A stretch of DNA of 49,717 nucleotides from Candidatus Rifleibacteriota bacterium (GCA_900772775.1 CAAGRW010000151.1:1-49717); one strand, 5' to 3'; numbered from the stretch's first letter, positions 1-49,717 are shown. Numbers and translations are program-made. The notes: generated by a model not told the origin, from the sequence alone.

Positions 1-289
1 AATAACTTTGCCATCAATCATAAATTCACCCCCTTAAAATACCTACCATACTTTTGTATCATCTCACTAGTAATAGGAATAGCATCAGAACGATTTCCAT
101 CTCCTTCTTTAGTCATAGTAAAGCTCTTGTCATGCAAGGCGTATTATTTTTGTAATAAAGCGATAAATAAATGGCAAAGTTATTGCCGAGAAATTTGTAA
201 TAATAGTCCGATACACTGCAAGCATAGAAAAGGCCGAAATTGATAAAAAAAATCCGGCCACAACAAAAAGTAAAGCGGGGGACACAAAT

Positions 290-565
290 ATGGATATAGC
301 AAGTTTAGGCACTAACCTCTTCGGAATGTTTTGTGGGCAAAGCCAGAAAGCTCACAATATGCAAATGATGGCTGCTGACTATCAGAATGCCCAGACGATC
401 TACGCTTCTATCGATGCTCAAGCACAAAAAAGTGCTATGGAGCGTTGGAAAATTGCCAGTGATACTCAGACCAAAATTTTTGAAATTCAACAAGAAGTGA
501 CTGTCAATCGTGCCAAAACTCAAGACAAAATGTTTAATAAATGGTGCGATTATATAAAATCTTAA
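290..565 (+). CDS. Small hypothetical protein, member 1 of a local three-gene paralog family defined by a shared C-terminal module
   Basis: ATG start with a GGGGGA SD 7 nt upstream; 91 aa. The C-terminal ~35 aa (WKIASDTQTKIFEIQQEVTVNRAKTQDKMFNKW) align without gaps to the C-termini of the 678..1694 and 2003..2743 products. No signal peptide or TM segment. Confidence 0.7.
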   Translation: MDIASLGTNLFGMFCGQSQKAHNMQMMAADYQNAQTIYASIDAQAQKSAMERWKIASDTQTKIFEIQQEVTVNRAKTQDKMFNKWCDYIKS

Positions 566-677
566 GGTTATCGCATTTTACTCGACCGATAGTTGTTGAT
601 TACTCTACTTTTAATTTTAAGCATATACAGCAAATAGTAAATCAAGCTACTTTATGAAACCAAGGGGGGATATATAA

Positions 678-1694
678 ATGCTTATTTCTAACCGTCCTTT
701 AGATAGCCTTTCAGTTAGTTTATCGGCACTGCCGCCGCAACATCAAAATTTAGCTCCTCCGCCCTTGGAGGCGGCAAACGACAAAGACTCTGTGCTCTTA
801 TCTAGAGATACACAAAGTGAGTCACAGCAACTTGATACTTCAGCAACGCTATCTGCAGCAACTGCTCTGTCTACCAATTTACTAAACCAAGAGAATCAAA
901 CTGTAGACAACACCTCAAGCCAAGCTCAAAATCGGACACAAGGCAAATCTCAAGATCAAACTCAAATTCATGCTGAGCTAGAGCCTCTACCTGCAGAAGA
1001 ACGCGAGCCCAAATGCCGCAGTCGTCCCAATAGCTATTCAGCCGCAACTTCAACAAATTGCGCCTTTAGTTCGGAAGCAGCTCCAGCCTTGCTCTTTCAA
1101 GAAGATTTCTATACCGCCTGGCCACTTGGGACAGCTCTTGGATCAGCGTCATCTATTGCCACACAAATGGGTGGTTCGCCAAATAATACATCGCAAACCG
1201 AAATATCCCAAACTGACAGCTCACAAGTTGGTAATCCACAGACTGGGATATTACAAACAGAACAAACCGAACAGAGCGAGCCAGTAGCGGAGCCATTGGG
1301 GACAGCTTATTACCAGCCAGAAGCAATCCACAATACGACAGAATCAACAAATATAGATAATACAAAAAACACTGTCAGTTCTATTACTGTTGAAAGCTCC
1401 TCTTCTACTCGTTCAAAAGCAGAAGCTAAAAAGGCACCTGCTGATGAACCGCCCACCCAAGCCGAAGAGCAAGCGCTCAGAGAAGAAAAAGAGCAACAAG
1501 AAAAGCAACGCTTAGAAGTAATTTACGACCGTATTAAAGCAGAGAAGTTGTTGCATGAAGCTAAAAGGCAAGCTATTTGGGCCGACTTGCAAACGGAGTT
1601 GCGACGCATTTGGCGAGAAGTTATGCTCAGGCGCAAAAAATCGGAAGACGATTACCAAAAGAGTTGGCAAAAGATCTTCCTTAATGCAGGATAG
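678..1694 (+). CDS. Hypothetical low-complexity (Q/S/T/E-rich) protein, paralog family member 2
   Basis: ATG start with an AAGGGGGGA SD and the same ATATAAATG start context as the gene at 2003; 338 aa. The N-terminal ~270 aa are low complexity. A charged coiled-coil-like stretch (EEQALREEKEQQEKQRLE) follows, then the conserved C-terminal module (WADLQTELRRIWREVMLRRKKSEDDYQKSW). Confidence 0.7.
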   Translation: MLISNRPLDSLSVSLSALPPQHQNLAPPPLEAANDKDSVLLSRDTQSESQQLDTSATLSAATALSTNLLNQENQTVDNTSSQAQNRTQGKSQDQTQIHAELEPLPAEEREPKCRSRPNSYSAATSTNCAFSSEAAPALLFQEDFYTAWPLGTALGSASSIATQMGGSPNNTSQTEISQTDSSQVGNPQTGILQTEQTEQSEPVAEPLGTAYYQPEAIHNTTESTNIDNTKNTVSSITVESSSSTRSKAEAKKAPADEPPTQAEEQALREEKEQQEKQRLEVIYDRIKAEKLLHEAKRQAIWADLQTELRRIWREVMLRRKKSEDDYQKSWQKIFLNAG

Positions 1695-1715
1695 AAAATA
1701 CTTACAATCGGCAAC

Positions 1716-1772
1716 GGCAGCCTAACCTAGACAATTTAGCCAAATTAAATAAATTTACTCTACTAGGCTGCC
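1716..1772 (+). terminator. Long-range stem-loop downstream of the 678..1694 gene; possible terminator or processing structure
   Basis: The arm GGCAGCCTA (1716-1724) is perfectly complementary to TAGGCTGCC (1764-1772). The stem is 9 bp and the loop ~39 nt. No U-tract follows, so terminator function is uncertain. Confidence 0.3.
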
Positions 1773-1958
1773 CGTCCCGATTATAGCTAGACTACCAAGA
1801 AAACTATTTGCCTAGCTCTAGACAAATTATCTGGAACAAAAATTCTCAGAAAAAATTATGTTAATTTTCCTGAACTAAATTTCACAAATAAGCAACAAGA
1901 CAGCCTTTTTTTAAAGGGGCTAACCATTTATAATACTAGGGAAAATAATTGCATTTTA

Positions 1959-1974
1959 GCCAGAACGTTCTGGC
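1959..1974. promoter_or_regulatory. Perfect 16-bp palindrome (GCCAGAACGTTCTGGC) between a TATAAT box and the SD of the 2003..2743 gene; candidate operator or 5-prime-UTR hairpin
   Basis: GCCAGAAC is the exact reverse complement of GTTCTGGC. A TATAAT hexamer lies at 1929-1934, and the SD AAGGAGG lies at about 1987-1993. Confidence 0.45.
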
Positions 1975-2002
1975 CTTTAGCCTTGTAAGGAGGCCTATAT
2001 AA

Positions 2003-2743
2003 ATGGTTGCCCCTATCGGAATCAATACCAATACATATTCGCAAGCCAACGCTACTCGCAATATGCAGCAAGTTGGCGGCCAAAGCCAAGTAACCCGTAA
2101 AAACGACGTTGCTCCTCAGAGCGAAGCTCACAACACTGCTGCAGCCGACAACGTTCAGCTCTCCGAAGGCGTTTCTTTTGCTCAGAATGCTGAAGAGAAC
2201 GCTACTCATATAGGTGCTGCCCAAAATCAGTTTGAAGAAGAGATCGGCGATACTTTTGAAAGCGCCGAAGAGCCCGAAGTTGGCGCTGCTCAGGCCGGTA
2301 CTGCTGGCACAACCGAAGAAGCTGCCGCCCCCAAAGAGCCGCAAACTGACGAATACGGTTTCATTTTGATGGATGACCAAGGCAATACCATTGGCGGAAG
2401 CGTTCCTACCGATGATGGCGGCGCTGGTACTCCTCCTCCCGTAGACGGTGGCAATGGCGGTGCTGCTGGTGAAGTTCCCCCCGAAGATGGCGGAGCCGGT
2501 GAAACAGAAAGTGCTGCAGCTCGCGCTGAGCGTCTCCAGAAGATGGAACAAGATCGCGAAGCCGCTCTCTCTATCCTCACCCAAATGCAAGCCGACCGTC
2601 AGAAATGGCTGGCCGAGTTGATGAAGATCCTTTCCGATACTCAGGCTTCCATTTTCGATATTATTCAGCAAGCTGCCAACAACCGCGCTATGGCTTTCGA
2701 CAGAGCTATGATGGGTTGGTCCAGAGTATTTAACGGTCACTAA
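2003..2743 (+). CDS. Hypothetical acidic G/A/E/P-rich protein, paralog family member 3
   Basis: ATG start with an AAGGAGG SD; 246 aa. The central region is disordered and acidic. A charged helix (AAARAERLQKMEQDREAAL) follows, then the conserved module MKILSDTQASIFDIIQQAANNRAMAFDRAMMGW. The nearly co-extensive antisense ORF 1928..2740 has no SD or homology support. Confidence 0.75.
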   Translation: MVAPIGINTNTYSQANATRNMQQVGGQSQVTRKNDVAPQSEAHNTAAADNVQLSEGVSFAQNAEENATHIGAAQNQFEEEIGDTFESAEEPEVGAAQAGTAGTTEEAAAPKEPQTDEYGFILMDDQGNTIGGSVPTDDGGAGTPPPVDGGNGGAAGEVPPEDGGAGETESAAARAERLQKMEQDREAALSILTQMQADRQKWLAELMKILSDTQASIFDIIQQAANNRAMAFDRAMMGWSRVFNGH

Positions 2744-2771
2744 TTTAGTAAAATTAGCTATATAGTATAAA

Positions 2772-2828
2772 GAGCGGCGTGTTTACCACATACATTGCAA
2801 TTGTGGTAAGTACGCAGCTCTTTTTTTT
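2772..2828 (+). terminator. Rho-independent terminator of the 2003..2743 gene
   Basis: Imperfect long hairpin GAGCGGCGTGTTTACCACA...TGTGGTAAGTACGCAGCTC, followed by T8 at 2821-2828. Confidence 0.75.
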
Positions 2829-2957
2829 GTATAAAATACCATCAAGTCCATGTCTTTATGGCGCGGTAATGTCCACTCAATTTGTACAAACAATTGAAGA
2901 TATGCAATTATCATGCATTTTTCCGCAATACTACTATATAATCGAGAGAAAAGAACA

Positions 2958-2993
2958 ATTCTCGCAAACCATCTTAAGATTCTCGCAAACCAT
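2958..2993. repeat. Two exact 15-nt direct repeats (ATTCTCGCAAACCAT) spaced 21 nt start-to-start in an intergenic region
   Basis: Copies lie at 2958-2972 and 2979-2993, separated by CTTAAG. They sit in the non-coding gap between the 2003..2743 terminator and the convergent ATP-grasp gene. Confidence 0.5.
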
Positions 2994-3030
2994 TTAATGT
3001 GTTATACAAATATGGCTATATTATTTGCAT

Positions 3031-3079
3031 AAAAAATGCCCTTTGGGCCGATTTTGCTCGGAGAAAAGGGCATCTTTTT
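3031..3079. terminator. Bidirectional-looking terminator hairpin downstream of the minus-strand ATP-grasp gene
   Basis: ATGCCCTTT (3036-3044) pairs with AAAGGGCAT (3065-3073). An A6 run lies on one side and CTTTTT on the other. Confidence 0.5.
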
Positions 3080-3114
3080 AGCTACTTATTTTTTTCTTCT
3101 TAAGCTTTGCTCAA

Positions 3115-4032
3115 CTAAATGTTTTGCCAATTGGCCGTAATATCGTTGCGAGCTCCAGCTTTAGCTTTTTCGATAAGCAAATCGGCCATTTTATTGACAG
3201 CCCAAGGGAAGTGAGCGTCTCTTAAAGAGCGATAATCGAAGTCACAAACATAATTGGTAATATCTATAGCGTAGAGCACGTGATCTTTAACAGCGAACTC
3301 CAAGGCATTCATATCATAACCTATGGCACTGTTAAACTTAATAGTATACTCTTCAGCTTTAGCTAAATCGGCAGGATCAAGCACTCCCTGATCTTGGACA
3401 TATTCGCCCTGGCCCATAGGACGAGGGATATAACGAATAGCTCTAGCGTTGGTACGACCGATGCTTAAACAACGAATATAATCTTCCCAAGCAATGAACT
3501 CCTGCAAAGTCATAGTCAGGCTACCAGATTCGTTGTAAGCTTTGATAGCGTCTTCTTTGCTATAAATTTTATAAACGCTCTTCCAGCCGCCACCAAAAGC
3601 CGGCTTCATAATGCAAGGTAAACCAACTTCCGCTAAACGAGCGTCCCAATCGATAGGCCACATGTTGCGCAAAGAACCAGCCGTAATGTCGGCAGTATAA
3701 GCTAAGTTGGGCAGTACAACAGTTTTGGGTACGGGGATCCCCAAACGCTTGGCTAAAGAGTAGCCAAAGAATTTATCATCAACATTCATCCAGAAAGGAT
3801 TATTGACAACGTAGGTGCCTTGCAAAGAGGCTTGCTTCAAATAAACTTGATAGTAAGGTACTTCGTGGGAAATACGATCCAAAATAGCGCCGTAAGGGCA
3901 CTTTTCACCACAGCTGGTACCACCTAAGTGAATATATTCAGCCTGTACACCACAGTTGCGGCGATTTATTTCTGCCAATACGCCATCAGGAAAACTATCC
4001 TCACGACCGCGCAAAATACCGACTTTCAACAT
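3115..4032 (-). CDS. ATP-grasp fold protein (RimK / glutathione-synthetase-like ligase superfamily); substrate unknown
   Basis: ATP-grasp-like motifs are present: KPAFGGGWKSVYKIYSKEDAIKAY, LQEFIAWEDYIRC, and ALEFAVKDHVLYAIDITN. The preferred start is the ATG at 4032 (MLKVGIL), which has a GAGGAGGG SD. The TTG start of the ORF track at 4053 lies inside that SD. Confidence 0.6.
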   Translation of the reverse strand: MLKVGILRGREDSFPDGVLAEINRRNCGVQAEYIHLGGTSCGEKCPYGAILDRISHEVPYYQVYLKQASLQGTYVVNNPFWMNVDDKFFGYSLAKRLGIPVPKTVVLPNLAYTADITAGSLRNMWPIDWDARLAEVGLPCIMKPAFGGGWKSVYKIYSKEDAIKAYNESGSLTMTLQEFIAWEDYIRCLSIGRTNARAIRYIPRPMGQGEYVQDQGVLDPADLAKAEEYTIKFNSAIGYDMNALEFAVKDHVLYAIDITNYVCDFDYRSLRDAHFPWAVNKMADLLIEKAKAGARNDITANWQNI

Positions 4033-4116
4033 GTTGTAAACAACCCTCCTCAAAGGAATAGGCGGCCCCGGGCCGCTGCTTAAAAATGTTTGCGAGTTCG
4101 GGAAAACCCACTATGG

Positions 4117-5136
4117 TCAGCGTCTTTTGTTAAAATAAGCCAAAGCCCAATTGCGCACACCTAAATCGTCATCATGCAAAGCACTGCGCAAGAATTCATC
4201 ACTCTCTGTTTCGGCAGCCAAAGCATAAGCGCGACGGCGTACACTAGCGTCACCATAATTACGGCAAAGATCGTAAAGCGCCGTACATTGTACTTTAAAC
4301 TTTTGATTTTGCAAATCGATACGTTCTTCAGGATCCATAAGAGACATTAAATCCAGAACGCCATGCAAAAGAGGCATTATATCGTCGCTCCAGTAGGAGA
4401 TATTCTCTACGATGTGACGGAGAACCTTAGGAGCATTTTCTGTGGCCTTAGCTAAGCACGTAACAGCTTTTCTAGCTAAGAAGTTGGGAGCATAGACCGG
4501 CTGCTTCAAGAAACCGCTGGAAACGCTTTTTTCGACATCAAGCCCCAAAGCCCATTGGCAAATAGTAAGTTTGTTATCGGCAGTAAAACCACGTATTCCT
4601 AAAGACTGCTCTATCAGGGCCAAACGTCCCTCTTTGGAAAGATAGTCACTGACCAAGAGACAAATGAATAAACAAACTCTGTCGTTGTTACTCAATTCCG
4701 GCTTGCTTACCAGGGCTTTACCACAATACAAGCTTTCCTCTTTTTTCAAAGGCTCAAGCGAAGCTTCTCTGGCAAAGTTTACTTCTGTCTCGGGATTGAT
4801 AAGTTCACAGGCAAAACTGATAATCTTATCGACCATGATAGTTTCCCCGGCATTTTCACAAAGCCAAGCCATAGCTAAAATTCCGCCGGGAGAAACTTGA
4901 ATCAATTGGCTGAGAGCCTTCTGGCGTGTACTATCATTTAACTTCTTAGTTTTAAATATCTCACGAGCTAAAGCATCAATCCAATCTTGCTCTGTTACAG
5001 AAGCCTGTTCACCGGCCACATCGCGTTTCATACAACGCTGCAAACGCCTGCGAGCCGCCCCCTTAACTTGCTGTAAGGCTGCGCTACTGAAAACCTCGTC
5101 CAAAAGAAAATCCTCCCAACGAGAGCTTGGGAGCAT
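4117..5136 (-). CDS. Hypothetical alpha-helical protein with C-terminal HEAT/PBS-lyase-like repeats
   Basis: 339 aa; ATG start with a GGGAGA SD. The C-terminus carries repeat-like segments (GDASVRRRAYALAA, DDDLGVRNWALAYF) typical of HEAT repeats. No other motif was recognised. Confidence 0.55.
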   Translation of the reverse strand: MLPSSRWEDFLLDEVFSSAALQQVKGAARRRLQRCMKRDVAGEQASVTEQDWIDALAREIFKTKKLNDSTRQKALSQLIQVSPGGILAMAWLCENAGETIMVDKIISFACELINPETEVNFAREASLEPLKKEESLYCGKALVSKPELSNNDRVCLFICLLVSDYLSKEGRLALIEQSLGIRGFTADNKLTICQWALGLDVEKSVSSGFLKQPVYAPNFLARKAVTCLAKATENAPKVLRHIVENISYWSDDIMPLLHGVLDLMSLMDPEERIDLQNQKFKVQCTALYDLCRNYGDASVRRRAYALAAETESDEFLRSALHDDDLGVRNWALAYFNKRR

Positions 5137-5229
5137 ACTTTTCTCCCAACTCCGTTACCTTACTTATTCACTCCTCACTTTAGCAAATAACAGCAAAAAA
5201 CCTGCTCCAGCTCAAGTGAGCAAAGTACC

Positions 5230-5275
5230 AAAAAGGCGGGCTCGCCCTCATACACAGAACAAGAACGACCCGCCT
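5230..5275 (-). terminator. Probable Rho-independent terminator after rpoC
   Basis: On the minus strand, GGCGGG...CCCGCC is followed by TTTTT (plus-strand AAAAAGGCGGGCTC...GACCCGCC). The loop is large, so confidence is moderate. Confidence 0.45.
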
Positions 5276-5345
5276 CCAGTGTGAATACCGGCAGACAGCA
5301 ACCGGGGATATTTAAGCTCCCCGACTCAGTCTTTCGGTTTTCAAT

Positions 5346-8300
5346 CTAGAAATTAAAGGAACTGCTGCCTAAACTTACAGCCAAGCTGTCTTCGGGAGCA
5401 AGCGAGCTATCGAAGACCGAAGGCTCTTCGTGCTTAGTCTCCTCATAGACCTTAGCACCGTGCAAACCAATCTTTACCTGGCGATATTGATCCATACCGG
5501 TACCGGCGGGGATCAACTTACCGATAATGACGTTTTCCTTCAGGCCGCGCAAGTGGTCAACCTTACCATTGATAGCAGCTTCCGTGAGAACTTTAGTGGT
5601 CTCTTGGAAGGAAGCAGCAGACAAGAAGGAGTCGGTAGCCAAGGAAGCTTTAGTAACACCTAAGAGCACAGGCTCAAAGGTAGCGAAAGCTCTAAGCTTG
5701 TCGGCAGCACCAGCTTCACCAAATTCGGCAATAAGCTTATCGTTTTCGGCGCGAACCATATTGTTCTGGCTCTCGACATAGAGTACGTCTTGCAAACTGC
5801 CAGGCAGCATGTTGGTATCGCCAGCGTCGGTGATACGTACTTTACGCAGCATCTGACGAACGATAACTTCTACGTGCTTGTCGCTGATGTCTACACCTTG
5901 ATCGCGGTATACGGTTTGTACCTGATCTACGATATAGCGCTGTACGTGCTCCAAGCCCTTAATGCGCAGAATGTCATGGGGGTTCATGAAGCCGTCGACA
6001 ATCACATCACCAGCGACGACGGTGTCGCCTTCGGTAACGTTGAGTCTGGCATTGTGAGGTACCAACATATCGAACTCGTCTTCAACACTGCCATCGGCAC
6101 GACGACGAGTAATAGTGACCTTTTGCTGACCTTTTTCTTCACCGAGTGTGACTACACCACTAATCTCGGCCAAGAAGCCCAAGTTCTTAGGTTTGCGAGC
6201 TTCGAAGAGTTCTTCAACACGAGGCAAACCTTGTACGATGTCTTCCTGAGCTACACCACCGGTGTGGAAGGTACGCAAAGTCAACTGAGTACCAGGCTCA
6301 CCAATAGACTGAGCAGCTACAATACCGACAGTCTCACCGATTTCAACGGGCTTACCAGTAGCCAAGTTGCGGCCATAGCACTTAGCGCATACACCATGTT
6401 CGGCGTGGCAAGTCATGACAGAGCGGATTCTGAAGCCAGGACGATACCAAGTGTGGCGATCCTCCGGATTGGGCTTAATGAAACCGCTAGCGTCAGCATC
6501 GCGAGAGAGCCAACGCTCGATGTCGGCAGCTTGTTCCTCTTCAATCAAATCGCCGGAGCTAATATGGCAAGGCTTGCCGCTCTTGTCTTCATAATCGAGA
6601 TCCTGAGCAGCATAGCGACCAGTAAGACGCTCAGCTAAGCGCATCTTAACATCGTTGCCATTGACAGCAGGCTCGACCAAAATACCATGGCTGGTACCGC
6701 AATCGGCCTCGCGCACGATAATGTCTTGAGAGACATCGATCAAGCGGCGAGTCAAGTAACCGGAGTCGGCCGTACGCAACGCAGTGTCGGCCAAACCTTT
6801 ACGAGCACCGTGAGTACCAATGAAGTATTCCAATACGGTCAAACCTTCACGCAAGTTGGCGCGAATAGGCATCGGGATGATCTTACCAGTCGGGTCAGCC
6901 ATCAAACCGCGCATACCGGCCAGCTGTTTTACCTGAGATGGGTTACCACGAGCACCAGAGGTTGCCATCATAAACACCGGGTTCAAGCGATCTAAGTGAC
7001 GCATCATCGCTGAACCGACTTCCTCTGTAGCGTCAGCCCAAATCTTGTTGAGCTGCAAATAATGTTCGTTTTCGGTCAAGAAGCCTCTAGCTAAGAAGCG
7101 ATCGGCCACGGCAACCTTTTCATCGGCGTGAGCCAAAATACGACCTTTTTCAGGAGGAATCTTAATGTCGTGTACACTGATAGACGTACCAGAGCGGGTG
7201 GCAAACTTGTAACCCAAAGCCTTGAGGTTATCAAGGAAAGCAGCTGTCTTAGTGTTGCCATGAGCAGAGTGAGTACGTTTTACCAGAGCAACGATATCTT
7301 TCTTGCCAAAAGGATGGTTAAATTCGGCAAAGACCATACGACCTTTACCTAATTTGCGACCGTCGCCGGGCAAGATGGAATCTTCGCGAATATTGTCAGG
7401 AACGGCACCCCACATGAGCAAACGACCCACAGTAGTGGAAACACGTTCATTAAACAGACTGACAAAAATAGGAGCCTGAATTTCAACTACGCCAGATTCG
7501 TAAGCCAAAATGGCTTCGTTGACGGAGCTGAAGCACTTACCTTCACCTTTGGAGTCGTGCTTTTCAATGGTGAGGTAGTACATACCCAATACCATGTCTT
7601 GGGTAGGTACAGTAGCGGGAGAGCCGTAAGCGGGCAACAGAATGTTGTGCGCGGACAACATGAGAATGCGAGCTTCAGCCTGAGCGCCGGCAGACAAAGG
7701 AAGGTGAACAGCCATCTGGTCACCGTCGAAGTCGGCGTTGTAAGGAGTACATACCAAAGGATGGAGCTGTAAGGCCTTACCTTCTACCAACACGGGCTCG
7801 AAAGCTTGGATACCTAAGCGGTGCAGCGTTGGAGCACGGTTGAGCAAAACGGGATGGTCTACAATAACCTCTTCCAAAGCGTCCCAAACTTCAGCACGAG
7901 CTTTTTCGACCATGCGTTTGGCGGCTTTGATATTGAGAGCTTTGCCATTGTCAACCAAGTTTTTCATGACAAAGGGCTTGAAGAGCTCCAAAGCCATTTC
8001 TTTAGGCAAACCGCACTGGTGCAACTTCAACTTCGGGCCAACTACAATTACGGAACGGCCGGAGTAGTCTACACGCTTACCGAGCAAGTTCTGACGGAAA
8101 CGTCCTTGCTTACCTTTGAGCATGTCGGACAAGCTCTTCAAAGGACGGCTGTTAGGGCCGGTGACGGGACGACCACGACGGCCGTTGTCGATCAGAGCAT
8201 CGACAGCTTCCTGAAGCATGCGCTTTTCGTTTTTAACGATAATGTCGGGAGCTCCCAAATCTTGCAAACGACGCAAACGGTTATTACGGTTGATAACGCG

Positions 8301-9083
8301 ACGGTATAAGTCGTTCAAGTCGGAAGTAGCAAAACGGGCGCCATCGAGCTGCACCATGGGGCGCAAATCGGGGGGAATAACGGGAATAACCGTCAAGACC
8401 ATCCATTCAGGACGGTTGCCAGATTTGCGGAAAGCTTCAACAACTTCCAAACGCTTGATAGCTTTGGCTTTGCGCTGTCCACTCTGCTCTACAATATCAG
8501 TGCGCAGTTCTTCGTAAAGTTTATCTAAATCGATCTCTTTGAGAAGTTCTTGAATAGCCTCGGCACCCATACCGGCGCGGAAGTTACCATAAGGATACTT
8601 TTCTTTGAGCTCGCGGTATTCTTGCTCGGAAAGGAGCTGATATTTTTTGAGACCAATTTCCGGATCGCCGGGATCGATCACAATATAGCTGCTGAAATAG
8701 ATAACTTTCTCTAAGTTGCGGGGAGAAAGCTCGAGGAGCAAGCCTATGCGAGAAGGCACGCCCTTAAAATACCAAATATGCGTCACGGGAGAGGCCAAAT
8801 TGATGTGGCCCATACGCTCACGGCGCACTTTAGCGCGGGTAATTTCCACACCGCACTTATCGCAAATCAAACCTTTGTGACGTACACGCTTATACTTACC
8901 GCAATGGCATTCCCAGTCTTTAACCGGACCAAAAATGCGCTCGCAGAAAAGTCCATCGCGCTCAGGTTTGAGAGTTCTATAGTTAATAGTTTCGGGCTTC
9001 TTGACTTCGCCGAACGACCATTTGCGAATCTGTTCGGGAGAGGCAAGACCTATTTGCATAGCCTCAAAATTATTGACATCCAT
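5346..9083 (-). CDS. rpoC: DNA-directed RNA polymerase subunit beta-prime
   Basis: Hallmark motifs are present: the N-terminal Zn finger [22 protein letters not shown], the catalytic [12 protein letters not shown], and the trigger loop [18 protein letters not shown] followed directly by [13 protein letters not shown] with no SI3 insertion. The start was moved to the ATG at 9083 ([19 protein letters not shown]), which has an AGGAGGA SD. Confidence 0.97.
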
Positions 9084-9185
9084 ATTAACTTGAGTCCTCC
9101 TGGTGGGCGGCAGAAGATAGGCTCTATTGCAACCTTTTTCTTCTGCCAACCGCAGTAAGAGCTTTTAACCTAAGAAACCTTAGAT

Positions 9186-12100
9186 TTAAGCCAGAGCATT
9201 ATCGGACATACCAAAGATTTCGTGCGATCCACTGCTGTGCACTTGCTCTTGTTCTTCCACCGAGCGGATCTCAATCTCACGTCCGTTGGAGCCCAGAATC
9301 TTAACATCCAGGGCCAAACTCTGCAATTCCTTGATGAGTACTTTGAAGGACTCAGGAACGCCGGGTTCGAGAACATTTTCACCCTTAACAATGGCTTCGT
9401 AAGTCTTGACACGACCCAAAACATCGTCGGACTTAACAGTGAGAAGCTCTTGGAGGGTATAAGCAGCACCGTAAGCTTCGAGGGCCCAGACTTCCATTTC
9501 ACCGAAGCGCTGACCGCCGAACTGGGCTTTACCACCCAAAGGCTGCTGAGTAATCAAGCTGTAAGGGCCGGTGGAACGAGCGTGAATCTTGTCATCCACC
9601 AAGTGGGCCAACTTGAGCATGTAGATCTGACCGACAGTGACGCGACCATCGTAGGGCTCACCAGTACGTCCATCGTAAAGAACGGTCTTGCCATCTACGA
9701 CAACGTGTCTGCGATAGAGCTCGATATAAGCCGCGATTTCGCGAATTTGCTCTAAGCTGTAGTGTTTACGGTGACCGATAAGGACTTCGCCCAAACGGTC
9801 TTCCAAGCTGCGCTCACGCAAAACTTGATTTACTTCGTTGATATCAACGTCGTAACCGCGCAATTCTTTGATGATAGCAGCAGCTAATTGATTTTCAGGA
9901 GTCTCATCGATAATCTTCTTGAGCTCTTGAGTAGTGTAGATAAGCTTGGTCTTATTCTTGATGAACTCTTGCAAACGAGAAATGCGGCTGGGCTCATCTA
10001 AGACGTAAACCAACTCTTCGGTATTGAGATAAACACCTTTGCGCTGCAAGTCAGCTTGCAAATTGGCGGTGTTCATCACATAACGAAGCTCCTCTTCGGA
10101 AGCGGAGTCGAAAACGGGGACTTCCACACGGAAGCGAGGCTTACCGGGATCGGAAAGCATGGCCATAGCCAAGCCCAAGTGAGTCTCCAAAATCTGACCG
10201 ATGTTCATACGAGAAGGTACACCCAAGGGGTTCAGAACGATCTGAACGGGAGTGCCATCGGGCAAATAAGGCATATCCTCGATAGGCATAACGCGAGAGA
10301 CTACACCCTTGTTACCGTGACGTCCGGCCATCTTGTCGCCTTGCATAATTTTACGCTTCTGAGCGACATAAACGCGCACTAACTTATTGACACCGGGCTT
10401 AAGATCGGTAGACTTCTTGCCGCCATTTTCTTCGTCATCGCGGTTAAAGACCTTAACGTCGATAACTTTACCCTTTTGGCCGTGAGGCACTTTGAGGGAA
10501 GTATCACGCACGTCGCGGGCTTTTTCGCCGAAAATAGCTCGGAGCAAGCGCTCCTCGGCAGTAAGTTCAGTCTCACCTTTAGGAGTGACTTTACCGACCA
10601 AGATGTCTTCGGTGTTGACCTCGGCACCGATACGGACGATACCGTTTTCGTCGAGATCTTTAAGAGCGTCTTCGCCTACGCTGGGAATATCGCGAGTAAT
10701 TTCCTCGGCACCGAGCTTGGTGTCGCGGGCTTCGCACTCATGCTCTTCAATGTGAATAGAGGTGAATACGTCGTCGCGGGCCACTTCTTCGCTAAGCAAA
10801 ATAGCGTCTTCGTAGTTGTAGCCTTCCCAAGGCATAAATGCTACCAAAACGTTACGACCCAAAGCCAACTCTCCGTTTACGGAAGAGGCGCCATCAGCCA
10901 AAACGCTGCGCACATCAACGCGCTGTCCCAAGCTCACGGCAGGACGCTGGTTAATGCAAGTACCAGCGTTGGAGCGCTTAAACTTGCGCAAATGGTAGAC
11001 GTGCTCTTGACCAAGTTCATCGGTGACCGTGACGGCAGTAGCGGATACTGCGCTGACATAGCCTTTGTGTTTGGAAACAACCAAAGCGCCAGAGTCGGTA
11101 GCAGCTCTGTATTCCATACCGGTACCTACGATAGGAGCCTGAGGAGAGAGCAAAGGTACAGCTTGGCGCTGCATGTTAGCACCCATGAGGGCTCGGTTGG
11201 CGTCGTCGTGCTCCAAGAAGGGAATCAAAGCCGTAGCTACAGAGACGATTTGCTTAGGAGTTACGTCCATGAAGTCGACTTCTTCACGAGCAACAACCGT
11301 AGTCTCTTTCTTACCGCGTTTGCGACGAACTACTACACGGTCGTCAATGATATTGCTGCGCTCGTCGAGGCGAGTATTGGCCTGACAAATTACATATTCG
11401 TCTTCTACATCGGCGTCTTGGTATTGAATCTCGTCGGTAACGTGTACACGCACGGGAACCTTAACGTCTTGAGCTAACAACTCGTCATAATCGCGGCGTT
11501 CAATAATGTCTCCGCTGTGGAAAACAGCGCCGGTGCTGGGATTGGTAACATCGGCAGAGAGAACCAAGTTGACTTTGCGGTAAGGAGCTTCAATGAAACC
11601 GAAGGAATTGACTCGGCCATAAGTAGCCAAGGAGCCGATCAAACCGATGTTGGGACCTTCAGGAGTTTCAATAGGACAAATACGGCCATAGTGAGAGTCG
11701 TGTACATCACGGACTTCGAAGCCGGCGCGTTCACGAGAGAGACCGCCAGGGCCCAAAGCTGACAGACGACGTTTGTGAGTAAGCTCGGCCAGCATGTTGG
11801 TTTGATCCATAAACTGGGAGAGCTGGGAAGATCCGAAGAATTCTTTGATAGCAGCGGTTACGGGGCGAGTGTTGATAAGCAACTGAGGAGTAATAGTCTC
11901 CACATCTTGCACGGACATGCGCTCACGCACTACGCGCTCTAAACGAAGTAAACCGACGCGGAACTGATTTTGAAGCAGTTCGCCTACGCCACGAATACGA
12001 CGATTGCCCAAGTGGTCAATATCGTCATGTTTTACCAAGACATCAAAGCTATCTTCACTGTCAGCTTTGAGCTTCATAACGCCATTTTCAACATAGAGAT

Positions 12101-13157
12101 GGAGACCCTCGTCCAAAGAGACGGTGGGCTCTTTCTCATCCTGACGGCGATAAGCATCAGCCTTCATTAAGGCCAATACGTAACGAATGGCAGCGACGAC
12201 ATCATCTTTACTAAGGATGGAAGGATACTCCAAGTGTTTGCCACACTCGCAGCAATCTTCTTTATCGGGCATGTTGTAAGCACCACAATGGGTACAAACA
12301 ATTTTGCGTCCTAATTTGCGAGCCAAACGATAGCTACCTACTCTGGCTAAATCGTAGCGTTTGCGCTCGAAGAATAAATTGTTCAACAACGTACGGGCAC
12401 TCTCTTGAGAGGGCTGCTCGCCGGGACGCTGTTTTTTGTAAATTTCTAACAGAGCGTCTTCAACGGTCTCTACAGAATCTTTGGCGAGAGTATTCTCGAG
12501 CAAAGGCTCGCCATTAAAGAGGGCTCTGATATCGTCATCACTCTCGTACTCTAAAGCGCGCAGCAACACGGTAGCGGGCAACTTGCGGGCCTTATCGATG
12601 CGCACATAAATGATACCGGCAGTGTCGGTTTCAAATTCCATCCAAGCGCCGCGGTTAGGAATAACTACGGCAGACCAAGTGGAATGGCCGGTATTAGGAT
12701 CTTCGTGATGCTGATAGTAGATACCCGGAGAACGTACCAACTGACTAACGATAACACGCTCGGCGCCGTTGATAATGAACGTTCCTTGCTCGGTCATGGC
12801 AGGGAAATCGCCAATAAAAATCTCTTGTTCCCTGGCTTCGCGTACTTCGCCATTTTCTTTGGTAGTTAAGCGAACTTTAACTTTTAAAGGATAGGCGTAA
12901 GTGGCATCTTTGTCACGGCACGTTTCAACCGATTGGGGCGGTTCGTCTAATTTATGCTCAAGGAATTCCAGCACTAAGTTGCCGGTAAAGTCCTCGATTG
13001 GAGATATATCTTTAAAGGTATCGTCCATACCTTTTTGTAAAAAGCGGCTGTAAGACGAGCGCTGGAGCTCAATTAAGTAAGGGAGCTCCATAACCGGCGG
13101 AATTTTTTGGAAAGATATACGCCCTGTGGCCTCGTTCTTGTGTCGAAGAAACGACAT
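9186..13157 (-). CDS. rpoB: DNA-directed RNA polymerase subunit beta, with lineage-specific insertions including a zinc ribbon
   Basis: Hallmark motifs are present: [53 protein letters not shown], and [20 protein letters not shown]. The start was moved to the ATG at 13157 (MSFLRHK), which has a GAGGAGGA SD. Confidence 0.97.
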
Positions 13158-13755
13158 TCGAGAAGATCCTCCTCTGCGCAATTAGCTGACATATTCCCCA
13201 TGCCCAAAGGTAGAGGATTCTTAGATACAAACGAACTTTGCTTCCACTAAGCAGACTGCACAAGTTCTCTCTAAATAGATGATGCCCCATCTATGTACAA
13301 ATATACGAATTCTTTGCGCCCTATTTTTCTGCTTACAATGGCAGACCATATACGGCGTCTTAGCTGAATATGTTGTGGGAACAGACCGCTTCCTCGACCA
13401 ACTGCAGCAAAGCAAAATTGCTACGCCACAAGGTTGCCGATGGCAGCAGTTTTAGCTTATTCCTACGCAAAGAAAGAACAAAAAGAGCGCACACCGACAC
13501 TTCGCCAGTGCGTAAGCTCCTTAGCTATCCCCTTTTATAGAACTTTTCAAGCAAAACTTGTTCCGAGTCTTATCAATACTCAACCCAAACTGATCGGCTT
13601 AAAGACCGATCTCGCGGGGGCTTAACAGCCCCACGAGGGGATTTTGACCCTCTATCGCGCATGATATAATACAACAATAAGATAGTAAAGTCAAGTTTAG
13701 AAAAACTCCCGCCTGTTCTTTAGCTGATTCTTCAAGCCGAGCCACTTAAAAAAAC

Positions 13756-13784
13756 TGGTTTCTAATTAGCTTTTTTGTTATAAT
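13756..13784 (+). promoter_or_regulatory. Candidate extended -10 promoter for the gapR-like gene
   Basis: TGTTATAAT (TGnTATAAT) lies at 13776-13784, with a weak -35 (TGGTTT) 17 nt upstream. It is about 45 nt upstream of the ATG at 13830. Confidence 0.4.
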
Positions 13785-13829
13785 GCCCCGGCAACTTAAA
13801 CGAATTGAAACGCTTTTGGAGGAACAAAA

Positions 13830-14093
13830 ATGGAACCAGATGCCAAACTTGAAGCCATTGTCGAGCGTATTGAAGCTTTGGAAGAAGAGAAAGCCGGCAT
13901 AGCTCAAGATATCAAAGATGTATACGCCGAAGCTAAAATCGAAGGATTCGATGTTAAAGTTTTGCGTCGCATTATTAGCTTGCGCAAACTTGAGCCTCAA
14001 GAGAGAGAAGAGCAAGAAAGTTTGTTAACTCTCTACATGCAAGCTTTAGGCATGTATAGCAACGCTCACAACAAACCCGAAGCGACAAAGTAA
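13830..14093 (+). CDS. gapR: GapR-like DUF2312 family DNA-binding protein
   Basis: 87 aa; GGAGGA SD. The segment [68 protein letters not shown] aligns closely with my recollection of Caulobacter GapR ([43 protein letters not shown]...RQEEDAILDLYLSAIG). Confidence 0.85.
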
Positions 14094-14200
14094 CCCGTTA
14101 TTTTGCGGCTTGTAGAAATTGTGCTCCCCTTTTGTCTATACATTTCTCGAGCATTGACAAGCCGCAAAATATGGATATAATAGCCCAAGCATAGTTATGT

Positions 14201-14277
14201 CGAGGCGTAGCGCAGCCTGGCAGCGCGCAACGTTCGGGACGTTGAGGTCGGAGGTTCAAATCCTCTCGCCTCGACCA
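14201..14277 (+). tRNA. tRNA-Pro (anticodon CGG), CCA encoded
   Basis: Hand-folded cloverleaf: acceptor CGAGGCG/CGCCTCG, D-arm GCGC-AGCCTGGCA-GCGC, anticodon arm CAACG-TTCGGGA-CGTTG (anticodon CGG), variable loop AGGTC, T-arm GGAGG-TTCAAAT-CCTCT, discriminator A, then CCA. Total 77 nt. Confidence 0.92.
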
Positions 14278-14293
14278 TACAGCGGATAGAGAG

Positions 14294-14329
14294 CCGGTCA
14301 GCCATTAGGGGCTGATTGGTTCTTTTTTT
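14294..14329 (+). terminator. Rho-independent terminator after tRNA-Pro
   Basis: CCGGTCAGCC and GGCTGATTGG form a 10-bp stem with two G-U pairs. The loop is 6 nt, followed by TTCTTTTTTT. Confidence 0.75.
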
Positions 14330-14454
14330 ATGGCAATAAATTTACAAAAAGAGCCCCCTAGCCCCATTCCGATACTAGCCAAAAACGGCGCACACTTTTC
14401 GTTGCTCAATAAAATAATATTGATAGATACTTATTCAGAGTCCATCAGTTCAAA

Positions 14455-15360
14455 CTAAACCTGAACATCAATAACTTCTTCAGGATTGACAGTCTCAAAA
14501 TTGCGATGTTTGGCCGGCAACAACTCCAGCAAACGACGCAAAATTTGCAAACGGAATGGAGCGGTATCTTCAATAATTCTATGCTCAAAAGGACGAACGG
14601 CCGTTTTTATATAAGGCCCTACAATATCTTCTATTTGACTAAAGCGAACCACAACATTTTCCGGCTCTCCAGCTGGAAAACGTCCAAAAATAAGACGTCC
14701 TGGCTTGCTCAAAACTACTGCGTCAATATCCGGCAACACAGTAGGCTCCATCTCTGTCCAGAAAATCGAGCGAAATATTTGTTGACGAGACAATTTATTG
14801 CGCATTAAAACGATACGCGGCACATAAATTCCGCGTCCTTCGTAGCGCTTAGTCAACTGAGAGCGGGCATTGGCGTAACGCCACATGGCATCCATTTGCT
14901 CCATAGGGAAATAGTGAGGTAATTCATCGTCACCCATAGACATGCGATGAATAGTGCGCTTATTTTGCTCATTCCACAGGACTTGCAACTGAGCTCCGTC
15001 TGGCTTTTCAATTACCTGACCGTTGGGAGTATAGATCCAGTATTTAGTCTGTTTGGCAAATTGAGCCAGAATGGGCATGCTTTCACGAGCGATAAAAGTA
15101 GGGCAAACACAAGGAACACTGACACTCAAGCCGGTTTCGTAGGCGCTGAAATTGATAACTCCGGGACTGGGCGTTTTGCAAGTAAATTCAAACGAGACCA
15201 GAGTTTCTGGATTGATATATTCAGCGCTCCATAAAGCCCCTCTAGCTCCTCCTTCGGTAATTTCGATATGAGGAGAAATAGCAGCCACTTTTTCTTTTAA
15301 TTCTTCCGGAGTGGGACGCGGATCTGCCGTTGAGACCAAGAAATCCATATCAAAACCCAA
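14455..15360 (-). CDS. Hypothetical protein with no recognised domain
   Basis: Long ORF with normal codon usage. The best start is the TTG at 15360, which lies 8 nt downstream of a GGAGG. The ORF track extends to 15378. No signal peptide and no motif I recognise. Confidence 0.6.
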   Translation of the reverse strand: MGFDMDFLVSTADPRPTPEELKEKVAAISPHIEITEGGARGALWSAEYINPETLVSFEFTCKTPSPGVINFSAYETGLSVSVPCVCPTFIARESMPILAQFAKQTKYWIYTPNGQVIEKPDGAQLQVLWNEQNKRTIHRMSMGDDELPHYFPMEQMDAMWRYANARSQLTKRYEGRGIYVPRIVLMRNKLSRQQIFRSIFWTEMEPTVLPDIDAVVLSKPGRLIFGRFPAGEPENVVVRFSQIEDIVGPYIKTAVRPFEHRIIEDTAPFRLQILRRLLELLPAKHRNFETVNPEEVIDVQV

Positions 15361-15584
15361 AACGCGTACCTCCGGCAACTTAGACCCTGTCTATTTTTAA
15401 TAACCTTTTGTTTTTTATTAATATTAACCTCCCGTCTGGAACAAGCAGACATAAAAAATAGCCTATAGAATGGGCTATGTTAAGCGTCTAAGCTTTCCAA
15501 AAGAAGGGCCAGAGCCAAAAGGACAAGAAACTTAAGCCTAATTAGTTAGTATAAAATACGTCAGCCTTCAAGAGGTGGAAAGAT

Positions 15585-16718
15585 ATGACTGCTTTTAATT
15601 GCAAAAAGTATTTATCTATTGTTGGAGCTTTAGCTTTACTTTGTACAGGTGCTTCGCTCTCTCCAGCTCAAGCGGAAAATAGCGAAACCGGCGGCAGCGT
15701 CACCGTCTATCAAGCTACAGAAGCAGCCCCCGAGCAAGAGACTCAAAAAGCAGAAATTACTGAAACTTCTTCCTCTACTGTTGATAATTCCGCCTCAGCC
15801 AACTCAGATTCGGAGTACACTGACGCGGCCGCTCCCATATTTGATATGCGCGGAGATGATGGCGTATTGAAAGATTTCCGTCCCAGTGCTTTATCTTTTA
15901 TTAGTCGCAACCGTATTTTAGTATGCGATGAAAATAGTCAACAAATGCACATTTTCGATACCGAAGGGCGACGTTTTCGTCGTCTGGAAGTGCCCCGCAC
16001 TTTCCCTCAGCCGCGCTACACCGGTTTGTGCAACCTTGAAGACGGAAAATTTTTCGTTGTAGGTAGTCACCACCATGTCAACAATAATGTGCGCTACCTC
16101 TGGGCTAGAGGCGTACTCCATTATTATGAGTTGCGCGGCGAACGTTTCACTGATAACTCGGCGGCCAACAACTACGATCCGGAGATGGCTTGGCGCAATA
16201 CAGGATATTTTGGCGAAAATGCTCAGCAGCGTTTAAAAGTTGAAGGTATAGCTTGCAATCCTATCGACGACGCTCTTTACTTTGCTCTTTCCCAACCGGT
16301 CAATAAAGATGAAAGCGTAATTATTTATAAAGCTTCACTCAACCAAATTATTGAGCGCAAGAAAAAAATCAATTTTGAAGTCTTAAAAACTAACTTAAAG
16401 CCAGGCTTGGACAGTTCACTCAACGAGCCTTTTGTTCTGACCGATATTTACTACGTACAAGATAAAGGTTTGCTCTTCCTTTTGTCTTCAAAAACTCCAG
16501 ACGAAAGATTTAGCGGTACCAGTCAAGTGTGGTATCAGCCTGACGGCTCAGAAGAAGCTCGTTTAGTAGCTGACAATATTGCTCCAGGCAACTTTGCTTC
16601 TGGTTTGGCAGCTTATAAAGTGGGCGACAATTACAATATCGGTATAGTGTTTGATAATAACCCAGCCCAAAATGACACCCCTTCGCGCTTTTTGTTACTG
16701 GAGGATGTATCTTTTTAA
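15585..16718 (+). CDS. Secreted hypothetical protein: signal peptide, S/T/E-rich linker, globular domain
   Basis: GAGGTGGA SD. The N-terminus MTAFNCKKYLSIVGALALLCTGASLSPAQA-EN looks like a Sec signal with an AQA cleavage site. The linker is low complexity. The C-terminal ~280 aa has a beta-rich composition and an unknown fold. Confidence 0.65.
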   Translation: MTAFNCKKYLSIVGALALLCTGASLSPAQAENSETGGSVTVYQATEAAPEQETQKAEITETSSSTVDNSASANSDSEYTDAAAPIFDMRGDDGVLKDFRPSALSFISRNRILVCDENSQQMHIFDTEGRRFRRLEVPRTFPQPRYTGLCNLEDGKFFVVGSHHHVNNNVRYLWARGVLHYYELRGERFTDNSAANNYDPEMAWRNTGYFGENAQQRLKVEGIACNPIDDALYFALSQPVNKDESVIIYKASLNQIIERKKKINFEVLKTNLKPGLDSSLNEPFVLTDIYYVQDKGLLFLLSSKTPDERFSGTSQVWYQPDGSEEARLVADNIAPGNFASGLAAYKVGDNYNIGIVFDNNPAQNDTPSRFLLLEDVSF

Positions 16719-16755
16719 CGGAACTAAGCTTCTGGGGAGTTAGAATAAAAAAAAT

Positions 16756-17298
16756 ATGAGCAGAGACGATTTGGAATTTTTGCCAGAATCTGGCCAGGAA
16801 TGGTATGCCCCTAAAGGGTTGCGTTTTACTTGCCAACGCTGTGGGCGTTGCTGTTCCGGCCCTTCTGGAATAGTACAATGCACAGACAAAGAAGCCAAAG
16901 CCATGGCCAAAGAATTGCAAATGGACTGGAAAGAATTTTTGCATTCTGTAGTTTGTCGCTATAAAAGGAAATTCTATGTCAAAGAAGTCGAATGCAAATA
17001 TGGCTTTGATTGCGTATTGTTAGAGCGCGACGAAAAAAATGCTCAAGCTCCCACAGGATGTATGGTAAGGAACTCACGTCCCATACAGTGTCGCACCTGG
17101 CCATTTTGGCCGGAAGTAGTATTTTCACCAAAAACTTGGCGTTTAGCGGCCAAACGCTGCCCGGGTGTGGGTGTAGGTGAATGGCACAGCGTCGAGGAAA
17201 TACGTGAAAAAGTCGCTTTAACTTCCGATCCTACGGACGCTCCTCCGGAAGAGATGGTTCTGACAGTCCGCTTGCAACGCCGCACAAGCGGAAGTTAA
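16756..17298 (+). CDS. YkgJ-family cysteine-cluster (CxxCxxCC) zinc/iron-chelating domain protein
   Basis: The motif FTCQRCGRCCSG (CxxCxxCC) lies near the N-terminus and a later Cys cluster (CRTWPFWP) is typical of the UPF0153/YkgJ family. 180 aa. Confidence 0.7.
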   Translation: MSRDDLEFLPESGQEWYAPKGLRFTCQRCGRCCSGPSGIVQCTDKEAKAMAKELQMDWKEFLHSVVCRYKRKFYVKEVECKYGFDCVLLERDEKNAQAPTGCMVRNSRPIQCRTWPFWPEVVFSPKTWRLAAKRCPGVGVGEWHSVEEIREKVALTSDPTDAPPEEMVLTVRLQRRTSGS

Positions 17299-17304
17299 AG
17301 TTGA

Positions 17305-17682
17305 CTAGTTCTTGTACCAAATTTTTTTGGCGTCTATCGATCTATCCCAATCACGTCCACCATGCACAGTGATGAGCGAGCCTTTCTTTATGTCATTAAA
17401 AAATTCGATCCAAGGCACCTTTTCATAGCGAAATTCTCCATCATCGGGATTGGGATTGACACGCTTCATAAGTTCAGTGTTGTACTTAACATAAACCCAA
17501 TTTTGACGGCGATTGGGGTTGGCTTCAAGTTCAGCAATACCTAAGCGCTGCTCAGCTTTATCAACAACGACTACTCTGTATTCGCCAGTTGTGAGAATAA
17601 TTTGAGCTTGAGCACTTTTCATGCACCCCAATCCCATGATAATTGCAGCCAAAATGACTAAATATTTAGTTATTTTTTTCAT
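17305..17682 (-). CDS. Small secreted hypothetical protein
   Basis: GCGGAG SD. The N-terminus MKKITKYLVILAAIIMGLGCMKSAQA is signal-peptide-like. 125 aa with no recognised domain. Confidence 0.6.
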   Translation of the reverse strand: MKKITKYLVILAAIIMGLGCMKSAQAQIILTTGEYRVVVVDKAEQRLGIAELEANPNRRQNWVYVKYNTELMKRVNPNPDDGEFRYEKVPWIEFFNDIKKGSLITVHGGRDWDRSIDAKKIWYKN

Positions 17683-17885
17683 TTTTACTCCGCTTCTGTA
17701 GTGTATTTTAAAGTGTGAAAGGAGATTTCACGCCTTTTGTTTCGGGCAATTTTTATTTTAGCTACCGGAGGCAACATTTTTCGCCGCCTCAGCGGCACTC
17801 TTCCTCCTAGCAGGATTTGAGCACCAAAATCTCGCAACCTATAGGTGAGTATTTTGTTGGTAAATTTTAGAGGCGGTGTGTTTTT

Positions 17886-18359
17886 ATGGCAAATTATCCT
17901 TGTGCAGAATGCGGCAATATGGTGGAGACAAAAGGCATAGGCACCTGTCCGAAATGCGGTTGTAAAAAGCCATTTAAATGCAGTAAGTGTGGCAAACAAA
18001 TCGGTCTGGATTTCGTTTACAAGCCAGAAAAGCTCACTTTTAGCGGCAAGCCGCTTTACTGTTTGGACTGTGGATCCGATGTGGAACAAGTCCCCTGTGC
18101 TCGCTGTGGCAAAACTTTAATTCGTTCTACCGGAGTAGAGCGACCGATAGATGGAGTGATCAAAGTTTATCACAAAGAATGTCTCGAACAGCAGAGCAAA
18201 ATTTATACTTTTGTAATGCCTATTATTGTAATTGTAGGTGCTATCACTTTTGGCTACGCTTCTTGGATGCTTGTACACGCCTGGTACGGCTTATTAGTAG
18301 GTATCATACTCGGAGCAGGTATAGGCAAAGCTGCAGCCGACAAGTTCTTACCCAACTAA
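17886..18359 (+). CDS. Multi-zinc-ribbon protein with a C-terminal membrane anchor
   Basis: Three CxxC...CxxC pairs are present (CAECG..CPKCG, CSKCG..CLDCG, CARCG). Two hydrophobic helices lie at the C-terminus (FVMPIIVIVGAITFGYASWMLV, LLVGIILGAGIG). 157 aa. Confidence 0.6.
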   Translation: MANYPCAECGNMVETKGIGTCPKCGCKKPFKCSKCGKQIGLDFVYKPEKLTFSGKPLYCLDCGSDVEQVPCARCGKTLIRSTGVERPIDGVIKVYHKECLEQQSKIYTFVMPIIVIVGAITFGYASWMLVHAWYGLLVGIILGAGIGKAAADKFLPN

Positions 18360-18450
18360 GAGAAACAAGCTATATCAATTCATACAAAAAGCCGCAGTCG
18401 ACTAAATTTTTAGTTGAAACTGCGGCTTTTAACTTTGTAGTAAAAATACA

Positions 18451-18756
18451 CTAGGCGGTAAAAAGCTTAGGCACAAAACCTAGGCAATGGAGTCTAGAAA
18501 TCGATTCTTGGAAATATTCTTCTGTGCCCGGCTCCAATTCTTCCCAGGCATAAGTAAAGACACTTTCAGCAGAGCCCAGCTTGCGTCTTACTCGGCGCGG
18601 AGTATTAAAATATTCGGTCAAGCGCCGGTTTAAGCCCACATCGGGACAATCAACTTTTATGCCATTTTCACTATCGAAGCTCACGGTGCCTAAAGGGAAT
18701 TCCCCCAACTTGCGTCCGTCACGAGCCATGACTAAAGGATACAAAACATAATCCAC
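18451..18756 (-). CDS. Small hypothetical protein
   Basis: 101-aa ORF. The GTG start at 18756 has a GAAAGG about 10 nt upstream. An alternative ATG at 18729 lacks an SD. No recognised motif. Confidence 0.45.
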   Translation of the reverse strand: MDYVLYPLVMARDGRKLGEFPLGTVSFDSENGIKVDCPDVGLNRRLTEYFNTPRRVRRKLGSAESVFTYAWEELEPGTEEYFQESISRLHCLGFVPKLFTA

Positions 18757-18868
18757 AGCTCATAAACCTTTCATAAATTTGCAACTTTCGTTATCAAAAA
18801 GAGACAACTCTACCCTATCTATTTTAACTCTCTATAAAAAAAGACGAAGGGCTTCAGCTCAAAAACAT

Positions 18869-20410
18869 TTAAGCTTGCTTGCCACTTTTAAGGTGCAAAT
18901 ATTCTAAATAGTCATACATCAGCCGATCGAAATCATAAAGATCTTCACGACTCCAGAAAGTTTCGCTACAGTCATTGGCAGAGAAATAGGCCTCTACCGC
19001 CTGAGCAAAATAATTGACAGGATCGGCGCAAGACATCGGGTCCGGAGCGCAATGGCCTTCTAAACCGGTCTGGCAAGCTTGAGCATTAGCCTTAATAACC
19101 GGCGATTGCAAACTGGCAAAATTGCCTTCACCAAGAGCATGATCCCAAGCCATACCAAAATAATAAAGCGCGGGATGGAATCCGTAAACCGAATTTTCTA
19201 CACCAGATCCGGAAAATAGCTCTGAGGCAATAAGACAGAGACGCTCTTTAGCTATATAGGCTCCATGGCCTATTTCGCGTCCTTGTAAAGAAGAATCGGC
19301 TGCACAGACAGCGGCCTTGAGCTCTTGATGGGGCAGCAACTTCACTTTCAAACCGTCACGCATACAAGCGTCAAGCACACCTTTGCCAAAACGACTAAGC
19401 AACAAACGCAAAGATTCGGCAGCTTCTGGTGCAGCTTGGCACACGATCAATTGGTCGAGCACCTTTTCTAACTCGTGGGGCACTTTAAGAGCTTCAGCTT
19501 CACGCTTACTTTTAGAAGTGCGGCCAGACAATTCCACCACTTCAGGTACAGCTTCATGAAAGATAAAGCCTTCAGAATTGTCTAAAAGGGACGATATAAA
19601 ACTGCTACCATGTTTGGCCTCAGGTTGTGTTTTTTTTGTTTCTGCCTTTGATTGAGATAAATCGACATCTTCGGCAGCTGGAAGAGACGCCTCCTGAGTG
19701 CCAACCGTAACTTTGACAACTCTATCAGGATGTTCCGCTTGCACTTCTGGCTCAGCTGAAGAGGTAGCTTGACTTGCAACAACAGAAGCCTCTTCTTTTG
19801 CTTGCTCCTCTTGAGCTTCTCGAGCCATAGCTTCAGATAAAGCGACTTCACGTTGGCCTTCTAAATCGATAACAGCATCGACACCCAAATTGTCGCGTTC
19901 AGGCGCTTTGGGAGCAGGAGCAGCTCTGTCCTCCAAAGGTTCGACGGGCTTTTCTGCTGCCTCTTCTTCTAACTTTTCCGGCTCTGGCAATTCGCCCAAA
20001 TGAGCATTTTCAGCTGAGCTTTCCACCTTTGAATCGATAAGGCAAGTGCTTTGGCCTTCGTCAAGAAGAGTGTCAGCCGAACGCAAAGCGGCTTTTTTAT
20101 CCTCTTCCTCTATGTCTTCTTCCCACATTTTGCGGAAAAGGGCAGCTCCCCCGCCTCCTCCTCCACCACCAACTAAATCGTCCATACCACCGAGCATATC
20201 TTCGCCCATATCGGACAAATCGGAGCTAAATTCGGCAGTATCATCAATATAATGGCTCTTGCGCACGCCAGCCTTTTCTTTGCGCTCGCGCATCATGTTG
20301 GTACGCAAACCATCACTGGAACGCTGAGTGTTTTCCAACATGCGCTGATTCTGGGAATTCATTATGAAGATTGGATCCATCATGACTTTGTTTAAGTTCG
20401 CTCCATACAA
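18869..20410 (-). CDS. Hypothetical protein with an acidic disordered N-terminal half (contains a G8 run) and a Cys/aromatic-rich globular C-terminal domain
   Basis: TTG start at 20410 with a GAAGGA SD 5 nt upstream; 513 aa. About 280 aa are E/A/D/K-rich low complexity, including LVGGGGGGGGAAL. The C-terminal ~200 aa ends with NYFAQAVEAYFSAN. Confidence 0.6.
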   Translation of the reverse strand: MYGANLNKVMMDPIFIMNSQNQRMLENTQRSSDGLRTNMMRERKEKAGVRKSHYIDDTAEFSSDLSDMGEDMLGGMDDLVGGGGGGGGAALFRKMWEEDIEEEDKKAALRSADTLLDEGQSTCLIDSKVESSAENAHLGELPEPEKLEEEAAEKPVEPLEDRAAPAPKAPERDNLGVDAVIDLEGQREVALSEAMAREAQEEQAKEEASVVASQATSSAEPEVQAEHPDRVVKVTVGTQEASLPAAEDVDLSQSKAETKKTQPEAKHGSSFISSLLDNSEGFIFHEAVPEVVELSGRTSKSKREAEALKVPHELEKVLDQLIVCQAAPEAAESLRLLLSRFGKGVLDACMRDGLKVKLLPHQELKAAVCAADSSLQGREIGHGAYIAKERLCLIASELFSGSGVENSVYGFHPALYYFGMAWDHALGEGNFASLQSPVIKANAQACQTGLEGHCAPDPMSCADPVNYFAQAVEAYFSANDCSETFWSREDLYDFDRLMYDYLEYLHLKSGKQA

Positions 20411-20458
20411 GCAATTCCTTCAGCGCTTATTTTTCGCTTAACTAAAACCCCCCAAAAG

Positions 20459-20523
20459 ACAAAATAAAACCACAGCAGACAGAGCGCTAAAATAAAAAGA
20501 AAAAGTTTTCTGCCGAGCTGTGG
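20459..20523 (-). terminator. Probable terminator after trpB
   Basis: On the minus strand, CCACAGC...GCTGTGG is followed by TTTTATTTTG. The loop is large with internal pairing (CAGA/TCTG). Confidence 0.45.
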
Positions 20524-20553
20524 CTTAAATTTAAAGCAAAAAATATGGACAGA

Positions 20554-21792
20554 CTAAGGCTTAATCAGATAATCTTCGCCATAGCCGTAATGCTCGATAA
20601 TGTAATCCATATCTTTGTCGCCGCGACCGGAAAGATTGACCAAAATAGAGCCGTGAGCCTGATTACGGGCCAACTTCATAGCATAAGCCAACGCATGAGA
20701 GCTCTCCAAAGCGGGAATAATACCTTCGTATCTGGAGAGATTGTAGAAGGCCTCTAAAGCTTCTTTATCAGTTACTTTGTCGTAACATACACGGCCTAAG
20801 CTATGCAAGAAAGCGTGCTCGGGGCCTACAGAAGGATAATCTAAGCCAGAAGCTACAGAGTAGACAGGAGCCGGCTCGCCGTCTTTATCTTTAAGCATTA
20901 AGCTATTGAAACCGTGCATGACACCAGGGGTACCATAAGTGATACTGGCAGCGTGATCGCCCATCTTTTCACCGCGACCTAAAGGCTCGACACCGTAAAT
21001 TTTAACGGGATCGTTGAGGAAAGCCGTAAATAAGCCCAGAGAATTGCTGCCGCCGCCTACGCAAGCGACTACGGCATCGGGCAAGAAGCCCATCATATCT
21101 ATAAATTGCTCGCGAGCTTCTACACCAACTACCATTTGGAAATCGCGCACAATCATAGGGAAAGGATGAGGGCCAACAGCAGAACCGATACAATAGATGG
21201 CGGTCTCGTACTCTTTAAGATAAGCTTCAAAAGCAGCATCTACAGCTTCTTTCAAAGTTTTCAGGCCATGAGTGGCCGGAATAACTCTGGCACCGAGTAA
21301 GCGCATACGCGATACGTTAGGAGCTTGTTTTTTAATGTCGACTTCGCCCATATAGATATCGCACTCTAAGCCAAAATAGGCGGCGGCAGTAGCCAAAGCT
21401 ACACCATGCTGGCCGGCACCAGTTTCGGCAATGAGCTTCTTCTTGCCCATAAACTTGGCCAATAAGCCTTCACCCATACAATGGTTGAGCTTGTGAGCGC
21501 CAGTGTGGTTCAAATCTTCGCGCTTTAAGTAGATCTGAGTATGACCGAGTAAGTTGGAAAGACGCTCGCAATGGTAAACAGGAGTGGGACGTCCTTGGAA
21601 CTCGCGGCGAATACGACGCAATTCGGTAACGAACTTAGAAGAATGGCAAATAGTCTGATAGGCTTCGGTGATCTCTTTGAAAGCCGGGACTAATTGCTCG
21701 GGCAAGTAGGATCCACCAAAGGGACCGAACATACCTTCGGAATCTGGATAGTTCTTCAAATAAGTGGCGAAATCTACACTATTATTGTTCAT
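20554..21792 (-). CDS. trpB: Tryptophan synthase beta chain (TrpB1-type PLP enzyme)
   Basis: Motifs [29 protein letters not shown] (PLP lysine) and [10 protein letters not shown] are present. 412 aa. No trpA or other trp gene occurs anywhere in the window. Confidence 0.9.
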
Positions 21793-22036
21793 CTAAAAAA
21801 TATAGCTCCTAGCTAACCGACTCTTAAAAACGAGCCGATGAAACTAAAAATAAAGAAAAATTGCCAATAAGCTAATCTAGTTTAGCACTTGAAATTAGAC
21901 CAATCAAACAAAATATACTCGTAAAAAGCTAGTATTTCACTTTTTTTAGCCAAACTTAAGCAACTTTTAGCTTTTTTCTGTTGTTTCTCCATAGTTGAAA
22001 GCTCAATTCCGCACAAACAGTATTTGCCAACTTAAA

Positions 22037-25000
22037 CTAATAGCAGCAACCTTCACCTAAAAGTCTACTGAGTTCAAAACGCAACTCGCTGCTATCATCT
22101 ACGCAGTAATCTCGGTGCAAACGTATCACAGTAGTATCTTCGGGACCGCGTACGTGTACAAATACAGGACGATCGCCTTTATGGCGCAGCAAAATTTCTT
22201 TAAAATCGGCTACCAAACGACGAGCGGAACCGGGCAAAGCCACATTAAGACCTTTTAAGCTTTTTACTACAGAATCATCGAAGTCGTTTTGTACTTTATT
22301 GCCAGAAGCCATAATAAAATTGACATCACTTACTTCTATGGCATTAATGCGATATTTTTCTTCCTCTGGCTCTGCCTCTTCGACAGCTAAAGTTTCACCT
22401 TCGTCATCATCTTTTTCGTCATCGTCCGTTTCGTCAAAAACGACCGGAGGAGCAGGATTAAAGCCGTGATCCACTTCTACAGTACCGCGTACAATAATAA
22501 CTTGACCCTCGCCACACTTTTCGATATTGGCTTCAAAATCACGCGGCTTAAGAGAAAATTCTACTGTGCCTGTAAAATCTTGCATAGTAATAAAAGCCAT
22601 TTTATCTTTGCGCTTGGTAATAACTATGCGACAAGCAGTCACTAACCCGCCCACTTTTACATTGCGACCGACCATAGAGCCAAGCTGATCGATTGTGCAA
22701 GTAGTATTTTCTTTCAGTACTTCTACATAATCTTCTAAAGGAGATCCGGAAAGATAAACACCCAACATATCTTTCTCAAAATCTAGCAATTCACGGCGAG
22801 CAAATTCGTCCTCGTTAGTATGAATTATGCAACGGATATCGTCTTGGCCGCCTCCTCCAGGTTCATCGCCGAAAAGGCCCACTTGAGCATTGGCCGCTTC
22901 GCGTTGGCACATTTTCATATATTCAGAGATATGCTCTAAATTGCTGAGCAAAGTGGCTCGATTGACTCCAAAAAGATCGAAGGCACCAGACTTGATAAGC
23001 CCTTCCCACACTTTTTTATTGATATAGCGGGGATCGAGACGAGAGCAAAAATCGATTAAGCTTTTGTAAGGGCCATGCTCTTCTCTTTCTTTAACGATTA
23101 AATTTACAGCATTGAGACCTACACCACGCAAAGCGGCCATCCCCCAGCGCACAGCTCCTTTGGAAACAGAGAAACCAGCCAATGATTCATTGACGTCCGG
23201 CCCCAATACTTCCAAACCAGAATCACGACACTCATGAATGAAAAAAGACACTTTCTTAATATCATTCATGACGCTGGTCATTAAGGCAGCCATATACTCG
23301 GGGCGATAGTAAGTTTTAAGCCAAGCTGTTTGGAAAGTGACCATAGCGTAAGCGGCTGAGTGCGACTTGTTAAAGCCATATTCAGCGAATTTGGCCATGG
23401 TATCGAAAATATTTTCGGCACATTGTTCGTCTACGCCACGCTCCTTGGCTCCTTCCACAAAGTAGATGTGGTGCTCGGCCATAACATCTTTTTTCTTCTT
23501 ACCCATAGCTTTACGCAACTTGTCAGCTTTAGCCATGGTATATCCGGCCAAAGTTGTCGCTGTAAGCATCACTTGCTCTTGATATAAGAAGAAGCCGTAA
23601 GTGTCAGCCAAAATAGGTTCGAGCTTGGGGTGGGGATAAACGACTCCGCCACCGCGTCCGTGACGTCTGGCAATAAAATCATCGACCACACCACCTTTAA
23701 TGGGGCCGGGACGATAAAGAGCCAAGAAAGCTACAATATCAGTAAAGCGATCTGGTTTTAATTGCTTTAAGTAGCGTTTCATGCCATCAGATTCAAGCTG
23801 AAAAACACCATTAGTATCAGCAGCCGAAAGCAAAGCGTATACTTTTTGGTCTTCATAGTCTACATCGTGGTTGATGTCTACTTTTATACCGCGAGAGTAT
23901 TCGATAATTTTTAAACAATTGTTGATAACAGTAAGGTTGCGCAATCCCAAGAAGTCCATTTTTACCATGCCGACTTCTGCAGAGTCGTTCATATCATATT
24001 GCACAACAACATCATCGCCGTTTTTTTGCAAAGGCACCAATTGGCCCAGAGGACGGCTAGAAATAATAACGCCGGCCGCATGCATACCGGTATTGCGAGC
24101 CATACCTTCGCAACGTATGGCATCATCGACAAGGCGTCGGTTAACTTCACTGCTCTCATAAAGTTTTTCAAAATCGGGATTTTTGAAAGCATCTTTAATA
24201 GTTATCTTCATTTCGTCAGGCACAGCTTTGCAAAGCTTGCCCACATCGGCCAAAGGTACATCCATAACGCGTCCCACGTCGCGAATGGCATTTTTGGCTT
24301 TCATACGTCCGTAAGTAGCAATTTGAGAGACGCGATCTTCGCCGTAGCGTTCGCGACAATATTGGATTACTTCACCACGCCGATCTACACAAAAGTCGGT
24401 GTCAATATCGGGAAGTTCGGTTCGTTCAGGATTTAAGAAACGCTCGAAAAGTAAGTCATATTTAAGAGGATCTAATTGAGTAATGCCTATTAAATAAGCC
24501 ACCAAAGAACCAGCAGCCGAGCCGCGTCCAGGGCCTACAGGAATGCCATGTTCGCGTGACCAGTTAATAAAGTCCCACACCAACAAGAAATAGTCGGGGA
24601 AGCCCTTGCCTATAATAACGTCCAATTCAGTCTTCAAACGATCTAAATATTTTTGTTCAGGAGTAAGCGTACCAAAACGCTCTAACAATCCCTTACGGCA
24701 GAGTTCTTTAAGATAATCGGTACTGTTGGTACCTTCAGGCACAGGGAATTTAGGTAAATAGGTAGTGCTGAAGTCCATCTCAAAATTGCAACGCTCGGCC
24801 ACCAATAGAGTATTGTCGACAGCCTCAGGACAAAAAGAGAAAGCTTCCAACATCTCTTCACGCGTTTTTAAATAGCACTCAGGGCAAGAATGGAGGCGCC
24901 TAGCATCATCCAACAATTTTCCCGAGCCAACGCAAATTAAAATATCTTGTACATCGGTATCTTCTTTATTCAAAAAGTGAGCGTCGTTAGTAGCTACTAC

Positions 25001-25597
25001 TTTTAAGCCATGTTCTTTGGCCAGCTTAATAAGTAAAGGATTGGTCTTTTGTTGCTCTTCTATGCCATGGTTCATAAGCTCCACAAAAAGATCATCCGGG
25101 CCGAAACACTTTTTCAAAAAAGCCAAACGTTGGCTGGCCAATTCATAATCATCATTTAAAAGTGCATCATTTACTTCGCCGCGCAAACAACCAGTTAGAG
25201 CAACTAATCCTTTGGAGTGTTTTTCCAAAAGCTCATGATCGGCCCTAGGCTTATAATAAAAACCATGCAAATAAGCTTCGGAAACGATCTGGCATAAATT
25301 GGAATAACCTTCACGATCTTTAGCAATAAGAGTTAAGTGGAAATAATGTTTGTCCAAATCGCCTTCACGATCGAAGCGAGTGCGCGGCGCCACATAAATT
25401 TCACAACCAATTAAGGGCTTAATACCGGCATCTTTGCAAGCATGATAAAATTTTACGCAACCGCCCATTACACCATGATCGGTAATAGCCAAAGCCGGCA
25501 TGCCACAATCTTTGGCTTTTTTCACAATATCTTTAATACGATTGGCACCGTCAAGCAAACTGTACTCTGTATGGACGTGCAAATGGACAAAAGACAT
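22037..25597 (-). CDS. dnaE: DNA polymerase III subunit alpha
   Basis: The PHP N-terminus MSFVHLHVHTEYSLLDG, the motif GPGRGSAAGSLVAYLIGIT, PDIDTDF, and YRPGP are present. 1186 aa with an AAGGAG SD. Confidence 0.96.
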   Translation of the reverse strand: MSFVHLHVHTEYSLLDGANRIKDIVKKAKDCGMPALAITDHGVMGGCVKFYHACKDAGIKPLIGCEIYVAPRTRFDREGDLDKHYFHLTLIAKDREGYSNLCQIVSEAYLHGFYYKPRADHELLEKHSKGLVALTGCLRGEVNDALLNDDYELASQRLAFLKKCFGPDDLFVELMNHGIEEQQKTNPLLIKLAKEHGLKVVATNDAHFLNKEDTDVQDILICVGSGKLLDDARRLHSCPECYLKTREEMLEAFSFCPEAVDNTLLVAERCNFEMDFSTTYLPKFPVPEGTNSTDYLKELCRKGLLERFGTLTPEQKYLDRLKTELDVIIGKGFPDYFLLVWDFINWSREHGIPVGPGRGSAAGSLVAYLIGITQLDPLKYDLLFERFLNPERTELPDIDTDFCVDRRGEVIQYCRERYGEDRVSQIATYGRMKAKNAIRDVGRVMDVPLADVGKLCKAVPDEMKITIKDAFKNPDFEKLYESSEVNRRLVDDAIRCEGMARNTGMHAAGVIISSRPLGQLVPLQKNGDDVVVQYDMNDSAEVGMVKMDFLGLRNLTVINNCLKIIEYSRGIKVDINHDVDYEDQKVYALLSAADTNGVFQLESDGMKRYLKQLKPDRFTDIVAFLALYRPGPIKGGVVDDFIARRHGRGGGVVYPHPKLEPILADTYGFFLYQEQVMLTATTLAGYTMAKADKLRKAMGKKKKDVMAEHHIYFVEGAKERGVDEQCAENIFDTMAKFAEYGFNKSHSAAYAMVTFQTAWLKTYYRPEYMAALMTSVMNDIKKVSFFIHECRDSGLEVLGPDVNESLAGFSVSKGAVRWGMAALRGVGLNAVNLIVKEREEHGPYKSLIDFCSRLDPRYINKKVWEGLIKSGAFDLFGVNRATLLSNLEHISEYMKMCQREAANAQVGLFGDEPGGGGQDDIRCIIHTNEDEFARRELLDFEKDMLGVYLSGSPLEDYVEVLKENTTCTIDQLGSMVGRNVKVGGLVTACRIVITKRKDKMAFITMQDFTGTVEFSLKPRDFEANIEKCGEGQVIIVRGTVEVDHGFNPAPPVVFDETDDDEKDDDEGETLAVEEAEPEEEKYRINAIEVSDVNFIMASGNKVQNDFDDSVVKSLKGLNVALPGSARRLVADFKEILLRHKGDRPVFVHVRGPEDTTVIRLHRDYCVDDSSELRFELSRLLGEGCCY

Positions 25598-25634
25598 AAA
25601 AAGCTCCTTGCTTACAAAAGGTTGAGGTGAATTA

Positions 25635-26129
25635 TTAAGAATCGGAATGTGGAACGCCGACTTTTATAAGTGGACGTAAAGCAACTGCATAGCGATTATT
25701 TATATATGTTTGTAAAGAGTTAAGTTCAAGCACAGAGGGCACGATTATTGTAACGAGCGAAATTTGCTCAGCTGCAGCTTCATCAAATTCCAATTTGCCA
25801 ATCAGGGGATCGACTTGAGTTATTTCCAATAAATAAGCCGTAAAAATGCTATCTAAAGCGCTATGTATGGCAGTAATTTTTATATGCTGACCTCGCGCCC
25901 AGTAGAAGCAATCCCAAACTACAAGCAATCGATTGAGCGCCTCTTCATGAGAAGCCCAAAATTGCATTTCTTGAGCTAGTCTAGTTGCATATTCTTTATC
26001 TAATTTAGCTTTGGTAAAGCGCTCAATAATACCGCCACGACAAAGTTTATCTAAAAATTTTAAGTTGGACTTGCCATCCGGAGCTTCAAATTTTTCGCCT
26101 ATAGGCCTCGATTGGCTTTGCTCTGCCAC
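25635..26129 (-). CDS. DnaE-fragment-like protein: a degenerate paralog of DnaE residues ~294-386
   Basis: GTG start at 26129 with a GGGAGGA SD 10 nt upstream; 164 aa. The segment FLDKLCRGGIIERF...LLVVWDCFYWARGQHIKITAIHSALDSIFTAYLLEITQVDPL aligns with DnaE YLKELCRKGLLERF...FLLVWDFINWSREHGIPVGPGRGSAAGSLVAYLIGITQLDPL. The GPGRGS motif is lost. Confidence 0.7.
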   Translation of the reverse strand: MAEQSQSRPIGEKFEAPDGKSNLKFLDKLCRGGIIERFTKAKLDKEYATRLAQEMQFWASHEEALNRLLVVWDCFYWARGQHIKITAIHSALDSIFTAYLLEITQVDPLIGKLEFDEAAAEQISLVTIIVPSVLELNSLQTYINNRYAVALRPLIKVGVPHSDS

Positions 26130-26168
26130 AGTTACTCTATCCTCCCTATTATTTTTTTAACTAAGCGT

Positions 26169-27284
26169 TTAACAAATAATCAAATTGTCACAATGGATAA
26201 CATCAGCGTAAGCAGCGTGACCTAAAATTGTCGAAATTTCGGAATTGGGACGGCGCACGATCTTTTCTACTTCGGCGCGACTATAGTTGCACAAACCGCG
26301 AGCAAAAGGCACACCTTCTCTGCCATCTACTGTAATTGTTACCAAATCGCCAGCTTTGAAATCTCCTTCACAGGCTACACATCCTACAGCTAATAGACTA
26401 TTGCCACCTTCAGCCAAAGCTTGGGCGGCTCCGCTATCAATAACAATGCTTCCCTCGGCTCTGGCAGCTTCAGCCAACCAACGCTGTCTGCTATTCAATC
26501 TGCTTTCCGCACCTTCAAAGAGCGTTCCCAAAACTTCGCCCTCGGCCAAACGCAAAAGTACATTTTCTTCCTGGGCTGAAGCAATAACCATAGAGCCGCC
26601 ATAGCGCATGACCATTTTGGCCGCTCGCAATTTAGAAGCCAAGCCACCAGTACCGCCTTTAGTGGTCGTTCCACGATCCAGACTTTCAATTTCGGAATTT
26701 ATTTCTGTAATTAGCTCAACAACATGTTCGTCTTTACCTTCTCCAGCCAGTATGCCGGGCACGGAAGTTAAATTGACAACCACATCGGAATTGACTATAG
26801 AACCTACCATAGCGGCCAAACTGTCGTTGTCGCCAAAGCGAATTTCTCCAGTAGAAACGGAATCATTTTCGTTAATAATGGGTAAAATGCCATAATCCAA
26901 AAGAGCATTTAAAGTGTTGCGAGCATTCAGATAGCGATCACGAGCAGAAATATCGTCACGCGTGAGTAGAACTTGGCCAACTTTTATACCCAGCATAGCG
27001 AATAAATTTTTATAGCTATCCATAATTTCTACTTGCCCCATAGCTGCTAAAGCTTGCTTTAAGGGCAAATTATCGCCACAACCCTCGACTTGCAACAATT
27101 CGCGCCCCATACCTATAGCGCCGGAACTTACTAAACATACTTTACGTCCTTGTTCGCGCAACGCTTGAATCTGACGCGCTAAGCTGAGCATAATTCTACC
27201 ATTTAAACGGCCATGACCGTCCACACAAACCCTTGTGCCTACTTTTACAATCCAAATGGTGGCTTTTTTCAGGGTTTCACGCAT
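26169..27284 (-). CDS. proB: Glutamate 5-kinase with a C-terminal PUA domain
   Basis: Amino-acid-kinase motifs are present (VKVGT, LVSSGAIGMG, INENDSV, FGDNDSLAA). The C-terminal segment GSIVIDSGAAQAL...GDLV is PUA-like. 371 aa. Confidence 0.9.
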   Translation of the reverse strand: MRETLKKATIWIVKVGTRVCVDGHGRLNGRIMLSLARQIQALREQGRKVCLVSSGAIGMGRELLQVEGCGDNLPLKQALAAMGQVEIMDSYKNLFAMLGIKVGQVLLTRDDISARDRYLNARNTLNALLDYGILPIINENDSVSTGEIRFGDNDSLAAMVGSIVNSDVVVNLTSVPGILAGEGKDEHVVELITEINSEIESLDRGTTTKGGTGGLASKLRAAKMVMRYGGSMVIASAQEENVLLRLAEGEVLGTLFEGAESRLNSRQRWLAEAARAEGSIVIDSGAAQALAEGGNSLLAVGCVACEGDFKAGDLVTITVDGREGVPFARGLCNYSRAEVEKIVRRPNSEISTILGHAAYADVIHCDNLIIC

Positions 27285-27376
27285 AATCTATACCTCAAAC
27301 ACAAATTAAAAGGGCCCTCTTTACTATGCGCAAAGCCAGCCCCTTTGGTTATCCTCTTTTCCCCTATTTTTAAGCT

Positions 27377-28984
27377 CTATTTTTGCTTCGCCTGAGCTTC
27401 AGTTTGGTTGATATTTTGCAATAAAGCACTAGCTTCAGGCATTCCCATAAGAGAAGCTTCATTCAGAAGTTGCTTGGCTTGCTCTATGTCTTGATCGACG
27501 CCGCGTCCTTCAAGATAGCAAGTAGCTAAAGCGAATAAAGCCGGTGGGTACTTCATTTGGGCTGCTCTGGAGAGCCAATGCACCTCTTGAGAGACGTCTT
27601 GTTTTACTCCCTTGCCGTCTCTGTAACAAGCGGCCAGCAAAAAAGCGGCCATTTCAGAACCGTGCTCAGCTGCTTCGCCAAGCCAACGTACACCTTCGGC
27701 TGCATTTTGAGCAACGCCGTCTCCATCTAAATAGCAGACACCAAGCTTAAATTGAGCTAAGGTGACTCCAGACTTAGCTGCCAAAGTATAATAGTGGACA
27801 GCTTGCTGAGCATTGGCAGCCACACCTTCGCCGTTGTGGTAACATTGTGCCAAATTAAAGTGAGCTCCGGCATAGCCTCCATCGGAGGCCAATTTATAGT
27901 AGCGTACCGCTTTGGCAGCATCTTTGGGCACTCCCAAACCGCGCTGGTAATAGGTGCCGACGGTACTACAAGCTGCTGCGTTACCACTTTCAGCACAGCG
28001 CAAATAATATTTTAAGGCCCGGCTATAGTCCTGTTGCACGCCATTGCCGCGCTCGTAACAGTCAGCCAAAAAATAAGCGGCTTTCATATCGCCCTGTTCG
28101 GCAGCCTTAAGAAACCAATGGGCCGACTCTTTAGCATCGGCACCTACTCCGTAACCACGTCGGTAGTAAATTCCCAAATTGGTTTGCGCTTTGTCGTAGC
28201 CTTGTTCGGCAGCTTGGTGTAAGTAGCGAAAAGACTCTGAAGGAGAAGCTTTTACTCCAGTGCCGTTGGCTAAACACACAGAATACTCGTATTGAGCTTC
28301 GGCCAGCCCCATTTGAGCAGCTTGAGCGTAGAGTTTAGCCGCTTCTTTATGTCGGCCGCTTTCCGTGCAATTTACAGCTTTAACATAAATTTCATATCCA
28401 GGCTGAGCTGTAAGATCGCGTTTTTCAGACCATGTTGCTTTAGCCTTAGCTTTGGAGTTTAAACCGGCTTTCGTATCTTCGGCGACAATTTTTTTTCTAG
28501 CCTCTTGACTAAGTGAAGATACGACAGGACTATCTTTTCCTGTAACTTTCGGAACAGCGGACTTGCCTTTGCCTGCGGAAGGATAAGCAGCAGACTCAAA
28601 AGCGGCTTTTTTAATATTGCTAGCAGTAGGTTTAGCTACTTGCCGAGTATTTTGTTTGGCGCTACCAGCTTTAGAGGCGGAATCGGAAGCCTTGGCGGCT
28701 GTCGTTTGGGAAGAAGCGGCTTCGGACTTAGAGCCGACAGGCGCATTTTTTGACGTTTTTTTCTCAGCTGCAGCAGCTAACTTATTTTTATCTGAGCTTT
28801 TGGCTTGGTTGTTACCTTTATGAGCATCCCCAGCTTCGGGCTCTGTCGCTGTAGAAGACGTGGCCGGGGCCGTCTGTCGAGCGTCACTTTCTGTTTGTTT
28901 TACTTGCTTGCTGCAAGCCCCCAGAGACGACATTAAAATGCCACACCCCAGCAAAACGATCAATTTTCGCCAATTAATCGCCAT
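27377..28984 (-). CDS. Sel1-repeat (SLR/TPR-like) lipoprotein
   Basis: The preferred start is the ATG at 28984 (MAINWRK), which has a GGGAGGA SD. A lipobox follows (LGCGILMSSLGAC-S). The linker is S/A/K-rich. About 8 tandem Sel1-type repeats (AxxWxxKAAEQGxxxAQxxLGxCYxxGxGV) follow. Confidence 0.85.
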   Translation of the reverse strand: MAINWRKLIVLLGCGILMSSLGACSKQVKQTESDARQTAPATSSTATEPEAGDAHKGNNQAKSSDKNKLAAAAEKKTSKNAPVGSKSEAASSQTTAAKASDSASKAGSAKQNTRQVAKPTASNIKKAAFESAAYPSAGKGKSAVPKVTGKDSPVVSSLSQEARKKIVAEDTKAGLNSKAKAKATWSEKRDLTAQPGYEIYVKAVNCTESGRHKEAAKLYAQAAQMGLAEAQYEYSVCLANGTGVKASPSESFRYLHQAAEQGYDKAQTNLGIYYRRGYGVGADAKESAHWFLKAAEQGDMKAAYFLADCYERGNGVQQDYSRALKYYLRCAESGNAAACSTVGTYYQRGLGVPKDAAKAVRYYKLASDGGYAGAHFNLAQCYHNGEGVAANAQQAVHYYTLAAKSGVTLAQFKLGVCYLDGDGVAQNAAEGVRWLGEAAEHGSEMAAFLLAACYRDGKGVKQDVSQEVHWLSRAAQMKYPPALFALATCYLEGRGVDQDIEQAKQLLNEASLMGMPEASALLQNINQTEAQAKQK

Positions 28985-29091
28985 AGTTATTCCTCCCATA
29001 GTTTTCTGGCTGAACTTAGAACCTTGTTGCCGAACAGAAAACTAATCTTTCCCTCTTTAGGCAGGGCTATTTTAGCTCCTGCCTGGCATAG

Positions 29092-30315
29092 TTAAACCGC
29101 TGTTTCTTTCTTATCGGCTAATTCCACAGCCGCCGTAAAGAGCACATCTGTCGAGGAATTGAGAGCTGTTTCACAAGAGTCTTGAATAACACCTATTACA
29201 AAACCTACGCCCACTACTTGCATAGCCACATCTACAGGGATACCAAACAAATTACAAGCTAAAGGAATAAGCAAAAGTGAGCCTCCAGCTACTCCGGAAG
29301 TTCCACAGGCGCTAATTGTAGCAATAACACAAAGCATTAAAGCGGTCACTATTCCTACTTGTAATCCCAAAGTGTTGGCAGCAGCCAAAGTTAAAATGGC
29401 TATAGTACAAGCGGCGCCACTCATGTTTATGATAGCTCCCAGAGGAATAGATACTGAATAGGTGGCTTCATCCAATTTTAATTCTTCGCAAATTTCCATA
29501 TTGACGGGAATATTGGCCGCCGAACTGCGAGTAAAAAAGGCCGGTATACCGCTTTGGCAAAGGCATTTCCATACCAAAGGATAAGGATTGCGGCGCAATT
29601 TGAACAAAACGATCAGTGGATTAGTAACTAAAGCCACAACAGCCATAGCTCCCACCAAAACAAGAATCAAGCGTCCATAAATTAACAAAGCTTGTAAACC
29701 ACTTTCGGCAATAGCACTGTATACCAAGCCCATAACACCGAAAGGAGCGCATTCTATAACATAGCCAATAACTTTACTTAAAGCATCAGATACTTCCGAA
29801 ATAGCTTTTTTTGTCGATTCTGAAGCGGCTCTCAAAGCCAGACCAAGCAAAACAGCCCAGCAAAGGATGCCCAAATAATTGGCTTCAGCAATAGATTTTA
29901 TGGGATTATCTACCAAAGTTATCAGCATGTGCCCCAAAACTTCGCTGACATTCTGCGGAGGGACAATATTTTGCTCGTAACTTCCCAACACTAACGTAGG
30001 GTGAAAAAGATAATTAAAGCCTACAGAAACACAGCCGGCCAAAAGCATGCCCACAACATAAAGACACACCACTTTACCAACATTGTTTTTCATTTCGCCG
30101 TTGTTCTGAGCCAAAGAGGCGGCTACCAGCACAAAAACTAAGATTGGTGCCAATCCCTTGAGAGCGCCGACAAACATTTTGCCGAAATAAGCGATAGCTG
30201 TCGCTTGAGGACAAACAAGAGCCAAGACTATACCAATAAATAGACCAATAATAATTCTGACAACCAAACTGAGCTGGGAGAACTTAGTCCAAGCTGAACG
30301 CAATTGCTCCAACAT
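29092..30315 (-). CDS. sstT: Serine/threonine transporter SstT (dicarboxylate/amino acid:cation symporter family)
   Basis: 407 aa and polytopic. The N-terminus (SLVVRIIIGLFIGIVLAL...FVGALKGLAPILVF) and SSAANIPV-type motifs are characteristic of SstT/DAACS carriers. Confidence 0.8.
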   Translation of the reverse strand: MLEQLRSAWTKFSQLSLVVRIIIGLFIGIVLALVCPQATAIAYFGKMFVGALKGLAPILVFVLVAASLAQNNGEMKNNVGKVVCLYVVGMLLAGCVSVGFNYLFHPTLVLGSYEQNIVPPQNVSEVLGHMLITLVDNPIKSIAEANYLGILCWAVLLGLALRAASESTKKAISEVSDALSKVIGYVIECAPFGVMGLVYSAIAESGLQALLIYGRLILVLVGAMAVVALVTNPLIVLFKLRRNPYPLVWKCLCQSGIPAFFTRSSAANIPVNMEICEELKLDEATYSVSIPLGAIINMSGAACTIAILTLAAANTLGLQVGIVTALMLCVIATISACGTSGVAGGSLLLIPLACNLFGIPVDVAMQVVGVGFVIGVIQDSCETALNSSTDVLFTAAVELADKKETAV

Positions 30316-30513
30316 ATCTTCCGTACCTTTCTTTACAACTCCGCTAAAAAATTGGCTTTTTACAGCAGTCTGCCTGCCGCCAAGTTTTTTTTACTGTCAA
30401 ATTGCCATTTTTTTTGAAAAAAAGCTTAAAAAAGGTTTTTTTGGGGGAAATTTGAAGTAGAACGGAGTTTTATTTTGGCCGTTTCCTGCCATTTTTCCAA
30501 CTGAAGGATTTAT

Positions 30514-31305
30514 ATGAGTACAACTATTTTGGGTAAATTGCTCAAAAAGCTTCGCGTAGAACACAGCGAGACTATCAATGATATGGCCAAAAAGTTAGAG
30601 ATAACGCCGTCTTATTTGTCTTCTATCGGTGTAGGTAAGCGCTCTTTGCCTGCTAAGCAACTGGAACTTATCAAAAAGCACTACCATCCCACTCGCAAGC
30701 TTTTGCGTCAGATTTTTTGGGCGGCCGAATTTTCTAAGCTGGGAGTAAAGATCAATTATGCAAAATTGAACGACGCTCAGCGCCAATTGGCAGCCGTTTT
30801 TGCTCGCAATGCTTCAAAATTGGATATTCAAGCTATTGCTCAATGTTACCAATCATTAGGTATTCCCATTCAGGAACTACGCGGTTGGTGTACTCTTCTC
30901 AAGCAAAACCAAGGTTTTTATAAACCTTTTCAACATGTTTTAGAATATATCCAAACCGAACGCCATCGTCGCAAACAGCAACAATTGATCTTAAAGCAAG
31001 CTCGTCTAGATTCATCTCAAAATGCCAAAATAAGAATGGACGGGCTTATCGAACAAGTTAAGATTTTGCAAGAAGCTATGCCAGATAATGCCAATCTTCA
31101 GGCTCTGGCTACCAACTTAAAAAATTCACTGCAGCATTTAAGCTTAGAAATAGTTTCTTTAAGCGCTTTGCTAAATGGCGAAGATGCCTCTAAACCAACT
31201 GAAAACGAGTCTTCAGTTGCCACCAGCAACCTCGAACCCAAAACGACCGACGAAACAGACGAGTTATACGATAGCGGCCCAGGCCAAGAGTTGCTCGATT
31301 TTTAG
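30514..31305 (+). CDS. XRE-family helix-turn-helix protein with a long C-terminal helical extension
   Basis: The N-terminal HTH reads LGKLLKKLRVEHSETINDMAKKLEITPSYLSSIGVGKRSLP. The rest is predicted helical or coiled, with an acidic tail. GAAGGA SD. Confidence 0.65.
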   Translation: MSTTILGKLLKKLRVEHSETINDMAKKLEITPSYLSSIGVGKRSLPAKQLELIKKHYHPTRKLLRQIFWAAEFSKLGVKINYAKLNDAQRQLAAVFARNASKLDIQAIAQCYQSLGIPIQELRGWCTLLKQNQGFYKPFQHVLEYIQTERHRRKQQQLILKQARLDSSQNAKIRMDGLIEQVKILQEAMPDNANLQALATNLKNSLQHLSLEIVSLSALLNGEDASKPTENESSVATSNLEPKTTDETDELYDSGPGQELLDF

Positions 31306-31331
31306 ACAAAAAAAATAGCCTTATTTACTAT

Positions 31332-31381
31332 AAGTGAAAGCCTCGCTTCCTTCTTTATAAAAGAGAGCGAGGCTTTCACTT
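31332..31381. terminator. Perfect 16-bp-stem hairpin in the convergent gap between the HTH gene and ppdK
   Basis: AAGTGAAAGCCTCGCT (31332-31347) is the exact reverse complement of AGCGAGGCTTTCACTT (31366-31381). The loop is 18 nt. Confidence 0.5.
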
Positions 31382-31395
31382 ATCATGGAAAGTAA

Positions 31396-31429
31396 AAGTC
31401 CCAAATTGCTTTTTGACAACTTGGGACTT
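31396..31429. terminator. Second hairpin (9-bp perfect stem) in the same convergent gap
   Basis: AAGTCCCAA (31396-31404) pairs with TTGGGACTT (31421-31429). The loop is 16 nt. Confidence 0.45.
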
Positions 31430-31497
31430 CTGTGTTGGAAGCTCTCCAACCGAGCCTATAAGACCAGGCCAGAGAGCTCAACTTATATGTTTAGAGC

Positions 31498-34407
31498 CTA
31501 GCGAATGTCAGCAGTGGCACCTTGACCATTGCGTTTCTCGCGAACAGCAGCCTGAGCGGCGGCCAAGCGAGCGATAGGCACACGGTAAGGAGAGCAAGAT
31601 ACGTAAGTCAAGCCAATTTCGTGGCAGAAAGCGACGGAAGAAGGCTCACCGCCGTGCTCACCACAAATACCGATTTCCATATCTTCACCGCGAGTAGCGC
31701 GACCTTCTTTGACGGCCATCTTCATTAAGCGGCCAACACCGACCTGATCCAATACCTGGAAAGGATCGGCCTTTAAGATGTGCTGATCTAAGTAGATGGG
31801 CACGAAGGTCTTGGCGGCGTCGTCACGGGAGTAGCCGAAGGTGGTCTGGGAGAGGTCGTTGGTACCGAAGCTGAAGAACTCGGCTTCAGTGGCGATGTCA
31901 CCAGCGGTCAAAGCGGCCCTGGGGATCTCAACCATGGTACCGACTTTGTACTTCACGGTTACGCCAGTTTCGGCCATAACTTTTTCAGCCATCTCGGTGA
32001 CCATCTTGCGGTTCCAGCGCATCTCTTCGACAGTGCCTACACCGGGAATCATAATCTCGGGCTTAGCGTCGATACCGGCTTTAACCAAACCGCAAGCAGC
32101 TTCCATAATACCGCGAACTTGCATCTTGACGATTTCGGGGAAGACGATACCTAAACGGCAGACGCGCAAACCGAGCATGGGGTTGCACTCACTCATCTTC
32201 TCAACGCGGCCAAGGAGAGCGACCAAGCTCTCTAAGGTTACGTCGGCACCGCGTTTGGCACGGATTTCGGCCAAAGCAGCTTCGTAAGCTTTAGTATCTA
32301 CATCTTTGAGGGTTCTGAGGCGAACGACATCCTCGAAGAGAGGGCCGTGCTTAGGAAGGAACTCGTGTAAAGGCGGGTCGATCAAGCGGATAATGGTCCA
32401 GCAGCCTTGCATAGCTTCCAAGATTCCGCGGAAGTCGCCGCGCTGGAACTCGAGCAACTTGGCCAAAAGTTCCTGGTAACGGTTCCAAACGGGCATGTGC
32501 TCTTTGTCGAACTCAGCCAGCTTGGCTTCCAAGGTTTCCTTGTGACGACCGGTAGCTTCGGCGAGCTCTTTAACGATAGCCTGACGGGCACGATTGCCAT
32601 TTTCGGCTTCACCGGCGATGAGGATCATATCCTGTACGTAAGGCAAACGCTCGGTTTCCATGAACATGTGCTCGGTACGGCACAGACCGATACCGGCAGC
32701 GCCGAAAGCTCTAGCTCTGGCAGCATCTTTGGGGTTGTCAGCGTTGGCATATACTCTCAAGCGCTTGACTTCGTCAGCCCAACCCAAAAGTTCTTTGGTC
32801 TCGGGAGTGAGGTCTTTGGGCTCTTCCAAAGGAAGTTCGCCGAGCATGACTTCACCGGTGGAGCCGTCGATGGTGAGGAAGTCGCCATCTTTGAAGGACT
32901 TGTTGCCTACGGTGACGGTCTTGTTTTCGATATCAATGTGTAAGGCTTCGCAACCTACTACGCAAGGGATACCCCAGCCACGAGCTACCAAAGCGGCGTG
33001 AGATGAAGGGCCACCGGTGGAAGTGAGGATACCCTTAGCTACCAACATACCGGCAGCGTCTTCAGGAGTGGTATCGATACGGACCAAGATAACGGGAGTC
33101 TCGCTGTGGAGGCGGACAGCTTCGTTCTTATCAAATACTACGCGACCGCAAGCGGCGCCGGGAGAAGCGGCAGTACCTTTAGCTAACATGCTGCCGTCGG
33201 CTTTGGCTTGTTTCTTTACCTTGTCGGGAATGAAGGGGTGGAGCAAGCGATCGAGCTGATCGGGAGCTACGCGCATAACGGCTTCTTCTTTGGTGATGAG
33301 ACCTTCGTGAACCATGTCGACGGCGATCTTTACGGCGGCGGCAGCGGTTCTCTTACCGTTACGGGTCTGAAGCATGAACAAACGACCTTTTTCAATGGTG
33401 AATTCCATATCCTGGAGGTCTTTGTAATGGAGCTCTAACTTGGTGGCGATGTCGTTAAGAGTGTTGTAGCTCTCAGGCATAATTCTCTTAAGCTCGTCGA
33501 TAGGAGAAACTTTGCGGATACCGGCTACTACGTCTTCGCCCTGAGCGTTTAAGAGGAAGTCACCGACTAAGCCCTTGGTACCATCGTTGTAGTCACGGCT
33601 GAAAGCTACACCGGTACCGGAAGTTTCGCCCATGTTACCGAAGCACATAGCCTGTACGTTTACAGCGGTGCCCAAGTTGTGAGGAATCTTCTCGTGGTTG
33701 CGATAGATGATAGCGCGTTCGTTCATCCAAGAACGGAACACGGCCAATACGGCTTCTCTGAGCTGCTGGTGAACATCCTGAGGGAAGTCAAAACCTTTTT
33801 CTTCTTTGAATAACTTTTTGTAGTCTTCTACAACTTCTTTCAAAGCAGCAGCGGAAAGTTTGGAGTCTTCTTTTACGCCTTCGGCGTCTTTCTTGGCGCG
33901 CAGGATTTTCTCGAACTCAGACTTGGGAAGATCCATTACTACGTCGGAGAACATCATGATGAAGCGACGGTAGGCGTCATAAGCGAAGCGCTCGTTGTTG
34001 GACTGCTCGGCCAAACCTTTTACGGTTTCGTCGTTGAGACCGAGGTTGAGGATGGTGTCCATCATACCAGGCATGGAGAATTTGGCGCCAGAGCGAACGG
34101 AGACCAAGAGAGGGTTCTTGGGGCAGCCGAAGCCTTTGTCCATCTTCTTAGCCAGAGTGGCCATCTGTTTTTCAATTTCTTCATCTAAGCCGGGAGGCAT
34201 AATTTTGCCCAGCTCATAGTACATATTGCAAACTTCAGTCGTTACAGTAAAGCCGGGAGGTACGGGGATTCCCATACGGGTCATCTCAGCCAGGTTGGCG
34301 CCTTTGCCGCCCAGGAGAGCGCGCATTTCAGCGTTGCCTTCTTCAAATTGGTAAGTAGCTTTCTCATTGGTCAGCTTTTTACGCCAACTTTCACAACTAC
34401 AAGTCAT
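31498..34407 (-). CDS. ppdK: Pyruvate, phosphate dikinase
   Basis: The motif LLGGKGANLAEM, the phosphohistidine region GGPSSHAALVARGWGIPCVVG, and the C-terminal PEP-utilizer segment FFSFGTNDLSQ...ICGEHGG are present. 969 aa. The N-terminus is about 10 aa longer than usual. Confidence 0.93.
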   Translation of the reverse strand: MTCSCESWRKKLTNEKATYQFEEGNAEMRALLGGKGANLAEMTRMGIPVPPGFTVTTEVCNMYYELGKIMPPGLDEEIEKQMATLAKKMDKGFGCPKNPLLVSVRSGAKFSMPGMMDTILNLGLNDETVKGLAEQSNNERFAYDAYRRFIMMFSDVVMDLPKSEFEKILRAKKDAEGVKEDSKLSAAALKEVVEDYKKLFKEEKGFDFPQDVHQQLREAVLAVFRSWMNERAIIYRNHEKIPHNLGTAVNVQAMCFGNMGETSGTGVAFSRDYNDGTKGLVGDFLLNAQGEDVVAGIRKVSPIDELKRIMPESYNTLNDIATKLELHYKDLQDMEFTIEKGRLFMLQTRNGKRTAAAAVKIAVDMVHEGLITKEEAVMRVAPDQLDRLLHPFIPDKVKKQAKADGSMLAKGTAASPGAACGRVVFDKNEAVRLHSETPVILVRIDTTPEDAAGMLVAKGILTSTGGPSSHAALVARGWGIPCVVGCEALHIDIENKTVTVGNKSFKDGDFLTIDGSTGEVMLGELPLEEPKDLTPETKELLGWADEVKRLRVYANADNPKDAARARAFGAAGIGLCRTEHMFMETERLPYVQDMILIAGEAENGNRARQAIVKELAEATGRHKETLEAKLAEFDKEHMPVWNRYQELLAKLLEFQRGDFRGILEAMQGCWTIIRLIDPPLHEFLPKHGPLFEDVVRLRTLKDVDTKAYEAALAEIRAKRGADVTLESLVALLGRVEKMSECNPMLGLRVCRLGIVFPEIVKMQVRGIMEAACGLVKAGIDAKPEIMIPGVGTVEEMRWNRKMVTEMAEKVMAETGVTVKYKVGTMVEIPRAALTAGDIATEAEFFSFGTNDLSQTTFGYSRDDAAKTFVPIYLDQHILKADPFQVLDQVGVGRLMKMAVKEGRATRGEDMEIGICGEHGGEPSSVAFCHEIGLTYVSCSPYRVPIARLAAAQAAVREKRNGQGATADIR

Positions 34408-34611
34408 TTATTGCCTTTCCCTTCCAACGCCGCAGCAGGGATATTTCCCACCGCATGCGGTTTGTGTTTTTAGTAATCTTGCGCTTCCGATTGATGATTG
34501 CGAAAGTCACAAACCGAAAGCGAAGCGAGTCCGCCGAAAGAAGCTTCGTCGGTTCGCTTCCAAAAATTTTGTTTTCCCCCGACAGCAGGGCCAGCTTGGC
34601 CGCCCCTACTC

Positions 34612-35106
34612 TTATACACTCTTCTGCGCCAAAGCCAGCATCTCTTCTGTGCTGGCTTGAAGCATAGTATACGACTTCCAATTCAGGCGCATAGCTTTAT
34701 TGAGCATTTTGGTTCCGCTCTCAGCAGCCTGAAGAGCCAAAGTACGCACAGAAATATCGTCACTTTGGGCATATTGTTTTACTAAATCCAGAGCCCTAAG
34801 TAAGCTTTCCAAGCCCATGCGACCAATACTCAATTCTTCACTGATTTCGGCGCGAACATCCTCGGGAACATCCATAGCACACACTTCAGACAGCCTTGAA
34901 TTGTAAAAGGCGGTGCGCTCTTTGAGGCGTTCTTCCAACTTGTCAGAATCAAGTTTTCCATCTTCCCAATCGGCTATCAATTCGGCCACTTCCAGCGCGG
35001 GGCCATTCTGATAAGGAGGCACGGCCGTTCTGGAAGGCAGAGGAGCTTTGCAATGCTCACAAACATCTGTAGAATCAGTAATTTTACCACAAGCTACGCA
35101 CAACAT
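34612..35106 (-). CDS. Zinc-ribbon plus helical-domain protein, paralog of 49081..49590
   Basis: The N-terminus MLCVACGKITDSTDVCEHCKAPL is CxxC-x10-CxxC. The C-terminal helical domain ends LNKAMRLNW. Both regions align with the 49081..49590 product. Confidence 0.65.
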   Translation of the reverse strand: MLCVACGKITDSTDVCEHCKAPLPSRTAVPPYQNGPALEVAELIADWEDGKLDSDKLEERLKERTAFYNSRLSEVCAMDVPEDVRAEISEELSIGRMGLESLLRALDLVKQYAQSDDISVRTLALQAAESGTKMLNKAMRLNWKSYTMLQASTEEMLALAQKSV

Positions 35107-35212
35107 TTCTCTTTTACCTTTCCCCTCGGAAGGGCTATTCCCTCCTAGAATTGACCTCAGCTCAATAAATGTTCCCGTCTAATTGCGTATATTTTTCCTT
35201 ACAGAAAAAAGT

Positions 35213-36448
35213 CTATTTTTCCGGGGTAAAAGCAGCGACAAAGCAAGGATGCTTCGAATCTGTATGTTGCCCCTGAATCACTTTTACTTCTTTGAAACCG
35301 GCCATTTTCATAACTGTCCGCACTCTGTCTATAGGTGGATCTCCTCCATCATCGACAAGTAGCAAGCCGCCTTTCTTTAAGGCTTTCTTTATGCTGGCCA
35401 AAAGTGGCAGCCAATCGCGCTGAATCAGCTCATCTGGCCCATCACCAATATGAATAAGACCTGCATGCACTACGTCTACACTTTCGGCAGGCATATGACA
35501 ATTTTTATAGGAGCCGTCTATAAATTTAATTTCGCCCCAATCGGTACAACCGGAAGCCAACAATTCTTCGGCAAAACGTTTGCAAGAAGAGTCTATTTCC
35601 ACGGCCCAAATATTTCCCTTGCTGCCTAACTCAGCTCGTAAAGCAGAGAATATCTTGCCAGTGCCATAGCCGATTTCGCACCAGTTGGCTCCCTGCCAGC
35701 TCTTTCCCTTAGGAAGCAATTTTTTCAGTTCTTCCATTTGCTTAGAGCCACCTTCGCTAGTGGCATAAGCATAGAGCTGGCGAAAAGCTTCCAAAGGCCA
35801 TTGAGGAGCCGGCCCCAAGCCGATTTGGTTATGCAATTCTTGCATTTTGTTGTAGTCTCGACTACGTATGGCCAAAAGTATCTTCAGCGAACGGCTTAAG
35901 GGAAAATCTTTATTTTTGTCCGTAAAGTAAGTTTGGTAGACAGCCTCTTCAAAAGGTGCAAATTGCCAGCCCTTAGCTTGCACATTCCAACGGCCTTGCT
36001 TATCGATCCACTCTTGAGCTTGAGTACCGAGAGAAGTTAATTGCGGATCTAAAACTTGCAATTTTTCCAAAGCCGAGCGCAACGGATACTTATACATGTA
36101 AAGCATAGGCAAATCGCCATTTTTGACAGGCCATGCCTCTTTAAGAACAGTTGCCAGTTTGTTTTGGTCAAGTTTTACCTTGGAAGAAGCCTCTAAATAA
36201 TTGAGATAGTCTTCCACAGCTCGACGCAACTGTTCTTCACCGCGAACTTGAGGAATTTGTGGCAGCGAATGCATAGCTGCTCCGGATTTATTCTCTTCAG
36301 CTTTAGCATCCGTCGATTGCATAGCGATAGGCGTAGAGGTGGTATTCATCTCATGCAAACGCTCGTAGTTAAGGCCACACCAAACTCCGGCGCCTACAAC
36401 CAAGCCTATACAAAAAAATAAGGCTCTCGACTTCCAACTCCTTTGCAC
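35213..36448 (-). CDS. Membrane-anchored class I SAM-dependent methyltransferase
   Basis: GTG start with a GAGGAGGAG SD. An N-terminal TM helix (ALFFCIGLVVGAGVWCGL) is present. The C-terminal domain carries motif I (EIGYGTGKIF) and LLVDDG. Confidence 0.7.
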   Translation of the reverse strand: MQRSWKSRALFFCIGLVVGAGVWCGLNYERLHEMNTTSTPIAMQSTDAKAEENKSGAAMHSLPQIPQVRGEEQLRRAVEDYLNYLEASSKVKLDQNKLATVLKEAWPVKNGDLPMLYMYKYPLRSALEKLQVLDPQLTSLGTQAQEWIDKQGRWNVQAKGWQFAPFEEAVYQTYFTDKNKDFPLSRSLKILLAIRSRDYNKMQELHNQIGLGPAPQWPLEAFRQLYAYATSEGGSKQMEELKKLLPKGKSWQGANWCEIGYGTGKIFSALRAELGSKGNIWAVEIDSSCKRFAEELLASGCTDWGEIKFIDGSYKNCHMPAESVDVVHAGLIHIGDGPDELIQRDWLPLLASIKKALKKGGLLLVDDGGDPPIDRVRTVMKMAGFKEVKVIQGQHTDSKHPCFVAAFTPEK

Positions 36449-36586
36449 AGCTTACTCCTCCTCTATCTGCTTGTTGCCTATCTTACCATGCCCTTTGTGT
36501 TCGATTGTGGCAGACTTTTTTGCTTTTGGATAGTTTTGTCTGCTTACAAAATTTTACGATCGCTCGCCATACCAAATAAGAATGCA

Positions 36587-38566
36587 TTATTGTTCTTCAG
36601 CCATTTGCTCCCAAATAGCCATAAGTTCGGTATTTTCCTGTTGTTTGCGATCGTATTCGTCACGCAATTTTTTGAGCTTTTCAGGATCGTTATAAAGCGC
36701 AGGATCGGCCAAGCGCTCACCCAGAGCTTGCATTTCTTCTTCTAAAGTGCAAATGCGCTTTTCTAAAGCAGAAAATTTCCACTTAAATTGACCACCAGCT
36801 CCAGCTGAGCTCTTGTTGTTTTGGCTTTCAGCTTTGCTTTGCTGATAGGCTGCCAGGGCTGCTTTGCGATTTTTAGTTTGCTGTGTTTTGGTTAGCGCAG
36901 GCTTACCTCCCCCAGCTTTTTCGGCAACTTCACGCTGCACTTCTTTGCGACGGGCTTCAGCATAATCATCGTAGTTGCCCAAATAGCGAAATGCTCGTCC
37001 TTGACGTATTTCCACCACCACATCGGCCAATTCGTTCATGAAAAAGCGATCGTGGGTGACGATCATGACAGTACCGGGATAATCTTGCAAAGCGTTGAGT
37101 AAAGCCTGGCGCGATTCAATATCCAAATGGTTGGTAGGCTCGTCCAAAAGCAACAAATTGGAGGGTTGCAAAATACAGCGTGCCAAAGCTACGCGGCTGC
37201 GCTCTCCTCCACTCAATACAGAAATCTCCTTATTGACGTCGTCACCTTCAAAGAGCAAACATCCTAAAATAGTGCGCACTCTGGTCTGATCGACATCAAA
37301 ACCGCACACTGAATATACTTCTTCCAAAATAGTGCGGTTCATGTCCAGCGATTCGGCTTGATGCTGGGCATAATAGACAGGCTCCAACTTGTAACCGGCT
37401 TTAATTTTGCCACTATCCGGTTCTTCTAAACCGGCCAATAAGCGCAAAAGCGTGGATTTACCTACGCCGTTGCCACCTACTAAAGCCATTCTTTCACCGC
37501 GCTGTACTTCCAAACTTAGTCCGGTAAGAACCTGACGCTGACCGTAAGCTTTGCAAACATTTTTTACGGAAAGAACCGATTGGCCTGAAGCTGAAGCTGT
37601 AGCAAATTGAGCCTTGAGAGAGCGCTGATCTTTGTCGGGAGCTTCAATCAAATCGCGCTTTTCTATAAGTTTGATGCGGCTTTGTACACGTGTAGCCAAA
37701 GTAGCTTTGTAGCGGAAACGCTCCACAAAGCGCATTTCTTGTTTCAGCTTTTTTTGCTGATTTTGATAGGCGGCTTCTTGTTGTTCGCGGCGGCGTTCAC
37801 GTTCTTCCACATAGAAGCTATAGTTGCCAGCATATTCGCTAATTTTAGTATTGCGCAACTCCAAAACACGGTTGATGCAATGATCCATAAAATAGCGATC
37901 GTGAGAAACTAAAATAACGGTAGCCGAACTTTTGCGGATATAATCTTCCAACCACTCGGCAGCATAGATATCTAGATGGTTGGTAGGTTCGTCTAAAAGA
38001 AGTAAATCGGGATCGCGCAAAAGCAATTTGGCCATAGAGCCGCGCATTTGCCAGCCGCCGCTAAATTCGGAAGTCAGACGATCCATATCGCTATCATTAA
38101 AGCCCAAACCGTGCAAAGTGCTGCGAATTTTGGCATCGATAAGCTCAGGCTCGCTGTGTTCCAAACGCATGCGGCAACGTCCGTAGCGGTTAAGTACCGA
38201 TTGCAGCCGTTCAGCATCGGCAGGATCTGCAGATTCGCCCAATTTGGCCATTTGCTCTTCTAAAGAGCGCACTTCGGCTTCAAGTTCTTTGACATCGGCG
38301 AAAACTTGTTCCATCTCTTGATAGAGAGTTAGACTGTGGTTGAGTTGTCCTTCCTGCCCCAAATACCCCACTTGGCAAGAAGGCCCCAAAATAATAGAAC
38401 CACTATCGTAGGACTCGGTGCCGCAGATAATATGCAACAAAGTAGTTTTGCCACAACCGTTGCGGCCTACTAAAGCGACTTTTTCGCCGGGCGCCACAGC
38501 GAAACTAACATCATCCAAAATAATATGAGCGCCGAAAGATTTGTTTAAATTTACTACGTGAATCAC
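36587..38566 (-). CDS. ABC-F family ATPase (tandem ABC domains, no TM domain) with a basic/coiled C-terminal extension
   Basis: Two Walker A motifs (GRNGCGKTT, GGNGVGKST), two signature motifs (FSGGWQMR, LSGGERSR) and an inter-domain linker are present. The ORF track extends to the TTG at 38719. Homology starts at VIHVVNLNKSFG, so I prefer the GTG at 38566. The upstream 51 codons are hydrophobic and unlike ABC-F proteins. Confidence 0.85.
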   Translation of the reverse strand: MIHVVNLNKSFGAHIILDDVSFAVAPGEKVALVGRNGCGKTTLLHIICGTESYDSGSIILGPSCQVGYLGQEGQLNHSLTLYQEMEQVFADVKELEAEVRSLEEQMAKLGESADPADAERLQSVLNRYGRCRMRLEHSEPELIDAKIRSTLHGLGFNDSDMDRLTSEFSGGWQMRGSMAKLLLRDPDLLLLDEPTNHLDIYAAEWLEDYIRKSSATVILVSHDRYFMDHCINRVLELRNTKISEYAGNYSFYVEERERRREQQEAAYQNQQKKLKQEMRFVERFRYKATLATRVQSRIKLIEKRDLIEAPDKDQRSLKAQFATASASGQSVLSVKNVCKAYGQRQVLTGLSLEVQRGERMALVGGNGVGKSTLLRLLAGLEEPDSGKIKAGYKLEPVYYAQHQAESLDMNRTILEEVYSVCGFDVDQTRVRTILGCLLFEGDDVNKEISVLSGGERSRVALARCILQPSNLLLLDEPTNHLDIESRQALLNALQDYPGTVMIVTHDRFFMNELADVVVEIRQGRAFRYLGNYDDYAEARRKEVQREVAEKAGGGKPALTKTQQTKNRKAALAAYQQSKAESQNNKSSAGAGGQFKWKFSALEKRICTLEEEMQALGERLADPALYNDPEKLKKLRDEYDRKQQENTELMAIWEQMAEEQ

Positions 38567-38739
38567 GCCGTTGATAATAACACAAACTGTGTAGAGAACA
38601 AATAAGCGCAACCTAAACCAGGCAGGAAGAAAAAAAAGGTGGCTAAAAAGACTCTTGCCTTCAGTTTTGCTTAGGCCGGACAGATATTGAAAAAAACGAT
38701 TCTGCGCCAATTTCGACAAAAAATTTTAAGGACCAATAG

Positions 38740-39981
38740 ATGAGTACAGTACGCGAATTAGCCCAAAGGGCACGGATAGCTTCTTTTGCATTGGCAAATT
38801 TGAAAACCGGGGAAAAGAATCAAGCTTTAGAAAAAATCGCCGGACAGCTCTTAGCTGATCAAGAACAAATTTTGGAAGCAAATAAAAAAGATGTAGCTAA
38901 AGCTGCTCAAGATGGAGCTACGCCAGCTTTCTTGGATAGGCTCAGTCTCACCTCGGCTCGCATTTTGGCTTTGGCCAACAGCGTGTTAAAAGTGGCCCAA
39001 CTCGACGATCCTGTGGGACGCGAAGTAGGTTGGACTCGCCCTAACGGCCTCTCTATACGCAAAGTTCAGGTGCCTTTAGGCGTTATCGCCATGATCTACG
39101 AAGCTCGTCCTAACGTAACTGTCGACTCAGCTGTGCTTTGCTTAAAGTCGGGTAATGCTTGTCTATTGCGCGGATCTTCCCATGCTGCCGAGTCGAATAA
39201 AGTGCTGGCTCGCAGCATGCGTCAAGCCCTCTCAGAGTGTGGCTTAAATCCCGACTTTATCATTCCTGTAGAAAACGAAGGTCGCCAAGCTGTCGAAGAG
39301 TTGGCCAAAATGAACGATCTGATCGATTGTATTATTCCTCGCGGCGGTCACAGTTTAATCAGTCGAGTTAAAGAAATATCCACCGTGCCAGTTATCGAAA
39401 CCGGTGTGGGCAATTGCCACCTTTACGTACACAAAAGTGCCAATTTAGATATGGCTCTCAATATTTTAATTAACGGCAAAACTCAACGTCCTGGCGTTTG
39501 CAATGCCTTGGAAACTTTGCTTATCGACTCCGAAGTGGCCCCACAATTCTTACAAAAAATGGCCGAAAATGACGATATGGCTGAGGTAACTTTACACGGT
39601 TCCCCCGAAGTATGCGCTTTGACTGATAAGGCAGTGGCCGCAACTGAAGAAGATTGGGATAAAGAGTATCTCAGCTTAGATATAGCTGTAAAAATAGTGG
39701 ACGGTTTGGACGAAGCCATCAATCATATCAACGCTCATTCTTCCGGCCACTCCGAAGCTATCGTCACTGAAGACTGGAAAGCGGCCAAACAATTCCAACA
39801 GCGCATAACGTCCTGTGCAGTTTATGTCAACGCTTCCACCCGTTTTACCGATGGCGGCGAATTTGGCTTTGGTGCTGAAATAGGCATCTCCACTCAGAAG
39901 CTTCACGCTCGCGGCCCGCTCGGCTTGGAAGCTTTAACTACCGATAAATATTTAATTGAAGGCGAAGGCCAAATTCGCTAA
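38740..39981 (+). CDS. proA: Glutamate-5-semialdehyde dehydrogenase (gamma-glutamyl phosphate reductase)
   Basis: 413 aa. The segment VIAMIYEARPNVTVDSA and the catalytic Cys region (GVCNALETLLI) are present, and SSGHSEAIVTED is typical of ProA. Confidence 0.92.
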   Translation: MSTVRELAQRARIASFALANLKTGEKNQALEKIAGQLLADQEQILEANKKDVAKAAQDGATPAFLDRLSLTSARILALANSVLKVAQLDDPVGREVGWTRPNGLSIRKVQVPLGVIAMIYEARPNVTVDSAVLCLKSGNACLLRGSSHAAESNKVLARSMRQALSECGLNPDFIIPVENEGRQAVEELAKMNDLIDCIIPRGGHSLISRVKEISTVPVIETGVGNCHLYVHKSANLDMALNILINGKTQRPGVCNALETLLIDSEVAPQFLQKMAENDDMAEVTLHGSPEVCALTDKAVAATEEDWDKEYLSLDIAVKIVDGLDEAINHINAHSSGHSEAIVTEDWKAAKQFQQRITSCAVYVNASTRFTDGGEFGFGAEIGISTQKLHARGPLGLEALTTDKYLIEGEGQIR

Positions 39982-39991
39982 TGTTAAGACT

Positions 39992-40489
39992 ATGAGCTCA
40001 CCTAACGAGGGCGCAGTTTCAGCTGCGCCGCAAGCTGAAACTGTGGCTGTTTCGGCCTCACCAAACTGGCAAGAGAGCAACCTAAAGCAACAGGCTGTAG
40101 CTCTCTTGACAGAAAGCTATGCCGAAACAGCCACCTACCAAGTCGGGACGCACCACTTAGCTTCTTCGCGACGTTTTCTTATGGAAGAAGCGCAAAAAGG
40201 CGTCCCGACTTGGTGCGCCCTCGAGGCGGGTGAGCTGACACTTTGGCTGGAAGCCAGAAAAGCGAAACTGCACAGCCTTTACGGCAGCGCCTTGGAAAAT
40301 TTTTCCCAGGCGCTGCAACGTATGGCCGCAGCCGCCCAAGGGCTTTCTGCTGAGCAAGCCCAAGCCAAAGCTGCGGCCATAGAGGCTGCCGAGCATTTGC
40401 TTATGAGCGATAAGCGCCGCCAAGAATTGAACTTGTTGCAACAAAAGCTGGAAGCTGTCGTCTCGCCTTCTTCGTCCAACGACAGCTAA
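39992..40489 (+). CDS. Hypothetical alpha-helical protein
   Basis: ORF directly after proA. The preferred start is the ATG at 39992 (MSSPNEG), because the ORF-track start at 39956 overlaps the proA 3-prime end. No recognised motif and a weak SD. Confidence 0.45.
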   Translation: MSSPNEGAVSAAPQAETVAVSASPNWQESNLKQQAVALLTESYAETATYQVGTHHLASSRRFLMEEAQKGVPTWCALEAGELTLWLEARKAKLHSLYGSALENFSQALQRMAAAAQGLSAEQAQAKAAAIEAAEHLLMSDKRRQELNLLQQKLEAVVSPSSSNDS

Positions 40490-40554
40490 ACGACGTGACG
40501 ACAGCCAAACAATAGGCTGAGGAAAAACAACCTCGTTTTTTAGGCCCAAACCTT

Positions 40555-41256
40555 ATGGAATTGTTGCTCATTGCTTTCGAAAATATATTTTGGATTATAA
40601 GGCAAACTTTACGCGAGTTTTTCCTCTATGGAAGCAGCCTTTGGTGGTATAGGTTGCGCTTTTCGCTCATGCTGAGTTGGCTCGGCAGCTCGCCCAATGT
40701 GGCCGTTTTGCGGTATTTTCGGCAATATGCTCCCCAAAGGTTGCAAAACGGCCACAACTTGCCGGACGATTGCGGCGACCTCACTTATGGGGAGACTTTG
40801 CCAGGCACAGCCTATGCTTTGTTAAAAGCAGTCGACGCTTCGGAGCAAACAAAAGTGGCAGACTTAGGATGTGGACGCGGAGTAGTACCTTTAACGGCAG
40901 CTCTGGCTTTTGCTTCCCCATCTGTGGGCGTAGATATAGTGCCAGATTATATAAAACGAGGGCGCCGAGCGGCCAACTTGTTAGGCTTAAAAAATAAAGT
41001 CAGCTTCCAAGAAGCTGACTTTAGTCACGATAAATTGCCTGTTGCAAATATTTATTTTTTAACTGCAGTATGCCTGGACCCAAAAACTTGGTTGGCTTTA
41101 CAAAAGAATTTGTTAAGGCAAGCGCCGCTTGGTTCCAAAGTAATCAGCGTCAGCCGAAAGTTGAATGATTCAGCTTGGGAATTGTGCCATCAGTCTTCCT
41201 ATCCATTTACTTGGGATGAAGCAACTGTATATATTTATCGCAAAGTGGCTGACTAA
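40555..41256 (+). CDS. Class I SAM-dependent methyltransferase
   Basis: Motif I reads VADLGCGRGVVPL. An acidic post-I residue (VGVDI) and FQEADF are present. 233 aa. The start is uncertain because there is no clear SD. Confidence 0.65.
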   Translation: MELLLIAFENIFWIIRQTLREFFLYGSSLWWYRLRFSLMLSWLGSSPNVAVLRYFRQYAPQRLQNGHNLPDDCGDLTYGETLPGTAYALLKAVDASEQTKVADLGCGRGVVPLTAALAFASPSVGVDIVPDYIKRGRRAANLLGLKNKVSFQEADFSHDKLPVANIYFLTAVCLDPKTWLALQKNLLRQAPLGSKVISVSRKLNDSAWELCHQSSYPFTWDEATVYIYRKVAD

Positions 41257-43469
41257 TCGGCCGCAGCCTCAAGCTTGACGTTGATTTTGCCAAACTCAAG
41301 TTCAAGATGTTTGACCAACTCAGGGTTAAAAAGTTTGTCAGACTCTTTTTTTATCAGCTCCAGAGCCGCCTCTTGAGTGCAGACTCCCTGTGCGCCGCCT
41401 TTAGTGAGCAAGCGCTCGTAGTAGTCGGCTAAACCAACTATTTGAGCAGCTAAAGGAATGGCCTTTCCTTTCAAGCCTTCAGGAAAACCACTGCCATCCC
41501 ACATTTCGTGGTGATACTGAATAGCTTCTAACACACCATCGGGGAAAGGCATAGCCGAGAAGTTTTCATATCCTAAGAGAGTATGCTGTTTATAAAGCTC
41601 GTTACACTCTTTCACATCAGCATCGTTGTTGGGATTGTCGGCATAATACATAGCCACATCAGGCAAAGCCATTTTCCCTGAATCGTGCAAACAAGCTCCT
41701 ACATGAATGCCATTTTTAAGTTCTTCTTCTACACCAAACGACTCAGCCAAAATATCAGCAATAGCCGCCACTCGCTGAGAATGTGATTGGCAATAGGCAT
41801 CGCGCAAATCGGTCAAGGCAGAAAGAGAACTCATAAATTGGAAGAGACTCTCCTCTACATTGTTACTATATTCGCGCTCTTCTTGGATAGCTTGGTGTAA
41901 ATGAACAGCTTTAGTTCCAAAGAATTGCAACATAGAAGCTTCAAAAAAATCGCTCTTACGATTGGGCAAATCGCGCAAAGCTGCTTCGGCCAAAGTGTGC
42001 AAAGATAGCGTATCTTGACCTTTTTGCAAAGAATCGGCACTGTCGAAATAGATTTGCTGTTCTTTATCGGTGCTATCTTTCATGGCTTCCAAAAGGAATT
42101 GCTCAGCCTCTTTCATCTTGCCTAAAGCACGGTAACTGAGCCCCATATAATAACGAGAGCGACAATCTAAAGGCGAAAACTTACCGTAAGCCTCGAGCTC
42201 TTTTATAGCTTCTTCGTATGCAGCGCTTCTGTAATGGAGAACACCTATTTCGTAGCGAGCTTCTTGAGCTTTGGGATTCAATTCTAAAGCCTTGCTAAAA
42301 GAGGCAATAGCTTTGTCAAAATTGTTTAGCCTGGCATAGGCTACGCCCAAGCCGTAAAAAGTGTAGCTACTGCGAGGATCAAGCTTAGCGGCTTTTTCCA
42401 ATTCTGCTACTGCTTCGGAAAAACGTTCCAAAGAGCTGAGTACACTACCTAAGCAGTAATGGACTTCACTTTCATCAGGAGAAAGATTGGAAGCCTTGCG
42501 GAAGTAATCTAAAGCTTTGGCATTTTGTCCCAAATTTTTAAAAACTTGGCCGGCCGCAAATTGGTATTCGGCCGCTTCCGGAGCTAAATCGGCCGCCTTG
42601 GAAATATATTCGGCGGCTTCGTCCAGACGATATTGTTTTTCCAAGCATTTGCCTAAGCCGAAATAGGCTTCTAGGCAAGACGGATGTCTCTCCAACAAGC
42701 TGCGCAAAGTATTTTCTACTTGGGGATATTGCTCAGCTAGCATATAGGCCTGAGCTAAACGCAAACTAGCTTTTATATGACCGGGAGCAACTCCTAAAGC
42801 TTTGCGATAAGCCTCTATCGCTTTGGCAGTTTCTTTCAAATTAAAATGGGCCAAGCCCAGCGCGTACAAGCCGTAAGCGTCGTCAGAATGACGAGCGCAA
42901 TATTTTTCCGCAGCTTGACACGCTTCCTTAAACTTGCCCAATTTGCTGAAAATAAGGCTGCGCCACAAGAAAAGTTGCGGCAATAAATTGTCTTGCCCAC
43001 CCAATTCATCCAGAGAGGCTTGCGCTTCAGGGAAGCGATTTAGCACTAGAAAAGCCGCTGCAGCCTTAATCAAAAACTGCAAATCGTTACTGCTCTCAAC
43101 GGATTTTTTTAATAAATCGGCAGCTTGCACCATCAGTTTGGGATCGGCAAATTTAATTAAGCTTAAATCTAAATCTCCATCTTCATCGACAGTTTTGCCC
43201 AGCGCCTCTACGCCATAGCTTAATTTGCCACTTAACATATAAGCTAAGCCCAAATTAAATTGCAAAGGCCCAGAGTTATCGCCACAAGTCGCAACTTGTC
43301 TGAAATAAGAGGCAGCTTCGGCGAACTGTCCACCGGCCAAGCACTTTTCTCCTTTGGAGAACAGCGCCATGCTGTCTTTGGAGTCAACGAATGTATTTTC
43401 TTCTGAAACTGTGTTTTTCTGTTCTATGCTCACGCCGGTATTATACACAAAAACTGATACTATTAACAA
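41253..43469 (-). CDS. TPR-repeat protein with a C-terminal HD-GYP domain (putative cyclic-di-GMP phosphodiesterase/receptor)
   Basis: About 10 TPR units occupy the N-terminal region. The C-terminus carries CLHDSGKMALPD (HD) and HHEMWDGSGFPEGLKG (GYP-type, here GFP). The start is uncertain: candidates are the TTG at 43469, the GTG at 43433 and the ATG at 43370, and none has a strong SD. Confidence 0.8.
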   Translation of the reverse strand: MLIVSVFVYNTGVSIEQKNTVSEENTFVDSKDSMALFSKGEKCLAGGQFAEAASYFRQVATCGDNSGPLQFNLGLAYMLSGKLSYGVEALGKTVDEDGDLDLSLIKFADPKLMVQAADLLKKSVESSNDLQFLIKAAAAFLVLNRFPEAQASLDELGGQDNLLPQLFLWRSLIFSKLGKFKEACQAAEKYCARHSDDAYGLYALGLAHFNLKETAKAIEAYRKALGVAPGHIKASLRLAQAYMLAEQYPQVENTLRSLLERHPSCLEAYFGLGKCLEKQYRLDEAAEYISKAADLAPEAAEYQFAAGQVFKNLGQNAKALDYFRKASNLSPDESEVHYCLGSVLSSLERFSEAVAELEKAAKLDPRSSYTFYGLGVAYARLNNFDKAIASFSKALELNPKAQEARYEIGVLHYRSAAYEEAIKELEAYGKFSPLDCRSRYYMGLSYRALGKMKEAEQFLLEAMKDSTDKEQQIYFDSADSLQKGQDTLSLHTLAEAALRDLPNRKSDFFEASMLQFFGTKAVHLHQAIQEEREYSNNVEESLFQFMSSLSALTDLRDAYCQSHSQRVAAIADILAESFGVEEELKNGIHVGACLHDSGKMALPDVAMYYADNPNNDADVKECNELYKQHTLLGYENFSAMPFPDGVLEAIQYHHEMWDGSGFPEGLKGKAIPLAAQIVGLADYYERLLTKGGAQGVCTQEAALELIKKESDKLFNPELVKHLELEFGKINVKLEAAAD

Positions 43470-43980
43470 TTTTTACCACAATGTCTAAACAGTATATAGC
43501 TCACCTATTTCGCCTATATACACACATTTTTACGGATAGCTAAAAATATTTTTTAATTTTTATTTCCAGAATTTGCGGCTCCAGCTGCCCAGTAAAGTAA
43601 AAAATCCTACAATTTTGCTATACATAAAAGAAGGGGACTTGATTTTGAAATAAAAAAGTACGGCTATATACCGCAGAAAAAAAGAAAGTTAGTTTTTTGC
43701 CGAGCCGCCCCCAAGGCACAGCAAAGCAAAAACGTAGTCCTTGTTTCAGAGAATACTTTTTTCCAAGTTGCAGAGGCGGGTGTCACCACAGCTCAAGTGC
43801 TTTTATACAGAGCTCGGATGGCAAAGGCAACAAAGCAAGTTAGTAGCATCATACGATCTACCAAGCTTTAGCTTAAGGAAAAGGGCGGCTATTTAGAGCT
43901 GCATTATCGAGTATGCTCTGTTGTTTTTGAGCTTATCCCCCTCTTTGTTTTAGGGGGTTCTCAGTAGTAGAAGAGGTTGT

Positions 43981-45006
43981 ATGGTCACTAAATTAAAATC
44001 TAGGAATATCACAGAGAACGATTTCCCCAAAGATGCCGATGATCTAACAAAAGTATCATTTATCCTTCATTACGCTATTTTGGCGCCTTCGTCTTGGAAT
44101 GCCCAGCCTTGGATGTTCAAGTTGCATGGCAATACTATTAAGTTATTCCATGACGCTGAGCGCATACAAGCTCATCGCGACCCCTTAGGTAGAGAAAATA
44201 TTATTTCGTGCGGCGCAGCGCTATGTAATCTTCGCATAGCCTTGCGCCGTTTTGGTTTCTTGGAAGAAACCGTCATCATGCCTCCCAATTCTGAAGAGAA
44301 TTTAGTAGCCGAAATCACCTGGAAAAATACCGGCGAATTTGGTAAAGACAACAAACTTTTTAAGGCTATTCAGCAACGTCATTCTTATCGCAAGCCTTTC
44401 AGTGAAGAAATTGTCAAACCTGAACTTATTGAGCTCTTTGAAAATGCTGCCAAAGTTTACGGTTGTGAGTTTGTACCTATTACCATTAACAGTACCCAGA
44501 TGGCCTTAGCCGGTATGATTAGCGAAGGCGATAAAGATTTGGGCGCCGATTTGGCCACCAGAAAAGAATATGCTTCTTGGGTGCGCAGCAGCGGCCGTTC
44601 CGAAGATGGTGTTCCCGGTTATGCTATGGGCAATACCAATGCCGTAGCCGGAATTTTGGCTCCCCTCACCCACAGAGTTTTTAACTACACAGACGAATTT
44701 GCCCGTGGCGACCAAGCTCTCACTTGCGCTACCACCCTTTTGGGAGTAATCACTTCTCCTACAGATACTCCCAGCGATTGGGTACAAAGTGGACAAGCCG
44801 TCGAGAGAGTTTTGCTCAGTGCCGCTGCCAACGGTTTGCAAGCCTCCTTCCTCAACCAGCCGATTCCCGTAGTAGAGTTGCGTAAACGCTTGCAAAGTCT
44901 CTTGGGACTGACCGATTGGCCGCAACTTATTTTGCGCATAGGCTATCCTACCGAGCCGCCTAAAGTGACGGCCAGACGTAAATTGGACGATGTGCTTTTA
45001 GTCTAA
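43981..45006 (+). CDS. Acg-family FMN-binding nitroreductase-like protein
   Basis: The segment ILHYAILAPSSWNAQPWMFKL, the two-lobed ~340-aa architecture, and RHSYRKPF are typical of Acg/Rv2032-like nitroreductases. GAAGAGG SD. Confidence 0.75.
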   Translation: MVTKLKSRNITENDFPKDADDLTKVSFILHYAILAPSSWNAQPWMFKLHGNTIKLFHDAERIQAHRDPLGRENIISCGAALCNLRIALRRFGFLEETVIMPPNSEENLVAEITWKNTGEFGKDNKLFKAIQQRHSYRKPFSEEIVKPELIELFENAAKVYGCEFVPITINSTQMALAGMISEGDKDLGADLATRKEYASWVRSSGRSEDGVPGYAMGNTNAVAGILAPLTHRVFNYTDEFARGDQALTCATTLLGVITSPTDTPSDWVQSGQAVERVLLSAAANGLQASFLNQPIPVVELRKRLQSLLGLTDWPQLILRIGYPTEPPKVTARRKLDDVLLV

Positions 45007-45162
45007 TCCCATTGCTAATCGTCTGCCTCCCCTAAAGGTGATACAGACGGGGGCACGTTCAATTAAGTGCAAGCCTCCTTTATCCGAAGCAATTGGCAAA
45101 AAATAGCCATGGGCTCGGACTGAGGGGGCTTAATTTTTCACCAGGCAAAAGGGAAAATATTT

Positions 45163-47364
45163 ATGAAAACGCTGCGTTGGCTGTTAAATGCCGGTACCTT
45201 TATTTTGATATCTATCATGCCATTGGTAGCTTGGACCGGCTTTTATGACAGTGTAGAAGAGCCCAAAATGGCCATAGCCTTATGGAGTTCGGCTTTAGTA
45301 ATTGGCGCTTGGTTGATCGGATGTTTGGCCGGAAAATTGCATTTTTGGCCACAAAGTTCTTTAACTAAAGCGGGAACGCTATTTTACGTAGTAATGGCTG
45401 CCAGCGGAATATGGGCCGGTCTGGGACTCAATTTGCTGGAATATACTATTTTTTACGCGACCAACGCCCTTTTGCTTATGGCCTGGGACAGCATTTTTCA
45501 TTCCCCTATGATGAATAGTCTGTTTGTAGAAGAAACGGATGATAAAGTTCCAGCAGCCGATCCCCAAGATAATGCCTCAACCAGCCAAAAAGTAAATACA
45601 GGCGAAAATTATATTTGGTATTTGTTAGGTTGCTTAAGTTTAACGTGTTTGTTGGCTTGCGCTTATGCTTATTTGCAAAAAATAACCCCCTTAGGGATAA
45701 CAATTTTTGGCCTCCATATAGGTGATCCCATGAATTGGGACAATCCTCACTTATCGCAAGAACGTACCATTTCTACTTTCAGTAACCCCAACTATTCCGG
45801 AGTATGGATAGCTTCCGTTTTACCTTTGGCTTTGTCTTGGATCTATGCACGCACCAAAAAGACATGGTCTCGCTATTTAGCTTTAGTAGGTTGGCTTCTC
45901 TGCGCTTTAGCCATGATTTTTACCCAAACCAGAGCAGCCTGGCTGGCTTTTGCTAGCGGACTGACAGTTTGGTTTACCACTATGGCACTTTGCACAAATA
46001 ATAAACGCCCTGTAATAAAAACAGGTATCACATTGCTAATAGGTTTGGCTTTACTTACAAGTGCTTATATGTTTTGCGGCGAGCGCAACTTACAACAAGT
46101 TAATCATAAACAACTCACAATCACTGAGCGAATTAAAAGTTTTAGAAATTTGAGCGATCCCAGTTTGCAAGCTCGCCTTTGGTTTTGGAAATCGGCCTTA
46201 AAAACTTCTTTAGCTTTTCCTTGGACAGGCGTAGGCCCTTACGGCCAAGTACAAGCCAATTTGCTCGAACGTGATTCAGAGCCGATGTATACACGTCCAA
46301 ATGGCTCGCTACCTACTTCTACTCACAGTCAGTTCTTCCACGCTTTAGCTACTGCAGGCTGGCCGGCTTTGTTTTTATGCCTTATAAGTATAGGCTTTGC
46401 CATCAATTCAGCCTTGCACATCAAGTCTACGACGCTTAAAGCAGCTTTTTTGAGCGCTTCTGTCACCCTTTGGATCGCTCACATCTTTACCAGCTTCATT
46501 ATTTCGGCAGCAATTCTGTGGATTTTTATGATGGCTGCTATCAGCACTCTAAGTGAACAAACAGAAAAAAGCGAACCTAAATGGGATCCTAATGAAAGCT
46601 TGTGGCAATTGAGTAGCCAAGTCCGCTTGGGTATTTTAGTAGTTGGCATAGTCATGTGTTTGGTGAGTATAGCGACCTTTATGGATTTAGCCAGCTTGCG
46701 CTTCGGAGCCTTGGGAAATAAATACTTTGGCCAAGCTCAAATTTTAAGCCATCAACCTAACAAAAATATTTCGAAAATCTTGCTAACTTACGATCAGGCC
46801 AACGCCTATTACGAACTGGCTTCGGCTTTGAGCCCGGCTTGGATGACCTGGAATTATAATTTGGAAATAAGCAGAGTTTTCCGTCAAGTTTACGTTGAAG
46901 TACTTCCCGAACCTGACGACAAAATTTTATTTAAAGCGGTAGAGTACGCTTCTATTGCAGCGGCTTTTGCTCCGGAAAAGACAGCTCCCTTGCTCAATTG
47001 GGCTTCGATTTTGGCCCAAACCCCTCAAGGTTTGGAAGAGGCTCTTAAAATAATCAACCGAGCTTTAGGCATAGATCCGCGCAACCCGCGCATTTTAATA
47101 GCCAAAGTGCAATTTTTGATTGAGTTACAGCGTTTTCCTGAAGCCATCAAAGTTTTAGATAAAATCGACGCTATTACTCCAAATTTACCTACCGCTCTGT
47201 ATTCTCGTTTTGTGATTTTGTTGCTCACCCATAAAGAGCAAGAAGCTAAGCAAATTATGAGCCAATTGGAGCAACTTGATCCTTTAGCCAAACATGCCGC
47301 CGAAGAGTTTATGCAACGCCGAGAGCAAGAATCCCGACGCCAAACCGAGGCAAAAGCCCAATAG
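45163..47364 (+). CDS. O-antigen ligase/polymerase-like (Wzy_C) polytopic membrane protein with a C-terminal TPR domain
   Basis: About 12 TM segments are present. The segment FSNPNYSGVWIA...FTQTRAAWLAF fits the O-antigen ligase family loop. The C-terminal ~200 aa are TPR-like. Confidence 0.7.
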   Translation: MKTLRWLLNAGTFILISIMPLVAWTGFYDSVEEPKMAIALWSSALVIGAWLIGCLAGKLHFWPQSSLTKAGTLFYVVMAASGIWAGLGLNLLEYTIFYATNALLLMAWDSIFHSPMMNSLFVEETDDKVPAADPQDNASTSQKVNTGENYIWYLLGCLSLTCLLACAYAYLQKITPLGITIFGLHIGDPMNWDNPHLSQERTISTFSNPNYSGVWIASVLPLALSWIYARTKKTWSRYLALVGWLLCALAMIFTQTRAAWLAFASGLTVWFTTMALCTNNKRPVIKTGITLLIGLALLTSAYMFCGERNLQQVNHKQLTITERIKSFRNLSDPSLQARLWFWKSALKTSLAFPWTGVGPYGQVQANLLERDSEPMYTRPNGSLPTSTHSQFFHALATAGWPALFLCLISIGFAINSALHIKSTTLKAAFLSASVTLWIAHIFTSFIISAAILWIFMMAAISTLSEQTEKSEPKWDPNESLWQLSSQVRLGILVVGIVMCLVSIATFMDLASLRFGALGNKYFGQAQILSHQPNKNISKILLTYDQANAYYELASALSPAWMTWNYNLEISRVFRQVYVEVLPEPDDKILFKAVEYASIAAAFAPEKTAPLLNWASILAQTPQGLEEALKIINRALGIDPRNPRILIAKVQFLIELQRFPEAIKVLDKIDAITPNLPTALYSRFVILLLTHKEQEAKQIMSQLEQLDPLAKHAAEEFMQRREQESRRQTEAKAQ

Positions 47365-47427
47365 GGCTGAAGGAAAAGCTTTTTATGAGTGAATTTTTAG
47401 CCTAAGATCCCTTAAGGAGTGCATCAA

Positions 47428-49035
47428 GTGGCAGAGCATACACCCAACAATATAGTCGGCAGTACGCGCAATTTTGATAATCCGCAAGCTTTAAGTTTAA
47501 ATATTGCCAGAGAATTCAATGTGGCCGATTTTTTATTGCAAGCTGCTATTACCGAAAATGGTGACAATATTGCCATAGTTTCCCCTCGACAAATTATGAC
47601 TTTTAAGCAACTGGCTGCTTTAGTCAATCAAGCGGGAAATTTTTTGCTTAAGCACAAAGTCAGCATCGAGCGGCGCATCTTGCTTATGTTAAAAGATAGC
47701 GTTGATTTTGTTTCGCTCTTTCTGGCAGCTATAAAATTGGGCGCCGTCCCAGTAGCTTTACCTGCTCAATTGCAAAGACACGAATTGCGCTACTTGTTGG
47801 ATGAATCGCGAGCAGCTGTAGCTATAGTAGATCCGGAAGATTTCCTTACCGTACGTGAGCTATGCCAAGAATTACCCTGGAAAACAGAAGTTATTTCTGC
47901 GCAGCCCTCTGAAATAGCCGGAGGCGCTTCTATGCAAGAAGAGCGCCAGGAACAAAATTCAGAACTGGCTGCTGCAGCCACAACATGCGATGATACAGCC
48001 TTTTGGGTCTATACCCAAGGCTCAGCAGGCTTTCCTAAAGCCACTATGCACAGCCACCGCTCACCTTTGTATGCCAGCCTAAGCTATGCCAAAGAAGTGC
48101 TCAATTTAGATGAAAATGACATTATAATTAGTACCTCAGTTTTACATAGCAGCCAAGGCTTAATGGAACGCATTTTCTTTCCCCTCTTTAGCCGATCTTC
48201 TATAGTAATGTTGGAAGATGAACCTAGCGGCGCCGAGCTTTTGGAAAAAATGCGCACCCATAAGACTACAGTTATTTTCTCTTCACCAGATATTTATAAT
48301 AAAATTTTACAAGACGCCGAGAGCCAACACGAATCGGTAAGCTTGCCAAGTTTGCGAGCATGCATTTCCACTAACCAACCACTTACTTTGGCAACTCAGA
48401 TTAGTTGGAAGAAAAAATTCGATTTAGATATAATCAACGCTTTGAGCAGTACAGAAGAGTTATATGCCTATATCACCAACCGGCCAGGTCAAATTAGAGC
48501 CGGTTCGTTAGGACAAGCCGCTCCCGGTTACTCTATTCGTCTGGAAGACAAAAACGGTTTACACGTGGCTCCCGGACAAATAGGCAATTTGCTCGTCTAC
48601 GGCGGCTCTACCATGCTCGGATTTTGGAATAAACACAAAAAAACCACCCGCGCTTTAATCGGCCCTTGGTTAGATACGGGCGACAAATGTATCATGGACG
48701 AGGATGGCTATTATTACTTTGCCGGCAAACGCGAAGATATGATGTTTATTGACGATCATTGGGTTTCGCCAGGTGATGTAGAACAAAATTTGCTCAGTTT
48801 GCCAGAAGTAGCTCAAGCAGCCGTAGTTAGCGCTATAGACAACAATGACAAAATGAGGTTGAGAGCTTACATCGTACTGGAGCCAAATATAGAGCCTAGC
48901 GGCGAAATGGCCACAGCTCTACGTATCAGAGCCAATAAAAATCAGCCTTTGCATATGCAAATAAAATGGATCGATTTTGTTCCTGATTTGCCCCGTTCTA
49001 GCACCGGAAAGCTACAACGTTACAGATTGCGTTAG
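47428..49035 (+). CDS. AMP-dependent synthetase/ligase (benzoate/aryl-CoA-ligase-like adenylating enzyme) with a variant P-loop
   Basis: The segment AFWVYTQGSAGFPKATMHSH compares with the consensus YSSGSTGxPKGVxHxH. TGD and the C-terminal SSTGKLQRYRLR are present. The preferred start is the GTG at 47428, 8 nt after an AAGGAG. The ORF-track GTG at 47419 overlaps that SD. Confidence 0.8.
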   Translation: MAEHTPNNIVGSTRNFDNPQALSLNIAREFNVADFLLQAAITENGDNIAIVSPRQIMTFKQLAALVNQAGNFLLKHKVSIERRILLMLKDSVDFVSLFLAAIKLGAVPVALPAQLQRHELRYLLDESRAAVAIVDPEDFLTVRELCQELPWKTEVISAQPSEIAGGASMQEERQEQNSELAAAATTCDDTAFWVYTQGSAGFPKATMHSHRSPLYASLSYAKEVLNLDENDIIISTSVLHSSQGLMERIFFPLFSRSSIVMLEDEPSGAELLEKMRTHKTTVIFSSPDIYNKILQDAESQHESVSLPSLRACISTNQPLTLATQISWKKKFDLDIINALSSTEELYAYITNRPGQIRAGSLGQAAPGYSIRLEDKNGLHVAPGQIGNLLVYGGSTMLGFWNKHKKTTRALIGPWLDTGDKCIMDEDGYYYFAGKREDMMFIDDHWVSPGDVEQNLLSLPEVAQAAVVSAIDNNDKMRLRAYIVLEPNIEPSGEMATALRIRANKNQPLHMQIKWIDFVPDLPRSSTGKLQRYRLR

Positions 49036-49080
49036 AATGCGCAGGTGCTCGGCTTTATTTTTTAGCAAGCCCAACTGCCT

Positions 49081-49590
49081 TTATAAGAAAGGCCCGCCTA
49101 TAGATTCTTCTAATTTGCTGCGGTTTTCACGATTGATCCGCATAGCTTCATTGATACGCTCATTACCTTGGCGTATCAATTCGAGTCCTTCTTCTAAAAG
49201 GGCGGGATCTTCGTTTTCGACAAAGGCAAAAAAGACTTGCATACCTTGGTTATAAAGTTTGATGCCTTCGAAACCGACATCTAATTCATCTTTAAAGTCG
49301 TCAGCGGCCTCTTCCGGAATATCTATCGAGCGTATTCCTTGTTCTTTTTCGGCCAAGACGGCAGCTGTATCTTCGAGGAAGGAAGCAAACTCTTCTATAC
49401 TCCATTCACCGGAGCTGACTTTGTCGACAGCGTCTTCAAAAATTTGCAAGCGCTCATTAACAACCGGAGACTCAACTTTAGGTTCTTCTTGAGTTTCAGC
49501 TTCAGAGACGTAACGAGGCAAAGTTGCTCCACATTTCCGACATATTTTCGCTTCAGACTCATTATCGAAACCACATTTTACGCAGAACAC
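49081..49590 (-). CDS. Zinc-ribbon plus helical-domain protein, paralog of 34612..35106
   Basis: The preferred start is the GTG at 49590, 9 nt after a GGAGG, giving (M)FCVKCGFDNESEAKICRKCGATL. The helical C-terminal domain ends INEAMRINR and aligns with the 34612..35106 product. Confidence 0.65.
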   Translation of the reverse strand: MFCVKCGFDNESEAKICRKCGATLPRYVSEAETQEEPKVESPVVNERLQIFEDAVDKVSSGEWSIEEFASFLEDTAAVLAEKEQGIRSIDIPEEAADDFKDELDVGFEGIKLYNQGMQVFFAFVENEDPALLEEGLELIRQGNERINEAMRINRENRSKLEESIGGPFL

Positions 49591-49717
49591 AAAGATCAAC
49601 CTCCGAATTTAGTAGGCAAGTTGAGTTTACACCTTCGAAGCGGCAAAACTATGGGTTCGGAGTTTCGAACGAAATGGCTCCTTCCCCTTCCGAACAAAAT
49701 CTAAAGAGAAGTTAAGC

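What the first reader, a model, noticed from the sequence alone, without database searches (positions are those of the whole stretch)
290..2743. Tandem trio of paralogous genes with a shared short C-terminal module and unrelated, disordered N-termini
Three consecutive same-strand genes (91, 338 and 246 aa) each have their own SD and long AT-rich upstream spacers. All three end in the same ungapped module:
- P1: WKIASDTQTKIFEIQQEVTVNRAKTQDKMFNKW
- P3: MKILSDTQASIFDIIQQAANNRAMAFDRAMMGW
- P2: IWADLQTELRRIWREVMLRRKKSEDDYQKSW
D, Q, I, R, D and the terminal W are invariant, and N-R-A is shared by P1 and P3. Upstream of the module each protein has a charged helical stretch. The remaining sequence is unrelated between the three, lacks signal peptides and TM segments, and is strongly low-complexity in the two long members (Q/S/T/E-rich versus G/A/E/P/D-rich). 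P2 and P3 also share a D-x-V-x-LS motif 40-55 residues from the N-terminus (KDSVLLS, ADNVQLS), reminiscent of FlgM-type anti-sigma factors. P1 begins MDIASL, like YjfB-type small motility-associated proteins. Both resemblances are too short to count as evidence. I cannot place the C-terminal module in any family I know. A variable disordered head on a conserved small helical tail, repeated in tandem, would fit non-classically exported substrates, a self-assembling module, or a common partner-docking module. This is my best candidate for something uncharacterised in the window.
Basis: partly seen in the sequence, partly recalled or inferred. Interest (0 to 1): 0.7.

Follow-up and report, generated by a model that had tools for sequence, protein, structure and literature searches.

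The report
Uncharacterised helical-tail family beside flagellar genes
Three neighbouring genes in a gut bacterium of the little-known Xenobia lineage share a highly conserved, single-helix tail that matches no known protein family; the trio sits at the end of the flagellar export-gate operon, so it is a good candidate for a new self-assembling or docking module, perhaps exported by the flagellar machinery.

Summary
P1 (290-565), P2 (678-1694) and P3 (2003-2743) share a module of about 70 aa, not 33 (BLASTP E = 3e-9, 7e-6, 4e-4; shuffle z = 6-17).

It matches nothing in Pfam, NCBIfam or the PDB. AF2 models it as one continuous Pro/Gly-free helix.

The module defines a family of at least 498 clusters at 50% identity, centred on class Xenobia (Eremiobacterota). 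The canonical member is a stand-alone ~78-aa protein, present in several copies per genome, usually with a strong sigma-70-type promoter. Tandem copies encode identical proteins despite 12-22 synonymous differences. Other members carry the module at the C-terminus of variable heads, mostly low-complexity, sometimes TIR, CHAT, trypsin, VgrG or RHS.

The window begins 326 nt after a missing partner gene, u105. Across the class the conserved order is fliPQR-flhB-flhA-(aminotransferase)-u105-short x1-4-P2-like-P3-like.

Best reading (confidence about 0.4): a self-associating or docking helix, with short proteins as bulk subunit, P2 and P3 as head-bearing accessory subunits, and u105 as dedicated partner; export through the flagellar type III gate is possible but unproven.

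The FlgM, YjfB, needle/pilin and flagellin resemblances all failed profile tests. Function is inferred, not shown.

The parts
290..565 (+). P1: a stand-alone member (91 aa) of the helical-module family, the flhA/u105-linked copy. The module is aa 15-91 (nt 332-562). The N-terminal ~20 residues are almost uncharged.
   Evidence: ORF. 60-99% identical to ~78-aa proteins of Xenobia MAGs. AF2 gives a single helix over residues 3-90, pLDDT 77 overall and about 90 over the conserved C-terminal part. Family HMM score 131 bits.
678..1694 (+). P2: a head-plus-tail member (338 aa). It has a fast-evolving S/T/A/Q/P-rich acidic head, a charged helical stretch, and then the module (aa 261-335, nt 1458-1682).
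   Evidence: ORF. Module E = 7e-6 to P1. Orthologs lie in the same position in L007-L013 at 42-88% identity, and P2-like genes of 126-383 aa occupy that slot in distant genomes. Composition and pI 4.85.
2003..2743 (+). P3: a head-plus-tail member (246 aa). It has a conserved N-terminal region (aa 1-75, nt 2003-2227), an acidic Gly/Ala/Pro linker, and the module (aa 170-245, nt 2510-2737).
   Evidence: ORF. Module E = 3e-9 to P1. Full-length orthologs are 80-99% identical within the genus and 29-48% in distant Xenobia. Conserved N-terminal motifs. No Pfam or PDB hit for the N-terminal region.
1872..2002 (+). P3 control region: a ~130-nt block nearly invariant in six orthologs. It contains a perfect TATAAT (1929-1934), a palindrome GCCAGAACGTTCTGGC (1959-1974), and GGA motifs including the SD.
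   Evidence: Alignment A3: the block is invariant while sequence further upstream cannot be aligned. The fold shows a small hairpin plus a hairpin involving the SD, but the z-score is not significant. No Rfam family.
2759..2833 (+). Intrinsic terminator of P3: a long G+C-rich hairpin followed by U8.
   Evidence: RNA fold -33.3 kcal/mol, z = -5.7, 0 of 200 shuffles as stable.
1706..1782 (+). Stable stem-loop in the P2-P3 spacer with no U-run. It may end or stabilise the P1-P2 transcript.
   Evidence: RNA fold -27.3 kcal/mol, z = -5.9. The arms are partly conserved in L008 and L009 and absent in L011-L013.
123..180 (+). Region upstream of P1: a weak terminator-like hairpin plus T-run, followed by a conserved block TTTTTGTAATAAAGCGATAAATAAA. 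In orthologs this is a clear hairpin (ACGCCTTAcc...ggTAAGGCGT plus T8) that ends the flhA-u105 transcript.
   Evidence: Alignment A8, with compensatory changes in the stem among orthologs. The window's own version folds weakly.
566..677 (+). P1-P2 spacer: AT-rich (32% GC), not conserved except for the SD, with no terminator. P2 is probably co-transcribed with P1.
   Evidence: Alignment A9. The fold has no stable structure, z = +2.2.

Best explanation
**What it is (shown).** P1, P2 and P3 are three members of an undescribed protein family defined by a ~70-residue, Pro/Gly-free, single alpha-helical module.
- The family is centred on class Xenobia of the Eremiobacterota/Vulcanimicrobiota. The window comes from a gut Candidatus Bruticola-like genome.
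- The canonical member is the module alone (~78 aa). It occurs in several copies per genome, usually behind a strong housekeeping-type promoter, and its protein sequence is frozen by purifying selection.
- P2 and P3 are head-plus-tail versions.
- The trio is the conserved 3' end of the flagellar export-gate block: fliPQR-flhB-flhA-(class-III aminotransferase)-u105-short x1-4-P2-like-P3-like. The first short gene is always directly preceded by u105, a 105-aa acidic helical-hairpin protein. The u105 gene lies just outside the window.

**How it most likely works (inferred).**
- The module is a helix that assembles with copies of itself or with one common partner.
- The abundant short proteins would be the bulk subunit.
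- Head-bearing paralogs would join or dock through the same helix and contribute their heads. These include P2, P3 and, in other genomes, TIR, CHAT, trypsin, VgrG and RHS proteins.
- u105 would be the dedicated partner that binds the helix before assembly, by analogy with CesA-EspA, YscE/G-YscF and FliS-flagellin.

**Least certain step (weaker inference).** P1-P3 have uncharged or disordered N-termini and no Sec signal, and they sit immediately downstream of flhA. They may therefore be handed to the flagellar type III export gate.
For: **Module reality and novelty.**

**Single long helix.** AF2 pLDDT is about 90 over the conserved part, and there is no Pro in the module.

**Constraint typical of an assembly subunit.**
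- The C-terminal 45 residues are about 90% invariant in a 57-sequence alignment.
- Across the 150 listed cluster representatives, 26 of 45 positions are at least 60% conserved and are spread over all helix faces.
- Tandem copies encode identical proteins despite 12-22 synonymous codon differences.

**Abundance proxies.**
- Several dispersed and tandem copies per genome.
- A sharply defined promoter CCTTTACT-N17-GATAATA, with the 17-nt spacer in 27 of 32 motif occurrences upstream of short genes.

**Head-plus-tail generality.** 498 clusters carry the module; among the 150 listed it is C-terminal in 99; heads include TIR in 9, plus CHAT, trypsin, VgrG and RHS.

**Flagellar linkage.**
- Pfam identifies FliP, FliQ, FliR, FlhB and FlhA upstream. 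FlhA, FlhB and FliR pass the flagellar equivalog cut-offs and not the injectisome ones.
- The block is conserved in 20 of 24 informative genomes, with gaps of 25-81 nt in L016.

**Dedicated partner u105.**
- u105 precedes a short gene in 30 of 30 u105 loci.
- Its 148-member family carries mostly Eremiobacterota/Xenobia names where hits are named, and in three named hits its locus tags are consecutive with short genes.
- The AF2 model is confident (pLDDT 87, pTM 0.71): a helical hairpin with an acidic tail; pI 4.4.

**N-termini.** The first charged residue of the short proteins is at median position 17, and none of the window's three proteins has a hydrophobic segment.
Against: - No experiment or multimer model shows self-association. 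AF2 was monomer only.
- Foldseek finds nothing chaperone-like for u105 (best E about 1), so that role rests on analogy.
- The flagellar linkage is not universal. L085 (7.6-Mb contig), L038, L041 and L065 carry u105 plus short arrays with no flhA nearby.
- Short genes use sigma-70-type promoters, not sigma-28 boxes: CCGATA occurs in 7 of 96 upstream regions against a 6.4% background.
- Fusion to large folded proteins (VgrG, RHS, TIR) is incompatible with type III export of those particular members. In RHS the module occupies the toxin slot.
- I could not determine whether these genomes also encode a canonical flagellin, FliS, FliD or FlgM. None was found in 938 kb of held sequence, but that is a small fraction of the genomes.
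Confidence: 0.4

Rival explanations
1. The module is a toxin or effector domain. It would be delivered by several routes (RHS cage, T6SS VgrG spike, possibly the flagellar type III gate for the short forms) or coupled to TIR, CHAT or trypsin suicide effectors. u105 would be its immunity or antidote protein.
For: - In P0191 the module starts about 25 residues after the RHS terminal motif (...NNPANQRDPTGRL), which is the cleaved-cargo slot.
- In VgrG P0271 it follows a Pro-rich linker at the C-terminus, like evolved-VgrG effector domains.
- TIR is the only recurrent folded head (9 of 149). One TIR member lies in an island with integrases and an AAA_15/21 ATPase.
- A small acidic partner gene always adjoins the short genes.
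Against: - The sequence is almost frozen across a class and between tandem copies, whereas polymorphic toxin domains diversify.
- The short genes are multi-copy with strong constitutive-type promoters.
- No same-strand gene follows the RHS gene, so there is no adjacent immunity gene.
- The VgrG is followed by its own DUF4123 adaptor and a 486-aa putative effector, so its tail may be a docking site rather than a toxin.
- The module is a polar, charge-balanced helix with no catalytic-looking motif and no membrane-like hydrophobicity.
- Dispersed short copies have no u105 beside them.
Confidence: 0.17
2. P2 and P3 (and perhaps P1) are lineage-specific flagellar regulators or assembly factors. They would be FlgM-like secreted anti-sigma factors or FliK-like rulers, with the shared helix binding a flagellar component such as sigma-28, FlhB or FlhA.
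For: - They sit directly after flhB-flhA in 20 of 24 informative genomes.
- They have disordered acidic heads, and a D-x-V-x-L-S motif lies 40-55 residues from the N-terminus in P2 and P3 orthologs.
- P3 has an invariant leader with GGA motifs, which suggests translational control as seen for late flagellar genes.
Against: - There is no FlgM, FliK or any flagellar family hit for the full proteins or for the P3 N-terminal profile, even at E <= 10.
- There is no sigma-28 promoter signal.
- The same module occurs in up to 4 or more strongly promoted stand-alone copies per locus, on TIR, RHS and VgrG proteins, and in loci without flagellar genes. A one-to-one regulator does not fit that.
- P2-like lengths range from 126 to 383 aa, which is not ruler-like.
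Confidence: 0.12
3. The short proteins form an abundant cytoplasmic coiled-coil scaffold (ZapB-like or cytoskeletal/adaptor) unrelated to flagella. The adjacency to flhA would be inherited synteny without functional meaning.
For: - There is no signal peptide or TM segment.
- The protein is a single long amphipathic helix.
- The promoter is housekeeping-type.
- u105 plus short arrays exist away from flagellar genes.
- Many fused heads (TIR, CHAT, trypsin) are cytoplasmic.
Against: - flhA-(aminotransferase)-u105-short packing is tight and on one strand (25-81 nt gaps), and it is retained across genomes whose short proteins are only 55-60% identical to P1, while the downstream flanks differ.
- Some members carry signal peptides or TM segments ahead of the module (by reading the sequences), which places the module outside the cytoplasm in at least those proteins.
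Confidence: 0.2
4. The similarity is a compositional artefact of low-complexity coiled-coil sequence, or the ORFs are not real genes.
For: The sequences are Q/K/T/E-rich helices, and such sequences can give spurious matches. The weak HrpA_pilin and myosin hits are of that kind.
Against: - Composition-adjusted BLASTP E-values and shuffle z-scores of 6-17.
- Position-specific invariant residues.
- Hundreds of homologs under strong purifying selection.
- Conserved synteny.
Confidence: 0.01

Closest known systems
Type III-secreted filament or needle subunits with their small helical chaperones (EspA-CesA, YscF-YscE/YscG, flagellin-FliS)
   Same: - A small (~80 aa), all-helical, strongly conserved subunit without a Sec signal and with an uncharged, flexible N-terminus.
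- Longer paralogs share the same terminal helix, as SctF and SctI, or flagellin and the hook-associated proteins, share terminal helices.
- It is encoded next to type III export-gate genes.
- It is immediately preceded by a ~100-aa acidic helical-hairpin protein.
   Different: - No sequence or profile similarity to SctF/PrgI, HrpA, EspA or flagellin families.
- Predicted as one continuous helix with no P-x-x-P turn or hairpin.
- The adjacent gate genes are flagellar, not injectisome.
- u105 has no Foldseek similarity to FliS, CesA or YscG.
- The module is also fused to cytoplasmic effectors and to RHS and VgrG.
FlgM anti-sigma-28 factor (PF04316)
   Same: - A disordered acidic protein encoded with flagellar genes.
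- A D-x-V-x-L-S-like motif about 40-55 residues from the N-terminus.
- Probable regulation at the leader (P3).
   Different: - No HMM hit at E <= 10 for the full proteins or for the P3 N-terminal profile.
- The C-terminal part is a different, family-specific helix.
- Sizes are 246-338 aa against about 90-100 aa.
- No sigma-28 promoter signal nearby.
C-terminal cargo or toxin domains of RHS and evolved VgrG proteins (polymorphic toxin systems)
   Same: In P0191 and P0271 the module occupies exactly the C-terminal slot that holds the delivered domain.
   Different: - This applies to only 2 of the 150 listed representatives.
- The sequence is extremely conserved rather than diversified.
- There is no adjacent immunity gene after the RHS gene.
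- Most family members are stand-alone or carry disordered heads.
Small abundant coiled-coil proteins (ZapB, Braun's lipoprotein Lpp) and homotypic adaptor domains of conflict systems (effector-associated or Death-like domains)
   Same: - About 60-80 residues of uninterrupted helix.
- High inferred abundance.
- The same small helical domain is attached to TIR, caspase-like (CHAT) or trypsin effectors.
   Different: - No sequence relationship.
- No lipobox or signal peptide, unlike Lpp.
- No STAND NTPase partner carrying the module was found among 149 scanned representatives.
- Conservation covers all helix faces, which is unusual for a simple coiled coil.

Membership tests
FlgM (anti-sigma-28 factor, PF04316) | Significant match to the FlgM profile | tested here: not met
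   No FlgM hit for P1-P3 at E <= 10, for nine P3-like N-terminal regions scanned singly, or for their profile against the PDB.
FlgM (anti-sigma-28 factor, PF04316) | C-terminal helices bind sigma-28, and the gene lies in a sigma-28 regulon | tested here: inconclusive
   Binding cannot be tested here. The sigma-28 -10 box CCGATA is not enriched upstream of family genes (7 of 96 against a 6.4% background). No conserved sigma-28-like box was seen upstream of P1 or P3.
YjfB-type putative motility protein (PF14070) | Profile match and a conserved MDIAxLS N-terminus | tested here: not met
   No Pfam hit. The N-terminus varies among close orthologs (MDIASL, MDILGG, MSIFNN, MSILSS).
Type III needle or pilus subunits (SctF/PrgI/MxiH; HrpA_pilin PF09589; EspA) | Profile match over the conserved C-terminal helix | tested here: not met
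   The only hit is a weak HrpA_pilin match (best E = 4e-4, 13 of 57 members). In the one matching member examined (P0014) it aligns to the variable N-terminal residues 2-48, not the module.
Type III needle or pilus subunits (SctF/PrgI/MxiH; HrpA_pilin PF09589; EspA) | Helix-turn-helix hairpin fold | tested here: not met
   AF2 monomer gives one helix over residues 3-90, and there is no Pro/Gly turn. A monomer model cannot exclude a different conformation in an assembly.
Type III needle or pilus subunits (SctF/PrgI/MxiH; HrpA_pilin PF09589; EspA) | Encoded with type III export apparatus genes and a small dedicated chaperone | tested here: inconclusive
   Adjacent to fliPQR-flhB-flhA of the flagellar type. 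u105 is a small acidic helical hairpin but has no structural match to known chaperones.
Flagellin and flagellar axial proteins (Flagellin_N/C, Flg_bb_rod) | Conserved N- and C-terminal D0/D1 helices detectable by profile or BLAST | tested here: not met
   No Pfam or NCBIfam hit.
Polymorphic-toxin C-terminal domain (RHS/VgrG cargo) | Occupies the C-terminal slot after the RHS DPxGL-type motif or after the VgrG spike | tested here: met
   P0191 and P0271/P0154. This applies to only 2 of the 150 listed representatives.
Polymorphic-toxin C-terminal domain (RHS/VgrG cargo) | Cognate immunity gene immediately downstream, and sequence diversification among alleles | tested here: not met
   No same-strand downstream gene after the RHS gene. 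The module is nearly invariant.
WXG100/ESAT-6-like | About 100-aa helical hairpin with a central W-x-G motif | tested here: not met
   No W-x-G in the consensus (read directly), no hairpin in the AF2 model and no Pfam hit.
Flagellar or type III export chaperones (FliS, FlgN, FliT, CesA, YscE/G), considered for u105 | Sequence or fold similarity to a known chaperone family | tested here: not met
   No Pfam, NCBIfam or PDB sequence hit. Foldseek best E is about 1. Substrate binding cannot be tested here.
Effector-associated or Death-like homotypic adaptor domains of conflict systems | The same domain is found on effectors and on a paired STAND NTPase or sensor | tested here: inconclusive
   The module is found on TIR, CHAT and trypsin effectors. 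No NTPase-bearing member occurs among 149 scanned representatives, and the neighbours of the TIR member lack the module.

The most novel reading that the evidence does not exclude
The ~78-aa proteins are the building block of a previously unknown helical polymer. A dedicated partner (u105) would chaperone it, and the flagellar type III gate would export it. Head-bearing paralogs would dock onto it through the same helix: P2 and P3 here, and TIR, CHAT, trypsin, RHS and VgrG proteins elsewhere. That would make it a new class of type III-dependent filament or display system in an uncultivated phylum. In the extreme case it would replace or decorate the flagellar filament. The TIR fusions might then use the module as an integrated decoy or sensor of that polymer.
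Probability: 0.15. Interest if true: 0.9.

Novelty: new variant of a known kind. Interest (0 to 1): 0.66.

Why it matters
- **A large gap in annotation.** The family has at least 498 clusters at 50% identity and matches nothing in Pfam, NCBIfam or the PDB. It includes what is probably one of the most strongly expressed and most conserved small proteins of the Xenobia lineage, which has no cultured member I know of and includes human and animal gut members.
- **A testable hypothesis.** Its conserved position at the tail of the flagellar export-gate operon, together with an equally unknown partner gene, suggests a new substrate-chaperone pair of the flagellar type III pathway, or a new self-assembling scaffold.
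- **Possible wider use.** The same helix is reused as a tail on TIR, CHAT, trypsin, VgrG and RHS proteins. It may therefore be a general docking or oligomerisation tag, relevant to secretion, bacterial immunity and protein engineering.
- **Practical consequence.** Even if the mechanism proves mundane, defining the domain would annotate hundreds of currently hypothetical proteins.

Tried and rejected
1. **FlgM and YjfB resemblances.** No profile hit at E <= 10, and the motifs are not conserved.
2. **HrpA_pilin lead.** It recurs but is compositional; in the matching member examined it aligns to the variable N-terminus only.
3. **Sigma-28 (class III) promoters.** CCGATA is not enriched. A sigma-70-type promoter was found instead.
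4. **Canonical flagellin near family genes.** None in 938 kb of held loci. This is not conclusive for whole genomes.
5. **Trimerisation domain of collagen-like proteins.** Gly-X-Y tracts occur in only 3 of 117 long representatives.
6. **Phage origin.** No relative in IMG/VR.
7. **Rfam families in the spacers.** None.
8. **Foldseek.** 0 hits for the P1 helix and best E about 1 for u105. PDB profile searches for the module, u105 and the P3 head gave nothing.
9. **Conserved partner operon around dispersed copies.** None; the neighbourhoods differ (BamA/OmpH, glycosyltransferases).
10. **Downstream neighbours.** They are uninformative: LolA/RseB-like, LysM-NlpC/P60, and an ATP-grasp-like gene (by eye from the sequence) with no Pfam hit.
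12. **Literature.** Nothing on these sequences or on Xenobia flagella.

Full report
**1. The observation**

- The three same-strand ORFs are present as described: P1 290-565 (91 aa), P2 678-1694 (338 aa) and P3 2003-2743 (246 aa).
- Each has a strong SD, and the spacers are AT-rich at 32-35% GC.
- The shared C-terminal similarity is statistically solid.
  - BLASTP gives P1-P3 E = 3e-9 over 67 aa, P1-P2 E = 7e-6 and P2-P3 E = 4e-4.
  - In an explicit control on the last 75 residues, the ungapped BLOSUM62 scores lie 17.2, 9.7 and 6.1 standard deviations above shuffles, and 0 of 500 shuffles reach them.
- The module is about 70-75 aa rather than 33. It contains no proline in any of the three proteins.
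- None of the proteins has a TM- or signal-like hydrophobic segment.
- The family HMM finds only these three members in the 49.7-kb window.

**2. No known family**

- Pfam and NCBIfam give nothing near threshold for any of the three proteins.
- PDB sequence searches with 3- and 57-sequence profiles give nothing.
- AF2, run with a 57-sequence alignment, models P1 as one uninterrupted helix over residues 3-90. pLDDT is about 90 over the conserved part.
- Foldseek returns no match for that model.
- A recurrent weak Pfam hit to HrpA_pilin looked interesting. In the matching member I examined it aligns only to the variable N-terminal third, so it is compositional.

**3. The family**

- A word-indexed search found 138 relatives. 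Nearly all of the 120 listed are 75-101 aa (one 69, one 127), with 57-99% identity to P1. Where the hits are named, they come mostly from Eremiobacterota/Xenobia MAGs such as Ca. Bruticola and Ca. Xenobium.
- The C-terminal 45 residues (consensus ERWKILQDTQTKIFEIQQDVTVNKAKTQDKMFNKWDEYIRS) are about 90% invariant.
- An exhaustive HMM search of 1.84 billion cluster representatives found 498 clusters at E <= 1e-3.
  - Among the best 150, the module is the whole protein in 33, C-terminal in 99, internal in 14 and N-terminal in 10.
  - Most heads have no Pfam domain.
  - The only recurrent folded head is TIR (9 of 149). There are single cases of CHAT, trypsin-TIR-TPR, a VgrG/gp5 spike, Ig-like domains and a 1,938-aa SLH-RHS protein.
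- Across these diverse representatives, 26 of the last 45 positions are still at least 60% conserved, and they are spread over all faces of the helix.
- Tandem copies within a genome encode identical proteins yet differ at 12-22 synonymous codons of about 80 (L035, L040). The identity therefore reflects purifying selection, not recent duplication.
- In 72 unique short proteins, the first charged residue is at median position 17.

**4. Genomic context, the main new finding**

- The window is 99.1% identical to a Hadza gut contig (L078). It begins 326 nt downstream of a gene that it therefore misses.
- In that contig and its relatives the gene order is: hook/rod-type gene, fliM, fliN, fliN, fliO, fliP, fliQ, fliR, flhB, flhA, a 105-aa unknown gene (u105), P1, P2, P3.
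- FlhA, FlhB and FliR exceed NCBIfam's flagellar equivalog cut-offs and fall below the injectisome ones.
- I clustered all ORFs from 77 related loci and mapped gene order. This shows a block conserved across the class: fliPQR-flhB-flhA-(class-III aminotransferase in non-Bruticola genomes)-u105-short x1-4-P2-like (126-383 aa)-P3-like (~245 aa).
  - The downstream flank differs between lineages.
  - In L016 the gaps between flhA, the aminotransferase, u105 and the first short gene are 53, 25 and 81 nt.
- By genome, 20 u105 loci are flhA-linked, 4 are not (L038, L041, L065, L085) and 3 are truncated.
- L085, on a 7.6-Mb contig, has u105 followed by four tandem short genes and no flagellar gene within 10 kb. 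The invariant unit is therefore u105 followed by short genes. The flagellar linkage is frequent but not obligatory.
- Additional short copies are dispersed in unrelated neighbourhoods.
- The rest of the window is housekeeping: rpoB/C, dnaE, proB, PPDK, ABC-F and others.

**5. The partner gene u105**

- u105 forms a family of 148 proteins. Where hits carry a source name, most are Eremiobacterota/Xenobia MAGs. In three named hits the locus tags are consecutive with short-family genes.
- It has no Pfam, NCBIfam or PDB match.
- AF2 gives a confident model (pLDDT 87, pTM 0.71): a helical hairpin (H11-32, H35-39, H45-81) with a disordered acidic tail; pI 4.4.
- Foldseek finds no significant neighbour. 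A chaperone or antidote role is therefore an analogy from size, charge, fold class and position. It is not a demonstrated relationship.

**6. Regulation**

- Upstream of 96 non-redundant short genes, the sigma-28 box CCGATA is not enriched (7 of 96; background 6.4%).
- A sharply defined sigma-70-type promoter is enriched instead: CCTTTACT-N17-GATAATA. The spacer is exactly 17 nt in 27 of 32 motif occurrences upstream of short genes. The -35 element sits about 70 nt before the ATG and is followed by a conserved CAAGAAA.
- In the window, P1 is preceded by the remnant of a terminator that closes the flhA-u105 transcript. In orthologs this is a clear hairpin with compensatory changes.
- The P1-P2 spacer has no conserved block and no terminator, so P1 and P2 are probably co-transcribed.
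- P3 has a ~130-nt control region that is nearly invariant across the genus. It contains a perfect TATAAT, a palindrome and GGA motifs including the SD. P3 also has a strong intrinsic terminator (-33 kcal/mol, z = -5.7).
- No Rfam family matches the spacers.

**7. P2 and P3**

- P3 is conserved over its full length, at 80-99% within the genus and 29-48% in distant genomes.
- Its N-terminal ~75 residues carry conserved motifs (N-x-QQVGGQxQ; D-x-V-x-L-S...VS[LF]AQxAxENAxHxG). An acidic Gly/Ala/Pro linker and the module follow.
- This N-terminal region matches no Pfam family, specifically not FlgM, and nothing in the PDB.
- P2 has a rapidly evolving S/T/Q/P-rich head. Its DSVLLS motif is conserved only among the closest species and degrades to a loose D-x-hydrophobic-x-(L/P) elsewhere.

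**8. Interpretation**

*Shown:*
- a new, strongly constrained single-helix module;
- a stand-alone multicopy form;
- head-plus-tail paralogs;
- an obligatory neighbour gene;
- a conserved position at the end of the flagellar export-gate operon.

*Inferred:*
- All-face conservation, multicopy strong promoters and reuse of the helix as a tail on many unrelated heads fit best with a helix that assembles with itself or docks to one common partner.
- The short proteins would be the bulk subunit, and P2 and P3 would be accessory subunits.
- u105 would bind the helix before assembly.
- The flhA adjacency, the lack of Sec signals and the uncharged or disordered N-termini make export through the flagellar type III gate plausible for P1-P3. 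This is the weakest step.
  - The short-gene promoters are not sigma-28 type.
  - Four genomes uncouple the cassette from flhA.
  - VgrG, RHS and TIR fusions cannot be type III substrates.

*Rivals:*
- **Toxin or effector.** The RHS cargo slot and the VgrG C-terminus support it. The extreme conservation, the lack of an immunity gene after the RHS gene, and the VgrG having its own DUF4123 adaptor and effector weaken it.
- **FlgM- or FliK-like regulator.** It fails the profile tests and cannot explain the copy number or the fusions.
- **Purely cytoplasmic scaffold with coincidental synteny.** This remains possible.

**9. Limits**

- I could not obtain whole genomes, so I do not know whether Xenobia also encode canonical flagellin, FliS, FliD, FlgM or sigma-28. 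None occurs in the 938 kb of loci held.
- I could not run multimer predictions, profile-profile searches against full databases, or any expression analysis.
- The literature held here says nothing about these proteins or about flagella in Xenobia.

**10. Verdict**

It is one locus of a class-wide cassette attached to the flagellar export gate.
- Function remains inferred.
- I rate it as a new variant of a known kind: a helical assembly or docking tail with a dedicated partner, analogous to type III filament-subunit and chaperone pairs.
- There is a modest chance (about 0.15) that it is something categorically new.

Noticed in passing
window 1872-2002: The ~130 nt before the P3 start codon are almost invariant in six Bruticola-type genomes, while everything further upstream cannot be aligned. 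The block holds a perfect TATAAT (1929-1934), a perfect 16-nt palindrome GCCAGAACGTTCTGGC (1959-1974) and two GGA motifs, one in the SD. This looks like a protein-binding operator and/or a CsrA-type translational control site.
   Followed up: partly
loci L001-L062, upstream of short-family genes (e.g. L016, about 67 nt before the ATG): A very sharp promoter consensus CCTTTACT-N17-(G)TGATAATA, followed about 6 nt later by CAAGAAA. It may serve as a working model of a strong housekeeping promoter in Xenobia, which as far as I know has no cultured member.
   Followed up: partly
window 3115-4053 (-) and L064 2388-3317: A 312-aa protein that looks ATP-grasp-like by eye (MRRVVYNMLKVGILRGREDSFP...) has no Pfam hit at E <= 1e-3. 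It is the conserved downstream neighbour of P3 in Bruticola, and a homolog also lies 2.7 kb from a short-family gene in a distant Vulcanimicrobiota genome. A different ATP-grasp (ATP-grasp_IQCH/PGM1_C) lies two genes from the short gene in L005 and L006. This could be a modifying enzyme or a coincidence.
   Followed up: no
window 4117-5136 (-): A 339-aa protein with no Pfam hit, conserved next to the ATP-grasp-like gene in all Bruticola-type loci (cluster c33). Function unknown.
   Followed up: no
L016 3751-5091; L086 7755-9098 (and 9 other loci): In non-Bruticola Xenobia, a class-III aminotransferase (PF00202) is inserted between flhA and u105, tightly packed and on the same strand in most of these loci. 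That is an unusual member of a flagellar export-gate operon.
   Followed up: partly
window 25635-26129 (-) and 22037-25597 (-): A 164-aa ORF directly upstream of dnaE has its own partial match to the DNA_pol3_alpha NTPase domain (profile positions 2-91 of 260). The downstream 1,186-aa DnaE is already complete. This may be a fragmentary duplicate or a pseudogene remnant.
   Followed up: no
L082 and L083 (GC 43-44%), 6410-8885 of L082: The TIR-plus-module protein P0233 sits beside a second TIR gene (which lacks the module), an 8xMP gene, two phage-type integrases and an AAA_15/AAA_21 ATPase. This is a mobile defence-island-like context.
   Followed up: partly
L080 1-1191 (-) and 8001-13817 (+): Two ~1,930-aa SLH-RHS genes lie 7 kb apart on one contig. 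The one carrying the module as its C-terminal cargo has no same-strand gene downstream, so no obvious immunity gene. I did not check whether the second RHS gene carries the module, because it runs off the locus.
   Followed up: no
L033 8748-9257 (-); L086 11832-12338 (-); window 17886-18359 (+): A small zinc-ribbon protein is encoded convergently just after the P3-like gene in non-Bruticola loci. The window has a double-zinc-ribbon protein 15 kb away. I did not test whether these are orthologs.
   Followed up: no
L069, L073, L074, L077: Weaker module-bearing proteins (164-365 aa as listed) occur in MAGs labelled Acidobacteriota, with no flagellar genes seen by eye among their neighbours (not Pfam-scanned). 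This is either real spread beyond Xenobia or mis-binned contigs.
   Followed up: partly
window 1706-1782: A very stable stem-loop (-27 kcal/mol, z = -5.9) with no U-tract lies in the P2-P3 spacer. Its arms are conserved in the two closest orthologs only.
   Followed up: partly
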